Shown here piece after piece: positions 1-64,000 of a DNA stretch of 64,000 nucleotides. Below the pieces are notes generated by a model. It did no database searches. It was not told the DNA's origin and saw nothing but the letters and a program-made list of their open reading frames with translations. The translations under genes were made by a program, and so were the position numbers. Location: NCBI GenBank assembly GCA_963801935.1, contig CAWDHA010000032.1:18602-82601 (forward strand), written 5' to 3'. Each line of letters starts with the position of its first letter. The stretch's first letter is position 1. Origin of the DNA: an uncultured delta proteobacterium. GTDB lineage: Bacteria > Desulfobacterota > Binatia > UBA9968.

Positions 1-1
1 T

Positions 2-388
2 GATGTCATCCATACCGACCTTTACGAAGTAGATTTGGCGGCGCGAATCACAGTGCGCGTTCCACTGCGTTTTGTCGGTAAGGGGGCGGGAGTGGTGCGC
101 GGCGGCATTCTGCAACCGATTGTCCGTGAAGTCGAAGTCGAATGTTTGCCTTTGGATATTCCCGGCTTTTTCAACGTCGACGTCAGCGCGCTCGACATCG
201 GCGATTCAATCCACGTTGAGGACATTCCCATGCCTGAGGGCGTGAGCGCCCTGTACGAATCGAATTTCGCCGTCGTCACCGTGGTGACGCCAACGGTTGA
301 AGAAGCGCCGACGGCGGCTGCCGCAGAAGGTGAGGTGGCGGTTGAGGGAGCAGCCGAACCCACGGCCGAGAGTAAAGAAGAGGATTAA
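2..388 (+). CDS. rplY: 50S ribosomal protein L25/Ctc (TL5-type), C-terminal part; 5' end outside window
   Basis: VPLRFVG..GV..GGIL..EVEVECLP..IP..VDVSALDIGDSIHV is the TL5 C-terminal domain; acidic tail; directly upstream of pth. Confidence 0.95.
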   Translation, partial: DVIHTDLYEVDLAARITVRVPLRFVGKGAGVVRGGILQPIVREVEVECLPLDIPGFFNVDVSALDIGDSIHVEDIPMPEGVSALYESNFAVVTVVTPTVEEAPTAAAAEGEVAVEGAAEPTAESKEED

Positions 389-420
389 GCGCTTGCGCCA
401 TGGCTTTAAGGTAGTTGCCG

Positions 421-987
421 GTGAAATTCGTCGTTGGGCTGGGCAACCCGGGAAAAAAATACCGGGCCACGCGCCACAATCTTGGGTTTTTAGTCGTTGA
501 TCGCATTGCTGCTCGGCAGGGTACACCGGTGCGCGACGAGACTTGCGGCGCCCTCACCGGCGAATGGACCCAAGACGCCGAAACCATACTGCTCGCCAAG
601 CCGCAAAACTTTATGAACCGCAGCGGCATTGTCGTAAGCGAGCTACTGCGGCAGTTTCATGGAACGCTCGACGGCTTGGTGGTGGTCTATGATGATGTTG
701 ATTTGCCGTTTGGCCGGATACGAATTCGCACCCAAGGAAGCTCCGGCGGGCACCGCGGCTTGATCTCTATCATCGAGAACCTCGGAAGTTCGTCATTCTC
801 GCGTCTTCGCATCGGCATCGGTCGACCGCCAGAAGGCGTGGAAACGGCGGATCATGTGTTGCAACCGTTCGACGCCGATCAAACAGCTCAGTTAAATGAC
901 CTCGTCGATAGCGCGAGCGACGCGGTGATGGCGTGGGTAAAGGGCGGCGCCGAAATGGCTATGCGCGATTTTAACCGGGCTCCCTGA
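421..987 (+). CDS. pth: peptidyl-tRNA hydrolase
   Basis: VGLGNPG..Y..TRHNLGF, KPQNFMNRSG, YDDVDLPFG, GGHRGL and RLRIGIGRP motifs; GTG start at 421. Confidence 0.97.
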   Translation: MKFVVGLGNPGKKYRATRHNLGFLVVDRIAARQGTPVRDETCGALTGEWTQDAETILLAKPQNFMNRSGIVVSELLRQFHGTLDGLVVVYDDVDLPFGRIRIRTQGSSGGHRGLISIIENLGSSSFSRLRIGIGRPPEGVETADHVLQPFDADQTAQLNDLVDSASDAVMAWVKGGAEMAMRDFNRAP

Positions 988-1015
988 GCAACTGGCTGGA
1001 CGATTAAAGATCGCG

Positions 1016-1152
1016 GCCGAAGAGTAAGCTTCTCCGGTAGCGGCCAATGGGCCTGTACCTTGAGGAGACCTTTTTGAAATGTCGAAGTTCGAATTTTGCA
1101 ATTCGAAAATGTGAGACTTCTGTGTCCGCTCTCTACGAGGCATACTCCTTGG
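1016..1152. repeat. Repeat family R3 (ends CCGAGGAGTAAG..CTTACTCCTCGG, core GGGCCTGTACC), copy with no insert
   Basis: Aligns by eye with 52863-53034, 32440-32568 and the reverse complement of 24548-24656. Confidence 0.8.
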
Positions 1153-1175
1153 GCGACGCCTCGCAGGTTCTCGGC

Positions 1176-1319
1176 GCAGGCTGCTCAAAAAGATCCAGAG
1201 GCGAGGCGCGCTCTGGGTGTTTCGGGTTTCGGGTCCCGCGTTTCGGGTTGAGACTCGAAACAAGAAACTCGGAACTCGAAACTGCGTGAGCGCATATGGG
1301 ATCTTTTTCAGCAGCCTGC
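1176..1319. mobile_element. MITE-like family R1 (ends GCAGGCTGCTCAAAAAG..CTTTTTCAGCAGCCTGC), interior replaced by a heptamer hairpin
   Basis: Terminal inverted repeats shared with 36081-36207 and 53082-53210; TTTCGGG/GAAACTC heptamers at 1219-1283. Confidence 0.8.
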
Positions 1320-1384
1320 CAGGTTTAATTGTAAACAGCTACCTGCTGTGGTACTAAAGTTGGCTCGCGGAGGATAATTGAAAC

Positions 1385-1765
1385 GTGACTCAATATGAAA
1401 CTATGATGGTGGTCCATCCGGAGCGAGGACCGCGCGTAAAAGAATTCATCGAGAGATTTCAAAAAGTAATCGAGGGCCAAAGCGGCGCCGCCGTCCATGT
1501 CGAGGAGTGGGGATTGCGCGATCTCGCCTATCGCATCGATAAACAAGGTAAAGGGTACTACGCTCTATTCCACTACCAGGGGACCGGGCAAACCGTTCAG
1601 GAACTCGAACGTAATCTTAAACTTACGGATGGCATTTTGCGCTATATGACGGTGCGCACCGATGAAAACCCGCAGCCGGCGAGTCCGGCTGTGGCGCGAA
1701 CCGCAGCGGCCGCCGAAGGCCGCGCCGTCGAGGAAGCAAAACCCAACAGCGAAGCGCAAACCTGA
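1385..1765 (+). CDS. rpsF: 30S ribosomal protein S6
   Basis: YETMMVVHP, EEWGLRDLAYRIDK and GYY motifs; GGAGG RBS. Confidence 0.97.
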   Translation: MTQYETMMVVHPERGPRVKEFIERFQKVIEGQSGAAVHVEEWGLRDLAYRIDKQGKGYYALFHYQGTGQTVQELERNLKLTDGILRYMTVRTDENPQPASPAVARTAAAAEGRAVEEAKPNSEAQT

Positions 1766-1985
1766 CCGAACCAGGGCAAAAGTCACGGCGCCGCCGAGTT
1801 CTTCGGAGAAGGTGTTTCGCAAGCCGCGCAAACCCATCGCCCATATTATCTTAACGATGCTCTCGAAGTTGGCACGAAGAGTCGTTTCTGCTTGAGGCTA
1901 TGGCTAAAGTTTCGACGGTGGCTGTGGACTTATTGGGCCGAAGGAAATTGTCGCGGCGACCAGCACGGATCGAGGTGTAGAAAAC

Positions 1986-2282
1986 ATGGCACAGTACGGA
2001 AGGGAAGGACCCGGGCGGCCTCGGGAGCGCGGCGACGATGACAAGGGACCGCCACGGCGGCGGCCGATGTTTCGCCGCAAGGTATGTCGTTTTTGCGCCG
2101 ACAAAACACTGAAGATTGATTACAAGGACATCCGGACGCTCACGCAGTTTGTCACCGAGCGGGGCAAGATGACGCCGAGTCGAATCACGGGAAACTGTGC
2201 GCGTCATCAAAGGATACTTACGACGGCCGTAAAGCGGGCGCGCACCATAGCGCTTCTGCCGTTCACGACTGCTAACAACTAG
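1986..2282 (+). CDS. rpsR: 30S ribosomal protein S18 (Zn-binding C+ type)
   Basis: [29 protein letters not shown] and ALLPF motifs. Confidence 0.97.
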
Positions 2283-2340
2283 CCTGTTAGAATCACCTGA
2301 TCTGGCGAATTGGTCGGGACAAGGGCCCAGGCGTGTGCCC

Positions 2341-3294
2341 ATGCAAAAACTCTCGGTGATTAGCCGGTCTTTATTGGCGCTGGCGTGTAGCTTGTTTTTG
2401 TTTCTCGCCGGCGTAACTATGCCGGCGGCGGGTCTGTTTCTGTTCCCATTCGTGCCTCATCCCGCTCTGTCCCTGGCGCTCAGGTATGGGATGCCATCCG
2501 GAGCCGCAGTTCTGTTAGGCACAATTCTACTCTTGGCCATCTTCGCAAGCAAAGAAGCGGCGTATATTTACGGCATATTTGCATTGATCGCCGTCCTTTT
2601 ATTTGTCCTGCTCGGTAAACTGCGCGCCATCGAATATCTGGTTGCCGCCGTCGCCGGTGCGGTTTTCATCGCTGTGGCAGGTCTCCTGGGTTATTGGTTC
2701 GGCTCCTGGACGGCGGTGACGCGGGAATTGCATGAGAGCATGATGCAACACATGACAGCAGCGCTGAGCGCATACGAAAGAATGGGGCTTTCCAAGGACA
2801 GCCTCGATCTCCTGCGCGAGCAGGTTCCGCAACTCGCTGAGACTCTGTTCCAGCTTTTGCCCGGACTGATCTTTTTAAGTCTGGGATTTACGGTCTTGAT
2901 CAATGTGCTACTACTTTGCCGGCGTTTTCCGGAAAGGCGCGCCGCATGGCTGTCCCTGGATCACCTGCGTGATTGGAAGGGCCCCGAGCCGCTGGTTTGG
3001 GGATTGATCGCTTGCGGCTTCGTGCTGCTCGCGCCGGGACTCGATATCTTGAATGGCTTAGCGCTTAACATCTTGCTCGTCATTGCGGCGTGCTACTTTG
3101 CCCAGGGGCTGGCGATCATCGCGTTCTTTTTTCACAAGAATAAGGTGCCGCGGTTTTTGCGCGGCATCACCTATGTGCTGATCGTACTGCAGCAGATATT
3201 TACCTTGATGGTCGTAGGTTTGGGCCTTTTCGACCTCTGGGGAGATTTTCGCCGCTTAAAAAAAAATAACCTGACGCCGAGCCAGGCGGCATAA
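2341..3294 (+). CDS. DUF2232/YybS family membrane protein
   Basis: Polytopic membrane protein with QGLAI..FF and GLFDLWGDFRR C-terminal motifs; usual position between rpsR and rplI. Confidence 0.85.
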   Translation: MQKLSVISRSLLALACSLFLFLAGVTMPAAGLFLFPFVPHPALSLALRYGMPSGAAVLLGTILLLAIFASKEAAYIYGIFALIAVLLFVLLGKLRAIEYLVAAVAGAVFIAVAGLLGYWFGSWTAVTRELHESMMQHMTAALSAYERMGLSKDSLDLLREQVPQLAETLFQLLPGLIFLSLGFTVLINVLLLCRRFPERRAAWLSLDHLRDWKGPEPLVWGLIACGFVLLAPGLDILNGLALNILLVIAACYFAQGLAIIAFFFHKNKVPRFLRGITYVLIVLQQIFTLMVVGLGLFDLWGDFRRLKKNNLTPSQAA

Positions 3295-3303
3295 CCTGCG
3301 GCA

Positions 3304-3372
3304 GTTTCGCCTTTCGAGTTCCGGGTTTCGGGTTGTCCGGATAGCCGAAACGCGAGACTCGGGACTCAGAAC
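3304..3372. repeat. Heptamer (TTTCGRG/GAAAC) imperfect hairpin, family R5
   Basis: gtttcgcc tttcgag ttccggg tttcggg ... gaaacgc gagactc gggactc. Confidence 0.7.
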
Positions 3373-3396
3373 ATCTTTTATTCGAGTGGAGGTACC

Positions 3397-3861
3397 ATGG
3401 AAGTCATTTTGAAAGAAGACATAGCCAACGTCGGAAAAATCGGCGAGGTTGTGCGCGTCCGCGACGGCTATGCGCGAAACTATCTATTGCCGCGCGGGCT
3501 GGTGATGATTGCCAATAAGAAGAATTTAAAAACATTCGAGCATCGCAAGAAAATTGTCGGCGATCAGAAACAAAAGATCATGCGCCAGGCCCAGGCCGTC
3601 GGCCAAGAACTCACCGGTGCTACCGTTTCGATCTCCATGCGCGCCGGCGAGGAAGGGAAACTGTTTGGCTCGGTAACCAACATCCACATTGAAAAGGCGC
3701 TGAAAGCCAAGGGGCTTGACGTGGACCGGCGTAAAATCCAGCTCGAGCAGCCAATCAAAACTCTGGGAGACTTCGAGGTGCCGGTGCGTTTGACGGCGGA
3801 TCTTTCGGTGCCGGTTAAAGTTTCCATAATCCCGGAGGCAGGTTCGAAGGCCGGCGCTTAA
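3397..3861 (+). CDS. rplI: 50S ribosomal protein L9
   Basis: MEVILKEDI..GKIGEVVRVRDGYARNYLLP and GKLFGSVT motifs. Confidence 0.98.
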   Translation: MEVILKEDIANVGKIGEVVRVRDGYARNYLLPRGLVMIANKKNLKTFEHRKKIVGDQKQKIMRQAQAVGQELTGATVSISMRAGEEGKLFGSVTNIHIEKALKAKGLDVDRRKIQLEQPIKTLGDFEVPVRLTADLSVPVKVSIIPEAGSKAGA

Positions 3862-3973
3862 CGGAATCTTTCTTTTTGGCTCTTACCGGAGTCACCCGCC
3901 CAACCGGACATCTCCGGTTTGCTTCGAGGCGACTTACTCCTCGGACGACACTGCGCCGGTTTCTCTTCATCGA

Positions 3974-4799
3974 ATGAGTCATTGCGGCTATCAAGGCAGA
4001 CTGTGGCTGCTCGTTGCAGCGGTTTTGTGGAGTCTCGCCGGTGTCTTCATCAAATTTCTGGCTCTGGCGCCGCTGACGATCGTTTTCTACCGAAGTTTAT
4101 TTGCCGGTCTTTTCTTCCTGGTTTTCTTCGAAAGGCTTGAGGTTGTGCCGCGCCTGGCGCTACTGGTTTCAATCGCCAGCTATGCGGCGGCCATCAGTTC
4201 ATTCGTTGCCGCGAACAAAATGACCACTGCGGCCAATGCCATCGTCCTACAATATGCGGCGCCGATTTTTGTCTTCATGATTGTCGGTTTTTTCTTTCGC
4301 GAACGAATCGCGGCCGTCACCTGGGTCGCGCTCGCCATCGGCATGTCCGGCATAGCCGTCATATTCGCCGGCAGCGCGGGACAACCGGACTTCGCCGGGG
4401 TGAGCGTGGCGCTTTCAAGCGGTCTGCTGTTGTCGATCTTATATGGTGAGCTTGCGCTTTCTTCACGCGGTCCCGGCGGCGACTTTGACCTGTGTCAATA
4501 ATCTGGCGTGTTGCCTGTTGCTCTTGCCCTTTGTGACCGGCCAACTATCGCTGAGCCGCGCTGAATGCTTGATCCTTGTGGTGATGGGCATTGTGCAATT
4601 GGGCGTGCCTTATTGGCTCTTCGCGCGCGCTGTCGAGAAGATACCGGTTCACGAGTCCTCGTTGATCGTTCTGGTCGAGCCGGTGTTGAATCCGGTCTGG
4701 GTCGCGTGGCTGGTGGGAGAAATTCCGGCGGCGACGACCTTCATCGGCGGCGCTCTGATTGTCGCCGGCTTTGGCTGTGCGCTACGGCTGGGGCGTTAG
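3974..4799 (+). CDS. EamA/DMT family transporter, frameshifted near 4440
   Basis: ORFs 3974-4501 and 4443-4799 together give two EamA repeats (ANKMTTAANAIVLQYAAP; EPVLNPVWV..GE). Confidence 0.8.
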
Positions 4800-4908
4800 G
4801 GCCGCCACGGGCTGCTAGGTGTTCCTACTCCGCGCCGATGTTTCGTGTTTCGGGTTGCGAGTTAGCCGGAGAGCCAAATTCCCAGACCAACCGAAACTCC
4901 GCAACTCG

Positions 4909-5331
4909 CTATGCGGAAGCCCGCGCACCGCTTGGATGACGGATCTTCTCCTGCTCTTCCGCCGATAACGTTTTCAAGTCTTTACGCAGCTCGTAATTGA
5001 TGTGCTGGATCGCTTCCGAGGGACCGGAGCGGTTGCCCATCAGGACCATAGCGCCGGCGCCGGTATTCTCCAGTTGATAAAATGATCCGCCGGTGATCGT
5101 CGCCACCATGCCGGATGTCATCACCGCTTTTCCGCCGTCGGGAAAGCTCATCGTGCATTCGCCATCGATGACATAGAACGTTTGATCGGCGTTGTGGCAA
5201 TGCATGTCGTCTCTGTCTCCGGGGTTAGGGTAAACGTGAAGCCAGGCGTGAAAACGATTGGTATTAAAAATCTTTTTGCGCTTGCCCTCGGCGCGCGCCA
5301 TTTTAACCATATCGATGACTTCGATCGGCAT
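4909..5331 (-). CDS. cupin domain protein
   Basis: HCHNADQTFYVIDGE cupin motif 1; GAGG RBS; TTGACA-N18-TAGGCT upstream on the minus strand. Confidence 0.8.
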   Translation of the reverse strand: MPIEVIDMVKMARAEGKRKKIFNTNRFHAWLHVYPNPGDRDDMHCHNADQTFYVIDGECTMSFPDGGKAVMTSGMVATITGGSFYQLENTGAGAMVLMGNRSGPSEAIQHINYELRKDLKTLSAEEQEKIRHPSGARASA

Positions 5332-5472
5332 TGATTCCTCCTGCGGGTTAGATCGTCAAAGCCTATCAGCAGACGCGCTTTCTTGTCAAATTCCTCTGAG
5401 CGGCAAGTTAACAATCCAGCGGTTTTTTGATAGCTTCGAAACGCAACTCAAATTAGAAGCCAGGAGGTAAAT

Positions 5473-6276
5473 ATGTCGATGCAGTGGGGAATGGCGAATC
5501 GTTTGGCAAGAATCATCAAAGCAGACGGCCGCGCGGTTATGCTCGCGGTCGATCATGGCTATTTTCTCGGACCGACCAGCGGCTTGGAAGAGCCGCGGAA
5601 AACCATTGAACCGTTGCTGCCGCACGCGGACTCGATCATGCTCACGCGCGGCGTGCTCCGTACCTCGGTGGATCCAAGCGCGGATAAACCGGTGGTGCTG
5701 CGGGTTTCCGGCGGCACCAGCATCTTAAAGGAGCTTTCCAACGAAGACATCACGGTGTCTATCGACGATTGCATGCGCTTGAATGTCTCGGCGATGGCGC
5801 TTTCGATCTTCGTCGGCTCGGATTTCGAGAAAGAGACGCTGGTGAGTCTCGCCAAACTGGTCGACGAAGGTGAGAAGTACGGCATTCCGGTTCTCGCCGT
5901 CACCGCGGTGGGAAAGGACATGGCGCGCGATGTCCGTTATCTCGGTCTATCCTGCCGGATCGCGGCCGAGATGGGCGCGCACATCGTCAAGACCTATTAC
6001 TGCGACGACTTTGAGCAGCTCATCGAGAGCTGTCCGATTCCCGTGATTGTCGCCGGCGGCAAGAAAACCCCTGAGCTTGAAGCCCTCGAGCTTGCTTACA
6101 ATGCTGTGAAAGGCGGCGCGGTCGGCGTCGATATGGGACGCAATATTTTTCAGTCCGATGCGCCGGTGGGCATGATCAAAGCGGTGCGCGCGATCGTCCA
6201 TGACAACGTATCGGTAAAGGAAGCGTACAAGATTTACGAGAGTGAAAAGCATAGCAAAGCTAGGAAAGCGGGATAG
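5473..6276 (+). CDS. lsrF: LsrF-like thiolase / class I aldolase (DhnA family)
   Basis: WGMANRL, MLAVDHGYFLGPTSGLE, VKTYY, AGGKK and GVDMGRNIFQS motifs. Confidence 0.88.
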   Translation: MSMQWGMANRLARIIKADGRAVMLAVDHGYFLGPTSGLEEPRKTIEPLLPHADSIMLTRGVLRTSVDPSADKPVVLRVSGGTSILKELSNEDITVSIDDCMRLNVSAMALSIFVGSDFEKETLVSLAKLVDEGEKYGIPVLAVTAVGKDMARDVRYLGLSCRIAAEMGAHIVKTYYCDDFEQLIESCPIPVIVAGGKKTPELEALELAYNAVKGGAVGVDMGRNIFQSDAPVGMIKAVRAIVHDNVSVKEAYKIYESEKHSKARKAG

Positions 6277-6280
6277 GACT

Positions 6281-6313
6281 AAGTTTCTAGTTTTAAGTTT
6301 CTGGTTTCTAGTT
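6281..6313. repeat. Heptamer array, left arm (R5)
   Basis: AAGTTTC TAGTTTT AAGTTTC TGGTTTC TAGTT. Confidence 0.8.
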
Positions 6314-6335
6314 AAAAAATTCAAAACGAGTGAAC

Positions 6336-6725
6336 ATGTCCACATTTAGACGCTTTGAAGACATCGAAGCTTGGCAAAAAGCTCGTGAACTAACCAAAGT
6401 TGTTTACCAACTTTCTGGCCGCGGCCACTTTGCGAAAGATTTGGTTTGCGGGATCAAATTCGCCGCGCAAGCGTTTCGATCATGGCAAATATCGCAGAAG
6501 GGTTCGAGCGAGACGGTACTGGTGAGTTCATCCAGTTTTTAGCCATTGCCAAAGGATCAGCAGCAGAAGTTCTTTCGCACGCATATGTTGCGTGGACCAA
6601 GGATTTATTCGCCAAAGCGAGTCGATTGCCTGAATCAGAAGACGTCGGCGGTTCGAAGCATGATGGCAGCGTTGATGACGTATCTCCGGAAAGCGGGAAT
6701 AAAAGGCCTCAAGTTTAGATCTTAA
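6336..6725 (+). pseudogene. four-helix-bundle (23S rRNA IVP/Avd-like) protein, at least two frameshifts
   Basis: [13 protein letters not shown], then [38 protein letters not shown] in a second frame; could be a real pseudogene or consensus error. Confidence 0.85.
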
Positions 6726-6757
6726 ATGCGAATAGACGGACGCTGGTCCATGGATTC

Positions 6758-6791
6758 AAACCAGAAACGAGAAACTAGAAACCACAAACTC
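6758..6791. repeat. Heptamer array, right arm (R5), complementary to 6281-6313
   Basis: AAACCAG AAACGAG AAACTAG AAACCAC AAACTC. Confidence 0.8.
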
Positions 6792-6803
6792 AGCGCGGCG
6801 CGC

Positions 6804-7829
6804 ATGCGCGTCGCCATGTATTACAACAATAGCGATGTCCGGTTGGAGGAGTTGCCGGTTCCGAGAGTCGGTCCGGGTGAATTGTTAATTCGCACGCGCG
6901 CGAGCGGCATCTGCGGTAGCGACTTGATGGAGTGGTACCGCGTCAAGAAGGCGCCGCTGGTGCTGGGCCATGAGATTACCGGTGAGATCGTCGAACTCGG
7001 CGCGGCGGTCGCGAACTTCAAAGTCGGTGATCGAGTGTTTTCCTCGCATCATGTGCCTTGTGGCCACTGCCGCTATTGCTTATCCGGCCACCAGTCTGTT
7101 TGTGACCTGCTGCGCGCGACTCATTTCGATCCCGGCGGCTTCGCCGAGTATATCCGCGTGCCACAAATCAATGTGGCGCTTGGCACCTTGCGGATTCCGG
7201 ACGCGATGACGTTTGACGAGGGTTCGTTCATCGAGCCTTTGGCGTGCGTCGTGCGCGCGCAACGTTTCGCGAACCTGGCTGCCGGCCAAACCGTTCTGGT
7301 GATCGGCAGCGGCATCTCCGGCTTACTGCATATTCAGCTCGCCCGTGTGCGCGGCGCGGCGCGGATCATTGCCACGGACATCAGCGATTTTCGCTTGAAC
7401 GCAGCCAAACAGTTCGGCGCCGACGAGGTGATCCACGGTTCCGAGGATGTGCCGGCGAAGCTCATGGAATTGAATTATGGACGTTTGGCGGATCTGGTGA
7501 TCGTGTGCACCGGCGTGCTGCCGGCGATCGAGCAGGCGACGAAATCCATTGACCGCGGTGGCACCTTGCTGTTTTTTGCGCCCACCGCCGCCGGCGTCGA
7601 TGTGCCGATTCCGCTCTTCGATTTCTGGCGCGACGAGATCAAGGTCGTGACCTCCTACGCCGGCAGCGGCGACGATCTGAAAGAGTCCCTGGGCCTGATT
7701 CGCGACCATCAAGTGCGCGTCGCCGATATGGTGACGCATCGTCTGTCATTGGCCGAAGCCGGCCTCGGTTTTCAGTTGACCGCCAGCGGCCAGAATTCGA
7801 TCAAGGTGATTATCGATCCGCTGATTTAA
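6804..7829 (+). CDS. Zn-dependent alcohol/polyol dehydrogenase (MDR family)
   Basis: GICGSD, GHE, structural Zn CGHCRYC..C and GSGISG Rossmann motifs. Confidence 0.92.
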   Translation: MRVAMYYNNSDVRLEELPVPRVGPGELLIRTRASGICGSDLMEWYRVKKAPLVLGHEITGEIVELGAAVANFKVGDRVFSSHHVPCGHCRYCLSGHQSVCDLLRATHFDPGGFAEYIRVPQINVALGTLRIPDAMTFDEGSFIEPLACVVRAQRFANLAAGQTVLVIGSGISGLLHIQLARVRGAARIIATDISDFRLNAAKQFGADEVIHGSEDVPAKLMELNYGRLADLVIVCTGVLPAIEQATKSIDRGGTLLFFAPTAAGVDVPIPLFDFWRDEIKVVTSYAGSGDDLKESLGLIRDHQVRVADMVTHRLSLAEAGLGFQLTASGQNSIKVIIDPLI

Positions 7830-7832
7830 TTC

Positions 7833-7897
7833 GTTTCGAGTTACGAGTTTCGGATTCTGGGTTTCCGAACTCAAACATAAAACCCGAAACGCGAAAC
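7833..7897. repeat. Heptamer hairpin (R5) between convergent genes
   Basis: gtttcga gttacga gtttcgg ... aaacccg aaacgcg aaac. Confidence 0.75.
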
Positions 7898-8895
7898 TAT
7901 CGAACGATCCCCAACTCCTTACGCGCTTTGTCGACGAAGCTGTAGTTGACGACGTCGGCAACTGCGACCGGCTTTGTGACCTTGGCGCTGTCTCGGGCGA
8001 GATCGATCAGCACCTGTACAGACTCCGGCCTGACATAGGCGTCCTTGGTCAGGACCCGGGTGACTTGCTTGAACATTTCGCCCGCCAGCTTGGGATCGCT
8101 CATGCGCCACTGCTTCATGACGATGGTCGTCACGGCTTCGTGATTGCTCTTGTCCCAGACGAACTGAAGCCCGCGCAGGGTGGCGCGTACCATTCGATAC
8201 ACCTCGTCGGCGTTTTCACGGATCTTTTTTTCAGATGTGCCGAAGCCGTTCTGTGGAAATTCGACAACGTCCCCGGCAAAAACCAGTTCGTTGTATCCTT
8301 TATCGAGGGCGATGATGTTTTCAGGCACCGATAAAAACGCGGCGTCGACGACGCCGTTTTCAAGCACCGCGTAACGACCCGCTGCCGAACCGCCCATCGG
8401 CAGAAGCGAAACGTTGCGGTCGGGTTCCAGACCGTAGTGTCTTAGCACTTTTTCCGCCACCAGGGTTGCCGATCCTCCCGGCGAGCTGCCGGCGATCTTT
8501 TTTCCATTGAGTTGCTGGACGTCCTTGATGTCCTTTTTGCTCATCAAAAAAAGGAACGGCTTGGCGACGGTAAAGAGCAGCACTTTCATCGGTTGGCCGC
8601 GCACGGCGGCGCCGATGGTTCCGGTCACTGCTCCATTGTAATCAACATCGCCTGATTGCACCGCCGTGCTGGCGAGATTGGCGGGCATGAAAATAACCTC
8701 GAGATCGATGCCTTCTTCCTTGAAGAAACCGCGATGGAGCGCGCTGTAGAGCGCGAGGAAGGAGATGTTGGTTGAGGAACTGCCCATGCGAATTTTTTTG
8801 AGGGTTTGAGCATGTGCGGGTGACGCCAACCGAATAGCTGCCGCGCAAAAAACTGCCAGCACGAAGCCAAGCAGAAGTGTTCTTCTGTAATTCAT
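7897..8895 (-). CDS. ABC transporter substrate-binding protein, NMT1/SsuA-like
   Basis: Signal peptide; GFFKEEGIDLEV and LNGKKIAGSSPG motifs; ATG at 8895 (the longer ORF extension crosses a REP-like repeat). Confidence 0.88.
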   Translation of the reverse strand: MNYRRTLLLGFVLAVFCAAAIRLASPAHAQTLKKIRMGSSSTNISFLALYSALHRGFFKEEGIDLEVIFMPANLASTAVQSGDVDYNGAVTGTIGAAVRGQPMKVLLFTVAKPFLFLMSKKDIKDVQQLNGKKIAGSSPGGSATLVAEKVLRHYGLEPDRNVSLLPMGGSAAGRYAVLENGVVDAAFLSVPENIIALDKGYNELVFAGDVVEFPQNGFGTSEKKIRENADEVYRMVRATLRGLQFVWDKSNHEAVTTIVMKQWRMSDPKLAGEMFKQVTRVLTKDAYVRPESVQVLIDLARDSAKVTKPVAVADVVNYSFVDKARKELGIVR

Positions 8896-8964
8896 TTTAG
8901 TCTTCCATTCTTCTCGGTAACGCCGTTGGCTCCTATGCACTCGATGTGCCGGGCGAAAGAAGGT

Positions 8965-9031
8965 CGTCACTCCCGCGCACGCGAGAGTCCAGACTGCGGA
9001 AGACCTGGATTCCCGTTTGCACGGGAATGAC
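8965..9031. repeat. REP-like palindromic pair (GTCAYTCCCG..CGGGAATGAC type)
   Basis: cgtcactcccgcgcacgcgagagtccag ... ctggattcccgtttgcacgggaatgacg inverted arms. Confidence 0.7.
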
Positions 9032-9050
9032 GGAAAAGCCCAGGCACACG

Positions 9051-10964
9051 TCAATCGAACTGACTCCATTCTTTGAACTCTTCTAAGCCCAGTTTTTGTA
9101 ACGTATCTATGAATGGCCGGCCGGTGTGCTCGTGCCGGCCCGAGATTCGGTAATACTCGTACACCAGGCCGGGCAGCCACTTGGCAATGGTGAAGCCTTT
9201 GTATTTGCCGTCGGGTATCGGTTCTAAAAATCGCGGGCCGACATCTTGCCAGTCATGCTCGGCGATCCAGCCGCGCTGGGTGCCGAACAGACTCTGCAGG
9301 ATAATCGCGCGATGGCCGGTGTCGATGGTCTCGTCGAGAGAAACGTTCCATCCTGTGGTCGCGTTCAGCGAATCGACCATGCTCTGAATGCCGTCGGGCG
9401 GTTTGTCGTTCAAAGCGAACCAGCAGCCGCCCATGATGCCGCAAGCCTGGCGAATCTGCTCTGTGATCAAATGCGAATGGCTCCAACCATCCGGCTGGTT
9501 GGGATCAAGGGGCCCCCACTTTTCCCGATAACGCAGATCAGCCGGAGGCTCGATGCCGCCGGCGCCCTGGGGTTTCATGCCGCCGCTGGCCACCAGCTCG
9601 CGCAGCATCTGGCTGAGTAGCGGCCGCCACTCATGCTGCGCCGGCGTGCCGCCTTTGGTGTGCACGACCCAATTCGTTGCCTCGCCGCCGAGTTCTTCAG
9701 CAAGTTCCTTCGGACCATCGGCGAGGATATTGCCGAGCCAGGTTTCCCGTCGCGCGCAACGCTCTAACAAAGTTTCAACGGCTTCCAGATTACCCCATTC
9801 AAGTTTGAGCCCGTCGGTCTTTTCCGGGCCGAGCACACCTTTCTCCCAGGCCTCAAACGCCAATCCCGCGCCGCAAGCGAAGTGGCTGCACTCGATGCCG
9901 AGGTCATTAATGCGCTCCGAAAGATAAAGAACGTCATTGCCCTTGAAGCCAAGATTATAAAATGTGTCCATCCACTCGCTGCCGGCGTTGAAGTGGCCGA
10001 TGTTGCCCTTGAAGCGGCCTTCACCGATCTCCACGTCCCATGGACACATGCGCGGGCACTGAAAGCAGGGGCGGAGCGTCACGCGGTTTTGATCGAGGCC
10101 TTGGGCTTCGTCAGTGATTAGGGTGCTGCGCCAGTTGAGCCTGGTAATCGCGCCCCACTCTTCGCCGTGGCCGACGCTGGTCAAGCGTTTCTTGACTGTG
10201 GTTTTTCTCGACTGAATCGCTTTTGTCCAGCGCGCGCCGGCATCGATCAGTTTGTTCTTGTCATGTAGAGGCGGTCGCCTGGTTCCCCAGGCGACGATCG
10301 CTTTAAGTTTTTTCGAGCCCATCACAGCGCCCAAGCCGTGCGCCGCGGTGTGATTGTAATCGTTGACCAACATTGCCGCGCGAATGAGATTTTCTCCCGC
10401 CGGACCGATGCAGCCGATACGCGCATCCTGATGGCCGGAGTCTTTGCGCAGCGTCTCTTCGGTTTCGCGGATGCCCTTGCCCCAGACATGGCTTGCGTCG
10501 CGCAGCTCGAGCTTGTCTTCGCCGATGTAGAGATATTTTGGCGTTTGCGCCGCACCGGTTACTATCACGCCGTCGTAGCCGGCGCATTTTAGCGACGTGC
10601 CGAAATAGCCGCTGGTCGCGCCGCGGCCGAGCGTGTACTTGGTCGCCGGGCTCAAATAGACGAAACACATTTTGGTGCCACCCGGCGTAAAGCCCGTGCC
10701 GGTAATCGGTCCGGTCATGCCGACGATGACATTCTGCGGATCGTAGGGATCGATATCTAGCGGCAACTCATTGAGCAGCACATACTCGGCGAAGAGCTGG
10801 CCGCCCCAGTACTTGCGCAACAATCGCTCTTCCGGAAGATTGAGATCCTTGAGCGCGCCCGTTGTAAGATCGGCGCGTAAAATCTTTCCCATGTAGCCGC
10901 CGGGCAATCGAGATTTGCGCTGTGCTGGAAAGAAATCTACGTAGTCAGAGTTTGCGTTTGTCAT
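9051..10964 (-). CDS. aldehyde:ferredoxin oxidoreductase (tungstopterin WOR/AOR family), paralogue 1
   Basis: GYMGKILR, GPITGT, SPAT, LKCAGYDG, IGPAGEN, GAVMGSKKLKAIV and CxxCxxxC motifs. Confidence 0.92.
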   Translation of the reverse strand: MTNANSDYVDFFPAQRKSRLPGGYMGKILRADLTTGALKDLNLPEERLLRKYWGGQLFAEYVLLNELPLDIDPYDPQNVIVGMTGPITGTGFTPGGTKMCFVYLSPATKYTLGRGATSGYFGTSLKCAGYDGVIVTGAAQTPKYLYIGEDKLELRDASHVWGKGIRETEETLRKDSGHQDARIGCIGPAGENLIRAAMLVNDYNHTAAHGLGAVMGSKKLKAIVAWGTRRPPLHDKNKLIDAGARWTKAIQSRKTTVKKRLTSVGHGEEWGAITRLNWRSTLITDEAQGLDQNRVTLRPCFQCPRMCPWDVEIGEGRFKGNIGHFNAGSEWMDTFYNLGFKGNDVLYLSERINDLGIECSHFACGAGLAFEAWEKGVLGPEKTDGLKLEWGNLEAVETLLERCARRETWLGNILADGPKELAEELGGEATNWVVHTKGGTPAQHEWRPLLSQMLRELVASGGMKPQGAGGIEPPADLRYREKWGPLDPNQPDGWSHSHLITEQIRQACGIMGGCWFALNDKPPDGIQSMVDSLNATTGWNVSLDETIDTGHRAIILQSLFGTQRGWIAEHDWQDVGPRFLEPIPDGKYKGFTIAKWLPGLVYEYYRISGRHEHTGRPFIDTLQKLGLEEFKEWSQFD

Positions 10965-10982
10965 CAGCTCGCTCTATCTACT

Positions 10983-11075
10983 CGTTCAAATCGTATCGGA
11001 GGTTAAAAACGTTCAAGGACTTGATCACTCTTTAACGCTTTGAACGATTGGAACTGCTTGAACGTTTTGAACGGT
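10983..11075. repeat. Nonamer inverted array (GTTCAAnnn / nnTTGAACG), family R6
   Basis: cgttcaaat..gttaaaaac gttcaagga / tttgaacga ttggaactg cttgaacgt tttgaacgg. Confidence 0.75.
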
Positions 11076-11085
11076 ATTCATTGGT

Positions 11086-11814
11086 TCACGGAAACAGCTC
11101 GCATTTTCCACTGTTGGGCTGGTGGTCCCACCGGCTCTCTATGATAGAAAAATAATTCCAGGCGCGTTGGGCGCGACGCTCGAAGGCGATCTCAGCGCCG
11201 AAGGCGCGGCATTCTTCTTCGCTGATAGTGCCGATCTCGCCGAGAGCCGCGGCTTGCCAGGATTTTTTTGTATCATCTTCCAGGACAAACGCGCTGTAGA
11301 GAACTTCCTGCAAATTCTGCCCGGCAACGACGATGCCATGACCGCGCAGCAGCACGGCGCGTTTGTCGGCCATGGTCTTCAATAAATTTTCACCGCGCGC
11401 CGGCGTTGTGATCAATTGGGCTTCCGGATAAAGCGGCACGCCGCCTGCAAAGATCGCTCCTTGCAAAGTGACCGGCTGGAACTTGCGTTTCGCGATGGTG
11501 AAAAGGGTCGCGTACGGCGTATGCAGGTGCGCTACCGCAAGCGCGTCGGCGCGGCCGCGGTGAAGCGCCGTGTGAATCGGCCATTCCACCGGCGGGCCGG
11601 TTTTGCCCGGGAGCGGTTTGCCGTCCAGATCCGTAGATATTATATCTACCGCGCGCAAACTCGCTTTGTCCGAGCCCATGCCGGGAGTGATGAAGACCGT
11701 TTTCGTTTCGGGTTGATAGACGCTCACATGACCGAAAACGCCGATCATGCCTTGCATGGCGAAAATCCGCGTACAGGTGGCGAGTTGTTCGCAGAGTTCG
11801 GATTCGGCAGGCAT
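11086..11814 (-). CDS. class II aldolase/adducin family protein
   Basis: GHVS, EWPIHTALH, AHLHTPYA and LLRGHG Zn motifs; ATG at 11814 with GAGGAG RBS. Confidence 0.9.
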   Translation of the reverse strand: MPAESELCEQLATCTRIFAMQGMIGVFGHVSVYQPETKTVFITPGMGSDKASLRAVDIISTDLDGKPLPGKTGPPVEWPIHTALHRGRADALAVAHLHTPYATLFTIAKRKFQPVTLQGAIFAGGVPLYPEAQLITTPARGENLLKTMADKRAVLLRGHGIVVAGQNLQEVLYSAFVLEDDTKKSWQAAALGEIGTISEEECRAFGAEIAFERRAQRAWNYFSIIESRWDHQPNSGKCELFP

Positions 11815-11949
11815 AAAGTCATCTCCTCTCGGGTCGCTTGCAGCTCTTTGGTGACTGCTTCGACAACCTGGATCGGAATCGCCGTGCGGACAGAGCGTAT
11901 CGCAATCGGACGAGTCGCTAAGCCCTGCGACACAGCTCAGGATAAGTCC

Positions 11950-11980
11950 GAGATTCTTCGCCTTCGGCTCAGAATGACAA
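11950..11980. repeat. REP-like unit GAGATTCTTCGCC..GGCTCAGAATGACA (family R7)
   Basis: Near-identical to 51074-51104; related to 55550-55656 and 33862-33887. Confidence 0.75.
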
Positions 11981-12040
11981 GAGATATTCTCCGATGGCAA
12001 GGCCGCTCGTGAGTCATTCTCATGCTGCCCGGTTTACTTT

Positions 12041-12844
12041 TTACGAGAAATAGCGGTAGAGCAGCCGTCTCGGATGAATCAGCGCCAGATACAAGGCTCT
12101 GAGCTTGCCGGGAATGCCGCAGCGCGGGGTGAAAAGGTCCTTTAGCATCAAGCCTAACGGGATCCGATGCTTTGGAAATCTTTTCGGGCTTATATTGCGC
12201 ACTCCGTATTTCTCTTTACTCTCTTTCAGGACATAGATGACGCTCCCGCCGCCGGCTTCTTTGTTGCCGTAGAGATAACCGCCGACAACTTCCGCCTGCT
12301 TCGTCGCTTTATCGGTGATTTCTTCCGTCAGGCCGAAATCGAGAGCGTCTACCGGGCAAGCCTGCACGCAAAACGGCTGTTTGTCTTCGTTCAACCGGTC
12401 GCTGCACATCGTGCACTTGCTGGCTTTGCCGGTGATGTCATTTTTAGTGATGACCTCCCAGGGACACGCATGGATGCAGTATTCGCAGCCGATGCAAACG
12501 TCCTTATTGATGACTACTGGACCCTCTTCGTACTTCGTGATCGCTTCCACCGGACAAACGGCAGCGCAAGCGGGAAAATCGCAGTGCATGCAACTGTTGC
12601 GCGCCCAGAGCGGCGCGAGTCCTTCGAGCACCGGCGGTTCCATGGTGATCCAGTTCGTGCTCGAGAGCTCGTAAAGACTGGTGCGGTCATGCTCGTTCCA
12701 ATCCTTGCACGCTTGCACGCAATGGCGGCAGCCGATGCACTTGGTGGCATCGAACAAGATAGTGCGCGGCTTGCCGTCCAGCAGACGCGCCGTCGGCACG
12801 AGGGTTCGGTATTCTTGAGTCAAAATCTCGTGGGCAGAAGCCAT
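12041..12844 (-). CDS. 4Fe-4S dicluster protein (FdnH/HybA-like electron-transfer subunit)
   Basis: Four Cys clusters: CIGCRHCVQAC, CMHCDFPACAAVCP, CIGCEYCIHACP, KCTMC..PFCVQACP. Confidence 0.93.
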   Translation of the reverse strand: MASAHEILTQEYRTLVPTARLLDGKPRTILFDATKCIGCRHCVQACKDWNEHDRTSLYELSSTNWITMEPPVLEGLAPLWARNSCMHCDFPACAAVCPVEAITKYEEGPVVINKDVCIGCEYCIHACPWEVITKNDITGKASKCTMCSDRLNEDKQPFCVQACPVDALDFGLTEEITDKATKQAEVVGGYLYGNKEAGGGSVIYVLKESKEKYGVRNISPKRFPKHRIPLGLMLKDLFTPRCGIPGKLRALYLALIHPRRLLYRYFS

Positions 12845-13085
12845 GAGTATCCTTTCAGTCGAGCAACGTCGTCGAGAAGTATCACTTCCGTTTTGCGACC
12901 GTCAACCCGATCGTAGTTTTCGCTTTGGAAAATCGCCAATCGTCGAATTCACCGATCATAAATCTGCCCTTTTTCTTTCCAAAGCTGGCTTCGAATGCCG
13001 TTCCACCCTTTACTAAACCTCTTGTATTCATCCACAGCCTTCGACTAGCCTACGGCCAAATTGATCGAGATGACAAGGAGGTTTT

Positions 13086-13823
13086 ATGGCGACGGGAACC
13101 TGGCGCGGAACGGTGGGCGTGGTGAAACCGACGTACGGATCAGGGTCGTTGGTGGAGTTCATTCGGTTATTGCCCGACGGGGTCGGTTGTATCCCGATGT
13201 ATGCGGGGATCAAGGAACATTCGGAGCGGGGATATCTCGGAGCGTTGGAAAACTACCATCTAAAAGTGGCCGAGCTGGCCGAAATCGGCGTCGATTTGAT
13301 GCACCCGGAGGGTGGCCCGCCTTTCATGGTGCGCGGTTACAAGGATGAGCAGGAGATCGTCGGCGGTTGGGAGGCAAAATACAAAATCCCCATCTTTACC
13401 TCGGGCATGTCGCAAGCCGCAGCGCTGCGCGCGTTGGGCATCAAGAAATTCGTCGGTTGCACTTATTTCAGAGACCAAAAGCTCAACGATATTTTCACGC
13501 GCTACTTTACCGATGCCGGTTTCGAAGTTCTGGGAATGGAAGGCATGGATACTTCGCCCGATGAGGCAGATAAAGTTTCCGCGGAGATGATTTACCAACA
13601 CCTGAAGCAGTCTTATGCCAAACATCCCTCAGCCCAAGGCATCTATCTGCTCGGCTCCGGCGCCTGGCAGGTGAAAGACATCATCGATGTCGAGAATGAT
13701 CTCGACCTGCCGGTGGTTCATCCCGTGGCCGCACGTGTCTGGTATGTGCAAAAATTGTTACGCGTGAGAAATCCCATCAAAGGCGCGAGCCGTTTGCTGG
13801 AGCAGCTTCCGGAAAGAGCGTAG
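13086..13823 (+). CDS. maleate isomerase/arylmalonate decarboxylase-like protein (Asp/Glu racemase superfamily)
   Basis: AALRALGIKK..TYF, YFTDAGFEVL and LDLPVVHP fold motifs. Confidence 0.75.
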   Translation: MATGTWRGTVGVVKPTYGSGSLVEFIRLLPDGVGCIPMYAGIKEHSERGYLGALENYHLKVAELAEIGVDLMHPEGGPPFMVRGYKDEQEIVGGWEAKYKIPIFTSGMSQAAALRALGIKKFVGCTYFRDQKLNDIFTRYFTDAGFEVLGMEGMDTSPDEADKVSAEMIYQHLKQSYAKHPSAQGIYLLGSGAWQVKDIIDVENDLDLPVVHPVAARVWYVQKLLRVRNPIKGASRLLEQLPERA

Positions 13824-13827
13824 AAGA

Positions 13828-13858
13828 GTTTCGAGTTACGGCTTTCGAGTTTCGGGTT
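13828..13858. repeat. Heptamer array (R5), single arm
   Basis: gtttcga gttacgg ctttcga gtttcgg gtt. Confidence 0.6.
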
Positions 13859-13904
13859 ATCCGTTTGATAGCGGAGAATACCCATAGCTGCATTTTCGTA
13901 CTCG

Positions 13905-14687
13905 CTATTTGCCGCGGCTGCTAACGCTCTCCGGCGTCAGGCTGCCGCCCCACGGATAGCTCTTGATACTCTGGCTGGTTTTCCCGTGCACAAGGGTTTC
14001 CGCGAGGCGAATGCCGACCAGCTTGGTGTTGATTACCGGCACGTTGAACTCGGCTTCCAGCTCTTCAGTAGATACCACATAGGGCACGAGACGCCCGCCG
14101 AGCGGAATCAGCGCATGCGCGCCTTCGGCGATCAGTTCTTTGCCGACGGCCAGTATGCGCTCGAGGATGAGACCGCGGTAGGCTGATAAATCGCCCGCTT
14201 CGTAGGCATTGATGGCCTTGATCCCCGAGACGAATTTGCCCATGCCATAGTTCTCGATAATGCGCCGCGCGTAGATCGCATGACTATCCAGCGGTGCGAT
14301 GAGCGCAAAGCGGTCGGCAATCGTCGCGGCGAAGTGGCAGGAAGCGCGGAGAACGCCGACCACGGGGATGCGCACCGCGCAGCGCGCTACTTCGACACCG
14401 GGATCGAAGGTGTTGCTCTGCACCACGGCATCGAAACCGAGCTGTTCGGCCTCGATAATTTTTTTAACCAGAGCAGGAGTTTCCAGCGCATGGTGCAGAC
14501 CGGCGAGGGCCTGACTCTTGCGCAGGTGGTTCATGATCTCGGTGCCGCCGAGATCTTCCGGATGATGTATCTCAACGGTCGTTCCCGGAGAAGCATAACT
14601 GTTCATCAGCGCGGCGATGCGGGCTTGATACTCCGGGCTGCCCTCGCGCTTGGATTGATGGTTTAAGAACATGATCTTCATCGTCAT
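13905..14687 (-). CDS. hydantoin racemase-like protein (Asp/Glu/hydantoin racemase superfamily)
   Basis: MKIMFLN, ASPGTTVEI, AEQLGFDAVV..FDPGVEVAR..VRIPVVG and VPVIN motifs. Confidence 0.8.
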   Translation of the reverse strand: MTMKIMFLNHQSKREGSPEYQARIAALMNSYASPGTTVEIHHPEDLGGTEIMNHLRKSQALAGLHHALETPALVKKIIEAEQLGFDAVVQSNTFDPGVEVARCAVRIPVVGVLRASCHFAATIADRFALIAPLDSHAIYARRIIENYGMGKFVSGIKAINAYEAGDLSAYRGLILERILAVGKELIAEGAHALIPLGGRLVPYVVSTEELEAEFNVPVINTKLVGIRLAETLVHGKTSQSIKSYPWGGSLTPESVSSRGK

Positions 14688-14751
14688 TCCTCCGTCACAA
14701 TCCAGAAGTTCTCAAACAAAATTTGAACGTCGTTGCCGCAGAGCGCACCCC

Positions 14752-14798
14752 CTAGCAGCCCGTGGTGAAAGCCGAGACTTTTTTAGTTCTTGCTACTA
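14752..14798. repeat. Truncated copy of MITE family R2
   Basis: CTAGCAGCCCGTGGTGAAAG is identical to the left end at 51750-51769; region abuts the AOR2 stop codon. Confidence 0.65.
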
Positions 14799-16715
14799 AT
14801 CCAACTGGCTCCATGCGGCGAATTCTTCAAGGCCGAGATTTTCTAAAGTGTCTTTAAACGGCCGGCCGGTTCGCTCGTGGCGTCCGGACAGGCGATAGTA
14901 TTCCCAGATCATATCCGGCAGCCACTTGGCAATGGTAAAGCCCTGGTATTTGCCGTCTGGGATCGGTTCCAAAAATCTCGGGCCGACGTCTTGCCAGTCG
15001 AAGTCGGCGATCCAGCCGCGCTGGCTGGCGAAAAGGCTTTGCAGAATCATGCTGCGATGTCCGGCCTGGAGGGCTTCGTCCATGGTGAAATCCCAGCCGG
15101 TGATGGCGTTGAACGAGTCCACGATACTATTGAGGCCATCCGGTTTCTGGTTCATCTGGGCGAACCAGCAGCCGCCGAAGATCCCGGTGAACTGGCGATA
15201 TTGCTCCGAAAGCACATGCGACCACGCCCAGCCTTCGGGGTGATCGGCGCTCAGCGGTCCCCAGCTTTCGCGATAGCATAAATCCGGCGGCGGTTTAGTC
15301 GAGCCACCGCCCTGTGGTTTCATGCCGCCGCTGGCGACCAGCTCACGGAGCATTTGCCCCAGCATCGGGCGCCACTCGTGCATTGCCGGCGTGCCGCCTT
15401 TGGTATGCACGGCCCAGTTGGGTGCGTCGCCGCCGAGCGCTTCCGCGAGTTGTTTGGGGCCTTCTGCGAGCAGGTTGCCGAGCCAGCCTTCGCGCCGCGC
15501 CGCCATATCGAGTAGTTTTTCCGCTGCTTCAACGTTGCCCCATTCGAGCTTTAAGCCGTTGGTCTTGTCGGGGCCGAGCAGTCCTTTTTCCCACGCTTCG
15601 AAAGCGACGCCTGCGCCACACGAGAAATGGCTGCACTCAATGCCCACGTCATTGATGCGCTCGGCAAGATATAACGCCGAGTTGCCTTTGATGCCGAGAT
15701 TGAAAAACGCATCGAGCCACTCACCGCCGGCGTTGAAATGGAGCAGGGTACCCTTGTGCGCGCCGGCACCGATGGTCGCGTCCCACGGGCACATGCGCGC
15801 GCATTGAAAACAGGGGCGCAGCACCACCTCATTTTGGTCGAAGCCCTGAATGTGCGAAGGATTCAAGTCGGTGCTGCGCCAGTTCAAATTATTGAGCGCA
15901 CCCCAGGCTTCACCATGGCCGTACTTGGTCTTTTTCTTTTTTACATCATGGACCTGCAAAGTGGCGCGCCACCGCGATCCGGCATTTTCTAACTTGCGCT
16001 TATCGCGATAACTAGGGCGTCGCGAGCCATGGACGACAATCGCCTTGAGCTTCTTCGAGCCAAACACCGCGCCGCCGCTGTGCGCCGCGAAATGATTGTA
16101 ATCGTTGGCCAGCATGGCGGACCGGTTCAAATGCTCGCCGGCCGGCCCGATGCACAGCACCCTGGCATCACGGTTGTTGATCTGACGCAATCGGTTTTCG
16201 GTAGCGCGCGTGCCTAGTCCCCAGATTGGCGCTGCATCGCGCAGCTCGGTTTTTTCCTCAGTAATGCAAAGATAAACGGGTTTGGCCGAAGCGCCGTTGA
16301 TGATGATGCCGTCATAGCCCGCGGCTTTTAGATAAGTGCCCCAATAACCGCTGGTGGCGCCGCGGCCGAGAGTTTTGTTGGTTAGCGGGCTCAAGTAAAC
16401 CGCCGTCATTTTGGTGCCGCCCGGTGTAAAGCCGTTGCCGGTAAGCGGCCCGGTCATGATGACGACGCTATTTTCCGGACCGAACGGCGTCGCGTCGAGC
16501 GCCAGTTCATTCATCAGGATGTACAACCCGAGCGCCTGACCGCCGATGAACTTTCTGAGAATCGGTTCCTCGGGGAGGTTCTCGTCGCGCAAACTGCCGG
16601 TGCTGAGATTCACGCGCAGAATTTTTCCCATATAGCCGCCTGGCAATCTTGATTTTCGCACCTCTGGGAAGAGTCTCGCATAGTCCAAAGTCGAACTCGG
16701 CATGTCTTGATTCAC
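14796..16715 (-). CDS. aldehyde:ferredoxin oxidoreductase (WOR/AOR family), paralogue 2
   Basis: Same motifs as 9051-10964, with long identical peptides (e.g. WQDVGPRFLEPIPDGKY). Confidence 0.92.
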   Translation of the reverse strand: MNQDMPSSTLDYARLFPEVRKSRLPGGYMGKILRVNLSTGSLRDENLPEEPILRKFIGGQALGLYILMNELALDATPFGPENSVVIMTGPLTGNGFTPGGTKMTAVYLSPLTNKTLGRGATSGYWGTYLKAAGYDGIIINGASAKPVYLCITEEKTELRDAAPIWGLGTRATENRLRQINNRDARVLCIGPAGEHLNRSAMLANDYNHFAAHSGGAVFGSKKLKAIVVHGSRRPSYRDKRKLENAGSRWRATLQVHDVKKKKTKYGHGEAWGALNNLNWRSTDLNPSHIQGFDQNEVVLRPCFQCARMCPWDATIGAGAHKGTLLHFNAGGEWLDAFFNLGIKGNSALYLAERINDVGIECSHFSCGAGVAFEAWEKGLLGPDKTNGLKLEWGNVEAAEKLLDMAARREGWLGNLLAEGPKQLAEALGGDAPNWAVHTKGGTPAMHEWRPMLGQMLRELVASGGMKPQGGGSTKPPPDLCYRESWGPLSADHPEGWAWSHVLSEQYRQFTGIFGGCWFAQMNQKPDGLNSIVDSFNAITGWDFTMDEALQAGHRSMILQSLFASQRGWIADFDWQDVGPRFLEPIPDGKYQGFTIAKWLPDMIWEYYRLSGRHERTGRPFKDTLENLGLEEFAAWSQLD

Positions 16716-16726
16716 CGTATTCTATT

Positions 16727-16833
16727 GTTCCAGTCGTTTCAGACGTTCCAGACGTTCCAATCGTTCGATCCTGCGGACGGTTCAAGAGGTCTTAACGTTT
16801 GGAACGACTGGAATGGCTGGAACCATTGGAACC
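16727..16833. repeat. Nonamer inverted array (R6)
   Basis: gttccagtc gtttcagac gttccagac gttccaatc / ttggaacga ctggaatgg ctggaacca ttggaacc. Confidence 0.8.
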
Positions 16834-16840
16834 AACATTT

Positions 16841-17788
16841 TTACAGGTAGCCCTTTTCCCGAAAATATTTCTTGGCGCCGGCATGGAGCGGTATATTTAA
16901 CTGGCCGGCCTCACCGCCGCGGCAAAACTCGCGCATGGTCATCGGCCGTTTGTCGAAGTGATCGACGGGAATCTGTCGGTGACAGAGATCGACGGCTTCG
17001 GCCATTTTATAGGCGATCGCCGGCGCTAGATCAGCGTGACAGAAATACGTCCAACCGCTGAAATCGATGGTCTTAATATCGCGCTCCATCATGGGATAAT
17101 GCTGACGCGTTAACATAGCGCTGGGAAAGCCGATCTGTCCCATGTGCCGCATTGCTCGATCGTTGACCGGCAAAAAACGCATGCCTGCAGCGAGCGCTGC
17201 CGGTCCCCAACTTTTCACTCCTTCATCGAAAACCGCATCCGCTTTGCCGGTATCAATGTGATCTCTGCGTTCGGCGCCGCTCGGATTCGGCGCTTCCATT
17301 ACTTTACCGCCCCAACTTTCAATTTGCCGGAGGCTCATGCCGTAAGTTTTGAGCACCTCATCGATGGCATAAACGGTTGTCTGCAGCTTAACCCGCCGGC
17401 GCGTCGAGATGCGCAAAGGGTATCGCTGTTTTTCGACGTCTTCGAGTGATTCGATGCCGGTCTCTTTTCTGATGGCAAAGATCAATCGATCCCAGGTAGG
17501 AAATACCCCGATGGCGCGCAGGGAAATCTTTTTCTTATAGAAACCGCGCCCGCGGTAGGCCATCGCTGAAAGGCCCACCGGGTTACCGAAGCCGAAGGCG
17601 CAGCGCTTCTTGTCCACTAAAAGAGCCGGTCCGGTGCCGCCCAGTTCCGAATCTCGCCAGCCCATGCGGACGTTTAGTTGCGAGCGTGGCGGCAGTTCGA
17701 CGTTTTTAAAAAACGTCAGCGCGATGACGCTCGCGATATCGACCCGTTTAGATGTTCCAGCAATGGAAAGTTGGACCGGTTGGCTCAT
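16841..17788 (-). CDS. TAXI family TRAP solute-binding protein-like
   Basis: GIESLED, GKADAVF, MRFLPV and C-terminal IPLHAGAKKYFREKGYL motifs; AGGAG RBS; no obvious signal peptide. Confidence 0.75.
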   Translation of the reverse strand: MSQPVQLSIAGTSKRVDIASVIALTFFKNVELPPRSQLNVRMGWRDSELGGTGPALLVDKKRCAFGFGNPVGLSAMAYRGRGFYKKKISLRAIGVFPTWDRLIFAIRKETGIESLEDVEKQRYPLRISTRRRVKLQTTVYAIDEVLKTYGMSLRQIESWGGKVMEAPNPSGAERRDHIDTGKADAVFDEGVKSWGPAALAAGMRFLPVNDRAMRHMGQIGFPSAMLTRQHYPMMERDIKTIDFSGWTYFCHADLAPAIAYKMAEAVDLCHRQIPVDHFDKRPMTMREFCRGGEAGQLNIPLHAGAKKYFREKGYL

Positions 17789-18073
17789 GCTTCTCCTGAG
17801 CGCTGCCTGCGCTCGTTGATTTCCAGTTACCGGCGCGACGCGCCATAAATCTTTTTTCTGCTACTAAACGTTTGAATTGTCAATAAAAAAAAGTTGAGCA
17901 AATAGCTAAACGGTAAAAGGAAATTAGCAATTTTTGTGGCGTCACGTTTGTAGTCATAAATTCCGCAATTTTGTTTTGTTTTTTAAAACGTAATGTTATA
18001 TTACATGCAATTTAATATATATAATTTCTTATCGCTGTATTCCTAGCGGATAAACGAACTCCTCGGTTAATTT

Positions 18074-18089
18074 TGGCGGATAAATTGCT
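18074..18089 (+). promoter_or_regulatory. putative sigma54 -24/-12 promoter
   Basis: TGGC-GGATAAA-TTGCT fits TGGC-N7-TTGCW; lies downstream of an AT-rich tract and about 110 bp before the kinase ATG. Confidence 0.55.
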
Positions 18090-18199
18090 GCAAGCCTTCA
18101 AAAACACCGAATCTAGGCAGTTTAGGCTGCATCCTGGCAGCGAGCTTTTTTGTTGCGTGGCAGTTAAGACCGGCCCGCGCTGTTCGGCATTTTAAGCCG

Positions 18200-19510
18200 A
18201 TGGGACTCTTCAAAAAACGGTCTCTCCCGGCTGTCAATCACATTGTCACGACCCATCAACGCGTGACAGCCTTGGCTGTACCGCAAGTTTCCCGAATGCG
18301 CCAGTTACACGCGTTGAGCCAGCGACTGCAGCAAAACTTCGGAATAGAGGCTTTGGCACGGGCGCTCTTCGAGACAGCGTCTGACGTTGCCACGCTGAAG
18401 GCGATTACTTTGCGGTTGCGCAACTCGGCGACCGGCGTGTTCGAGCCCATCGCTTGCCATAATCTGGATCAACTCGAATGGCGCATGGCGGCCCCTCTGG
18501 GAGGGGTGGGCCTGAGCAGGACCGTCATCAAAAGCAAGCTGGCCTTAACTTTCAACGACCTCCAGAGCGATGGCAACGTTCAAAATGCCTCTTTTTTAAA
18601 AAAGTACGGCCTCGCTTCCTACTTGGGCATACCGCTGCTCTCGCCCGATGGGGTGAATGGGGTTATCGGTTATTATTCGGCCGCGAGCAGGGGTTTCGAC
18701 CATGATGATACCGAGTTTTTGAGCCTGGTTGCGGACCTTATTGCGTTTTCAGTCAATCGTTACCCGCCCCAAGCTGCGCAAGATGCCAGTGCCACTGCGC
18801 GCTCTGGTTCCGTAAATTCCGATGAGGCGAGAGAAGGATTTTTGAATGTCATGTCGCACGAGTTTCGAACTCCGCTCAGCCTGATCATGGGCCATGCGGG
18901 GATGATGCGTGAGGGCTTGCTTGGAGATATCAACGACGAACAACGAAATAGTCTCGATCGCATCATGGAGAATTCGGACGATCTCCTGGCGATGGTCTTG
19001 AGCATTCTCCAGGTTAGCAGAATCGAAGCGGGCGGTATTAATCTGGTGGCGCGCGCGATCGTGCTGCCTGAATTCTTCGCTGAACTGAAGGGAGAATACG
19101 GCGCGCAGGTGAATGATCGGCGCAAAATGGTCTGGTATTGTTCGCCGGATCTGGCGGTGCTGCGAGCTGATCGGGAACGGCTGAAGGATATCCTGCAGCA
19201 CTTGATTGATAACGCCATAAAGTTTACGGCGGAGGGCCGGATCGTCATTTCTGCCGAGCAAATTGCTGATTCCGCGGCCATCCGGTTTACTGTTGCGGAT
19301 ACCGGGGTGGGGATCCCCAGTGAATCTTTGTCGTTTATATTCGAAAAGTTTCGCCAGTCGGATGGCTCCAGAACGCGCGCCTTCGACGGCGCAGGTTTAG
19401 GGCTCTACATTGCCAAAAGGTACGCGGATTTGCTGGGCGGCGAGCTAAGCGTCAGCAGCGAGATCGGCTGCGGCTCTACGTTCACGCTAAAGCTGCCTCT
19501 AGGGGGTTGA
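18200..19510 (+). CDS. GAF-domain sensor histidine kinase
   Basis: GAF (SYLGIPL); H-box MSHEFRTPL; N-box LIDNAIKFT; DTGVGI, IFEKF and GAGLGL boxes. Confidence 0.93.
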   Translation: MGLFKKRSLPAVNHIVTTHQRVTALAVPQVSRMRQLHALSQRLQQNFGIEALARALFETASDVATLKAITLRLRNSATGVFEPIACHNLDQLEWRMAAPLGGVGLSRTVIKSKLALTFNDLQSDGNVQNASFLKKYGLASYLGIPLLSPDGVNGVIGYYSAASRGFDHDDTEFLSLVADLIAFSVNRYPPQAAQDASATARSGSVNSDEAREGFLNVMSHEFRTPLSLIMGHAGMMREGLLGDINDEQRNSLDRIMENSDDLLAMVLSILQVSRIEAGGINLVARAIVLPEFFAELKGEYGAQVNDRRKMVWYCSPDLAVLRADRERLKDILQHLIDNAIKFTAEGRIVISAEQIADSAAIRFTVADTGVGIPSESLSFIFEKFRQSDGSRTRAFDGAGLGLYIAKRYADLLGGELSVSSEIGCGSTFTLKLPLGG

Positions 19511-19639
19511 CGCCGCGCGCCCGCCGGAAAGATTCGGCTTATGCACAACCTTACCGGCCAATTGCCGCTAAGCGCTTTCGCGCCTGCGCTGCTCTAATGC
19601 GCTGGCGCGCGGCGCGCCAACTATCCTGATAGCTGCGCG

Positions 19640-21193
19640 CTAGACCGGCATGAGACCATGTTTTTTCCGCGGCCGCTCGTCTGTCTTGTTACGCAAGATC
19701 TCCAGAGACTGGATCAAACGTTTGCGTGTTTCCGCGGGTCGGACCACGCCCTGGGCGAATTGCTTTGATAATGCCTCAAACGGGCCGCTAAAGCGCTCCT
19801 GATACTCAGCGAGCTTTTCCGCGCGCGTTTTCGCCGGCTCCGCCGCCTGTTCGATTTCTCGCTTGTACAGCACGTTCACCGCGCCGCCGCCGCCCATCAC
19901 CGCCAGCTCGACACCGGGCCAGACGAAAAGCTGGTCCGCGCCCATTTCGCGGGTGCAAAGCGCCTGCTTCGCGCCGCCATAGCCTTTGCGTAGCACGATG
20001 GTGATTTTAGGCACGGTTGCCTCAGCATAGGCGTAAAGCATTTTCGCGCCATGGCGAATGATGCCTTTTTCCTCCTGCTGTTTTCCCGGAAAAAACCCGG
20101 GCACGTCCATCAGGGTGATTAGGGGAATGTTAAAAGCGTCGCAAAACCGGATGAAGCGAGCGGCCTTATCCGAGGCATCGACGTCCAAGCTGCCGGCGAG
20201 AAACATAGGTTGGTTGGCGACGAAACCAACCGGATAGCCGTCAAGGCGGCCAAAGCCGATGACCAGATTGCGCGCAAATTTCGCTTTCGCTTCGAGGAAA
20301 TCGCCGTCATCGACGAGAGCTTTTATGACCTGCAGAATATTATACGCCCGGCGCGTGTCCTCGGGGACGATCTCGTCGAGATCGTCGAGAGCGCGCGCGG
20401 GATCATCGCTCGGCGTTCGGCGCGGCGGCAGAGATTCAAAGTTCGACGGCAAAAAGCCGATGAGCCGGCGAATCGTGGCCAGGCAGCCGTCGTCGTTGGC
20501 GGCGACAAAATCGGCGACGCCGGATACTTCCGAATGGATTTTTGCGCCGCCCAACTCTTCCATCGTAACGGTTTCGCCGAGCACCTCCTTGATCACGGCC
20601 GGTCCGGTAATGAACATCTGGCTGGTATTCTGCACCATCAGGATAAAATCAGTGAGCGCTGGCGAATAGGAACCGACGCCGATACACGGACCCATAATCG
20701 CCGAAATCTGCGGCATACAGCCGGATGCAATACTGTTTTCGTAAAAGATCTTGCCGATAGCCGAGGTGACCGACAAACCTTCTTGAATGCGCGCGCCGGC
20801 GGAGTCGTTCAGGCCGATCAGCGGCACGCCGAGTTTGCGCGCGGTCTGAATTACGTAAGCGATCTTTTCGGCGTGAGCGCTGCCGACGCTGCCGGCGAGA
20901 ACCGAGCGATCCTGGGAGAAAACGTAGACCGGCCTGCCTTCGATCTTGCCGAAGCCTGTGACGACGCCGTCGGATGGGAGCTTTCTTTCCGCCATTCCGA
21001 AATCCGTGCATTGGGTCTCGGCCAGCATGAATTCCTCGACAAAGGTTTCCGAGTCCAAGAGCCGCTCGACGCGCTCGCGCGCGGTCAAGTTGCCCTGGTC
21101 ATGGAGCTTGGCGACGGTTTTTGGATCGCCAGCGATGATCTTTTGTTCCAATCCCGAAAGTTTTTTTTCGAGATCTTCTCTGGAGTTCGCCAT
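19640..21193 (-). CDS. acyl-CoA carboxyltransferase (methylmalonyl-CoA decarboxylase alpha/PccB-like)
   Basis: LTARERV, DGVVTGFG, DSAGARIQEG, MFITGP, DVPGFFPG and KKHG motifs. Confidence 0.92.
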   Translation of the reverse strand: MANSREDLEKKLSGLEQKIIAGDPKTVAKLHDQGNLTARERVERLLDSETFVEEFMLAETQCTDFGMAERKLPSDGVVTGFGKIEGRPVYVFSQDRSVLAGSVGSAHAEKIAYVIQTARKLGVPLIGLNDSAGARIQEGLSVTSAIGKIFYENSIASGCMPQISAIMGPCIGVGSYSPALTDFILMVQNTSQMFITGPAVIKEVLGETVTMEELGGAKIHSEVSGVADFVAANDDGCLATIRRLIGFLPSNFESLPPRRTPSDDPARALDDLDEIVPEDTRRAYNILQVIKALVDDGDFLEAKAKFARNLVIGFGRLDGYPVGFVANQPMFLAGSLDVDASDKAARFIRFCDAFNIPLITLMDVPGFFPGKQQEEKGIIRHGAKMLYAYAEATVPKITIVLRKGYGGAKQALCTREMGADQLFVWPGVELAVMGGGGAVNVLYKREIEQAAEPAKTRAEKLAEYQERFSGPFEALSKQFAQGVVRPAETRKRLIQSLEILRNKTDERPRKKHGLMPV

Positions 21194-21210
21194 AAAGAAT
21201 ACCCAGCTTA

Positions 21211-21260
21211 GGGTTGCGGGTTTTGGGTTACGCGAAACGCGAAGCCCGAGACTCGAAACT
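21211..21260. repeat. Heptamer hairpin (R5)
   Basis: gggttgc gggtttt gggttac ... gaaacgc gaagccc gagactc gaaact. Confidence 0.7.
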
Positions 21261-22406
21261 CTATCCGGCGACGATACCCATTCCTTGAAGCACCGATAAC
21301 ATCACTGCCGCTGCGATCACCGAGCCGATCTGGCCGCCGGCGTTGGCGCTCATGGCGGGCATGAGCAGATAGTTTTTCTTATTATACTTCTGACCTTCGA
21401 CCTGGACGACGCGCGCTGCCATCGGAAAGGCCGAGATGCCGGCGGCGCCGATGAGCGGATTGATTTTGCCGCCGGTGAGCACGCACATAAGTTTGCCGAA
21501 GAGGATGCCAATCGCCGTATCCAGGGTGATCGCGATAAACCCAAGCCCGAGCACAAGCAAGGTCTGGGCACGCAGAAACTTGTCCGCTTCCATGGTGGCG
21601 CCAATGCACAACCCGAGAAGCAGGGTAACGATATTGGTGATGTCGTTTTCAGCGGCGTTCTTCAAGCGATCGACCACGCCGCTTTCCTTCATCAAGTTTC
21701 CGAACATAACCGTGCCGATCAGAGGCGCGCCTTTGGGGGCGAGAATCGACGCAAAGATGGTGACGGCGATGGGAAAGAGAATCTTTGTCGTTTTGGATAC
21801 CGGTTGCTTGGTTGCGCCCATGACAATTCGCCGTTCTTTGGCTGTCGTCAATGCGCGCATGATCGGCGGTTGGATGAGCGGCACCAGGGCCATGTAGGAG
21901 TACGCCGCTACCGAGACGGCGCCAAGGAGATGAGGCGCAAATTTTGAGCTTACATAAATCGCGGTCGGTCCGTCGCAAGCGCCGATGATGGCGACGGCGA
22001 CGGCGTCGAGCTTATCGAAGCCGACGGCTAACGCGAGCAGCAAAGTGAGAAAAATGCCGAATTGTCCGGCGGCGCCGAGCAAAATGATCTTGGGATTTTC
22101 CAACAGCGGCTGGAAGTCGGTCATGGCGCCGATGCCGAAAAAGATCAGCAGCGGAAATACTTCAGTGCGCACCCCGCCGTCGTAGAAGAAGCGCAAGAAA
22201 CCATCTTCGCTCATCATTCCGGCCAGCGGAATATTTACTAAAACAGCGCCAAAGCCGATCGGCAAAAGCAGCAACGGCTCATAGCCTTTTTTAATACCGA
22301 GGTAAAGCAGGACGCAGCCTATGGCGAGCATGATTACATGACCCGGCGTCAAATTTGTAACGCCAAGCAAAAGGCCCTGGAGGCCGGTAACCACCGCCGA
22401 TTCCAT
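21261..22406 (-). CDS. Na+-transporting decarboxylase beta subunit (OadB/MmdB/GcdB family)
   Basis: YEPLLLLPIGFG, GIGAMTDF, IIGACDGPT, AAYSYMALVP and INPLIGAAG motifs. Confidence 0.95.
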   Translation of the reverse strand: MESAVVTGLQGLLLGVTNLTPGHVIMLAIGCVLLYLGIKKGYEPLLLLPIGFGAVLVNIPLAGMMSEDGFLRFFYDGGVRTEVFPLLIFFGIGAMTDFQPLLENPKIILLGAAGQFGIFLTLLLALAVGFDKLDAVAVAIIGACDGPTAIYVSSKFAPHLLGAVSVAAYSYMALVPLIQPPIMRALTTAKERRIVMGATKQPVSKTTKILFPIAVTIFASILAPKGAPLIGTVMFGNLMKESGVVDRLKNAAENDITNIVTLLLGLCIGATMEADKFLRAQTLLVLGLGFIAITLDTAIGILFGKLMCVLTGGKINPLIGAAGISAFPMAARVVQVEGQKYNKKNYLLMPAMSANAGGQIGSVIAAAVMLSVLQGMGIVAG

Positions 22407-22414
22407 AATAGGGG

Positions 22415-22564
22415 CTAACCTTTCTTCGCGTCCGTTACCACGTCCTGGTGCGGGAAGAGCTTTTTAAGCAGCACAATCAGCGCGCTCAATAACCACAACA
22501 CCAGCATGGTGCCGGACATACCGAGCGCCGCCACCGTCCATCCGAACGTCCAGATGTCGTCCAT
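22415..22564 (-). CDS. OadG/MmdD-like small membrane subunit (49 aa; not in the ORF track)
   Basis: Manual translation MDDIWTFGWTVAALGMSGTMLVLWLLSALIVLLKKLFPHQDVVTDAKKG; one TM segment with GM motif; lies between the biotin carrier and beta subunit. Confidence 0.8.
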   Translation of the reverse strand: MDDIWTFGWTVAALGMSGTMLVLWLLSALIVLLKKLFPHQDVVTDAKKG

Positions 22565-22611
22565 TAAAAAGTTTCCAAGCTGTCAGAAATGTAGGTGACC
22601 GCCGCGGGAGG

Positions 22612-22827
22612 TTACTCGATCTGACCCAAAACTTGGTCCGCTTCAACCGCTTGCCCCGGCGCAATCTTGAGTTCTTTGAGCGTTCCGCTGGTCGGTGCGA
22701 CAACGGGAATTTCCATTTTCATCGCTTCCATCACGATGACGACATCGTCCTCATCAACATGATCCCCGACGTTCTTTTCGACTTTTAGAATTTTCCCGAC
22801 CATGGGCGCTGTAATGGGTGTCGCCAA
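22612..22827 (-). CDS. biotin carboxyl carrier protein
   Basis: APMVGKI and EAMKME biotinylation motifs; TTG start after AAGGAG. Confidence 0.92.
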   Translation of the reverse strand: MATPITAPMVGKILKVEKNVGDHVDEDDVVIVMEAMKMEIPVVAPTSGTLKELKIAPGQAVEADQVLGQIE

Positions 22828-23139
22828 AACCGTTCTCCTTCGATTCTCAGATGCTGGAATGTAGTTTAAAGTTAAGGTCATTTAGTAGAGTTTTCTCGCT
22901 ATTGTCAACGCCAGCTAAACGCAAAACAACAGCCGGTGGAACGCAACCGTCGAGAATCCGGCGTCGTAAAGAGCCGCTTAGGCGCCCGCGTTCAAGCATA
23001 GGCGCGATCGATCACACGCGCGAAAAGCTTCCCGATGATCGACCAGCGGCGCGCGCGGGCCGGCGAGCAACAGGTTTGGAATCTTGCTTTTATGGGCCGT
23101 ATTGGGTAAGACCTTGACATAATACCGGAGGTAAACCCT

Positions 23140-24234
23140 ATGGCCAAGCCCGCGATCCAAGTTGAAAATGTGATGGATAACATCCCCTATTACGAAAAGT
23201 GGCAAAACGGCGAAGACATACCGGTGATCAAGACGTTTTTTGTGCAAGACCTGAAAAAAATCGAACTCAAGCCATGGGCCCGAACCGGCGGCAACGGCGC
23301 GTTTATCAACATGGAAGGAGCCGAGGGCACAACCGGCGCGTATGTAAGCGAAATAGCGGCAGGTAAGAAGCTCAATCCACAGCGCCACCTGTATGAAGAC
23401 TTGCACTTCGTTCTTAGAGGACGCGGCGCGACGACTATCTGGAATGAGAAAGGCGCGAAGCAAACTTTTGAGTGGCAAGAAGGCAGCCTGTTCGCTTTGC
23501 CACTCAACTCTTGGTACCAACACTTCAATGGATCGGGCGATGAGCCCGCCAGGTTTTTTTCAGTGAACAGCATGCCGATCGTTTTCAATTTGTTTCATGA
23601 TGCGGACTTTATCTTTAATACGCCGCGGGATTTTAGCGACCGCTTCGATGGCGATCCGGAATATTTCAGCGGCAAAGGTACAGCTCATCCCGGGCGCGTG
23701 TGGGACACCAACTTCATCGCCGATGCGCGCAATTTCAAGCTTGAGGATTGGGTGGAGCGCGGCGCCGCGGGTAAAAACGTCATGCTTGAGCTCGCCAACG
23801 GTTCCATGGCAGCGCATATTTCAGAGTTTCCCATCGGCACCTATAAAAAAGCGCACCGCCACGGTCCGGGATTCAACGTGATCATTATCAAAGGCCAGGG
23901 ATTCTCGCTGTTCTGGAGAGAAGGTGAAGAGCCGAAGCGCTACGAATGGCAGGACGGCAGTGTGTTCACGCCGCCGGCAATGATGTTTCACCAGCACTTC
24001 AATACCGGCGCCACCGGCGCGCGTTATCTGCCGCCGCGTTTGGGTGGAATCAAATACAGTCTGGGTGAAAGTTTCGGCGACATCACTAAAGTCGATAAAG
24101 ATGTAAAGGCCGGCGGTAATCAAATTGAATATTACGATGAGGCGCCGTGGATTCGCAAAATGTTCGAGGAAGAACTGGCGAAGTCCGGCACCACGACCCG
24201 CATGAACCCTGAGTACTACAAGCGCCCGGCTTAA
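23140..24234 (+). CDS. bicupin protein (gentisate dioxygenase-like fold)
   Basis: Two cupin domains: QRHLYE..YQHFN and AHRHGPG..FHQHFN. Confidence 0.8.
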   Translation: MAKPAIQVENVMDNIPYYEKWQNGEDIPVIKTFFVQDLKKIELKPWARTGGNGAFINMEGAEGTTGAYVSEIAAGKKLNPQRHLYEDLHFVLRGRGATTIWNEKGAKQTFEWQEGSLFALPLNSWYQHFNGSGDEPARFFSVNSMPIVFNLFHDADFIFNTPRDFSDRFDGDPEYFSGKGTAHPGRVWDTNFIADARNFKLEDWVERGAAGKNVMLELANGSMAAHISEFPIGTYKKAHRHGPGFNVIIIKGQGFSLFWREGEEPKRYEWQDGSVFTPPAMMFHQHFNTGATGARYLPPRLGGIKYSLGESFGDITKVDKDVKAGGNQIEYYDEAPWIRKMFEEELAKSGTTTRMNPEYYKRPA

Positions 24235-24255
24235 TCGCTATCAAAACGACATTGT

Positions 24256-24293
24256 GCAAAGCCCCGTTGCGAATCATCGCGCGGGGCTTTTGC
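24256..24293 (+). terminator. putative intrinsic terminator
   Basis: AAAGCCCCG/CGGGGCTTT stem with short T tract just after the cupin stop. Confidence 0.55.
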
Positions 24294-24547
24294 GTTGACT
24301 GAGGCTGCATTTCTGAAAAAATGTTAGATCCGCGTACGAGGTAACGAAGACCATACTGGCGCGGTGGCTGAGATCTTTTTTCCACGCCGATGCCGCGCTC
24401 CCCGCGCGTATGGTTTTTAAGCGCGACCATAAGGCATCGAGCCTTGTCGACGAAGTTGTTTGAGTTTTCAGTTTTGAGATTTCGAATGCTGAGTTGCCGT
24501 CCGATTGGAAACAACTGAAAACGTTTAGCTCAACAATTTATAATTGC

Positions 24548-24656
24548 TTGAGGTATAGGGCCTATTGGCCGCCCTCGGCTGTACTTAGGGTGGTGCGCCT
24601 GCCCTTCGAGAACCTCAGGGCCGTGAGCTTAAGTCGAACGGTCGAACCGCGACCGC
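24548..24656 (-). repeat. R3 segment with doubly nested module M
   Basis: Reverse complement closely matches 32462-32568. Confidence 0.8.
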
Positions 24657-24708
24657 AGCGGCTCACTCCGTGATCCGCTGCGAGAATCATGCGGGCTAGT
24701 TTTATCCG

Positions 24709-25300
24709 ATGATTGAAGTTGCCTTGATTGTTCTGGCTTACCTGCTCGGCTCTGTGCCCACCGGTTATATTATTGGCAGCTTCGCCGGCGTCGACGTTCG
24801 CAGAGCCGGAAGCGGCAACGTGGGAGCCACCAATGTGGCGCGGATTCTGGGCAAGCAACGCGGTGCTTTGACCTTGGCGATCGATGTTGGAAAGGGTTGG
24901 CTCGCGGTATTCCTAGCGCTGCAGGTAGGCGTCAGTTTACTGTGGGTTGTTTTGGCGGGGACGGCTGTTTTCCTGGGTCATCTGTATCCGATTTTTTTGC
25001 GTTTCGACGGTGGCAAAGGCGTTGCCACCGCTTTGGGGGTCTTTCTCGCGTTAGCGCCTCAAGCGGTTTTGGTCTTGCTGGTGATTTTTGCAGCCGTCAT
25101 TGGCGCCAGCCGAATCGTCTCACTGGGCTCGCTGAGCGCGGCGCTCGCCGCGCCGATAGTTTTTTGGCTCTTTGACTTTCCGGCCATGGTGGTTGCCATG
25201 GTCGGGTTTATTGCGGTGATGACGCCTGGCGCCACCGCAGCAACATTCAGCGCTTGTTCGCCGGCACTGAACCAAGCTTTGGCTCCGCTAATTTTCGATA
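24709..25300 (+). CDS. plsY: glycerol-3-phosphate acyltransferase PlsY, frameshift near the 3' end (end approximate)
   Basis: YLLGSVP, GSGNVGATN, GHLYPIFLRFDGGKGVAT; the terminal RH..NIQRL motif is in another frame near 25230. Confidence 0.9.
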
Positions 25301-26001
25301 ATCACTTCCACCCGGCGATTCTGCTGTCTGCCAGATTCGTTTTCGTTGGAGGCGATAGGCGCGCGGGTTCCGAGGCCATGGGAGTTGACGTTTCGGCTAT
25401 CGATGCCGTTGCGTTCTAGTTCACCGGCAACGACACTCGCTCGGCGCTCCGATAAGCGCAGATTGTAGGCTTCCGCCGCCGCACTTTCCCGGCTGGCATG
25501 ACCTTCTACCGTGATGCGGCGGTTCGGCACTTCGCGTTTGATGATGCCGGCGATCTGATCGACCCGGCTGCGCCCATCCCCGGTCAGATCAGCGCTATCG
25601 AACTCAAAGTTAACGCTCGGCAGATTGACCATGACGCCGCGACTGGTCTCGCGCGCTTCGATGTTGCGCTTTTTCAACTCCTCTATCAGAGCGCGATTCT
25701 TTTCCATCTCGACGCGCTGTTGATCGATGGCTTTTTGTTGCTCGGCTTGTTTGTTTTCTTGTCCTTGAAGTTGATCACCTACCAATGCTCCGGTTCCCAA
25801 TCCCAAAACGCCGCCTACCGCTGCCCCTACTCCGGGCCGGCCAACGGCCGCGCCGATAATTCCGCCGGCGGCGGCACCGCCGAGCGCGCCGATGCCGGCG
25901 CCCTTTTCGCGGGTTGTCATTTGCCCGCCGGAGCAGCCGCCGATCAACAAAAGAGCAACTAACCAAGTGCCGGAACGCCAAGCATGTTTATGAATCACCA
26001 T
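25288..26001 (-). CDS. OmpA family lipoprotein with glycine zipper (YiaD-like)
   Basis: Lipobox-like IGGC; GAGIGA..GAAAG repeats; FEFDSA, VEGH, NLRLSERRA and NRRVEV motifs. Confidence 0.9.
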   Translation of the reverse strand: MVIHKHAWRSGTWLVALLLIGGCSGGQMTTREKGAGIGALGGAAAGGIIGAAVGRPGVGAAVGGVLGLGTGALVGDQLQGQENKQAEQQKAIDQQRVEMEKNRALIEELKKRNIEARETSRGVMVNLPSVNFEFDSADLTGDGRSRVDQIAGIIKREVPNRRITVEGHASRESAAAEAYNLRLSERRASVVAGELERNGIDSRNVNSHGLGTRAPIASNENESGRQQNRRVEVIIEN

Positions 26002-26333
26002 TGAGTAGTCCCCTTCAGGAAAGTTGCGCCCATTCACCGGCGCCGCCGCGCCCTGCCTTTAGACGATTGTTGGCGCGAATTTGAAGCGCTCGAGCGTGCG
26101 CACGTAATTGATAGCGCGATTGAAGCCGCGGTTCTTAGCAGAAAGTTATGGTAGCAAATGGTAACGCCGCCGGCAATAAATGCTCTAGAGCGCGCGCCTT
26201 AAGTTCACAGTGACACACAGTCCGGATTATTCATTGTCGAAGCGCGACGGGAGAGGCTTGCTCCTCGGACGTAATCCCGTGAATAATCCGGCATAGCAAT
26301 TTTTGCCGAGTGCAGCGCTTTCAGCGCACTTGG

Positions 26334-26363
26334 TTGACATCATAGACCTTACAAGTCTATAGT
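26334..26363 (+). promoter_or_regulatory. sigma70-type promoter with overlapping palindrome
   Basis: TTGACA-N18-TATAGT; ATAGAC-N7-GTCTAT inverted repeat at 26342-26360. Confidence 0.65.
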
Positions 26364-26382
26364 TTTTGATGAAAGGAACTAC

Positions 26383-27483
26383 GTGGAGACCATCACTCAA
26401 GAAAACGTTTTAGCCGCGCTGAGTAACGTGCAGGACCCGGAAATTCACCGCGACATTGTCAGTCTCGGCATGGTAAAAGATCTTGTCGTAAAAAACGGCA
26501 CAGTGAGTTTTACCGTCGAGCTCACCACCCCGGCCTGTCCTTTACGTGAAACCATAGAGACCGATTGCAATAAGGCGCTTGCAGCGCTTCCCGGCATCAG
26601 CAAGTTGGAGATCTCCTTCGGCGCGCAAGTGCGCGGCAGTAAGGCGGGAGCGGGGCAGACGGACTTGTTGCCCAGCGTGAAGAATGTCGTACTGGTCGCG
26701 GCGGGCAAAGGCGGCGTGGGCAAATCCACCGTCGCCGCCAATCTCGCGGTGGCGCTGACGCGCCATGGCGCCAGCGCCGGTCTACTCGACGCCGACATCT
26801 ATGGCCCGTCGGTGCCGATCCTCATGGGCGTCAAAAGTGAGCCAAAAAAAATCGAGGTCGACGGCGTCCAGAAAATCGCTCCGGTTCTCGCTCACGGCGT
26901 GCCGGTGATGTCGATCGGATTCTTTCTCGATGCCGATCAGGCGGTGATCTGGCGCGGCCCCATGCTGGGCAAAGCGCTGCACCAGCTCATGGCCGATGTG
27001 CATTGGGGCGATCTCGATTATCTCGTCGTCGATATGCCGCCGGGTACCGGCGATGTGCAGATTACCTTTTCACAGCAACTCAAAGTCAGCGGCGCGCTGC
27101 TGGTGGCGACCCCACAAGAGGTCGCGCTTGCCGATGTCGTGCGCGCGAAGTCGATGTTCGATAAAGTTAATATCCCGATTCTTGGCATTGTCGAAAATAT
27201 GAGCTTCTTCATTTGTGATGGCTGCGGCAAAAGCCACGAAATTTTTTCCCGCGGCGGCGCGGCGCGAGCGGCGGAACGTTTTAACATTCCCTATCTTGGC
27301 GAAATTCCGATTACTCCGGGATTGCGTGAGGGTGGGGACGAGGGCGTACCGATACTGGTTAAGGAGCCAAATTCTCTGGTGAGCAGGAGTTTCCTGGATA
27401 TAGCCGCCAAACTCGCCGGACAATTGTCGATCGCATCGGAACGCGCGCAGCGCACGCAGGGCCTGAAAATCGTATCGAGCTGA
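26383..27483 (+). CDS. apbC: Mrp/ApbC Fe-S cluster carrier ATPase with N-terminal DUF59
   Basis: [43 protein letters not shown] and ENMS..CxxC motifs. Confidence 0.93.
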
Positions 27484-27566
27484 ATCTTTCTGCCCTTTGC
27501 CTTTCGCCCGCAGCGGAGGAGAGGCAAAACAGAGCCGGCGGCGATCAAGAGGAGATCTGTTTGATT

Positions 27567-27866
27567 ATGGTAACTAAAGAACAAGTCTATGAAGCGCTGC
27601 AAGAATGCTATGATCCGGAAATTCCGGTTAACATTGTCGACCTGGGTCTGGTTTACGACGTCGAAATCGACGACGACAAAGTAGCCGTTAAAATGACGCT
27701 CACCGCGCCCGGTTGCGGTATGGGCACTATGATTGCCGCGGATGCCAGCGAAAAGATTATGGCCTTGGACGGAGTGGCGGACGCGACTGTCGATCTGGTC
27801 TGGGACCCGCCCTGGAATCCGAGCATGATCAGCGAGGAAGCCAAGCAAAAGCTCGGCATCGTCTAG
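27567..27866 (+). CDS. DUF59/SufT-like Fe-S assembly protein
   Basis: [25 protein letters not shown] and VWDPPW motifs. Confidence 0.9.
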
Positions 27867-27901
27867 GGCTACCTTTACCTGCTGCCGCTCGCGCCTATTT
27901 C

Positions 27902-29152
27902 ATGATCGAGCTCCCGTGCTTAAGGCCGGTGACGGCCGTTCCGGTGCAGCAGGACGGCCAAACCTTCGTCCTTCTCAAAGACCCGCTTAACTTCTCCAGC
28001 CCGTTGGGCTTCTCGCCGGTGGGATATTTTATCTTGTCTCACTTGGACGGCCGGCATTCGTTGATTGATATCCAAGAAGCCTTCAGCAAACAATTCGCCC
28101 GTGTGCTGCTTGCCGATGAGTTGAAGGACTTCATCAACATGCTCGACCAGCACTACTATCTGGAAAGCGAGCGGTTCTTGACTCACCGCGATGCCGTCAT
28201 CGATGAGTTTCGCCGCCGGCCATCACGTGGCGCCGCCCACGTCGGCGCAGTTTACCACGCCGATCCTGCTGAACTAAAAAACCAGATTGACGGCTTTTTT
28301 AGCGCGCCGAACGGCCCCGGACGCGCGCAGCGCCGAGAAGCCTTGCCGCCGCCTAGGGCGATCGTCGCGCCGCACATCGATTTTCACCGCGGCGGGCCGG
28401 CGTACGCCTGGGCCTATAAAAGCCTCGCCGAAAGCGCCGGTGCCGATCTTTTTATTCTGCTCGGTACGTCGCATTGCGGTGGCCGCAATCCTTTTATATT
28501 GACCTCGAAAGATTTTGAGACGCCGCTGGGAATGGTCGAAACCGATAAGGATTTTGTCCGCCGGCTGCATGACTCTGGCGGCGCCGATCTGTTTGCCGAC
28601 GAATATCTTCATCGCGGCGAACATTCGCTGGAATTTCAGGTGGTGTTATTAAAATATGCGGCGCAATTGCGCGCCGCGCTGGCGAACGAGCCCGAGCGGC
28701 CGTTCAAGATCGTGCCGATTCTGGTTTCCTCATTTAGTACGAGCGTACGGCAACAAACCTTGCCGGAACGCGATCACAAGGTGCCAAAGTTCTTGAGCGC
28801 GTTGCGCGACCTGACGCAGAAAGAAACGCGCCGGGTTTGTTTTATCGCGGGGGTGGATTTAGCCCACGTCGGCAACGAATTCGGGGATCGCGAGCCGGTC
28901 ACCGAAGATTTTCTGAAGTGGGTTGAACGCGAAGACCACAAGCTGATCGAGCGGCTCGGCGCGCTCGACGCGCCGGGTTTTTTCAACGAAGTCGCAAAAG
29001 ACGGCGATAGAAGAAAGATCTGCGGCTTCGCGCCGCTCTATTCGCTGATTCACTTGCTCGACGGCGCCAAGGGAAGTCATCTGAAGTACAGCCAGGCTTT
29101 TACGCCGGAGACTGGCTCCGCGGTGACTTTTGCCAGCATGGTTTTTGAGTAG
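27902..29152 (+). CDS. AmmeMemoRadiSam protein B (MEMO1 family) with N-terminal extension
   Basis: APHID, LGTSH, FETPLG, EHSLEFQ, DLAHVG and KICG motifs. Confidence 0.88.
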   Translation: MIELPCLRPVTAVPVQQDGQTFVLLKDPLNFSSPLGFSPVGYFILSHLDGRHSLIDIQEAFSKQFARVLLADELKDFINMLDQHYYLESERFLTHRDAVIDEFRRRPSRGAAHVGAVYHADPAELKNQIDGFFSAPNGPGRAQRREALPPPRAIVAPHIDFHRGGPAYAWAYKSLAESAGADLFILLGTSHCGGRNPFILTSKDFETPLGMVETDKDFVRRLHDSGGADLFADEYLHRGEHSLEFQVVLLKYAAQLRAALANEPERPFKIVPILVSSFSTSVRQQTLPERDHKVPKFLSALRDLTQKETRRVCFIAGVDLAHVGNEFGDREPVTEDFLKWVEREDHKLIERLGALDAPGFFNEVAKDGDRRKICGFAPLYSLIHLLDGAKGSHLKYSQAFTPETGSAVTFASMVFE

Positions 29153-29194
29153 GAACTACGAAACTATTTCGCAGACCTAGAACTCCGTTTCCCG

Positions 29195-29224
29195 TTGACA
29201 TAACCGTCGCCCATCGACTAGCGT
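29195..29224 (+). promoter_or_regulatory. putative sigma70 promoter of the SBP56-SCO pair
   Basis: TTGACA-N18-TAGCGT about 65 bp upstream of the ATG. Confidence 0.5.
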
Positions 29225-29288
29225 AACGCCAAAACAACATTTGGCTCTATGGTGTAGCTTACGCTCACGCCAGTCGAAAGGACGACGT

Positions 29289-30563
29289 ATGACTCTTAAC
29301 AAGTGGAGCTGGATCGCAACGCTCGCAGGTACATGGTTGACTCTTGCAGGCGCACTGTTTGGCGACGAGACTTGCAACTCGCCCTATGTTTCGAAGTTAA
29401 TTCAAGGCCAGGAAGATTTCGTCTACGTATGGGCGCTTGGCGTAGAGGGTCTAGGAGATGGCTCGGACAAGCTCGTGACCGTCGACGTCAATCCGAAATC
29501 GAAGAGTTACGGCAAAGTAATTCATACGCTGTCCACCGGCGCGCGCGTCGAAGCGCACCACATGGGTTTTACCGACGACCGGCGCCATATATGGGCGGGC
29601 GGGCTGTCCGATAACCGGATCTGGGTATTCGACATCGGCGCCGATCCGGCAAAACCCAAACTCGTGCAGACCATCGCCGATCTCGGCGACAAATCCGGCT
29701 ATCTCGGGCCGCACACGTATTACGCGCTTGCCGGCCGCATGCTCGTACAGGCTCTGTCCAACACCAAGGACAAGAGCGGTCGAACCGGCATGGCGCTGTA
29801 TAACAACAAAGGGCAATTCATCGCTTCTTATGCGATGCCAACTGAAGGCGGCGGCGATGGTTATGGTTATGATCTCGCCGTCAACCCGAAGAAAAACGCG
29901 CTGCTCACTTCGAGCTTCACCGGTCACGCCAATTACATGCGGCCGCTCGGCGAACTGATCAAAGACGGCGAGGCGATGAAAAAATTCGGCAATACGATGG
30001 CGCTGTGGGACTTGAAAGCGATGAAACCGCAAAAAGTTTTCAGCGTTCCAGGCGCGCCGCTGGAGATCCGTTGGTCGCTGAATCCCAACGATAATTGGGC
30101 CATTACCGCGACCGCGCTAACGTCGAAGCTCTGGTTGGTCAAGCAGGACGGCAAAGGCGAGTGGATCGCGAAAGAGGTTGGTACTATCGCTGATCCCTCG
30201 AAGACGCCGCTGCCTGTTGACATCAGCATCACGCGCGACGGCAAGGGGTTGTGGGTGAACACTTTTATGGACGGCAAGACCCGCTACTTCGATCTCGCCA
30301 ATCCAGAAGCGCCGAAACAGACCTACGAGAAAGTCACCGGCAAACAAGTCAACATGGTATCGCAGAGCTGGGACGGTAAACGCTTGTATATTACTCCCTC
30401 GCTGCTCGCCAATTGGGACAAGGGCGGCGCGGACAATGAGCAGTTTCTGCGCGGTTTTGCCTGGGATGGCAAGGATCTCACACAGAAGTTTGAAGTCGAC
30501 TTCACCAAGGAAAAGATCGGCCGCGCGCACCACATGAAGCTCGGCTCCAGGGCGCTGCGGTAA
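29289..30563 (+). CDS. SBP56/methanethiol oxidase (MtoX)-like exported beta-propeller
   Basis: Signal peptide; DETCNSPY, EAHHMG, GPHT, PLEIRW, SQSWDGKRLY and SLLANWD motifs. Confidence 0.85.
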   Translation: MTLNKWSWIATLAGTWLTLAGALFGDETCNSPYVSKLIQGQEDFVYVWALGVEGLGDGSDKLVTVDVNPKSKSYGKVIHTLSTGARVEAHHMGFTDDRRHIWAGGLSDNRIWVFDIGADPAKPKLVQTIADLGDKSGYLGPHTYYALAGRMLVQALSNTKDKSGRTGMALYNNKGQFIASYAMPTEGGGDGYGYDLAVNPKKNALLTSSFTGHANYMRPLGELIKDGEAMKKFGNTMALWDLKAMKPQKVFSVPGAPLEIRWSLNPNDNWAITATALTSKLWLVKQDGKGEWIAKEVGTIADPSKTPLPVDISITRDGKGLWVNTFMDGKTRYFDLANPEAPKQTYEKVTGKQVNMVSQSWDGKRLYITPSLLANWDKGGADNEQFLRGFAWDGKDLTQKFEVDFTKEKIGRAHHMKLGSRALR

Positions 30564-30565
30564 AC

Positions 30566-31264
30566 ATGCACGGGACGGTATATACGCTGGCGCTGGTGAT
30601 CGAGTTGCTCGTCGTTCCTGCGCTCTGGGCGCATCCACCCGCAGCGCTTCCCGCCCTCGCCTTCACACCTCCGCCGCCGGGGAGTTACACCCTGCACCGC
30701 ATCATGACGGCTCCCGATGGGCGGGTGTTGAGCATCGACGGTCGCAGCCAGCCGCTTTCGCGTTACACACGAGGCCAGATAACCTTGCTCGGGTTTATCT
30801 ACACCACTTGCGTTGATCCTGAGGGTTGCCCGCTCGCCTACCGGGTGTTCGATACGCTCAAAACCGCGATCGCCGCAACTCCAGCGCTGCATGGCAAGGC
30901 GCGGTTTGTCACGCTCTCCTTCGATCCGGCACGCGACACGCCCGCCGTCATGCGGCGCTACGCAGGCGGCCGCGCAGTGGATTCGAGCGGCGGCGTGCGC
31001 TGGTATTTTCTCACCACGCGCTCGGCGCGCGAGTTGATGCCGCTGGTGGAGGGATTCGGCCAGGACGTGCGCGTAACCGTCGACCGCTCGAGCGGACGCC
31101 CAAGGCGCGAGCTGTCGCACGTGCTTAAAGTGTTCCTGATCGACCGGGCGGGCTATATCCGCGAGATCTACAGCTCTCTCTTCCTGCACCCGCAAACCGT
31201 GCTCAACGACATCGAGACTTTGCTCATGGAAGATGGATTTCAGTCGGCACTGGTAACAAAGTAA
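30566..31264 (+). CDS. SCO1/SenC family copper chaperone
   Basis: FIYTTCVDPEGCP, LSFDPARDTP, conserved His (LSH) and FLID motifs. Confidence 0.88.
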   Translation: MHGTVYTLALVIELLVVPALWAHPPAALPALAFTPPPPGSYTLHRIMTAPDGRVLSIDGRSQPLSRYTRGQITLLGFIYTTCVDPEGCPLAYRVFDTLKTAIAATPALHGKARFVTLSFDPARDTPAVMRRYAGGRAVDSSGGVRWYFLTTRSARELMPLVEGFGQDVRVTVDRSSGRPRRELSHVLKVFLIDRAGYIREIYSSLFLHPQTVLNDIETLLMEDGFQSALVTK

Positions 31265-31299
31265 GCCGCTGCTCCCCTTCCGACTTTGCGGAAATCGTA

Positions 31300-31602
31300 G
31301 CAAACCAACTTCATTGTGATTTTCGTCGTACGAGCGGGCTTCGGAAGCTTCGAGGCCGACTTTAAGACGAGGAGAAAGAAGTGAATAGGCACAAAGAAAC
31401 CATGCCGCTCTGCGGCGGAACGACGAAAACCGGGACGACGACATTTACTGCGGATTTGGAGTTTGGTGTTGTAGTTGTCAGGAAAGTGCCGGCTACGGTT
31501 TGCAGCCAGTGCGGAGCGGACTGGATTGGTGACTCCGTGACTGACTCATCTCATAACTCGTGGAATTCTTCCGCGGTAATTGCCGCCTGGCGGAAGAGTT
31601 AG
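31300..31602 (+). pseudogene. degenerate DUF4258-like 3' remnant plus YgiT/MqsA-type zinc-finger gene
   Basis: FEADFKTRRKK* overlaps a GTG ORF with PLCGG..VVVRKVPATVCSQCG whose first Cys is lost. Confidence 0.55.
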
Positions 31603-31635
31603 TCTTATCTTGAAGAAACTATCCCGCTAGTCGCG

Positions 31636-32394
31636 CTAGTGCATGTTCAGGCCGCCGTCCACTGAGATGGATTGGCCGGTCATGAAATCGCTATCGTCGG
31701 ACGAGAGGAAAATCACCGTGCCCACGAGATCGGCCGGATACTGGTCGCGATGAAAGGCGCGTTTTTTTCTCCGGTCGGCAAGCTGTTCGGCGGTCATAAC
31801 GCCTTCTTGATTGGCACTCGAAATAGTTAACCCGGGCATAATCGAATTCACGCAGATATTGTCTTCACCGACTTCCCTGGCTAATGCCCGGGTGAAACCA
31901 ATCACCGCTGACTTCGACGATACGTAGTGGAGAAATAATGGAGAGCCGCCGAGCACGGTGCCGGATGAGATGTTTATAATCTTGCCCTTGCCCTGCTGCT
32001 TCATCGCCGGATAAACCGCCTTGACGCAGTGCCAGAGTCCCTTGACATTCACCGCCATCACCCGGTCCCACTCGTCGCCGTCGATCTCCATGAAGTTTTT
32101 CTTTTTCAACGCCGAATAGAGCCCGGCATTGTTGACGAGAATATCGATGCGCCCATAGGCTTTCAGCGCCGCCTGCGCCATGGCGCCGGTTTTTTCCGGC
32201 GAGGTGACATCGACGTATAGCGCCGTTGCTTCGCCGCCGGCTTGTTTGATTTCGTCGGCGACCTTCTTTGCTTCGTTGTCTTGAATATCGGCGACGATCA
32301 CTTTGGCGCCCTCTTGCGCCAGCCCCTGAGCATAGGCTTTGCCGATGCCGACGCCGCCGCCGGTGACGATTGCAACTCGATCTTTCAAACGCAT
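31636..32394 (-). CDS. short-chain dehydrogenase/reductase
   Basis: TGGGVGIG, NNAG, YVSSK and TGQSISVDGG motifs. Confidence 0.95.
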   Translation of the reverse strand: MRLKDRVAIVTGGGVGIGKAYAQGLAQEGAKVIVADIQDNEAKKVADEIKQAGGEATALYVDVTSPEKTGAMAQAALKAYGRIDILVNNAGLYSALKKKNFMEIDGDEWDRVMAVNVKGLWHCVKAVYPAMKQQGKGKIINISSGTVLGGSPLFLHYVSSKSAVIGFTRALAREVGEDNICVNSIMPGLTISSANQEGVMTAEQLADRRKKRAFHRDQYPADLVGTVIFLSSDDSDFMTGQSISVDGGLNMH

Positions 32395-32439
32395 AACTTC
32401 CTCCGTAGTCGCTAAACCGGACTATTGACGCGATTACGG

Positions 32440-32568
32440 CCGAAGAGTAAGCCTCTCTCTCCGGTCGCGGTTCGAGCATTCGACTAAGCTCACGGCCCTG
32501 AGGTTCTCGAAGGGCAGGCTCACCACCCTGAGCACAATCGAAGGGCGGCCAATGGGCCTGTACCTAAG
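32440..32568 (+). repeat. R3 left part with doubly nested module M
   Basis: ccgaagagtaagcc..ccggt[cgcggttcgag[cattcgac..tcgaaggg]caggctcacc..tcgaagg]gcggccaatgggcctgtacc. Confidence 0.8.
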
Positions 32569-32747
32569 AAAGCTTATTTGTTCCAGTTGTTCCAAATGTT
32601 CCAGACGTTGAAGCCCCCACCTATTTCCTCCCCCGCGACGCGGGGGAGGATTAAAGGAGGGGGATTAAACGGATGACGTTTTAAACCCAATTCACGGCCT
32701 ACACTCTGTCACGGGTTTTCCTCGGAGATGAGTAATCCGGGCTTGCG

Positions 32748-33841
32748 CTAGCCCAGCGCCGGGTTGATCAGCGCCTTGGTCGGGAACATTTCCGGAATCT
32801 CGCCGCCCACCGAGCGGATGCACTTTTCAATATCCTTCAGCGGAAAGACGTGGCTCACCATCTCCTGTACCGGAAACTGGGTCGATTCGATCAAGCGCAG
32901 CGCGGCTTCGGTGGCGTCGTTGTCGGCGGTAAAGCAACCCTGAAGCTTGGTCTCGTTCCAGACGAGCTTGTCCATCAGCATCGGTGTGACGGTGGTATCG
33001 CCGGTTAAACCCGCAAGCACCAGGGTGGCCTGGCGGTGCAGGCAGTCCACCGATTTCAAGATCGCGTTGGATTGCCTGAGACGTCGACGACGACGTCGCA
33101 CATCTCGCCGTTGGTTTCCTTGCGAACTACTTCGACGACGTCTTCTTCCTCAACGTTGATGGCGCGGTCGGCGCCGAATTTTTTGGCCAGCTCGAGACGC
33201 GGTTTGTCACGCCCGATGCCGCTAATAAAGATCTTGGCTGCGCCGGCATGCTTCGACGCAAAGGTGCACGACAGCCCTTGCTGGCCAGGGCCTTGAATCA
33301 GCACGTAGTCGCCCATCTTTACGCCGCCGCGGCGAATCGCCCATTGGAAGCCGTTGGCCATGACCGAGCCGATGAGGGCGGCGGCTTCAGCGGGCAGCGC
33401 GTCGCTGATTTTTGTCGCCAGAACGTCCGGCGCTAAATAGATGTAATCCGCGAAACCGCCGAACAGGTGCGGCGGCTGATCGCATTTGGTGCGGCCGCCG
33501 TAGTTGGTGCGCTGGCGGCAGAAGCGCTGGTTGTTGCGCCGGCAGTCGGCGCAGCGGCCGCAGCCCAGCGCGCCTTTGAGGATGATGCGGTCGCCTTCCT
33601 TGACTTTGTGAATCTGCCCGGCGTTGCGCCCGAGCTTCTCGACGCGGCCGAGAATTTCGTGGCCGAGAATGATCGGATAATCAACTTTGAGCTTGCCGTG
33701 CAAGTACTTTACGTCCGTGCCGCAGACGCCGCCCATTTCAACTTTCACCAACCCGCCTTCCGGCGGAATTTCCGGAAACGGATATTCACGAAGTTCCAAC
33801 TTGTCCGGCCCTACTAAAGTCGCGCCGCGTACGCTTGCCAT
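32748..33841 (-). CDS. Zn-dependent dehydrogenase (MDR family), frameshift near 33070
   Basis: GVCGTD, GHE, CGRCADC..C and QGPGQQG motifs; C-terminus is in ORF 32748-33101. Confidence 0.85.
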
Positions 33842-33913
33842 GAGTCCTCCCTGAATTTTGATGAGATCCCTCGCTGTCGCTCAGGATCAAGTGATCCCGG
33901 TCGTTACCGGAGA

Positions 33914-34894
33914 TCACTTCACTTTGTATTCCTGGGAAATTTTGTCGATGAAACCGCTACTTTCAAGTTCTTTTACCAAGGACAGATCGCTATAACGCTC
34001 CGGGTTTTCTTTTAAGACTTTGGGATCTTTCTTGCCTACTTCCTGGATCGGCAGCTCGAAGTACTCTCTCGACGGATAGGGTTTCAGGGGAAAATCGTAT
34101 TCGCGGAAGTTCTCTTCGAGGATCTCGCGGTCTTGCACTTTCATGTACTTGGACAAAACTTTCAGGGCGAATTCTTTATTCGACTTATAGAGCGCCACGC
34201 CTTCGATCATCGCCCTGGTGAAGTTGACCAGCTCCGGCCGGGTTTTTGCCAGATAGGGCCGGCGCGCGACGAAGAAAAGACTGGAGTAGGGAATATTCAG
34301 CTTCGACGCGTCGAGCAAAAGCGTCATGCCAAGTTTGCGCGCTTGCAAGGTCATCGGCGGCGTCAGCATGGCGGCGTCGGCGTTATTGGTCTCGACGGCG
34401 GCGATGCGGTTCGATTGATTGCCGAATTGCAGCAAGGCGACATCGGTGTCGGGCCGCAGCCCCTCGCGCTGGAGCAGAAAGCGGGCGGCGAAATCGGCGT
34501 TGCTGCCAAAGCGGCTGATGGCGATCCGCTTTACTTCCTTGATGCTCTTGATGCCCTTCCTTCCATACACCCGATTGTCCATGGTATTACCCAGGCGGCC
34601 GAACATGACCAACTCCAATCCCGGGTTCGTAATCACCACCTGCGGTGAGAACATGCCGATTTGAGCGTCGCCTGATGTCAAAGCCGCAGCCGCCAGACTC
34701 GCGCCCTGGATGAAAATCAACTCAACGTTGTTACCGTACTTCTCGAAGAGCTTGGCTTCCTTGGTCACCCAGAGCGGCGCGAATTGGCCGACCTCGCTGG
34801 TCCAGACGACGTTGATATTGGCAGCGTTGGCTGGGACCAACGAGATAAGCGAGAGAACGGCGGTCAGCGCACGAAGGTAAGCGCTATAGTTCAT
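33914..34894 (-). CDS. ABC transporter substrate-binding protein, NMT1/SsuA-like
   Basis: Signal peptide; PLWVTKEAKLFEKYG, ISRFGS and LESSGFI motifs. Confidence 0.88.
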   Translation of the reverse strand: MNYSAYLRALTAVLSLISLVPANAANINVVWTSEVGQFAPLWVTKEAKLFEKYGNNVELIFIQGASLAAAALTSGDAQIGMFSPQVVITNPGLELVMFGRLGNTMDNRVYGRKGIKSIKEVKRIAISRFGSNADFAARFLLQREGLRPDTDVALLQFGNQSNRIAAVETNNADAAMLTPPMTLQARKLGMTLLLDASKLNIPYSSLFFVARRPYLAKTRPELVNFTRAMIEGVALYKSNKEFALKVLSKYMKVQDREILEENFREYDFPLKPYPSREYFELPIQEVGKKDPKVLKENPERYSDLSLVKELESSGFIDKISQEYKVK

Positions 34895-34999
34895 GAATTC
34901 TCCTCTGCTTGATAGGCCGGGATATATTGATTTGCTCAGAGCGTCCGATTAATCCTATACTTCCGAATCAAGCATGGAATCAAGGTCACCGGAGGACGC

Positions 35000-35992
35000 A
35001 TGATTCAATCCGTTGTTCCGCTGCTCATGATATTTTTCGGCGTTGGGTTTGCTTGGGCGCAATCTGCCACGCGTGTCATGACCGGCTACGCCGCCACTTC
35101 CGGTCCCCATGCCGTACTGTGGACGGCGCGCGAGGCGGGATTGTTCGACAAGAACAGCATCAAAGCCGAAGTTGCTTACATCCGCAGCGGTTCGACTATG
35201 GCGCAAACTCTAGTATCCGGCGAGATCCAGATGTCTCAGATGGGCGGGCCGGCCATGCTCGCCGCCGGCGTCGCCGGCATGGACTTGACCTTCGTCGCAG
35301 TTGCGCTTAATACGACGCCGATTGTGATCATGGGCACGGTTTCGAAAATGGAAGATCTCAAAGGCAAAGCCATCGGCGTCACGCGCTACGGTTCTAACAC
35401 GGACATCTCCGCGCGCTTTGCGATCCGCAAAGCCGGGTTGCAGCCGGAGAAGGACGTGGCGCTCGTTCAACTTGAAGACTACGCCGGAATTATGGGTGGC
35501 ATGGCGTCAGGCCGCATCGCCGCCGGCGCGCTTGCCGACCCATTTACCGACGCGGGGAAAAAGTTGGGGTACAAAGAGATCGCCGATCTGGCAGCTTTGG
35601 GTCTGGAATTCCCCTTCGTCGGCATCGTCGCTAAGAAGTCCTATATCAAGGAGAACATGGATACGGTGCAGCGTTTTGTCCGCGCCTATACGGAAGCCAT
35701 CGCGATGTACAAGAATAACCGCGAGCTAGCAATGAAGGTTACGAGCAAATACACCGGCATCAAAGACCCGGCGATTCTCGCCTCGACGGTGGATTTCTAC
35801 ACGCCGAAGTTGCAGCGCGTGCCTTATCCGACCGTCGGCGGCTTACGCTTTGTCCTCGAGCAAGTCGCCATACGCGAGCCCAAGGCAAAGAACTTCGCGC
35901 CTGAAACATTCATGGATACACGCTTCGTCAAGCAGCTCGAAGACAGCGGCTTTATCAAAGGCCTTTATGCGAAGGGGTTAGAGAAGCCCTGA
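35000..35992 (+). CDS. ABC transporter substrate-binding protein, NMT1/SsuA-like
   Basis: Signal peptide; AREAGLFDK, DLKGKAIGVTRYGS and LEDSGFI motifs; divergent from its paralogue. Confidence 0.88.
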   Translation: MIQSVVPLLMIFFGVGFAWAQSATRVMTGYAATSGPHAVLWTAREAGLFDKNSIKAEVAYIRSGSTMAQTLVSGEIQMSQMGGPAMLAAGVAGMDLTFVAVALNTTPIVIMGTVSKMEDLKGKAIGVTRYGSNTDISARFAIRKAGLQPEKDVALVQLEDYAGIMGGMASGRIAAGALADPFTDAGKKLGYKEIADLAALGLEFPFVGIVAKKSYIKENMDTVQRFVRAYTEAIAMYKNNRELAMKVTSKYTGIKDPAILASTVDFYTPKLQRVPYPTVGGLRFVLEQVAIREPKAKNFAPETFMDTRFVKQLEDSGFIKGLYAKGLEKP

Positions 35993-36080
35993 AATACTGG
36001 AGTGATGGAGTGTTGGGTCCTGAGAAACGCATCACTTTGATACTCCACCCCCCGTTCCTGGTAGAGCGCGCAAGTTTCTC

Positions 36081-36207
36081 GCAGGCTGCTCAAAAAGATC
36101 CAGAGGCGAGGCGCGCGAAGTTCGATGAGCGGAGGCGTACTCCTGTACGTTGACGCGAAATCGGGCGAGCACAACGAAGCCTATCGGCCTTTTTCAGCAG
36201 CCTGCTA
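36081..36207. mobile_element. MITE-like family R1 copy
   Basis: Same TIRs as 53082-53210 and near-identical interior; right end CTA is the stop codon of the adjacent minus-strand gene. Confidence 0.82.
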
Positions 36208-36703
36208 GTTTTCCATCAGCAGAACGCCAAGCAGCATCACCACCAGCCCCAGCCCGGCGTTTAATTTCAGCAGGATGAACCACTTTTGCCAATGGGCGCG
36301 CAACGGCGCCGGCCAGACGGCGCCATCCGCAGGGATTTCCCGGCGTGAGCGCGGCGATCTTCGGGCCGTATTTAAAAACCTGCAAGGTGTGATGCACCAA
36401 CATGGCGACAAACAAAAAAAGTTTGATCGCTAGAATAATCATGTAGGTTTGACCGAGATGCGCGCCGGTGAACTGGCTGCGCAGCACCAAATTGACGCCG
36501 CCTGTGAGCATCAACAGGGTGATGCCGGTCCACGCAACGCCCTCGAAAGCCACTCTTCCTTGATTCAACGAGCGCATGGCGGCGCCCGCTTCAAGGGCGT
36601 TTACCGCCGGGCCGAAAGCCGCCAGAAAGAAGCCTATGCCGCCCAGCCATAGCGCCAGCGCGACGAGATGGAGCAGCAAACTGAGGGTGTGCCAATTGCG
36701 CAT
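36205..36703 (-). CDS. CopD/DUF4149-like membrane protein, frameshifted
   Basis: LHLVALALWLGG, LMLTGG and LAIKLFL motifs; C-terminus is in ORF 36205-36411. Confidence 0.7.
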
Positions 36704-36864
36704 GAAGGTTTTCGGATTGCGGTCGTGTTGTGCTTAACACTTGCAAAAATCCTTTGCAAATCAGCCGCATCGACGCTTGAAATGACCTGGACGCTATGTT
36801 AGCAAATAGCCAAGTTTTCCACTTCGCCCGCGAAAATCACTCTTTTTTAAGGATGGTCCGTTAG

Positions 36865-37531
36865 ATGCTCAGATGGCTGCCGGAAGATGTGTCTACCTAC
36901 GGTCGGGAGATCGATGCGCTATTCTTTCTGATTTATTACATTACCGCTGCGACGTTTATCCTCGTCACGGTGCTGATGATTTGGTTTCTTTGGCAAATAC
37001 CGCGACCAGGGTAACCGGCGCGCTACTTACACTCACGGCAATACGACTTTAGAAATTATCTGGACGGTTATTCCAGCGGCTATTTTGATTGTCATCTCCT
37101 TCATGAGCGTGTCGACCTGGGCGAAGGTCAAACGCGAGCCGCCGCCGACTGATTTTGAGTTGAGTGTGGCCGCCAAGCAGTTCAATTGGGACGTGGGTTA
37201 CCCGGGACCCGACGGTAAATTGGGTACTCCAGATGACGTTCGATTCGACAATGATATCCATGTGCCGGTAAACAAGGTCGTTCGCCTGCACTTGACGGCG
37301 AATGACGTGATCCATAGCCTTTTCATTCCTAATCTGCGCTTCAAGCAAGATGCCGTGCCGGGAAGAACCATCCTTGCCTGGTTTGAGGCCACCAAGCCGG
37401 GAAGGTACGAGCTGCCCTGTGCAGAGCTTTGCGGCTTCGGTCATTCGGGAATGAAAGGTTGGCTGCATGTGCATACGGCCGAGGACTACGGCAAGTGGGC
37501 GAGCGAGAATCTAGCCGCTAAACCACAATAG
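36865..37531 (+). CDS. coxB: cytochrome c oxidase subunit II, frameshift near 36995
   Basis: WLPEDVSTYG..ID, HGNTTLEIIWT, DVIHS and CuA motif CAELCGFGHSGM. Confidence 0.92.
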
Positions 37532-37745
37532 CGCGTCCAAGGTCGCCAAAGCCGATTGATTCCTAGTACGGCAAAGCCGCAACAAAATAATTAAAAAAGA
37601 ATCTTACCGCAGAGCGCACAAAAAACACAAAAGCAGGGGCCGAAGCTTGCTGCGACGGTTTTAGAAATGCGCGAAAGGCCCAATGCGTCGAAATTTGCGC
37701 AAGCCGCGAAAACGTGAAGCTTAAAAGTACGGAGGAGTATTGACA

Positions 37746-39500
37746 ATGAGCGAAACAGCCACGGCCCATGCGGCCCATGGCCACCATCAAGAGCTCGGGT
37801 TCGTTGAACAAGTATATATTTTCGACTGACCACAAGATGATCGGCCGGCAGTTTCTGTTCATGGGACTTTTGATGCTGATCATCGGCGGTCTGCTGGCGA
37901 TGATGATGCGTTGGCAACTGGCGTGGCCCGAAACCGCTGTTCCGGGATTGGGCGCTATTCCGGAACCGTACATGTATGAAGGCGATCATCCCGCCGCAGA
38001 CTTACAACGCGCTGTTCACGATGCATGCCACCATCATGATCTTTTTCGTGGTCATGCCGATCATGGTCGGCGCTTTCGGCAATTTTCTCATCCCGTTGAT
38101 GATCGGCGCCGGCGACATGGCGTTTCCCAAACTCAACATGTTATCTTTCTGGGTCGGCGCCGCCGGCGGCGTCTTTATGCTGGCGAGTTTTTTCGTGCCT
38201 GGCGGTCCGGCCGCCGGCGGCTGGACGAGCTACGCGACGTTATCGGCCAAAGCGCAGTACACCGGCGTCGAATGGGGCCAGCATCTCTGGATCATCAGCC
38301 TGCTCGTGTCCGGCGCTTCTTCTCTAATGGGCGCCATCAACTACATCACGACGATCGTCAACATGCGAGCGCCGGGCATGACTTATTTCCGCATGCCGCT
38401 GACGGTCTGGTCGCTTTTCGTTACTGCGATACTGTTGTTGCTGGCGTTGCCGGTGCTGACGGCGGCCCTGGCGATGCTGCTTTTCGACCGCATGGCAGGC
38501 ACGAGTTTCTTCTTGCCGGAGGGCGGCGGCGAGCCGCTGCTCTGGCAACATATGTTCTGGTTCTTCGGCCATCCCGAAGTTTATATTCTGGTCTTGCCGG
38601 CGATGGGCGTGACCTCAGAGTTGCTGTCGACTTTTTCGCGCAAGCCGATCTTCGGCTATCACGCCATGGCCTTTTCCATGATCGCCATCGCGTTTCTCTC
38701 CTGGATCGTCTGGGGCCATCACATGTTCATGAGCGGTATGAATCCACTGCTCGGCACCGCCTTTATGATGACGACCATGGTGATCGCCGTGCCCTCGGCC
38801 ATCAAAATCTTCAACTGGCTCGGCACCTTGTGGGGCGGGACCATTCGCCTGACCTCGCCGATGCTCTTTGCCCTGGGATTTGTCTCGAATTTTTTGATCG
38901 GCGGTCTTAGCGGCATCTTCATGGCTTCGACGCCGGTCGATATTTTTATTCACGATACCTATTACATCGTCGCCCACTTCCATTACGTCGTCGCCGGCAT
39001 CATCTTCGCGTTGTTCGCCGCGGTTTATTACTGGTTCCCGAAGATGTTCGGACGCATGATGAATGAAGAGCTGGCGAAGATTCACTTCGTGCTGACCTAT
39101 ATTTTTTTTAACGGCGCTTTTTTCCCGATGCATTTTCTCGGCGTCGGCGGCCATATGCGGCGGATCTACAACCCGATGCAGTACGAGTTTATCCAGCCGA
39201 TGCAGCATTGGAACGTCTTCATTACCGTCAGCGCGTTGATTCTCGGCGTGTCGCAGATCTTTTTCCTGTATAACTTTCTCGTGGAGCCTCGTTCGCCGGC
39301 AAGAAAGCCGAAAGCAATCCCTGGCAGGCCAATACCCTGGAATGGACCGCGCCGTACGCCGCCGCCGCATGGCAATTTTGCTCGTGACGCCGATGGTCTA
39401 CCGCGGCGCCTTACGAGTATAGCTCGCCGGAAGTGAAGGAGGATTGGTTGCCGCAGAACGAAGGTCTTACGCGGCAGGGCGGCGGCGCGGCGCGCATTGA
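37746..39500 (+). CDS. coxA: cytochrome c oxidase subunit I (A1 type), several frameshifts
   Basis: TDHKMIG, FTMHAT, FGHPEVY, WGHHM and AHFHY motifs. Confidence 0.93.
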
Positions 39501-39516
39501 GGACAAGCGAGCAACA

Positions 39517-40482
39517 ATGAATTCACACGGCTAAGGTTCGGCTTCAAGGTCCTTTTCGCCCTGGCCGCATCGCCTCGCCGTGCTCACGGCGGTGGCGACC
39601 TTTCCGTTGCTTTTTATCGGCGGTCTGGTGACGAGCAAAGGCGCCGGCCTGGCAGTGCCCGATTGGCCGACTACTTTCGGCTACAACATGTTTCTCTATC
39701 CGTGGTCAAAGATGGTCGGCGGCATTTTCTACGAGCATAGCCATCGCCTGGTCGGCTTCGTTCGTCGGTTTGCTGCACGATTGTTTTGGCGCTCGCTTTT
39801 GGTTCAGAGAATCGCGGCAACTGGCTGCGCTGGCTCGGTGTCGTGGCACTGGCGATGGTGATCGTTCCAGGGTGTTCTCGGCGGCCTGCGCGTGGTGCTT
39901 GCTTGAGCACACTCTGGCGATCGTCCACGCTTGCTTTCGCCCAGGCTTTTTTTGCTTTCGTCGTTGCCTTGGCGGTTTTTACTTCTCCAGAGTGGCGCAG
40001 CCGGCTATAGCGAGCGACCGATCGAGGACGGCGGCAGGTTGCGGCGGCTCTGCGCCATCACCACGGCGATGATCTATCTCCAGGTCGATCTTCGGCGCGG
40101 TGCTGCGCCATACGGGCGCGCGGCTCGATGCTCATCTGCTGTTTGCCGTGTTGGTCGCCGTCCATGTCGTGCTGACTGCTCTTCGCGTGTGCGCCGCGAT
40201 CTATCAACCTCGCTCGGCGCGCTGCGCCTTGCAGGCGCTCTCGGGATACTTTTGCTGCTGCAGTTGCTGCTCGGCACCGGCGTCTTACCTCGGCAAGTTT
40301 ACTGCCAGCGGGCGAATGGCCGCTGAGGCCGTGGTTTATATCACGACGATCCATCTTGCCGTCGGCGCGCTGATGCTGGTCGACGAGCGTGATCTTGACG
40401 CTTGCGAGCGCTAGCGCCTGTCAAGGGCGCGAGAGCTTTCTCCGGCGCACGCCAGTTTTGTGGGAGCAGTCTTCTGCTATGA
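39517..40482 (+). CDS. ctaA: heme A synthase (COX15/CtaA), many frameshifts; end approximate
   Basis: GGLVTSKGAGLAVPDWP, EHSHR, LRH and TTIHLAVGA fragments spread across frames. Confidence 0.8.
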
Positions 40483-41386
40483 ATACCACTCCAATGACCG
40501 CAGGTTGCGGAGGCGAGCGCGCTCCGCGCGCGGCGGACTTACGCAGAGCTGACCAAGCCGCGCATCGTTTTGATGATTCTGGTCACCGCGTTTGTCGGTT
40601 TCTATCTCGGTTCGGCGAGCGTTCCCAATTATTTAAGGCTCTTGCAGATGCTTTTCGGCACGGCGCTGGCCGCCGGCCGGCACGCTGGCGCTTAACCAGG
40701 TGATCGAACGCGATACCGACGCCATGATGGAACGAACGCGCCACCGCCCATTGCCCGACGGCCGCCTGCAAGCGCGCGACGCGCTATGGTTCGGTTTGTT
40801 GCTCACCGTTGCCGGCCTGCTCTATTTGGCATTGGCGGTGAATTTTTTGAGCGCTGCTGTAACCGCGCTGATCACCGTGAGTTATCTGCTTTGTTATACG
40901 CCGATGAAGCTGCGTAGCTCGCTTTGCGTGCTGGTGGGCGCGGTGCCGGGCGCCTTGCCGCCGGTGATCGGCTGGGTCGGCGCGCACCGGCAGTCTTGAT
41001 GTCGGCGCCTGGGTTTTGTTCGCCATCATGTTCCTCTGGCAGGTGCCGCACACCTTGGCGATCGCCCGCCTTTATCGAAAGGATTACGCGCTACGCCGGG
41101 ATCCAGTTTCTTCCGGTGATCGATCTGAACGGAGCGAGCACCAATCGCCAGATTATCAGCCACACGGCGGCGCTTGCTGGCGGTAAGTCTGCTGCCGACG
41201 TTGCTCGGCTTGGCGGGCCCGGTTTATTTCGTCGTCGCGTTTGTTCTCGGCATGGGCTTTCTGGCGAGCGGAATCGCGTTGGCCTTGGAGTCGACGTGCC
41301 CAAGGCGCGGACGCTTGCTTTTTGCTTCGCTTATTTATCTGCCCGTGCTGTTGTTGGTAATGGCTTTGGATCGGGTGCCGCTATGA
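40479..41386 (+). CDS. ctaB: protoheme IX farnesyltransferase, many frameshifts
   Basis: LTKPRI, NQVIERDTDAMMERTRHRPLP, YTPMK, GALPPVIGW, WQVPH and ASLIYL fragments. Confidence 0.85.
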
Positions 41387-41508
41387 ATCCAATACCATGG
41401 AAGGTGAATTGGTCGGACGCAGGCAAGTTGCGCCGTTTCGGCTTGTTTCTGGGCTCGGCGATTGCCTTGTACGTTTTCGCGGTGATGCTGTTTATCATTG
41501 CCTACTGA
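41383..41508 (+). CDS. small single-TM protein in the cox operon (41 aa)
   Basis: ATGA overlap with the ctaB stop; hydrophobic C-terminal helix. Confidence 0.5.
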   Translation: MNPIPWKVNWSDAGKLRRFGLFLGSAIALYVFAVMLFIIAY

Positions 41509-41519
41509 AGTTGTTGACC

Positions 41520-42183
41520 ATGGCGAGAAATTCAGCCGCGCGCAAATTTGATGAGCCGGAGCCCGCGTGCCAGCGCGAGAACCGACTTTTGGTGGAGGCG
41601 ATCCGCCGGCGCCGCCGGTACGGCCCAACAAACTGGTGCTAACAATGCCAGGCTCGGCACGATCATGTTACTCGGCGCCGAGACCATGTTTTTCGCCGGG
41701 CTGATCGGCGCTTTCATGGTATTTCGCGTCGGCGCGACCAACTGGCCGCCGCCCTTTCAGCCGCGCTTGCCGGTCGGCGTGACCGGCGTCAACACCGTGA
41801 TCTTGCTCATCAGCGCTTTGACGATGCGCTTGAGCGTGACCTCGATGCGGACCGGGCGATATAAGCGGCGCGAAGCGCTTTCTAGCGTCAACTGCTCTTC
41901 TCGGCGCGCTGTTTCTCGTCATTCAGGGCTCTGAATGGATCCAGCTGTGCATTTCGGTCTGACGGTTTCCAGCAGTGTTTACGGCGGCTTGTTTTACGCG
42001 CTGATCGGCTTCCACGGCCTTGCATGTTCTCGGCGCCCTGGTTTGGCTGCTTGCGGCATATGGGCAAACGCGCAGCGGCCGGTTCTCTCCGAAGGACTAC
42101 AATGGTATACAGACCTGCGGCATGTATTGGACTTTTGTCGTTGCGCTGTGGCCGGTGCTTTACGGTTTGGTCTATCTCTGTAG
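41520..42183 (+). CDS. cytochrome c oxidase subunit III family protein (first), frameshifted
   Basis: LGAETMFFAGL, NTVILLIS, FYALIGFHG and YWTFV fragments. Confidence 0.82.
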
Positions 42184-42193
42184 ATCTGGTTAG

Positions 42194-42222
42194 TTGACAG
42201 CGAAAAATCGTTACGCTAATTT
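42194..42222 (+). promoter_or_regulatory. putative internal sigma70 promoter
   Basis: TTGACA-N17-TAATTT upstream of the ATG at 42238. Confidence 0.45.
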
Positions 42223-42237
42223 GCTTTTGCTTCAGAC

Positions 42238-42501
42238 ATGATTAGAAATCCCGAAACTTACGGCATTATTGCCGCTGCTCGCGGCTTTTTTTGGACGCCT
42301 GCCGCTGCTAAGCGCTGCTCGGTATGCGTCAGCGGCGCGAACGATCCGACGGCGGATGCCTATGGTTGGAGCGTGCTATTTCTGATGGCAACGCCCTATC
42401 TAGTCGTCGGTTCCATTGCTGGTGAGCTGTTTATCGTGTACCGCCGCGGCGCGGCGCAACAGGAGCAGACAGCAGCGCAGCGGAAGCGCTCGTTCAATTA
42501 G
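42238..42501 (+). CDS. small CxxC membrane protein found in cox clusters; frame uncertain
   Basis: CSVC followed by SVLFLMATPYLVV TM segment. Confidence 0.55.
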   Translation: MIRNPETYGIIAAARGFFWTPAAAKRCSVCVSGANDPTADAYGWSVLFLMATPYLVVGSIAGELFIVYRRGAAQQEQTAAQRKRSFN

Positions 42502-42526
42502 CTTTGGATCAGGAGGAGAGCGGCAG

Positions 42527-43136
42527 ATGAGTGATGTTGCAGTGATGCAGCGGAGATCAAGCCGACAGAAACGCCCTTACCCCGGAGAGTTGGGGCAAGC
42601 TCGGCATGTGGCTATTTCTTGCCGGCGACGCCATGTCGTTCGGCGGTTTGATTGTCGGCTACGGAATATTGCGCTACGCCAGCAGCGACTTGGCCGGTGC
42701 CGGCTGAGGTGTCTCGGGCATCAATCTGACCGCGCTCATGACTTTCTTGCTGATTGTCAGCAGCGTCACCATGGTGCTGGCCTGGCGGCGCTGCAGGATG
42801 GCGACAAAGCGCAAATTCAACAAATTCATGGGCTTGACGATTTTGGGCGGAGCGATTTTTCTGGGCTGCAAGCCTACGAATGGACCCATCTGATCAGTCA
42901 TACCTTGCCGCATCACAATTTGTCTTTTTCCAAGGATCTGTTTGCCACGACCTTTTTTGTCCTCACCGGTTTCCATGGCATGCACGTGACCGGCGGGGTG
43001 ATCTATAACATCTGTGTATTGGCCGCGGTCAACCGCGGCCGCTATCAAGCCAAACATGTGGAGATCGCCGGGCTCTATTGGCATTTCGTCGATCTGGTCT
43101 GGATACTTGATTTTTACTTTCGTTTATTTGCTCTAG
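42527..43136 (+). CDS. cytochrome c oxidase subunit III family protein (second), frameshifted
   Basis: KLGMWLFL, TFLLIVSS, FFVLTGFHGMHV and GLYWHFVDLVW fragments. Confidence 0.85.
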
Positions 43137-43156
43137 CGCGAGACCAGAGGAGTGCC

Positions 43157-43439
43157 ATGAGTCAACAGCAGCCCATTCGCAACCCAATTACATCAAGATT
43201 TTCTGTTATTCTGGCAGTGCTCACGTCATCGAAGTCGGGATCGTCTATCTGGGTCTGCCCAAGCACGCTGCTTGCTGTCGTTCCTGGTTGTCTTGGCTGT
43301 ATGGAAGGCGGCGTTGGTGGCGATGCACTTCATGCATCTCAAGTTCGAAAAGAAGACTCTTGGCGGTGATCGCTCTCATGCCTTTCGTTCTCTGTGTTTT
43401 CTTGATCTTGATGTTGTTGCCGGATATCTACCCACGTGA
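43157..43439 (+). CDS. cytochrome c oxidase subunit IV family protein, frameshifted
   Basis: KAALVAMHFMHLKFE motif; GAGGAG RBS. Confidence 0.75.
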
Positions 43440-43883
43440 TTTCCGTCTCCAACTCCCGACTCTCAATGCGGCGCTGAATACACTCAGCGCCGTTTTTCTT
43501 TTGCGCCGGCTATCTTTTTATTCGCGCTAAGAATAGCGATGCCCATCGCGCCTGCATGCTGGCGGCGTTCGCGTGCTCGACTTTGTCTTCTTGGTTTCTT
43601 ATCTCATCTACCATTACCAGGTCGGCTCGGTAGAATTTCAAGGGCAGGGCTGGATTCGTCCCGTCTATTTTACCATTCTGATCACCCATACGATTCTCGC
43701 GACCGGCGGTGGTGCCGCTGGCTTTGATCACCTTGGTCGCGCGCCTTGCGTGAACGATTCGACGCGCACCGCCGCATCGCGCGCTGGACGTTACCGATCT
43801 GGCTCTATGTTTCGGTGACCGGCGTGATCGTCTACTGGATGCTCTACTGGCTCTGGCGCATCGCCCGGTACAAAAGGGTCTGA
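43436..43883 (+). CDS. DUF420 family membrane protein, frameshifted
   Basis: [26 protein letters not shown] and [19 protein letters not shown] fragments. Confidence 0.82.
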
Positions 43884-43943
43884 GATAGTAAAAAGCCGTT
43901 CCGACGAAGCGATGGTTGCGACGGCTTTAAGGAGAGGGCACCT

Positions 43944-44792
43944 ATGGGAGCGAAATCCATCGGTATTGTCGGCTGCGGCGCGATCGGCAAAGCGCTGCTC
44001 GAAGCCGGTCGAGACCGCAAGCTCGCGGTGCGCGTTGCCGGCGTGACCAGCCGGACGGAAAAAGCGCGCGGCAATTTCTCGCGGCGTTTACGAACCCGCC
44101 GCCTTATCTGATCGTTGAAGGACTTGATAGCCGCCGCGGACTTGATCATCGAAGCCGCAGGCGGCGCAGTCTGTGCCGAGTTGGCCGACAAAGTTTTCGC
44201 CGCAGGAAAAGATCTGATGGTGATCAGCGTCGGCGCCTTGCTCGATCATCCGGAAATCATGGAACAGTCGCGCCAAACCGGCTGCCGGCTTTACTTGCCG
44301 TCGGGCGCGATCGCCGGTCTGGACGGGATCAAGTCCGCATCGGTCGGCCGGATCACGCATGTGACACACACCACGCGCAAGCCGCCCGGCGGTCTGGAAG
44401 GCGCGCCTTATCTGGTCGAGCGCGGAATTTCACTCGCCGGACTGAAGGAAGAAAAAGAAGTTTTTTCCGGATCGGCGCGCGAAGCATGCCGCGGATTCCC
44501 GGCCAACGTCAACGTTACCGCGGCGGTGAGTCTGGCGGGGATCGGACCGGATCAAACGCGGGTGCGCATCTTCGCGGTGCCCGGCCAGGCGCGCAATTGC
44601 CATGATATCGACGTCGAAGGCGAGTTCGGCTTGCTCCACGTCCATATCGAAAATGTCCCCAGCGAAAATCCCAAGACCGGGAAGCTCACTGCGTTATCGA
44701 TCATCCGCGCGGTGCAGGACGCGGTCGATCCGGTGCGGATCGGCAGATGGCGTGAAAAGTCAGATGATTGTTGCGATCGGCGATTCGCGTGA
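43944..44792 (+). CDS. nadX: L-aspartate dehydrogenase-like protein (NadX/DUF108), frameshift near 44100
   Basis: IGIVGCGAIG, IEAA, SVGAL, PSGAIAGLD, TRKPP, FPANVNV and NPKT motifs. Confidence 0.8.
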
Positions 44793-44858
44793 ACGTACAG
44801 GAGTATGCGTCGCATCGGACATCGCGCGCCTCGCCTCGAGCCTTTTCGAACGGCCTCA
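44752..44858 (-). repeat. Diverged inverted copy of family R1
   Basis: Reverse complement contains gaggcgaggcgcgcg and tactcctgtacgttcacgcgaa, matching the R1 interior at 36103-36160. Confidence 0.65.
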
Positions 44859-44982
44859 ACTGTGAACGAGTGGTTTTATAGGGTGCGCTTGCACACCATT
44901 CTCCCGATGCTGCGCAATCGCACCTACACGGCTGAACCTATTTGAACGGTCGCCAATCCGTGTAGCGAAGTTTCGAAGCGAC

Positions 44983-46592
44983 ATGAATAACAGCGATCTC
45001 ATCGTCCGCATGCTGGAACAAGCCGGCGTGCGCTGGGTCTTCGGCGTGCCCAGCGGTCCGGTTTTGCCGCTGATCGAAGCGCTGCGGCAAAGTTCGGTCG
45101 ATTTTGTTCTCGACCGCCAGCGAGACTTCGGCTGGCTTTCATGGCTACAACCGTCGGTTATCTGACCGGCGTTCCCGGCGTGTGCGTTTCCACCGTGGGT
45201 CCCGGCGCGACCAATCTCACCACCGGCGTCGGCTCAGCCTGGCTCGACCGCGCGCCGGTGCTGGCGATCACCTGCAATGTCGCGATCGCCGTGGCTCGAG
45301 CGGCGCATCCAAATGCGCATCGATCACCATGCGCTCTTCAGGCCGCTGACCAAGGCGACTTTTGCGCTCCGCGACGGCCGCGTTGGCGCGAGTTTGGCGC
45401 AGGCGCTGGCGATTGCGACCGCAGAACCGCCCGGCCCGGTGCATCTCGATTTGCCCGAGGACATTGCCGTGCTGCGACGGCAAGGAGCGCGCGCTGCCGC
45501 ACCAGGGCGTGGCAGGCTGCCCGATCTATCGCGCGAGATCGCTCGGTTAGGATCTCGACGGCGTTGCGAAACGCGCGCCGTCCGTTGCTCGTCACCGGAT
45601 CTGAGCTTTACGCGCAGCAAGGCACCCGCAGCGCTTCTACGAGTTCATCGAGCGACAGAAGATTCCTTTCGTGACGACGCTGCACGCCAAAGGTTTTCTG
45701 CCCGAGAGTCATCCGCACTGGGCCGGCGTCATCGGCCGGGCGCGGCGCACCGACGTGAAAGCCTTTACCGACCGGGCCGATCTAATTCTGGCTGTCGGCT
45801 ACGATCCGATCGAAATCAACTATGAAGAATGGGCCGGCAAAACTCCGCTGGCGTTCATATCAGCAGCGAAGCGGCGGAGACCGGCACGAATCTAAATTTC
45901 GCTTGGAACGAGGCCTGCGATCTCGATGGCGCGATCGAGGCGCTTGGACGATTGCCGCGGCTGCACGAACGATTGGAGCGCCGCAGAGTTGCACCAACAT
46001 CGTCGAGCACTGGAGCGCGCGCTGCGTCCGCGCTGCCAGCGGCTTCGCGCCCCATCACGCGTTCGACATCCTGCGCGAGCAGCTGCCCGCAGACGGCATC
46101 CTCGCTTACGACGTCGGCGCGCACACGCATCAGATCGCCAGCCAGTGGCGCACCGATCTGCCGAAGACTTTGCTCGCGACCAATGGCTGGTCGTCGATGG
46201 GCTACGGCATGCCGGCCGCCTTTGCGGCGAAGCTGGTTCATCCCGAGCGCCCGTTGTCTGCGTCGTCGGCGACGGCGGCTTTCAGATGACCGCGGGCGAG
46301 CTGGCGACTGGCGCGCCGGCTGAATCTCGCGGTGCCGATGATCGTGCTCAACGACGGCTGGCTCGGCCTGATGAAAGTGAAGCAGGAGCGCAAACACTAT
46401 CCGCTTGTCGGGTGTTCACCTCGGCGAGCCGCCGGAGTCGCCGCCGCATTATTTCGGCGTGCCTTGCCGTCGCCGCCAAAACAGCCGAGCAATTTCGCGA
46501 GGCGCTCGATTGGGCATTCGCCCTAGACGGCCCCAGCGTCATCGAAGCTTTCATCGATGCCGAAGTCCTATTCAGACACTGTTTTCGATTGA
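44983..46592 (+). CDS. thiamine diphosphate-dependent enzyme (acetolactate synthase-like), many frameshifts
   Basis: VFGVP, STVGPGATN, PPGPVHLDLPED, YDVGAH, SSMGYGMP and GDGG..ND motifs. Confidence 0.85.
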
Positions 46593-46605
46593 TCGCGACT
46601 CTTCC

Positions 46606-47825
46606 ATGACCGACTCCGCGGCTCGCGCGCGATCGCTTTCGCTGGACCATTCTCGTCCTGATCAGCGTCTCGCATATCATCGGCGCCGCGGCGCAGTACG
46701 GCATCAACACGCTGGCGCCCTTCTACAAAGACGAGCTCGGGCTTAGTCGCGCGCCAGGTCGGGTTGTTTTTCTCGGCGTTTTATCTGCGCCATGACCGGC
46801 GCTTCTTTCGGCACCGGCTGGCTCGCCGACCGCTTGGGTGTGCGCAGGACGACCTTGCAGGGGCATGTGTTCGTCGGCGTCTGCACCGTCGCCGCGGCGT
46901 TTGCTCCGTCCTTTGCCTGGGCGTTGCGTGAGCTTTTTTCTCGCCGGACTGGGCTACAGTTTCTTCAATCCGGCTTCGACTAAAGGCGTGATGGCCTGGT
47001 TTCAGCGCGACGAGCGCGCCACCGCCATGGGTATCAAACAAACCGGCGTTCCGGCAGGCGGCGTGGTCACCGCGATGCTCGCGCCGCCGATGGTTTTGCT
47101 GATCGGCTGGCGCGGCGCTTTGGCGGCGCTGGGAATCATCAATTTTGTTTTCGGATTTGTTTTCTCCTGGCTCTGGCGCGACCCGGCCAACGACTTCGAT
47201 ACCGATCGCCGCGAAGACCGCGCCCGAGCTGAGACAGGACGCCGCTGAACATCGGCGGATTTCTCGCCGCAGCTGCGGCACCGCGCTGTATCTGATCGGC
47301 CAGATGGCGTTGATCACTTACGTGCCGCTGTATCTGAAAGAGTCCATGGGATTCTCGGCGTATTGGGCGAGCCAGGCCCTGGCGGTGACTCAGGCAGGCG
47401 CTATGGTCGGGCGCGTCGGCTGGGGAGTGGCCAGCGACAAAATCTTCGGCGGGCGGCGCAAGATCGTGCTACTTATTATCGGGCTCTTGAGCGTCGTCCT
47501 GATGAGCGCTCTCAGCGTCATGACCCGCGCTGCGCCGGTCTATTTACTGCTGCTGATCGTTTTTTTCCTGGGCCTTTGCATCATCGGCTATCAGGGGGTG
47601 TCGTACACCCTGATCGGCGAGCTGGCGGCAACCCAGCGCACCGGCGCCGCGATGGGCCTGATGATCACTATCAACGCCGCCGCCGCAACGTTCGGAACGC
47701 CGCTGTTCGGTTACATCGTCGATCAAACCGGCTCCTACGCCGTCGCATGGCAGGCGCTTGCCGCAGCGATCGCCATGGGTTGCGTTGGGCTCATGCTGTT
47801 TCTCGAAGAAACGCGCCGCGCGTAG
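46606..47825 (+). CDS. MFS transporter, frameshifted
   Basis: GWLADRLGVRR motif A, WF..ERATAMGIKQTG and GVASDKIFGGRR. Confidence 0.85.
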
Positions 47826-47884
47826 CAGCAAGTTACTGGACGAAGAAGCACGGCCGCAAAATTATCTCTCGAAAATTTTTGTTG

Positions 47885-47913
47885 TTGACAAACGCGGGAG
47901 CTGGGATTAGCCT
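47885..47913 (+). promoter_or_regulatory. sigma70-type promoter of the candidate ncRNA
   Basis: Perfect TTGACA, 17-nt spacer, TAGCCT; AT-rich UP-like tract upstream. Confidence 0.7.
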
Positions 47914-47920
47914 TTATTCA

Positions 47921-48309
47921 GATCCATTAAACGTCGCTCGGCGTGGGGGCAAATGGATCGCACGAATCGCGGGCCCCCGAAGGAAAAAACCGGCGAAAGG
48001 AGAGCTCAGAATGGAAATTGGTGCTCCACCGGATCATCCATGCCCGCCGTACGCGGGCCGTCAGCTGTCTGGGTCGAAGGCTGCTCTCGCGCTAAGGGTC
48101 CCCGCTAGACCTCAAACGTATTGCCTGTCGGCAAAAGTCGCCTAGGCGACAAATAAGGAAGGTCGCAAGCGGCAGGAGGCTCTGAAGCGCGGTCCAGGAA
48201 ACTGGCGAGACCGTCGCACATCGGGCTAACAAAGAAAAAAACAAATAGAAATTTTACGCGCGAATGCGCAAGGAAGAGCATCTTACCCGAGTAAGATGCT
48301 CTTTTTTTT
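47921..48309 (+). ncRNA. candidate structured noncoding RNA of about 390 nt, family unassigned
   Basis: Lies between a promoter and a terminator; at least eight predicted helices and a possible 5' pseudoknot; no recognisable protein. Confidence 0.55.
48274..48309 (+). terminator. intrinsic terminator
   Basis: Perfect 13-bp stem AAGAGCATCTTAC-CCGA-GTAAGATGCTCTT running into a T tract on the plus strand. Confidence 0.88.
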
Positions 48310-48321
48310 CCGACGCGACAG

Positions 48322-48615
48322 CTAGCCTACGACCTCATAGGTTTTGACCTGTACTTTGGCGACGTTCATCAGCGCGCGGGTATGTTGCTGGATCGTCCGA
48401 TGGGCGTCACTGATCCGATAGCGATCGATCACTTCCTGGTTATCCCAAGTGCTGAGCGAAATGAATTCACCCGGATTTTCCCGGTTACGCAAAAGCTGCT
48501 CGCTCTTGCAGCCCGGCTGCTCGATCAACAGGGCGCCGCAGTCTTCTTTCCATAAGCGTTCGGCCTCGGCGATGTTTTCCGCGGGCACATTGACGAGAAT
48601 CATGCGCGTGATCAT
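48322..48615 (-). CDS. antibiotic biosynthesis monooxygenase (ABM) domain protein
   Basis: QPGC..EQLL..PGEFISLSTWD..YR.S.AH pattern; AAGGAG RBS. Confidence 0.82.
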   Translation of the reverse strand: MITRMILVNVPAENIAEAERLWKEDCGALLIEQPGCKSEQLLRNRENPGEFISLSTWDNQEVIDRYRISDAHRTIQQHTRALMNVAKVQVKTYEVVG

Positions 48616-48914
48616 GGGTGCTGCTCCTTATTAGTTGGCGCGGGTCTCTCCTCCATGTCCGGCGGAGGATCGATCTCATTGGCCTTCTATGCGCGGCGCT
48701 AAAATTTGTCAAGCAATAAGTTTTTCGCCAGTGGTTCAGTATGATTGCCGCGCCGGAAATTTAGCGCCACAGCCACTGCTCCAAGCACCTTAGCAGGAGC
48801 TCGACCCCCAGGGTTTTTTTGATGCCGCGAAAGCTTGCGCGCCAGCGTGCCGGGATGAGTGAAGTTGTCGTTCTCCGCCGGTAACGCTACAATATCTGCG
48901 CTTGGAGCTCTCTT

Positions 48915-50161
48915 ATGTCTCAATCGGTCGTTCAGATTTCCGGTCATATCATCGATTCCCTCATACTTGCCCAAGGTGCTCGACCTGATCGTCAGCCTTG
49001 GCGCCGAATTCGAAATTCTGAATATTCAGAGTCGGCCACAACGAAGCGATCGTAGTATCGCGCGCATTAAAGTCGAAGCCCCAAGTCCGGAACAGCTCGA
49101 TCAGCGTCCTTGCGAAAATCAGAGAGCATGGCGCGTTGCCCGAGCAGATCGAACAGGAATCGGTGGAACTCGAAGCGGCGCCTGCTCGATGGTGTTTTTC
49201 CCGAGCGCTTTTACGCGACAACCAACTTGGAAACCTGGGTGCGGCTCGAACAGCAATGGATCCTCGTCGAATCGATCGAGATGGATTGCGGTATTCGTGT
49301 CGATGCAGCCGCTCACAAAGCGCAATGCGTGCCGATGCATCGCGTCATGCACGGTGATCTCGTCGTGGTGGGCCAGCGCGGCGTCAAGGTCGTGCCTCTG
49401 GATCGCCAGCAGCCAGGCGCAGCCCCCTTCGAATTTATGACCAGCGCGGTGTCCACGGAACAACCCAAAGGACTGTTGATCCGCGAGATCGCGGAATCGA
49501 TGCAGCGCGTGCGCCGCGAGAACGGCCGCATACTGGTGGTGGCGGGACCGGGGCTGGTCCACACCGGCGCTTCGAAGTTATCTCGTCGAGCTGATTGAAA
49601 ACGGCTACGTGCAGGTTCTTTTCGCCGGCAACGGACTCGCCGTCCACGATATGGAATCCGACCTTTACGGTACATCGCTGGGCGTTTACGTGGATAAGAA
49701 AATTCGCGCCAGCGAAGGCCACGAACATCATCTCTGGACCATCAACCGCATCCGGCGCGCCGGCGGCATACGGCAAGCCGTCGAGCAGGGACGTGATTCG
49801 CAAGGGGATCTTTTATGCTTGCGTGAAAAACGGCGTGGAGTTCGTGCTCGCCGGATCGATCCGCGACGATGGGCCGCTACCCGACGTGATCACCGATACC
49901 TTGGCGGCGCAGGACGTCATGCGCGAGAAGGCGCGCGGCGTGAGTTTCGCGTTGATGATAGCGACCACCTTGCATGCCATTGCCACGGGCAATCTCTTGC
50001 CCGCGAGCGTAAAGACGGTATGCGTCGATATCAATCCCGCGGTCGTGACCAAGCTTACCGATCGCGGCACTTTCCAAGCGCTGGGTTTAGTGACCGACGT
50101 CGAGCCGTTCTTGCGCGAGCTGTGCAGCGACTTGGATTTAAAAACCGTATGCAGCTCTTGA
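48915..50161 (+). CDS. TIGR00300/LOR-SDH family protein (ornithine cyclodeaminase-like), frameshifted
   Basis: [54 protein letters not shown] and VTKLTDRG motifs. Confidence 0.85.
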
Positions 50162-50942
50162 TGTGCGCCGCCGGTTTATTACGGCATCGAGTACGAGATC
50201 AATCCGTGGATGAAGCGAAGCCGCCAGAGCGATGCCGGGCTGGCGCTCAAGCAGTGGACTGAATTACAGCGGGTGCTGGCCGAGAACATTACCGGCAGAG
50301 GTTCAGTTGATCGATGCCAAGCCCGGGCTCCCGGATATGGTGTTTACCGCCAATGCCGGCGTGGTTTGGCAAAACAAGTTTATCGTGAGCAATTTCCGCC
50401 ACGAAGTGCGCCGGGGCGAGGCGGCGCATTTCGCACAATGGTTTCGCGCCCGCGGAGTCGAGATCGTTCACTTACCCGAAGAGTATTACTTCGAGGGCGA
50501 AGGCGACCTGCTGCGCTGCGGTGAGTTGTGGTTTGCTGGCTACCATATCCGCTCCGACGTGCTGGCGCACCAGAAGGCGGCTGAAATTGTCGGACAGGAA
50601 ATACTTTCGCTGGAGTTGACCAGCGACTGGTTTTACCACCTCGATACCTGCTTCTGCCCGCTGTCGGACAAAGTCGCGCTTTATTACCCTTCTGCCTTTG
50701 ACGATTATGCGAAAACGGTACTGGAAAATCATATACCCGGTCTGATCCCCGTGCCGCAAGACGAGGCAGAGCGTTTTGCCTGCAACGCTGTCGTCGGCGG
50801 CAACAACATTGTCATGAACACGGGTTGCCCGGTGGTTCGCGCCAAGCTCGAGGACCTCGGCTTCAACGTATACGAAACGCCTTTGGATGAGTTTCTGAAA
50901 GCCGGCGGCAGCGCCAAATGCCTCACGTTGATCATCGACTAG
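50149..50942 (+). CDS. amidinotransferase/arginine dihydrolase-like protein, frameshifted at the 5' end
   Basis: [35 protein letters not shown] and [12 protein letters not shown] motifs. Confidence 0.88.
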
Positions 50943-51021
50943 ACGCTCTGCGGCGGAAGCTATGGCTCCCTTTTCCTTACACGCATGTCTCGCTCTGTCG
51001 TCATCTAAATAAGTGCGTCAG

Positions 51022-51104
51022 TGTCATGCTGAGCGATAGCGAAGCATCTCTGATCTTCAAGCTGCTACCAATCCGAGATTCTTCGCCCTTTGGCTCAGAA
51101 TGAC
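51022..51104. repeat. REP-like inverted pair (R7)
   Basis: tgtcatgctgagcgatagcgaagcatctc ... gagattcttcgccctttggctcagaatgaca. Confidence 0.75.
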
Positions 51105-51204
51105 ATTCAGAAACCGTCTCTTGGCGAGGGCAGGGAACGGCGGCGAATTGACAACCGCCGTGTCGCGGGTTTTAATTTTTGCTGTTAAATCCCGGAAGGA
51201 TATC

Positions 51205-51753
51205 ATGAGAAATCATGCGGCTTTTGCACTTCTAGTTGCGGTCCTTCTATCACCGGTAGGGGCGCACGCCGCGGAAGATAAAAAATCCACGCCGCGCGAT
51301 GACAACGGCCAGAGCTTGGAGGAACTCGGCAAAGACTTTCGCTCCTGGCTCGGGCGCTGGTGGGAATATATCGGCGGCGCCACGGCTCAGGAAGAGCAGC
51401 CGGTGATCTCGGTGCTGCTGCGCAACCGCGAGAAGCTCGGGCTCTCGGACGAGCAGATCAAAAAACTCGAGCAGCTACGCAGCGACTTTGAAAAACAAAC
51501 GATTCGTAACGAAGCCGATGTCCGGGTTGCCGAGATCGATCTCAACAATCTTTTGCAAACCACACCCGCTGATATGGCAAAGATCGAAGGAAAGATCCGC
51601 GAGATCGAACGGCTGCGCGCCGATCTCCGCATCGCGCGCATTCGCGCCATCGATCAAGGCAAGACGCTCTTGTCGGCCGAGCAGCGGAAAAGACTTCAGG
51701 AAATAATTTCGGACCAGCGCTTCACGCGCTTTCAGTTCTCGGGCGCGCGCTAG
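51205..51753 (+). CDS. Spy/CpxP family periplasmic protein
   Basis: Signal peptide; LGLSDEQ and LSAEQR (LTxxQ-type) motifs; TTGACA-N17-TTTAAT upstream at 51148. Confidence 0.8.
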   Translation: MRNHAAFALLVAVLLSPVGAHAAEDKKSTPRDDNGQSLEELGKDFRSWLGRWWEYIGGATAQEEQPVISVLLRNREKLGLSDEQIKKLEQLRSDFEKQTIRNEADVRVAEIDLNNLLQTTPADMAKIEGKIREIERLRADLRIARIRAIDQGKTLLSAEQRKRLQEIISDQRFTRFQFSGAR

Positions 51754-51916
51754 CAGCCCGTGGTGAAAGTGTGGCGTTGCACCGAGACGGGCGAGGCGCC
51801 CTGATGGCAAGGCGCGACGACCGAGAATATCGGGGAATATTTGAGCGAGGAGCAACGCAGCCAACGGGGATGCATCGCCCGTCGAATGCAGTCAGACTTT
51901 CACCACGGGCTACTAG
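51750..51916. mobile_element. MITE-like family R2
   Basis: 21-bp TIR CTAGCAGCCCGTGGTGAAAGT / ACTTTCACCACGGGCTACTAG (1 mismatch); left CTAG contains the Spy stop codon. Confidence 0.8.
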
Positions 51917-51955
51917 CTGTCGCCAGCTTGCTTTGCATTAGCTTTGCGATGAGCT

Positions 51956-52750
51956 TTACCGCTCCCACGTCATTACGAAAATTTCCGTGGGCGGCGGCAG
52001 CTCCTGCTTGGTGATTCTCAACAGCGCGCCGTTGATACTCTTCACTTTCGCGAAGCCTGCGGCGAATCGGTCGGCGCCGCCTTCCCACCAGTAATGTTCG
52101 GGGATGGCAATCCGCGGGTTGATTTGTTTCGTGACTTCGATAGCTTCAGCCGGCGTGACGGTGTACATGCCGCCGGCGACGGGCACCAGGAGGATATCGA
52201 TCTTGCCCAGGAGTTTGAGCTGGGGCGGCGTTAGATGATGCCCCAGGTCTCCCAGGTGAGCGATGCAGATATCATCGACGCGAAAGACAAAGATCGCGTT
52301 CTTGCCGCGCTGCAGCCCCTGGCTTTTATCATGATAGGCGGGCACCGAATAGACCGCGACGTCGCGGATCGTGGTGTGGACCTTCTGCCAGTTCTCGCCG
52401 CCCGGCGTCAGTCCCTCGAGGACCACCGGAGCCCCCTTGGCCATCCAGATGTGGCTGTGCGCGCCGTGCGGGTGGCTGGTGGTAACGATATGCTGGTCGA
52501 GCATGGGCCAACGCAAATCGCCGCGTCCATGCGGATCGGTGAGGATGCGCGTGCCCTTCGACGAGGTAATCTGGAAGGTCGCGTGGCCGAACCATTCGAT
52601 TTCGACCGGGCGTGTTTGGCTCGCGACGTAGCGCAAGCGCGGCCGGTTAACGACCTCGAGCTCGTGGCAAAAGCTCCACGCAAGCTGCGGCGCAACAATC
52701 GCGATCGCAATGAATGCCCATTTCGCTAATGCTGTTTTCCGTTTGAACAT
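51956..52750 (-). CDS. MBL-fold metallo-hydrolase (lactamase_B_3-like), exported
   Basis: WFGHATF, TDP, TTSHPHGAHS, AYHD, HLGDLGH and IPEHY motifs. Confidence 0.85.
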   Translation of the reverse strand: MFKRKTALAKWAFIAIAIVAPQLAWSFCHELEVVNRPRLRYVASQTRPVEIEWFGHATFQITSSKGTRILTDPHGRGDLRWPMLDQHIVTTSHPHGAHSHIWMAKGAPVVLEGLTPGGENWQKVHTTIRDVAVYSVPAYHDKSQGLQRGKNAIFVFRVDDICIAHLGDLGHHLTPPQLKLLGKIDILLVPVAGGMYTVTPAEAIEVTKQINPRIAIPEHYWWEGGADRFAAGFAKVKSINGALLRITKQELPPPTEIFVMTWER

Positions 52751-52862
52751 GGATCGGCTTGGGTTTCGCTTCTACTTTCCGCTTCAAGTAGACACAGCGC
52801 TCGTGATTCCCGTATTCGGATACGCACAGTGGCCTACTCTACATAATCCTTACTAGATTACG

Positions 52863-53034
52863 TCCGAGGAGCAAGTCTCTCCGGTCGTGGTTCGACATGC
52901 TCACCACCCTGAGTAAAGTCGAAGGGCGGCCCATGGGCCTGTACCTTGAGGAGACCTTTGAAATTTCGAAATTCGAATTTGCAATTCGAAATGTGATACT
53001 TCCGTGTCCGCTCTCTACCAGGCTTACTCCTCGG
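52863..53034 (+). repeat. Complete R3 element with one inserted module M (52886-52925)
   Basis: Ends CCGAGGAGCAAG / CTTACTCCTCGG; interior matches 1016-1152 apart from the insert. Confidence 0.82.
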
Positions 53035-53081
53035 ATGACACACGCTCTCAGTTTTCCACGAGCCATGAAATAATCCGGGCC

Positions 53082-53210
53082 TAGCAGGCTGCTCAAAAAG
53101 GCCCAGAGGCGAGGCGCGCGAAGAACGATCAGTGGAGGCGTACTCGTGTACGTTGACGCGCAATCGGGCGAGCGCAACGAAGCATATGGGTCTTTTTCAG
53201 CAGCCTGCTA
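53082..53210. mobile_element. MITE-like family R1, complete copy
   Basis: TAGCAGGCTGCTCAAAAAG ... CTTTTTCAGCAGCCTGCTA; right CTA is the stop codon of the gene at 53208-55463. Confidence 0.85.
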
Positions 53211-55463
53211 AATCATGCCCCACTTGCGCCTCATCCACCACTCAACGCTGAGTAGTACGAGAATTAAGGCGAAGGGCCACAGCGTGCTCCAGAGTTTGGT
53301 CTGGCGCTGCTCAACGATCGAAGACGGCGCGTGTTTCTCAAGCCTGGCGGCGATGATGTCGAGGCTCTTTTCATTCAAATCGCTGATCGAGAAGTATTCA
53401 CCCTGGCTGGTCTCGGCGATCTGCTTGAGTAGATCCAGCCGCGGCCGGCCGTCGTCGTTTTCGCCGAAGGGATAAGCGACGGCGAACCCCGCCCGGTCTT
53501 TGCCGAGCGCTTTTCCTGCCGAGCTGGCTTCCGCCTCAACGCGGTAAGCTCCTTCTTTCACCGGCGTGTATTCGCCGGCAAACTCGCCGTCTTCGCCACT
53601 GGCAGCGGCGGCGACCGCAGCGGGCTCGCCGTCCGGCCCGAACACGCGCAGCTGAACCGCTGCCTGGCGCGCCGGCGTAAAGTCATCGTTAAGCACGCGC
53701 AGCTTGATGCTGGTTTTCTCGCCGGGCTTGGCAAGCGCGATCGGTCGTATCTGTACTTGCTCAAAGGATGGTTCCTGGGCAAGCCAGCGCACCGACTGGC
53801 GCACGAGTTTTAAATGATTTTGCGGCGTCTCGCGGTTGCCCGCGGCGACGAAATTCCAACGCCACGCCTCATCACTCATCAGCGCCAGAGTGCGTCCTTT
53901 ACCGAAACGGCCCACGGTAAGGAGCGGCAGGGCGCCGCTCGCGCCGTCGGCGCTGGCTGTTAAGAGTGTTTCGCCGCGCGCGGCGCGCACCTGGTTATAG
54001 GCGGTGAGCGGCGGCATCTTGCCCCAGGTCTCTTCGTTGGAGCGTGGATCGGGCAGCAGGCGGGTGACCGGATGGGCTTTGCCCGCAGCGGTGAGCGCTG
54101 CGCGCAAGCTGCCGTCGTTTTGATAAGTTCCTTTGCCGTCGAGCTCCACGGGCAGAGCTTCTTTGAGCGCGCTCTCGCCGTAGCCGCCGCTATCGAAGCC
54201 GCGCACGCCGCCGAACATTGCCAGCCCGCCGCCATCACGCACGAAATCCCTGACGCGCTCGAGATACATGGGGTTGAAATAGGAGCGGTGCGAGAAATCA
54301 TCGAGAACGATGACGTCGAAATTTTTCAGCTCATCGAGAAAAAGATCGTCGATCGGAAACGGAATCAGACTCAAGCGGCTGTCCGGCACATCGACGCTGT
54401 CGGTCGGCGTGCGCAAGAACACGAACGATACCAGATCGATCAGCGGATCTTGTTTGAGCGCCATGCGCAGAAACCGGTAATTCCACGCCGGTGCGCCGGA
54501 CAAGGTCAGGACACGCAGCTTGTCGCGCTGGACATCGATCTTGAACTCTTTCTGGTTGTTCTGGTTGATCTGTTCGCCGGGTTGGACCGGCAGGGCTAGC
54601 GAAAAATTATGGGTGCCGAGGTCTTTAGGCGTAAAGCTCAAGGTGATTTTGTGCTCGAACGGGTCGGCGTCGATGTTTACCGAGCGGCTGATGATCAGAT
54701 TGCGCCCGCGGTTGAAATAGAGCGGCACGGTTTTGCCTTTCAGGCCGGACGCTTTGACGGTAAGATCGAGCTTGATCTCGCGCCCGCGAAAGGCGAACTC
54801 CGGGGCTTTCACTTCAGCGATGCGCAGATCGGTGAACCCTTCCGACTCGCCCACGCCGACGGCGAAGACCGGTACTGCTAGGGCCGGCAATCCTTCGAGA
54901 GTGGCGCGTTCGCCGTTAGTGATGCCGTCGCTGAAAATGACGACGGCGGATTGCCGGTTGGCGTCTTTTGCGGCAGCCTGGAGCGTCTCGACCAGACGGG
55001 TGCCATGATCTTGCGCGCTAAGATCGGCAAGGGCCGCCGGCGCAATCGGTTCGAGGCTTGCGCCAAAGCGAAACAGCCGAAGATCGTAGTCGCGATTGAG
55101 TCGATCGATCAGCGGCTTTGGGCCGGCTGTCAGCTTGGTCTTGGTCAGGTCGAGGCGGCTTTGTTTTTCAGCGCCGTTCGGTTTCGCGCTGTTTGGAAAG
55201 TTCATGCTCTGGGAGCTGTCGACCAGCACCGTCAAGGGCCGGCGCAATTGGGTCCGGCGTGTCTCAATGATGGCCGGGCCGAAAAGGAAAAAAAGCAACA
55301 CGGCGTAAACGCAAGCGCGCAGGACGACCAAAAAAAGCGACCGGCCGAGTAGAAGCCGCTGCCTGAGCTGGACATATTGCAAGCCCAGCAATGCGACAAC
55401 GGCGGCGGCTCCGAGCGCGATGGCCCACCAGGGGATACTGCCGATGAGATAAAGATCCTTCAT
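53208..55463 (-). CDS. membrane-anchored vWA plus glutamine amidotransferase-like domain protein (MoxR cluster)
   Basis: N-terminal TMs; DSSQSM MIDAS and FSDG; FVRDGGGLAMFGG; GKGR..WRW; C-terminal EWWMRRKWG. Confidence 0.82.
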   Translation of the reverse strand: MKDLYLIGSIPWWAIALGAAAVVALLGLQYVQLRQRLLLGRSLFLVVLRACVYAVLLFFLFGPAIIETRRTQLRRPLTVLVDSSQSMNFPNSAKPNGAEKQSRLDLTKTKLTAGPKPLIDRLNRDYDLRLFRFGASLEPIAPAALADLSAQDHGTRLVETLQAAAKDANRQSAVVIFSDGITNGERATLEGLPALAVPVFAVGVGESEGFTDLRIAEVKAPEFAFRGREIKLDLTVKASGLKGKTVPLYFNRGRNLIISRSVNIDADPFEHKITLSFTPKDLGTHNFSLALPVQPGEQINQNNQKEFKIDVQRDKLRVLTLSGAPAWNYRFLRMALKQDPLIDLVSFVFLRTPTDSVDVPDSRLSLIPFPIDDLFLDELKNFDVIVLDDFSHRSYFNPMYLERVRDFVRDGGGLAMFGGVRGFDSGGYGESALKEALPVELDGKGTYQNDGSLRAALTAAGKAHPVTRLLPDPRSNEETWGKMPPLTAYNQVRAARGETLLTASADGASGALPLLTVGRFGKGRTLALMSDEAWRWNFVAAGNRETPQNHLKLVRQSVRWLAQEPSFEQVQIRPIALAKPGEKTSIKLRVLNDDFTPARQAAVQLRVFGPDGEPAAVAAAASGEDGEFAGEYTPVKEGAYRVEAEASSAGKALGKDRAGFAVAYPFGENDDGRPRLDLLKQIAETSQGEYFSISDLNEKSLDIIAARLEKHAPSSIVEQRQTKLWSTLWPFALILVLLSVEWWMRRKWGMI

Positions 55464-55549
55464 ATTTTTTGGTTCGCGAGAGCGATTGAGTTTGTCGAGC
55501 TACTTACGTTGCCACAAATTCCTTCTGCGAGTTGAAACCTGTACCCGGA

Positions 55550-55656
55550 ATGTCATTCTGGGGCGCAGCCGAAGAATCTCGTCTTGGTAACCAGGGCCCG
55601 GTCGCGACCGGCCCCTACATGAAAATCCGAGATGCTTCGCTTTGCTCGGCATGACA
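55550..55656. repeat. REP-like inverted pair (R7)
   Basis: atgtcattctggggcgcagccgaagaatctc ... gagatgcttcgctttgctcggcatgacat. Confidence 0.75.
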
Positions 55657-55722
55657 TCAATGCGATCGCCAAACAGCCTCAAAACCGAGCCGGGATAGAT
55701 TCTAACCTGCGAGCCTTCATGA

Positions 55723-56493
55723 TTACTTCGTTAATCGCCGGCGAATGAACGGCACGTGAATCAAATCGTCCTTATAATTTTCGGTCATGGCATAAAGGAT
55801 GACGTTGATGCCAAGATGAAAAGCGTCACGGCGTTGTTCTTCGCCGCCGGGAGTGCAGGCACTGGTCCATTTGCCGAGTTGGTCGCGCTCCCAGGCGCCG
55901 CTGAGACCGTTTTGGCAATAGATCACCGGCGTCGAAGTGCCGACGTTAATGCCTTCCAGCGTAGCACTTGCGAGGCGCACGCCGCCGATGCGGCGCAGCA
56001 GGTAATAGCTTCTCAAGGCGGCATGGCTCGACGGAATGCGCTGGAAGTCATTTGTCGGAAAAACTCGTTTAAGCTCACGGCGTAACGCCTTATCGAAGCC
56101 ATAGCCTGCTTGCCCGAGGGCGTCGTCAGCGAGCAGAAAACCGCCGTAGGATAGAAAACGGCGCAAGGTCTCGATCTCTTCCGGCGTGAACGGCTCAAAC
56201 TCGTACTTACCGGTAATATAAAGAAACGGATAGTTGAACAAATCGCGGTCTTCCAGAGTGGCTTCGTGGCGCGCGCTCGCGGCCTCGACGCTGGTGCGCA
56301 GCATCAACTCTTCCATCAGCGGCGTCGCCGCCAGCGGATGGGGATTCCAATCGCCGCCGCGGTACTTGATCTGGGCAAAAACGAATTGAAAATTGCGCTT
56401 TTCCTTGGGATGGTTCGCCCATGCTGGCGCGGCCAATAGTCCCGTGCCCAAAGCTCCATGGGAAAGAACACGGATAAAATCTCGACGTTTCAT
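55723..56493 (-). CDS. DUF4159 domain protein with Tat-like signal
   Basis: KRRDFI twin-arginine; GGDW, YPFLYITG, GGFLLADD and GINVILYAMT motifs. Confidence 0.85.
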   Translation of the reverse strand: MKRRDFIRVLSHGALGTGLLAAPAWANHPKEKRNFQFVFAQIKYRGGDWNPHPLAATPLMEELMLRTSVEAASARHEATLEDRDLFNYPFLYITGKYEFEPFTPEEIETLRRFLSYGGFLLADDALGQAGYGFDKALRRELKRVFPTNDFQRIPSSHAALRSYYLLRRIGGVRLASATLEGINVGTSTPVIYCQNGLSGAWERDQLGKWTSACTPGGEEQRRDAFHLGINVILYAMTENYKDDLIHVPFIRRRLTK

Positions 56494-56588
56494 GTCAAGC
56501 TCTTCTAACCACGAATGATTCATGAGCTTACGCTCGCCCGCCCACAGACGATGAAAAATGGACGTACATTCCGGGGACAGGGCTCTTG

Positions 56589-56683
56589 AGGTTTCAAGTT
56601 TCTAGTCTCTGGTCTTCTCGTTAACATGAAGGAACTTTCAACCAGCTATCAACTAGAAACCAGAAACCTGAAACCAGAAACTA
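56589..56683. repeat. Heptamer hairpin (R5) without cargo
   Basis: AGGTTTC AAGTTTC TAGTCTC TGGTC ... AACTAG AAACCAG AAACCTG AAACCAG AAACTA. Confidence 0.78.
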
Positions 56684-56811
56684 CTATTCTTGGTATCCAG
56701 GTCCGCAGGACGCATCCGGAGACATCCATGTCAGCCCTGGTTTCCGGCAATCCATGCCGGGACGACGATCTCGCATCGTAGGGTTATGCAATTTGTTCAC
56801 GTCTATCTTGC

Positions 56812-58909
56812 TCAAAAGCGCTGCGCGAGCCAGCCTTCGAACAATAAGATTACAATGAGCAGGCCCAGTAACGGAAGGGCTATGTCCGTTCGTTTGCCGC
56901 CCTGCTCGATCGCTTCAACGGCAATGACTTCAACCTTGATCGGTCGAAGCTTGGCTTGCAGCTCGGATTCATTGATTTCATCGAGCCGCGATTCGAGAAA
57001 AGGTGAATTGACGGCGTAGAGTGGCGGCGCGCCAACGTCCTTCTCGGCTCCCGCCGGCAGCGCGAGGCGATAAAACCCCGCCTGCTCATTTTCTTCAAGT
57101 CGGACTATCGACCGATCTTTTTCGCCAACGATGTCGGTCTCGGATTGTTGTTTATCAGGATGGGTGACGCGGACACTCTTCCCGACCAGGCTCGCCGGCA
57201 GCGGGATTTCTTTTGTGCTGCCGACGGCAACGCCGTCGTCGAGCGCGCCCCGCTTGCCGCCGGCAAGATAGTTGGTCAACGATTGAATTAATGGCAGATA
57301 GGCGGTCTTAAGCGGCAGATCAGTCCAATCCCGGTCCGCCGACGTAGCTATGAAGATAACCCGTCCGGCTCCTACTTTATGCTCGAGGCATGAGCGGATC
57401 GCCGTTGCCGAGCGCGACAAGGACTGATTTGCCGGCGCCGGCGCCGCGGAAATATCCCCACACTCGAGAGCTTGTAAGCGACTCATGCAGTATTGCGTCG
57501 GTGAAACCGTTGAGCGCCGGATGGTCGAGGGCGATCTTGCCGATCTTTTCAGCCGAAGTCTCCAGTGCCACCTTCTTCTCGCGCAATTGCGCCGGCAATG
57601 CTTGGGCGAGCTTCTGATTATAGTTGTCGAGCTCCAACCGGTCGCCGCCGAACATCAGCAAGCCACCGCCTTGGGCAAGATAATTTCGCAGTTTTTGCGC
57701 CACGGTATCGGTGAGGCTGCCGACGTTGCACAACACCACGACATGATAAGATTCCAAGGCCGCCGCCGCTAGTCCATCCGCGACGGTCACCGTCGGAAGA
57801 TAGAGCGAAGTATCCTGGTCGCCGGCGGGATTCAGCGCGCGGCTCAGAAAAAAACTTTCGCTGCGAACGAGCGCGGTCTGCGGATCGCCGTCAACCACCA
57901 GGACGTTAAGCTTGTCTTGCGCATGGAGCGCGAAGTGGCGCCGCGGGCTGCCGGCGAAACCCTCTTTCTTGAGGATGATTTCTCCCATGTGGGCGCCCGG
58001 TTTGCTGATGCGCGATTGAAAATTTACGCTGGCCTCGCCGCGTGGCGGCACGGTGGCGAGCTTTTGTTCGCGAATCTCGCCGTTGATGCTCAATTGCACT
58101 AATAAATCTTTAATTTCCACCGCGCCGAAGTTGGCGAGCACCGCCTCGATCTGCAACGGCAGATTGACGCCGACGCCTTGAGCGCCGACTTTAACTTCCT
58201 TGACGGTGCCATTGAGCGGCTTGTTTTTAGCGCTCACGCGAATAGTCTTAAGCGGAATCGAAGGATCGTATTGCTTCAAGCTCGCGGTAGAAAACTGATC
58301 CCAGCCGGTGAGACCCATATCCGTGATCAAGCGAATCTCTTTCTGGCCCGCCGGCGCGCTCAGCAGCTCATAGGCTTTGTTCAACGCCGCCGTGAAGTTG
58401 GCGCTGCCATCGGCAATTTCGATGCCTTGCAGCTCGCGCATCAGGACTTCTCTCTCAGCTTTGAAACGAAACGCTTCCTTGCCGGAAATGTTGGTCGGGA
58501 TGATTGCAGCGCGATCGCCGGAATTGAGTGAATCGATGAAAGTACGCGCGGCTGCTTGCGCCTGTTTGAAACCGTCGCGATCGCCGCTCCAGGTCATGCT
58601 CAGGGAATTGTCGAGCACTATGACCAGGGAAACCGGGCCGGCGCCGGCGAACAGCCCGGCGCCGGTTTGAAAGATCGGATTCGCCAACAGCAGCGCAAGC
58701 AGAATGATCGCCAGGGTTCTAAGCGCCAGCAAAAGCCAGTGACGCAGGCGATAGCTGCGCGAGATTCGTTTTTGCGACAGCAGAATGAAGCGCACCGCGG
58801 GGAAACGGATGCGCTTCATCCGGCGACGGTTGAGCAGGTGGATGAGAACCGGCAAGGACGCGGCCATAAGGCCGAAAAGATAAATCGGGTGGAGAAAGAA
58901 AATCGACAC
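56812..58909 (-). CDS. BatA/vWA domain protein, frameshift near 57390
   Basis: PVLIHLLNRRR..FPA (BatA) and LDNSLSM MIDAS motifs; C-terminus is in ORF 56812-57486. Confidence 0.85.
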
Positions 58910-58913
58910 GCGC

Positions 58914-59807
58914 CTAGCCTCGCCAACTCAGATATCGGGCCAGCGCCTTGTCCAACGGCGTCGCCGTGGAGATCAACTGGTAGTCGATGGCGCTGTCGTG
59001 GCACTGTTTGCGCATCGCGTCGATAAACTCTTCGACCACTTGCTGATAGGTTTTCCGGATCGTCCTGGGATCGGCGATGACCCGCAGATCGAGCGCTTCC
59101 ATGTCCTCGAAAAGAATGTTGCCTTCGAAAGGCAGGTCGATCTCGGCCGGATCAAGTAGATGAAATACGATCACATCGTGGCCTTTGAAGCGAAACAACC
59201 GCAGCGCTTTGAGGATCTGTTCAGGCTCGTCGAGCAAATCGGAAATGAGAATCACCAGTCCGCGGCGCTTGATCTGTCCGGCGACTTCTTCGAGAATCTT
59301 GCCGACTTTAGTCTCGCCGGCGGCGCCGCGGTTCTCGAGCGCGTGCAAAATCTGGGTCATGTAATCGCGTTTGGCGCGCGGCGGCACGAAGCTCTCGATG
59401 CGGTCCGAGAAAGTGACCAGACCAGCGGCGTCTTGTTGCCGGAGAATGAGATAGGCGAGGGAGGCCGCCAAGGTGCAGCCGTAGTCAAATTTGGTAATGC
59501 CATCGGAAGCGTAATCCATGGATCCACTGGCGTCGAGGCAGAGGTAGGCGCGCAGGTTGGTTTCGTCTTCATACTCCTTGATGAAGTAGCGATCAAATTT
59601 TCCTAACGCCTTCCAATCGATGCGGCGGATCTCATCGCCGGGCGAGTACTCTCGGTGGGCTTCGAACTCGACGCTAAAACCTTTGGCGCGGCTGCGATGG
59701 ATCCCCGACATGATACCTTCGACCACGGTGCGCGCGCGCAGCGACAGATTAGCAATGCCCGCGAGCACCTTCGGATCGAAGTAATTTTTGTTGTCGCCGT
59801 TGGCCAT
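58914..59807 (-). CDS. DUF58 domain protein
   Basis: G.HRS..G.SVEF..HREY.PGDEIRRIDWK, DASGSM and ISD motifs. Confidence 0.93.
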   Translation of the reverse strand: MANGDNKNYFDPKVLAGIANLSLRARTVVEGIMSGIHRSRAKGFSVEFEAHREYSPGDEIRRIDWKALGKFDRYFIKEYEDETNLRAYLCLDASGSMDYASDGITKFDYGCTLAASLAYLILRQQDAAGLVTFSDRIESFVPPRAKRDYMTQILHALENRGAAGETKVGKILEEVAGQIKRRGLVILISDLLDEPEQILKALRLFRFKGHDVIVFHLLDPAEIDLPFEGNILFEDMEALDLRVIADPRTIRKTYQQVVEEFIDAMRKQCHDSAIDYQLISTATPLDKALARYLSWRG

Positions 59808-59892
59808 GCCTTGGTTCGGCAGAATCGCAGGTCAAGAAATCGAGATCGGAAAATGTTACGGGGCGATATTCGACAAAGGGCCGCTAGTTTTT

Positions 59893-60423
59893 CTACCACC
59901 AGCGACCTAGATAATCTAGCCAGCTGCCGGGACCATGATGGCGTCCCTGATAGGACGGGTTTTCGGCGTAGCGCGCGACATAATCAAGTGTCGCTGCATC
60001 GCCATTGAGGCACTGGAGCACCCAGTACTGAAATGCCAGACATTGCTTCTCAGCGTCGCTGCCGGTCCAGGTGTGCGGCGCCGGTTGGGCGCCGTCGCCC
60101 CTTCTGGCAGTGTCATAGAGCCTGGCGTGATAGGCGTCATGGGCGATCGCCCCGGCGTACCAGAGCGCCGAATGCTGCCAGGTTGCTCGCCCGACGGTGA
60201 AAGTGGGCTGATTTTCCCAGGCGCGCATGCCGCTGCGTTTTCCCTGGCGGATGACCTTGACATGGCTTCGCACCAGCGAAAGCGCCTGTGTTTGCCCGAG
60301 CAGTTCGAGGGCCTCGCGCGTGCGCGCGCGGAAATTAGCATCGCCGCGCACCTCAATGCCCTCGATGTTTTCACCCGGTGTGCGACTGAGGAGAGTCATC
60401 CGTGGACGCCGGTCGAGGAGCAC
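59893..60423 (-). CDS. hypothetical protein with zincin-like H-D-x-x-H motif
   Basis: Co-oriented ORF between moxR and DUF58; WYAGAIAHDAYH then AEKQC; start uncertain. Confidence 0.6.
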   Translation of the reverse strand: MLLDRRPRMTLLSRTPGENIEGIEVRGDANFRARTREALELLGQTQALSLVRSHVKVIRQGKRSGMRAWENQPTFTVGRATWQHSALWYAGAIAHDAYHARLYDTARRGDGAQPAPHTWTGSDAEKQCLAFQYWVLQCLNGDAATLDYVARYAENPSYQGRHHGPGSWLDYLGRWW

Positions 60424-60430
60424 GCGGCGG

Positions 60431-61459
60431 CTACATGGCAGCTCTGCCGTTGCTCGATGGCTGCACTTCTAGCAACAGCCGGTCGATGATGTTCAAGGAA
60501 CTCAGACCTTCGCCTTGAGCTTTAAAGTTGGGAACGATGCGATGGCGCAGCACCGAAGGCGCCAGTGCCTGGATGTCTTCGATCGAAACCGCATAGCGGC
60601 CCTGGAGCATCGTCCGCGCTTTGGCGCCGAGAATAAGGTACTGCGAAGCGCGCGGCCCGGCGCCCCACTCGACGAACTCGTTGACAAACTGCGGCGCGCC
60701 GCTATTACCCGGTCGCGAGCGCTGCGCCAGCGCCACGGCATAAGAGACCACGTACTGCGACACCGGCACGCGCCGCACCAATTCCTGGCAGCGCAGGATG
60801 GCCGCGCCATCCATCACCTTGTGCGGTGACGGCTTTTGGGTGGAAGTAGTTTGCATGACGATCTGTATTTCGTCGTCGAATTCCGGATAGCGAATCTCGA
60901 TATTCAACATGAAGCGGTCGAGTTGCGCTTCGGGCAATGGATAGGTGCCCTCTTGTTCGATGGGGTTCTGCGTCGCCAAAACAAAAAACGGCAAGTCCAA
61001 CGGGTAAGTGGTGCCGCTGGCGGTCACTTTGTATTCCTGCATCGATTGCAGCAACGCCGCCTGGGTTTTCGGTGGGGTGCGGTTGATCTCATCGGCGAGC
61101 AGGATATTGGTGAACACCGGGCCTCTCAAAAATTGCAGACGGCGCCGCCCGGTGGTTGCGTCTTCCTGCAAGATATCGGTGCCGGTGATATCCGAGGGCA
61201 TAAGATCCGGCGTGAACTGGATGCGGTTGAAATTTAAATCAAGAATATCGGCCAGGGTACTGATCAGCAAGGTCTTGGCCAGTCCAGGCACTCCGACCAG
61301 AAGACAATGGCCCCTGGCGAACAGCGCGGTTAAAACCTCCTCGACGATGCGGTCCTGGCCGACAATGACCTTGCCGATCTCACCGAGCATGCGGTCGCGT
61401 TTGGCGGCGAACTCTTCGATTTCGGCAATTTCGTGTTGTTGAATCTCGGGTGACTCCAT
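60431..61459 (-). CDS. MoxR family AAA+ ATPase
   Basis: IVGQ, GVPGLAKT, RIQFTPDLMPSD, DEINR, ATQNPIEQEGTYPLPEAQLDRF motifs. Confidence 0.96.
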   Translation of the reverse strand: MESPEIQQHEIAEIEEFAAKRDRMLGEIGKVIVGQDRIVEEVLTALFARGHCLLVGVPGLAKTLLISTLADILDLNFNRIQFTPDLMPSDITGTDILQEDATTGRRRLQFLRGPVFTNILLADEINRTPPKTQAALLQSMQEYKVTASGTTYPLDLPFFVLATQNPIEQEGTYPLPEAQLDRFMLNIEIRYPEFDDEIQIVMQTTSTQKPSPHKVMDGAAILRCQELVRRVPVSQYVVSYAVALAQRSRPGNSGAPQFVNEFVEWGAGPRASQYLILGAKARTMLQGRYAVSIEDIQALAPSVLRHRIVPNFKAQGEGLSSLNIIDRLLLEVQPSSNGRAAM

Positions 61460-61470
61460 GAAACTCCTTT

Positions 61471-63060
61471 TCAATTGGCGCCGCTGAGTTTGTCGAGATT
61501 GGCGCGCGCCGCTTTGGCCTTGTTGGCATCGCCCAGAGCAGCGTAACTGTCGACCAGCAAACGAAAGATCATCGGATTGTAAGGATTGATTTGCAGCGCT
61601 TCCTCGAGGACCAACTGCGCTTCGCGATGGTTTTTCGCGGCGTAATGGGCGCGGCCCAATTGGACATAAGTATTGGCGCTATCAGGGTCAACGTCGAGCG
61701 CTTTCTTTAGCGATTCCCGGGCATCGTCCAAACGGTTGAGCTGGATAAAAAGCCGCCCGAGCTTGTTGAGGATGACCGGCGAGTGCGGGCTTACTTGTAA
61801 CGCGCGTTGGTATTCATTCGCCGCAGCTGCGGCCCGGCCCCGGCCCATGAGCTGATCCGCCAGGTGGGTGCGGTTGCGCGCCACCGCCGACTGTATTTCT
61901 CTCAGTTCGACCGCTTCTTCGTCCTCCGTCGCGTTTTTTTTGACCCTGAGCCGGCGCACCCGGCTGCCTTCAATCGGCTTTAAACCCTTCTTCTTGAGAA
62001 AACCCTTCCATTGAGATTCGAAGGCGTCAAAGGACAGGCCGAACATGTTTTCGATCGCCTCCGGAGTGGATTTGTCATTCAAAGTGGCAAGCAGCCCGCG
62101 CATGCCGGTGCGACCTTTGCTCGTATTGATGAAGTCCACTGCCGACGCCGCCTCGGCATAAGCCAACTGCACTTGTTCCGGTGTCTCCAGGTGGATCAAC
62201 GAAGGTTCCATTTTTTTGAAACCGACGAACTGATTCTTCTCAAGAGCTTGCACCAGCAAGGTCTGATTGCCGGGAGTTAGATAATCCTCGGCGGCATCCT
62301 TGGCTATCTCTGGTTTGCGCCAGCGCGTTTCATAGAAGCGCGCCATTCCCTCGTGCAGCCAGATCGGAGCTCTGTTGTTGGTCAAGGCGACGATCGCATA
62401 GTGGAGATACTCGTGGCTCAACGAGTCCACCCAGCGGTAACCGAGGCTCAAAGCGCGCGGCGAAATGATCATCAGCTTGTTAAATTTGCAGATGCCGACG
62501 GCGCCGGTCTCTTCGATGTCGCGCAACGACAAAGTCGAGATGGCATTGAAGCTCGAAACATCCGGAGCGATTTCAACGCGCACTTTGTCCTTCGGGTAAT
62601 AGCCCAATTCGGCGCCGATCGCGCTATAACTTTTTTCCAAGGCCTCGAGCGCGTAAGGCGCGAGAATACCGTCGCGTTTCTCGTCCAGATAGAGCATGAA
62701 ATGGGCGCTCTCAAAGCGCTTCAAATTTTTGACGACATCCAGGGTGAATTGCGCGAGCAGCTTGTAAGCCTGGTGGCGCTCGTCTTTGGAGTCGACGGCC
62801 AGCGCCTTCTCAAAGGCGCCGAGCGCGTCCTGATAGCGCCCCTGATAAAATTTTAGGCGCCCGTCGAAAGCCTGCGCGCCGGCGGATTTGGCGTTTTCGC
62901 GCAACGCCCTGGCGGCGACTTCTTCCGCCTCCGCCGTGCGCCACGCGTCTAAGAGCTCATCGCCGGCTGTGAATTTGGCATCCGCTTCGGCGCCGCGGAG
63001 CTCGCCGACGCCGATCGCTGCCCAGCACAAGAGCAAGACAAGTATTTTTAACTGCTTCAT
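61471..63060 (-). CDS. exported TPR protein with peptidase MA-like domain
   Basis: Signal peptide; TPRs at both ends; HEYLH plus PIWLHEGMA gluzincin motif. Confidence 0.85.
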   Translation of the reverse strand: MKQLKILVLLLCWAAIGVGELRGAEADAKFTAGDELLDAWRTAEAEEVAARALRENAKSAGAQAFDGRLKFYQGRYQDALGAFEKALAVDSKDERHQAYKLLAQFTLDVVKNLKRFESAHFMLYLDEKRDGILAPYALEALEKSYSAIGAELGYYPKDKVRVEIAPDVSSFNAISTLSLRDIEETGAVGICKFNKLMIISPRALSLGYRWVDSLSHEYLHYAIVALTNNRAPIWLHEGMARFYETRWRKPEIAKDAAEDYLTPGNQTLLVQALEKNQFVGFKKMEPSLIHLETPEQVQLAYAEAASAVDFINTSKGRTGMRGLLATLNDKSTPEAIENMFGLSFDAFESQWKGFLKKKGLKPIEGSRVRRLRVKKNATEDEEAVELREIQSAVARNRTHLADQLMGRGRAAAAANEYQRALQVSPHSPVILNKLGRLFIQLNRLDDARESLKKALDVDPDSANTYVQLGRAHYAAKNHREAQLVLEEALQINPYNPMIFRLLVDSYAALGDANKAKAARANLDKLSGAN

Positions 63061-64000
63061 TACTCTGAGAGGTTTTTGAAGTAGCGCTCGATCTGGTCTT
63101 TCATTTGCGGCGGGATACCCTGCTTCAAGGACTCGAGAATTTCTTCGCGGAAATTGCGCGGCGTCTTGTAATCTTCCTTGCCCGGCAAACGGAAGCGCTC
63201 GAGCTCCAGCCCGGTGACGCCACCCTCGACGTCGAACTGCGGAAACTGCGGCATTCCGGGTAATGGCATGAGCATGCCTCCCGGCATGAATCGGCCCTGG
63301 CGGAAAAGCCGGGTCACCGGCATATTGCCAAGCTGGCCGCGCTGCGCCATTTGTTGCATCGCCGATTGCATTTGCTGCTGCGACTGCGACAGCCGTTCAA
63401 GCGCGCTGCGCTCAGGCGGTACCGCGCCCGGCGAATCGAGTTGGCCGAGGCGGTCCGAAGCCGCACCCATGGAGCTGCCCGCTTCTTTGATGCTCTGCAA
63501 AATTTTCGGGTCGAGGTTTGGGAAAAGCTGAAACAACGAATCGAGTTTTTCGTGCAGTTCGTCGGTCCGCTCCTGAAGCGCGCTCTGGCGCTGGGCCAAG
63601 TCGCGAACCGTTTTTTTGTCGCCTTCGTTGAGTGCCTGGCCCGGCGCGCCGACCAGCGCGTCGAGCTCGGATTTGAGATTCTTTAAAGTTTTCTCGGCGA
63701 GCTCTACTTTGGGCTGCTGCGCGGCGCTGCGCGGTTTGCCGAGCTCAGTGCGCGCCATCTTGTCGCCCTCGCCGTAGCCGGGAAAATCTTTCGCCAGGAG
63801 CTTGGCGATCAGATTCTTTACCAGCGGGTTCATGGTTGTCTCGTCGAGTTTTTTGGCAGGCTCGGGATCGTCGTCGCCGCCTTCCCGGTCCGGAAATATC
63901 TTTGTCAGCTGGCCCAGCTCTTTCAGGGCTTTTTCCAGAAAGCGTCGAGCTTCTCTTTGAGCGCGCTGTCGCGCTCGCTCAGCGCCGACTTGTTAACCCC
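63060..64000 (-). CDS. DUF4175-like coiled-coil protein, C-terminal part; 5' end outside window
   Basis: Q/M-rich coiled coil ending FREEILE..P..YFKNL, typical of MoxR clusters; upstream frame uncertain. Confidence 0.65.

What the first reader, a model, noticed from the sequence alone, without database searches (positions are those of the whole stretch)
47885..48309. Stand-alone, highly structured RNA gene candidate of about 390 nt with a possible 5' pseudoknot
Seen: a TTGACA-N17-TAGCCT promoter (47885-47913) and a perfect 13-bp terminator with a plus-strand T tract (48274-48309) enclose a stretch with no recognisable protein. Complementary segments: GATCCATT 47921-28 with AATGGATC 47952-59; GGGGGC 47945-50 in that loop with GCCCCC 47973-78 (pseudoknot geometry); CCGG..GGAG with CTCC.CCGG (47990-48032); GCCCGC/GCGGGC (48042-58); GTCTGG/CTAGAC (48067-48110); CCTGTCG/CGGCAGG (48124-76) enclosing a GTCGC/GCGAC hairpin; and CGGTC-CAG-GAAA-CTG-GCGA-GACCG (48190-48213) with a GNRA loop. 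An A-rich linker precedes the terminator. Several helices use G-U pairs, which favours RNA-level structure. It lacks the tmRNA, RNase P, SRP and intron signatures I know. Inference: an independently transcribed ncRNA that may be undescribed. Caveat: it lies in the indel-prone part of the assembly.
Basis: partly seen in the sequence, partly recalled or inferred. Interest (0 to 1): 0.85.

Follow-up and report, generated by a model that had tools for sequence, protein, structure and literature searches.

The report
Structured Binatia RNA with Pro-Pro ORF
This is an apparently undescribed, strongly folded RNA gene of about 390 bases, found only in one group of uncultured soil bacteria (Binatia); it also carries a tiny reading frame with a proline pair of the kind that slows ribosomes, so it may work both as an RNA and through being translated.

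Summary
The feature is real and matches no described family. Window 47886-48309 (+) is a self-contained unit with a -35/-10 promoter, about 390 nt of RNA and an intrinsic terminator. It is conserved in one order of Candidatus Binatia: 50 of 123 genomes searched, and 0 of 150 sampled elsewhere in the phylum. No Rfam family matches it, and tmRNA and RNase P lie elsewhere in these genomes.

On 36 diverse homologues, 86 modelled pairs are 90% paired, against 39-47% when partners are slid. Of these, 49 pairs show changes on both sides, against 27 in shuffles. The supported elements are a 5' stem, a plausible pseudoknot, a hairpin enclosing the ribosome-binding site and AUG, a long-range helix, a near-invariant three-way junction and the terminator.

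Of 77 homologues, 76 have AAAGGAGG, an AUG and a frame with Pro-Pro, usually at codons 6-7 and mostly followed by Asp, Gly or Asn. The rest of the peptide is not conserved.

Contigs from four soil RNA libraries lie on 47928-48227. They carry an extra G that restores the window's frame.

Best reading (0.45): a translated, dual-function or leader-like structured RNA. Its function is unknown.

The parts
47886..47914 (+). Promoter: -35 TTGACA (47886-91), 17-nt spacer, -10 TAGCCT (47909-14). The predicted start of the RNA is near 47920-47921.
   Evidence: Read directly. TTGACAA and the TA of the -10 are invariant in 9 of 9 homologues. A TTGACA lies 190-235 nt upstream of the core in 73 elements. 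The consensus scanner did not list it.
47921..47959 (+). 5' domain stem P1 (47921-28 with 47952-59), enclosing a small hairpin P1a (47932-35 with 47940-43).
   Evidence: P1 is 95.7% paired and 3 of its 8 pairs change on both sides (for example UA:15, CG:10, UG:8). Variants seen include GACTCA/TGAGTC and GGCGCACT/AGTGTGTC. P1a is 93.7% paired.
47945..47978 (+). Candidate H-type pseudoknot: GGGGGC (47945-50, in the P1 loop) with GCCCCC (47973-78).
   Evidence: a GGGGC/GCCCC core in 48 of 50 distinct 5' domains. The flanking pair is C-G, G-C or A-U in several of them; 87.1% paired, with 1 pair changed on both sides. The core never varies, so support is moderate.
47990..48032 (+). Hairpin enclosing the ribosome-binding site (AAAGGAGAG, 47996-48004) and the start codon (ATG, 48011-13). 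The GGAG pairs with CUCC (48024-27).
   Evidence: the outer helix is 91% paired. The inner helix is 84.5% paired, with 4 of 5 pairs changed on both sides (CG:16, UA:8, UG:5). SD plus ATG are present in 76 of 77 homologues.
48011..48145 (+). Short ORF as assembled: 44 codons, stop at 48143-45. Pro-Pro-Asp is at 48026-48034 (CCA CCG GAT). With the extra G seen behind 48095 in the RNA-library contigs it becomes 32 codons ending at TAG 48106-08, the usual stop.
   Evidence: for the ORF and its motif. for the +G in the contigs of 4 of 4 runs. One search shows that the frame of 47953..48108 is open up to that TAG.
48042..48058 (+). Local hairpin GCCCGC/GCGGGC inside the ORF. CCCGC is invariant.
   Evidence: 96.7% paired but with no change on both sides. 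instead paired CCCGC with a distal GCGGG near 48221-25. This is unresolved, and the two may be alternatives.
48069..48113 (+). 5' strand of the long-range helix. It is also the 3' half of the ORF and includes the invariant CTAGACCTC (48105-13).
   Evidence: helices 7-10, are 76-86% paired. Pairs changed on both sides number 6 of 6, 2 of 4, 4 of 5 and 7 of 11.
48121..48150 (+). Two hairpins of the three-way junction: TTGCC/GGCAA (48121-34) and GTCGC/GCGAC (48137-50).
   Evidence: 98.3% and 97.2% paired, with covariation (UA:26 and CG:8; GC:26, CG:4 and AU:2). This is the core of model R1.
48155..48197 (+). 3' strand of the long-range helix, starting with the near-invariant AAGGAAGGTC (48155-64) that closes the junction.
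   Evidence: In locus L112 the closing helix is fully exchanged (CGCTT/AAGCG) and AAGGAAGG is lost. The motif is therefore structural and not a second ribosome-binding site.
48198..48257 (+). Variable 3' hairpin region (to about 48225) followed by an A-rich linker (48226-48257).
   Evidence: Alignments. The A-rich character is kept but the sequence is not. The RNA-library contigs end at about 48222-48227.
48258..48309 (+). GCGC/GCGC hairpin (48258-69) and the intrinsic terminator (stem 48274-86 with 48291-48303, then T tract to 48309).
   Evidence: terminator helix 94.6% paired, with 13 of 14 pairs changed on both sides.

Best explanation
Window 47886-48309 encodes a stand-alone, lineage-specific, highly structured RNA of about 390 nt that is probably also translated. 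It would then be a dual-function or leader-like regulatory RNA.

Shown:
- It has its own promoter and terminator.
- Its folded architecture is supported by covariation: a 5' stem with a likely pseudoknot, a hairpin holding the ribosome-binding site and AUG, a long helix formed by the 3' half of the ORF and a downstream strand, and a near-invariant three-way junction capping that helix.
- Contigs from soil RNA libraries lie on it.
- It is restricted to one order of Candidatus Binatia.
- A perfect AAAGGAGG, an AUG and a short frame are conserved. The only invariant codons are Pro-Pro, usually at codons 6-7, mostly followed by Asp, Gly or Asn.

Inferred mechanism:
- The 5' domain gates ribosome access to the sequestered start site.
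- A ribosome that starts then slows at Pro-Pro-Asp. From established work on elongation factor P, XPPX motifs such as PPD, PPG and PPN need EF-P.
- As the ribosome moves on, it melts the long helix whose 5' strand is the ORF itself. The 3' domain and junction thereby switch between a closed and an open state.
- No gene follows on the same strand in most loci, so the output would act in trans, on an RNA or protein partner, or on the RNA's own stability.

The function is unknown.
For: Independent unit:
- Promoter and terminator are conserved.
- The nearest clustered downstream ORF is on the opposite strand in 28 of 30 loci. In the window it is an ABM-family gene on the - strand.

Structure:
- 86 pairs are 90.1% paired, against 84.2% in shuffles and 39.5-46.5% when partners are slid.
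- 49 pairs change on both sides, against 27.3 +/- 3.0 in shuffles (0 of 500 reach the observed value).
- The covariation score is 0.253 against 0.150.
- G-U pairs (202) outnumber A-C (109), which favours the + strand.

Not a known family:
- Rfam gave 0 matches on the window, only sub-threshold noise at E<=10, and 0 matches at E<=0.1 on 12 homologous loci.
- ARAGORN found no tRNA or tmRNA gene in the window.
- A canonical tmRNA lies elsewhere in 5 of 5 genomes and RNase P RNA in 4 of 5.

Distribution:
- 50 of 123 genomes of the order have it: 47 of 89 in family f1, 2 of 5 in f2, 0 of 28 in f3.
- 0 of 150 other genomes sampled across the phylum have it.
- 69 metagenome stretches and 7 genome stretches match the core pattern.

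RNA libraries: contigs of 237-299 nt from four studies lie on 47928-48227 at about 95-96% identity.

ORF:
- SD, ATG and an ORF with Pro-Pro occur in 76 of 77 homologues, with Pro-Pro at codon 6 in 71 of 76.
- The two Pro codons vary only at the third base: CCA 66, CCG 8, CCC 2; then CCT 45, CCG 24, CCC 4, CCA 3.
- The next residue is D in 56, G in 9 and N in 4 of 76.
- Thr-Pro-Pro is kept as ACG CCG CCG in the divergent L113 and L114, which lack the whole 5' domain.
- The stop is TAA at the same place in L111.
- Indels of +3 and -21 nt, and a compensated -1/+1, keep the frame.
- CCA and CCT are the rarer Pro codons here, about 13% and 10-15% in long open frames.
- The abstract of Krafczyk et al. 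2021 (PMC8129111) reports that in E. coli CCA has a limiting tRNA and tunes pausing.
Against: - There is no direct evidence of translation.
- Over the whole ORF there is no protein-level selection. pN/pS is 0.75 in frame against 0.77 and 1.00 in the other two frames. Entropy by codon position is 0.79, 0.75 and 0.87.
- About 12 of 73 elements lack the canonical ATG-to-TAG frame. One of them (L017) has lost the ribosome-binding site and AUG altogether.
- The distance from the ATG to the junction changes by non-multiples of 3 in about 10 of 37 representatives, and the stop then moves.
- The CC.CC bases could be an RNA feature. The first CC pairs with GG of the GGAG, and the second may pair with an upstream GG.
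- No downstream gene or trans target is known.
- Hfq was found in 0 of 5 genomes that carry the RNA.
- The RNA-library contigs do not give strand or ends, and such libraries can hold DNA.
Confidence: 0.45

Rival explanations
1. It is a purely non-coding structured RNA. It would serve as a scaffold or decoy that binds a protein or a small ligand. The AAAGGAGG, the AUG and the CC.CC run are then RNA-level motifs, and the open frame is incidental.
For: - Covariation is strong across the whole molecule, including the ORF.
- pN/pS is 0.75 and not better than out-of-frame controls, with no three-base periodicity.
- About 12 of 73 frames are broken or shifted, and L017 lacks the SD and AUG.
- Stop positions drift in divergent members.
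- GGAG pairs with C.CC of the Pro region.
- A 33-codon open frame is not rare by chance at this G+C content (inference).
Against: - SD plus ATG at a fixed spacing in 76 of 77 homologues.
- CCN CCN is invariant and varies only at third positions. This holds where the paired U or the upstream GG is lost, as in L012, L110, L113 and L114.
- The following codon stays GAY, GGY or AAY.
- Indels keep the frame, and the stop switches from TAG to TAA at the same site.
Confidence: 0.3
2. It is an ordinary mRNA for a small protein of 26-34 residues. The structured 5' and 3' untranslated regions only control its translation and stability. The peptide is the sole effector.
For: - A perfect ribosome-binding site, an AUG and a conserved N-terminal pattern M-x-[DE]-x-x-P-P-[DGN]...P-x-x-[AV]-G.
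- A 5' domain upstream of a sequestered start site, laid out like a riboswitch.
Against: - The most conserved bases lie outside or at the end of the ORF, at the junction.
- The C-terminal half is not conserved as protein and shifts frame in several members.
- No Pfam or NCBIfam family matches 8 peptides. The only hit up to E=10 is one spurious Pfam match at E 0.18.
- The conserved 3' domain is more than twice the length of the ORF.
Confidence: 0.15
3. It is a cis-acting leader or attenuator of a neighbouring gene. One candidate is the nearby split ArgZ-like pair that would make proline from arginine. Another is the cytidylate-kinase-like/BON gene.
For: - A Pro-codon leader next to ArgZ-like_C and DDAH-like genes in 29 loci: divergent in 26 and downstream in 3, the window among them.
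- In 5 of 15 further contexts the cytidylate-kinase-like/BON gene lies on the same strand about 0.8 kb from the core.
Against: - The ArgZ-like gene is on the other strand, or behind a convergent gene. In L018 it looks leaderless.
- It is absent within 8 kb in 15 of 15 further contexts.
- A strong terminator ends the RNA in all members.
- The nearest downstream ORF is convergent in 28 of 30 loci.
Confidence: 0.04
4. It is an artefact: a decayed or frameshifted protein gene, or a misassembly in an indel-prone contig.
For: The contig has indels. The MFS and ArgZ-like genes are split over frames. Two single-G differences from near-identical RNA-library contigs fall within the element.
Against: The same element, with compensatory base changes, occurs in 50 genomes and 69 metagenome stretches assembled independently.
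Confidence: 0.01

Closest known systems
Dual-function small RNAs with an internal small ORF (SgrS/SgrT, RNAIII/hld, SR1/SR1P). Named from recall; no call tested them.
   Same: A free-standing gene with its own promoter and intrinsic terminator. A short ORF near the 5' end, followed by a larger structured RNA part.
   Different: There is no sequence or Rfam relation. Hfq was found in 0 of 5 carrier genomes. The ORF is itself one strand of the main helix. The peptide is conserved only around Pro-Pro. No target is known.
Pro-codon leader ORFs of the Salmonella Mg2+ transport operons (mgtL, mgtP). Abstract of PMC5299641 read; the rest recalled.
   Same: A short ORF whose proline codons make ribosome progress depend on EF-P and prolyl-tRNA, coupled to RNA structures downstream.
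   Different: Those are 5' leaders that control the genes behind them. Here a strong terminator ends the RNA and the next gene is usually convergent. No terminator/antiterminator pair overlaps the ORF.
tmRNA (RF00023)
   Same: A structured RNA of about 350-400 nt with a pseudoknot and an internal short reading frame whose stop lies in a helix.
   Different: It has no tRNA-like domain. It has its own ribosome-binding site and AUG. A canonical tmRNA is present elsewhere in 5 of 5 genomes, including this one.
Large structured bacterial RNAs of unknown function (OLE, ROOL, GOLLD, raiA motif). Named from recall. The raiA paper PMC11706538 and the discovery papers appeared only in the listings.
   Same: Long, lineage-restricted and rich in covariation, found by comparative analysis.
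   Different: No Rfam hit to any of them. Those RNAs have no conserved translated frame.

Membership tests
tmRNA | A tRNA-like acceptor/T-arm domain, detectable by ARAGORN or Rfam RF00023. | tested here: not met
   ARAGORN found 0 genes in the window. No Rfam match. The genome's tmRNA is on another contig.
tmRNA | A tag frame entered without a ribosome-binding site or AUG. | tested here: not met
   AAAGGAGG plus ATG in 76 of 77 homologues.
RNase P RNA / 6S RNA | A match to the family covariance model. | tested here: not met
   No hit on the window. RNase P RNA lies elsewhere in 4 of 5 genomes. 6S RNA was found in 1 of 5 genomes, G025, which also carries this RNA.
Known riboswitch and ribozyme classes (Rfam 15) | A match of the 5' pseudoknot domain, or any other part, to a curated model. 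| tested here: not met
   0 matches at gathering score. The best sub-threshold hit, 19.9 bits against a cut-off of 40 for c-di-GMP-II-GAG, falls on an unrelated 3' piece. 0 matches at E<=0.1 on 12 homologous loci.
Leader-peptide attenuator | A short ORF enriched in codons of the sensed amino acid. | tested here: met
   Pro at codons 6 and 7 and a further Pro near codon 12 in most members listed.
Leader-peptide attenuator | A controlled gene downstream on the same strand, and a terminator/antiterminator choice set by the ribosome. | tested here: not met
   The nearest downstream ORF is convergent in 28 of 30 loci. The terminator lies about 165-200 nt beyond the stop, and no competing pairing was found.
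Dual-function sRNA | An independent transcription unit that contains a small ORF with a ribosome-binding site. | tested here: met
Dual-function sRNA | The ORF is translated, and the RNA separately regulates targets by base pairing. | not testable with these tools
   No ribosome profiling, proteomics or target data exist for these uncultured organisms.
CsrB/RsmZ-type CsrA sponge | CsrA is present in carrier genomes, and many GGA motifs sit in loops. | tested here: not met
   CsrA was found in only 2 of 5 carrier genomes. The three AAGGA motifs are base-paired helix strands that covary.
Hfq-dependent sRNA | Hfq is encoded by the carriers. | tested here: not met
   Hfq (PF17209) was found in 0 of 5 genomes, two of them at least 97% complete.

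The most novel reading that the evidence does not exclude
A free-standing 'ribosome-progress sensor' RNA: a leader-peptide switch uncoupled from any downstream gene. Translation of the Pro-Pro-Asp frame depends on EF-P and prolyl-tRNA and is gated by a ligand-binding pseudoknot domain. It unzips the long helix made by the ORF itself and remodels the invariant three-way-junction domain. That domain then acts in trans. The RNA would thereby report translational or proline status to the cell.
Probability: 0.2. Interest if true: 0.9.

Novelty: new variant of a known kind. Interest (0 to 1): 0.7.

Why it matters
Binatia are widespread, uncultured soil and sediment bacteria, and the searches here found no paper describing a regulatory RNA in them. 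This element would be a new class of large structured RNA, backed by covariation and by contigs from RNA libraries. Its design is unusual: the reading frame is one strand of the RNA's main helix, and the only codons under clear constraint are a proline pair of the kind that slows ribosomes.

If the frame is translated, the RNA offers a compact natural system for studying how ribosome pausing reshapes an RNA that is not a leader of another gene. If it is not translated, it is a new structured RNA with a near-invariant three-way junction that probably binds a protein or ligand. Either way it can be tested directly in vitro without culturing the host.

Tried and rejected
Known families. Rfam was run at gathering score on the window, at E<=10 on 47800-48400 and at E<=0.1 on 12 homologous loci. 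ARAGORN was run on the window. Nothing was found. The first 6S search gave no answer and was repeated once, as the tool advised.

Hfq-dependent sRNA. The A-rich linker looked like an Hfq site, but Hfq was found in 0 of 5 carrier genomes. Rejected.

CsrA sponge. There are three AAGGA motifs, but CsrA was found in only 2 of 5 carriers and the motifs are paired helix strands. Rejected.

Link to proline synthesis. The split ArgZ-like pair lies next to the RNA in 29 loci but in 0 of 15 further contexts. It is on the other strand and looks leaderless in L018. I treat this as shared gene order and not as evidence.

Second ORF behind AAGGAAGG. An ATG follows in L009 but not in the window, reading the alignment. 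Rejected.

Protein families for the peptide. None was found: one spurious Pfam hit at E 0.18 and nothing in NCBIfam.

Local against distal pairing of the invariant CCCGC. RNAalifold chose the distal partner on 9 and on 21 sequences and the local hairpin on 36. The single apparent compensatory change (GUGG/CCAC) occurs in one clade only. Unresolved.

Folding energy as a test. The z-scores are similar on both strands, so it is not informative.

GTCTGG/CTAGAC, CCTGTCG/CGGCAGG and CGGTC..GACCG with CAG/CTG are not conserved.

Cover in RNA libraries. None of the laid contigs that match at about 95% covers the flanks, 47700-47927 and 48228-48700. No DNA run was laid beside them.

I did not use the search for homologous proteins, the search of protein representatives, structure prediction, complex prediction or the atlas. 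No full-length covariance model was built because about 400 positions exceeds the calibration limit, so the alignments are MAFFT alignments and the pair counts are conservative. Supplementary files of papers were not opened. Of the papers, I saw only listings and the outlines with abstracts of PMC8129111 and PMC5299641.

Unpublished genomes. G009 and G063 are flagged unpublished. G009 supplies one row (L007/L012) of alignments A1-A5 and one of the hits. G063 is one of the 50 hits. No conclusion rests on either alone.
Full report
WHAT IS THERE

The 496-base gap between an MFS-type transporter gene (+, ends 47825) and a 97-residue ABM-family gene on the - strand (48322-48615) holds the element. 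TTGACA (47886-91), a 17-nt spacer and TAGCCT (47909-14) lie upstream. A 13-bp hairpin followed by eight T (48274-48309) closes it.

The simple consensus scanner listed neither signal. TAGCCT matches TATAAT at only three positions. The case for both rests on conservation.

Folding energy is unremarkable and similar on both strands: z -2.39 on + and -2.92 on -.

NOT A KNOWN FAMILY

- Rfam 15 gave no match on the whole window at gathering score.
- At E<=10 on 47800-48400 it gave only four far-sub-threshold hits, on the terminator or a short 3' piece.
- It gave nothing at E<=0.1 on 12 homologous loci.
- ARAGORN found no tRNA or tmRNA gene in the window.
- A canonical tmRNA lies elsewhere in 5 of 5 genomes tested, including this one. 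RNase P RNA lies elsewhere in 4 of 5. The exception is the window's own genome, which is 61% complete.
- 6S RNA was detected in 1 of 5 genomes. That genome, G025, also carries the element.

HOMOLOGUES AND DISTRIBUTION

- The genome has one copy.
- BLAST found the region in 6 of 40 related genomes, all in the same family.
- An exact pattern from the most conserved core found 7 stretches in the species-representative genomes. Their record titles read Candidatus Binatia (4), Deltaproteobacteria bacterium (2) and uncultured Syntrophobacter (1). The same kind of pattern found 69 stretches in metagenome contigs.
- A covariance model of the core (R1) found it in 50 of 123 genomes of the order. By family the counts are 47 of 89, 2 of 5 and 0 of 28. 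It occurs in 19 of 27 genera and in 20 of 58 high-quality genomes. Six genomes have two copies.
- It was found in 0 of 150 other genomes sampled across the phylum.
- Filters were strict and many genomes are incomplete, so 'not found' does not mean absent.

THE UNIT IS CONSERVED AS A WHOLE

TTGACAA and the TA of the -10 are invariant in nine aligned homologues. A TTGACA lies 190-235 nt upstream of the core in 73 elements, 65 of them unique. The terminator is present throughout, with compensatory changes in 13 of its 14 pairs. In 28 of the 30 loci with a clustered ORF downstream, the nearest one is on the opposite strand. The element is therefore not a 5' leader.

STRUCTURE

On 36 diverse full-length homologues (alignment A5) I counted a model of 86 pairs. 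The model was the RNAalifold consensus with the pseudoknot added. Results:

| Measure | Observed | Shuffled | Partners slid 1-3 columns |
|---|---|---|---|
| Cells paired | 90.1% | 84.2% | 39.5-46.5% |
| Pairs changed on both sides | 49 | 27.3 +/- 3.0 (0 of 500 reach 49) | 25-41 |
| Covariation score | 0.253 | 0.150 | 0.069-0.093 |

Well-supported helices:

| Helix | Window coordinates | Cells paired | Support |
|---|---|---|---|
| P1 | 47921-28 with 47952-59 | 95.7% | variants such as GGCGCACT/AGTGTGTC |
| Inner helix of the start-site hairpin | within 47990-48032 | 84.5% | 4 of 5 pairs changed on both sides |
| Long-range helices | 48069-48113 with 48158-48197 | 76-86% | 19 of 26 pairs changed on both sides |
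| Junction hairpin 1 | 48121-34 | 98.3% | covaries |
| Junction hairpin 2 | 48137-50 | 97.2% | covaries |
| Terminator | 48274-86 with 48291-48303 | 94.6% | 13 of 14 pairs changed on both sides |

In locus L112 the helix that closes the junction is fully exchanged and the AAGGAAGG motif is lost. That motif is therefore structural.

The pseudoknot is plausible but only moderately supported. A GGGGC/GCCCC core occurs in 48 of 50 distinct 5' domains. The neighbouring pair appears as C-G, G-C or A-U in several members. The core never varies, and random complementarity in such G+C-rich loops is common: 41% of shuffles reach 5 bp.

The GCCCGC/GCGGGC hairpin is 96.7% paired but shows no covariation. 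A distal GCGGG is an alternative partner.

G-U pairs (202) outnumber A-C (109), which favours the + strand.

THE OVERLOOKED ORF

AAAGGAGAG (47996-48004) and ATG (48011) open a frame. In most homologues this frame has 33-34 codons and ends at the TAG of the invariant CTAGACCTCAA, at the foot of the junction.

Across 77 sequences, 76 have a ribosome-binding site, an ATG and a frame with Pro-Pro. Pro-Pro sits at codon 6 in 71 of 76. Further figures:

| Position | Counts among 76 |
|---|---|
| First Pro codon | CCA 66, CCG 8, CCC 2 |
| Second Pro codon | CCT 45, CCG 24, CCC 4, CCA 3 |
| Next residue | D 56, G 9, N 4, others 7 |
| Stop codon | TAG 64, TAA 9, TGA 3 |

- The frame has 33 codons in 49 sequences.
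- Very divergent members keep the motif. L113 and L114 lack the whole 5' domain, since their promoter lies about 75 nt before the ATG. They still read ACG CCG CCG.
- L111 has TAA at the same place as the usual TAG.
- CCA and CCT are the rarer Pro codons in long frames here, about 13% and 10-15%.

Against a real protein:
- pN/pS over 41 gapless unique ORFs is 0.75 in frame, against 0.77 and 1.00 out of frame, with almost no codon periodicity.
- About 12 of 73 elements have a broken or shifted frame, and L017 has lost the ribosome-binding site and AUG.
- The distance from the ATG to the junction is 104 nt in 20 of 37 representatives. It changes by non-multiples of three in about ten, and the stop then moves.
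- The peptides match no Pfam or NCBIfam family.
- Part of the CC.CC conservation can be explained by pairing with GG of the ribosome-binding site.

My reading is that translation of the frame and the Pro-Pro pause matter, and the peptide as a whole does not.

RNA LIBRARIES AND THE WINDOW'S FRAME

Contigs of 237-299 nt from four soil metatranscriptome runs of four studies lie on 47928-48227, with 7-12 differences and two one-base gaps each. Other family members appear in two of the same runs, X10 and X17. Contigs give no strand or true ends, and such libraries can hold DNA.

All four runs' contigs carry an extra G behind 48095 and another behind 48183. The first turns the window's 44-codon frame (stop at 48143-45) into 32 codons ending at the canonical TAG 48106-08. 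That frame is open there.

CONTEXT

A split ArgZ-like pair lies next to the element in 29 loci. The pair consists of a LOR/SDH-N plus ArgZ-like_C protein and a DDAH-like protein. It is divergent in 26 loci and downstream in 3, the window included.

By recall, cyanobacterial ArgZ/AgrE converts arginine to ornithine and on to proline. That is suggestive next to a Pro-Pro frame. However, the pair is absent within 8 kb in 15 of 15 further contexts. It is on the other strand and looks leaderless in L018. I count it as shared gene order only.

Hfq is absent from 5 of 5 carriers and CsrA from 3 of 5.

LITERATURE

No paper in the library holds Binatota with ncRNA, or Binatia with non-coding RNA. Broader searches listed only general discovery papers. 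Supplements were not opened.

VERDICT

This is a real family of structured RNA genes that the searches here did not find described, restricted to one order of Binatia. My confidence in that statement is about 0.9.

The most likely reading (0.45) is that the RNA is also translated. On that reading it would work as a stand-alone, leader-like or dual-function RNA in which a Pro-Pro pause and ribosome passage remodel the long helix and junction domain. A purely non-coding scaffold (0.30) and a plain small-protein mRNA (0.15) remain open. The function is unknown.

Noticed in passing
window 45926-47825 and 48859-50260: Neighbouring genes are split over several frames: the MFS transporter (45926-46609, 46838-47248, 47145-47825) and the ArgZ-like gene. 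This fits the view that the contig carries indel errors. Two single-G differences from near-identical RNA-library contigs fall inside the element, behind 48095 and 48183.
   Followed up: partly
window about 48859-51000; L018:1661-2902; L051:489-1277: A split ArgZ/AgrE-like pair lies beside the RNA in 29 loci but in 0 of 15 further contexts. The pair is a LOR/SDH-N plus ArgZ-like_C protein and a DDAH-like amidinotransferase. By recall it would convert arginine to ornithine and proline. In L018 the first gene looks leaderless, with TAAAAT five bases before its ATG.
   Followed up: partly
metagenome loci L016-L084: About a third of the 69 metagenome contigs end within a few hundred bases of the element (for example L021, L022, L042, L044, L061, L072). 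This is what one expects if assemblies break at a sequence shared by co-occurring strains or copies.
   Followed up: no
L113:1374-1694 (-), L114:1428-1742 (+): A subfamily in two genera lacks the whole 5' stem and pseudoknot domain. Its promoter lies about 75 nt before the ATG. It keeps the ribosome-binding site, the Pro-Pro frame (26 codons), the junction and the terminator.
   Followed up: partly
L041:526-952, L049, L091, L100: A variant carries an insertion of about 19 nt that duplicates a ribosome-binding-site-like GAGGAGG and an ATG just upstream of the usual start.
   Followed up: no
L017:55-434 (-): One metagenome copy has lost about 19 nt that cover the ribosome-binding site and AUG, but keeps the rest of the RNA. 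It is either a natural test of whether translation is needed or an assembly error.
   Followed up: no
G066, G090, G094, G096, G115, G119: Six genomes hold two copies of different subtypes. In one subtype a CpxP/Spy-like (Metal_resist) gene is divergent upstream, and the cytidylate-kinase-like/BON gene lies on the same strand about 0.8 kb from the core.
   Followed up: partly
window 48274-48321: The terminator hairpin sits 13 bases from the stop of the convergent ABM gene (48322-48615, -). It may serve both transcripts, although its T tract is on the + strand only.
   Followed up: no
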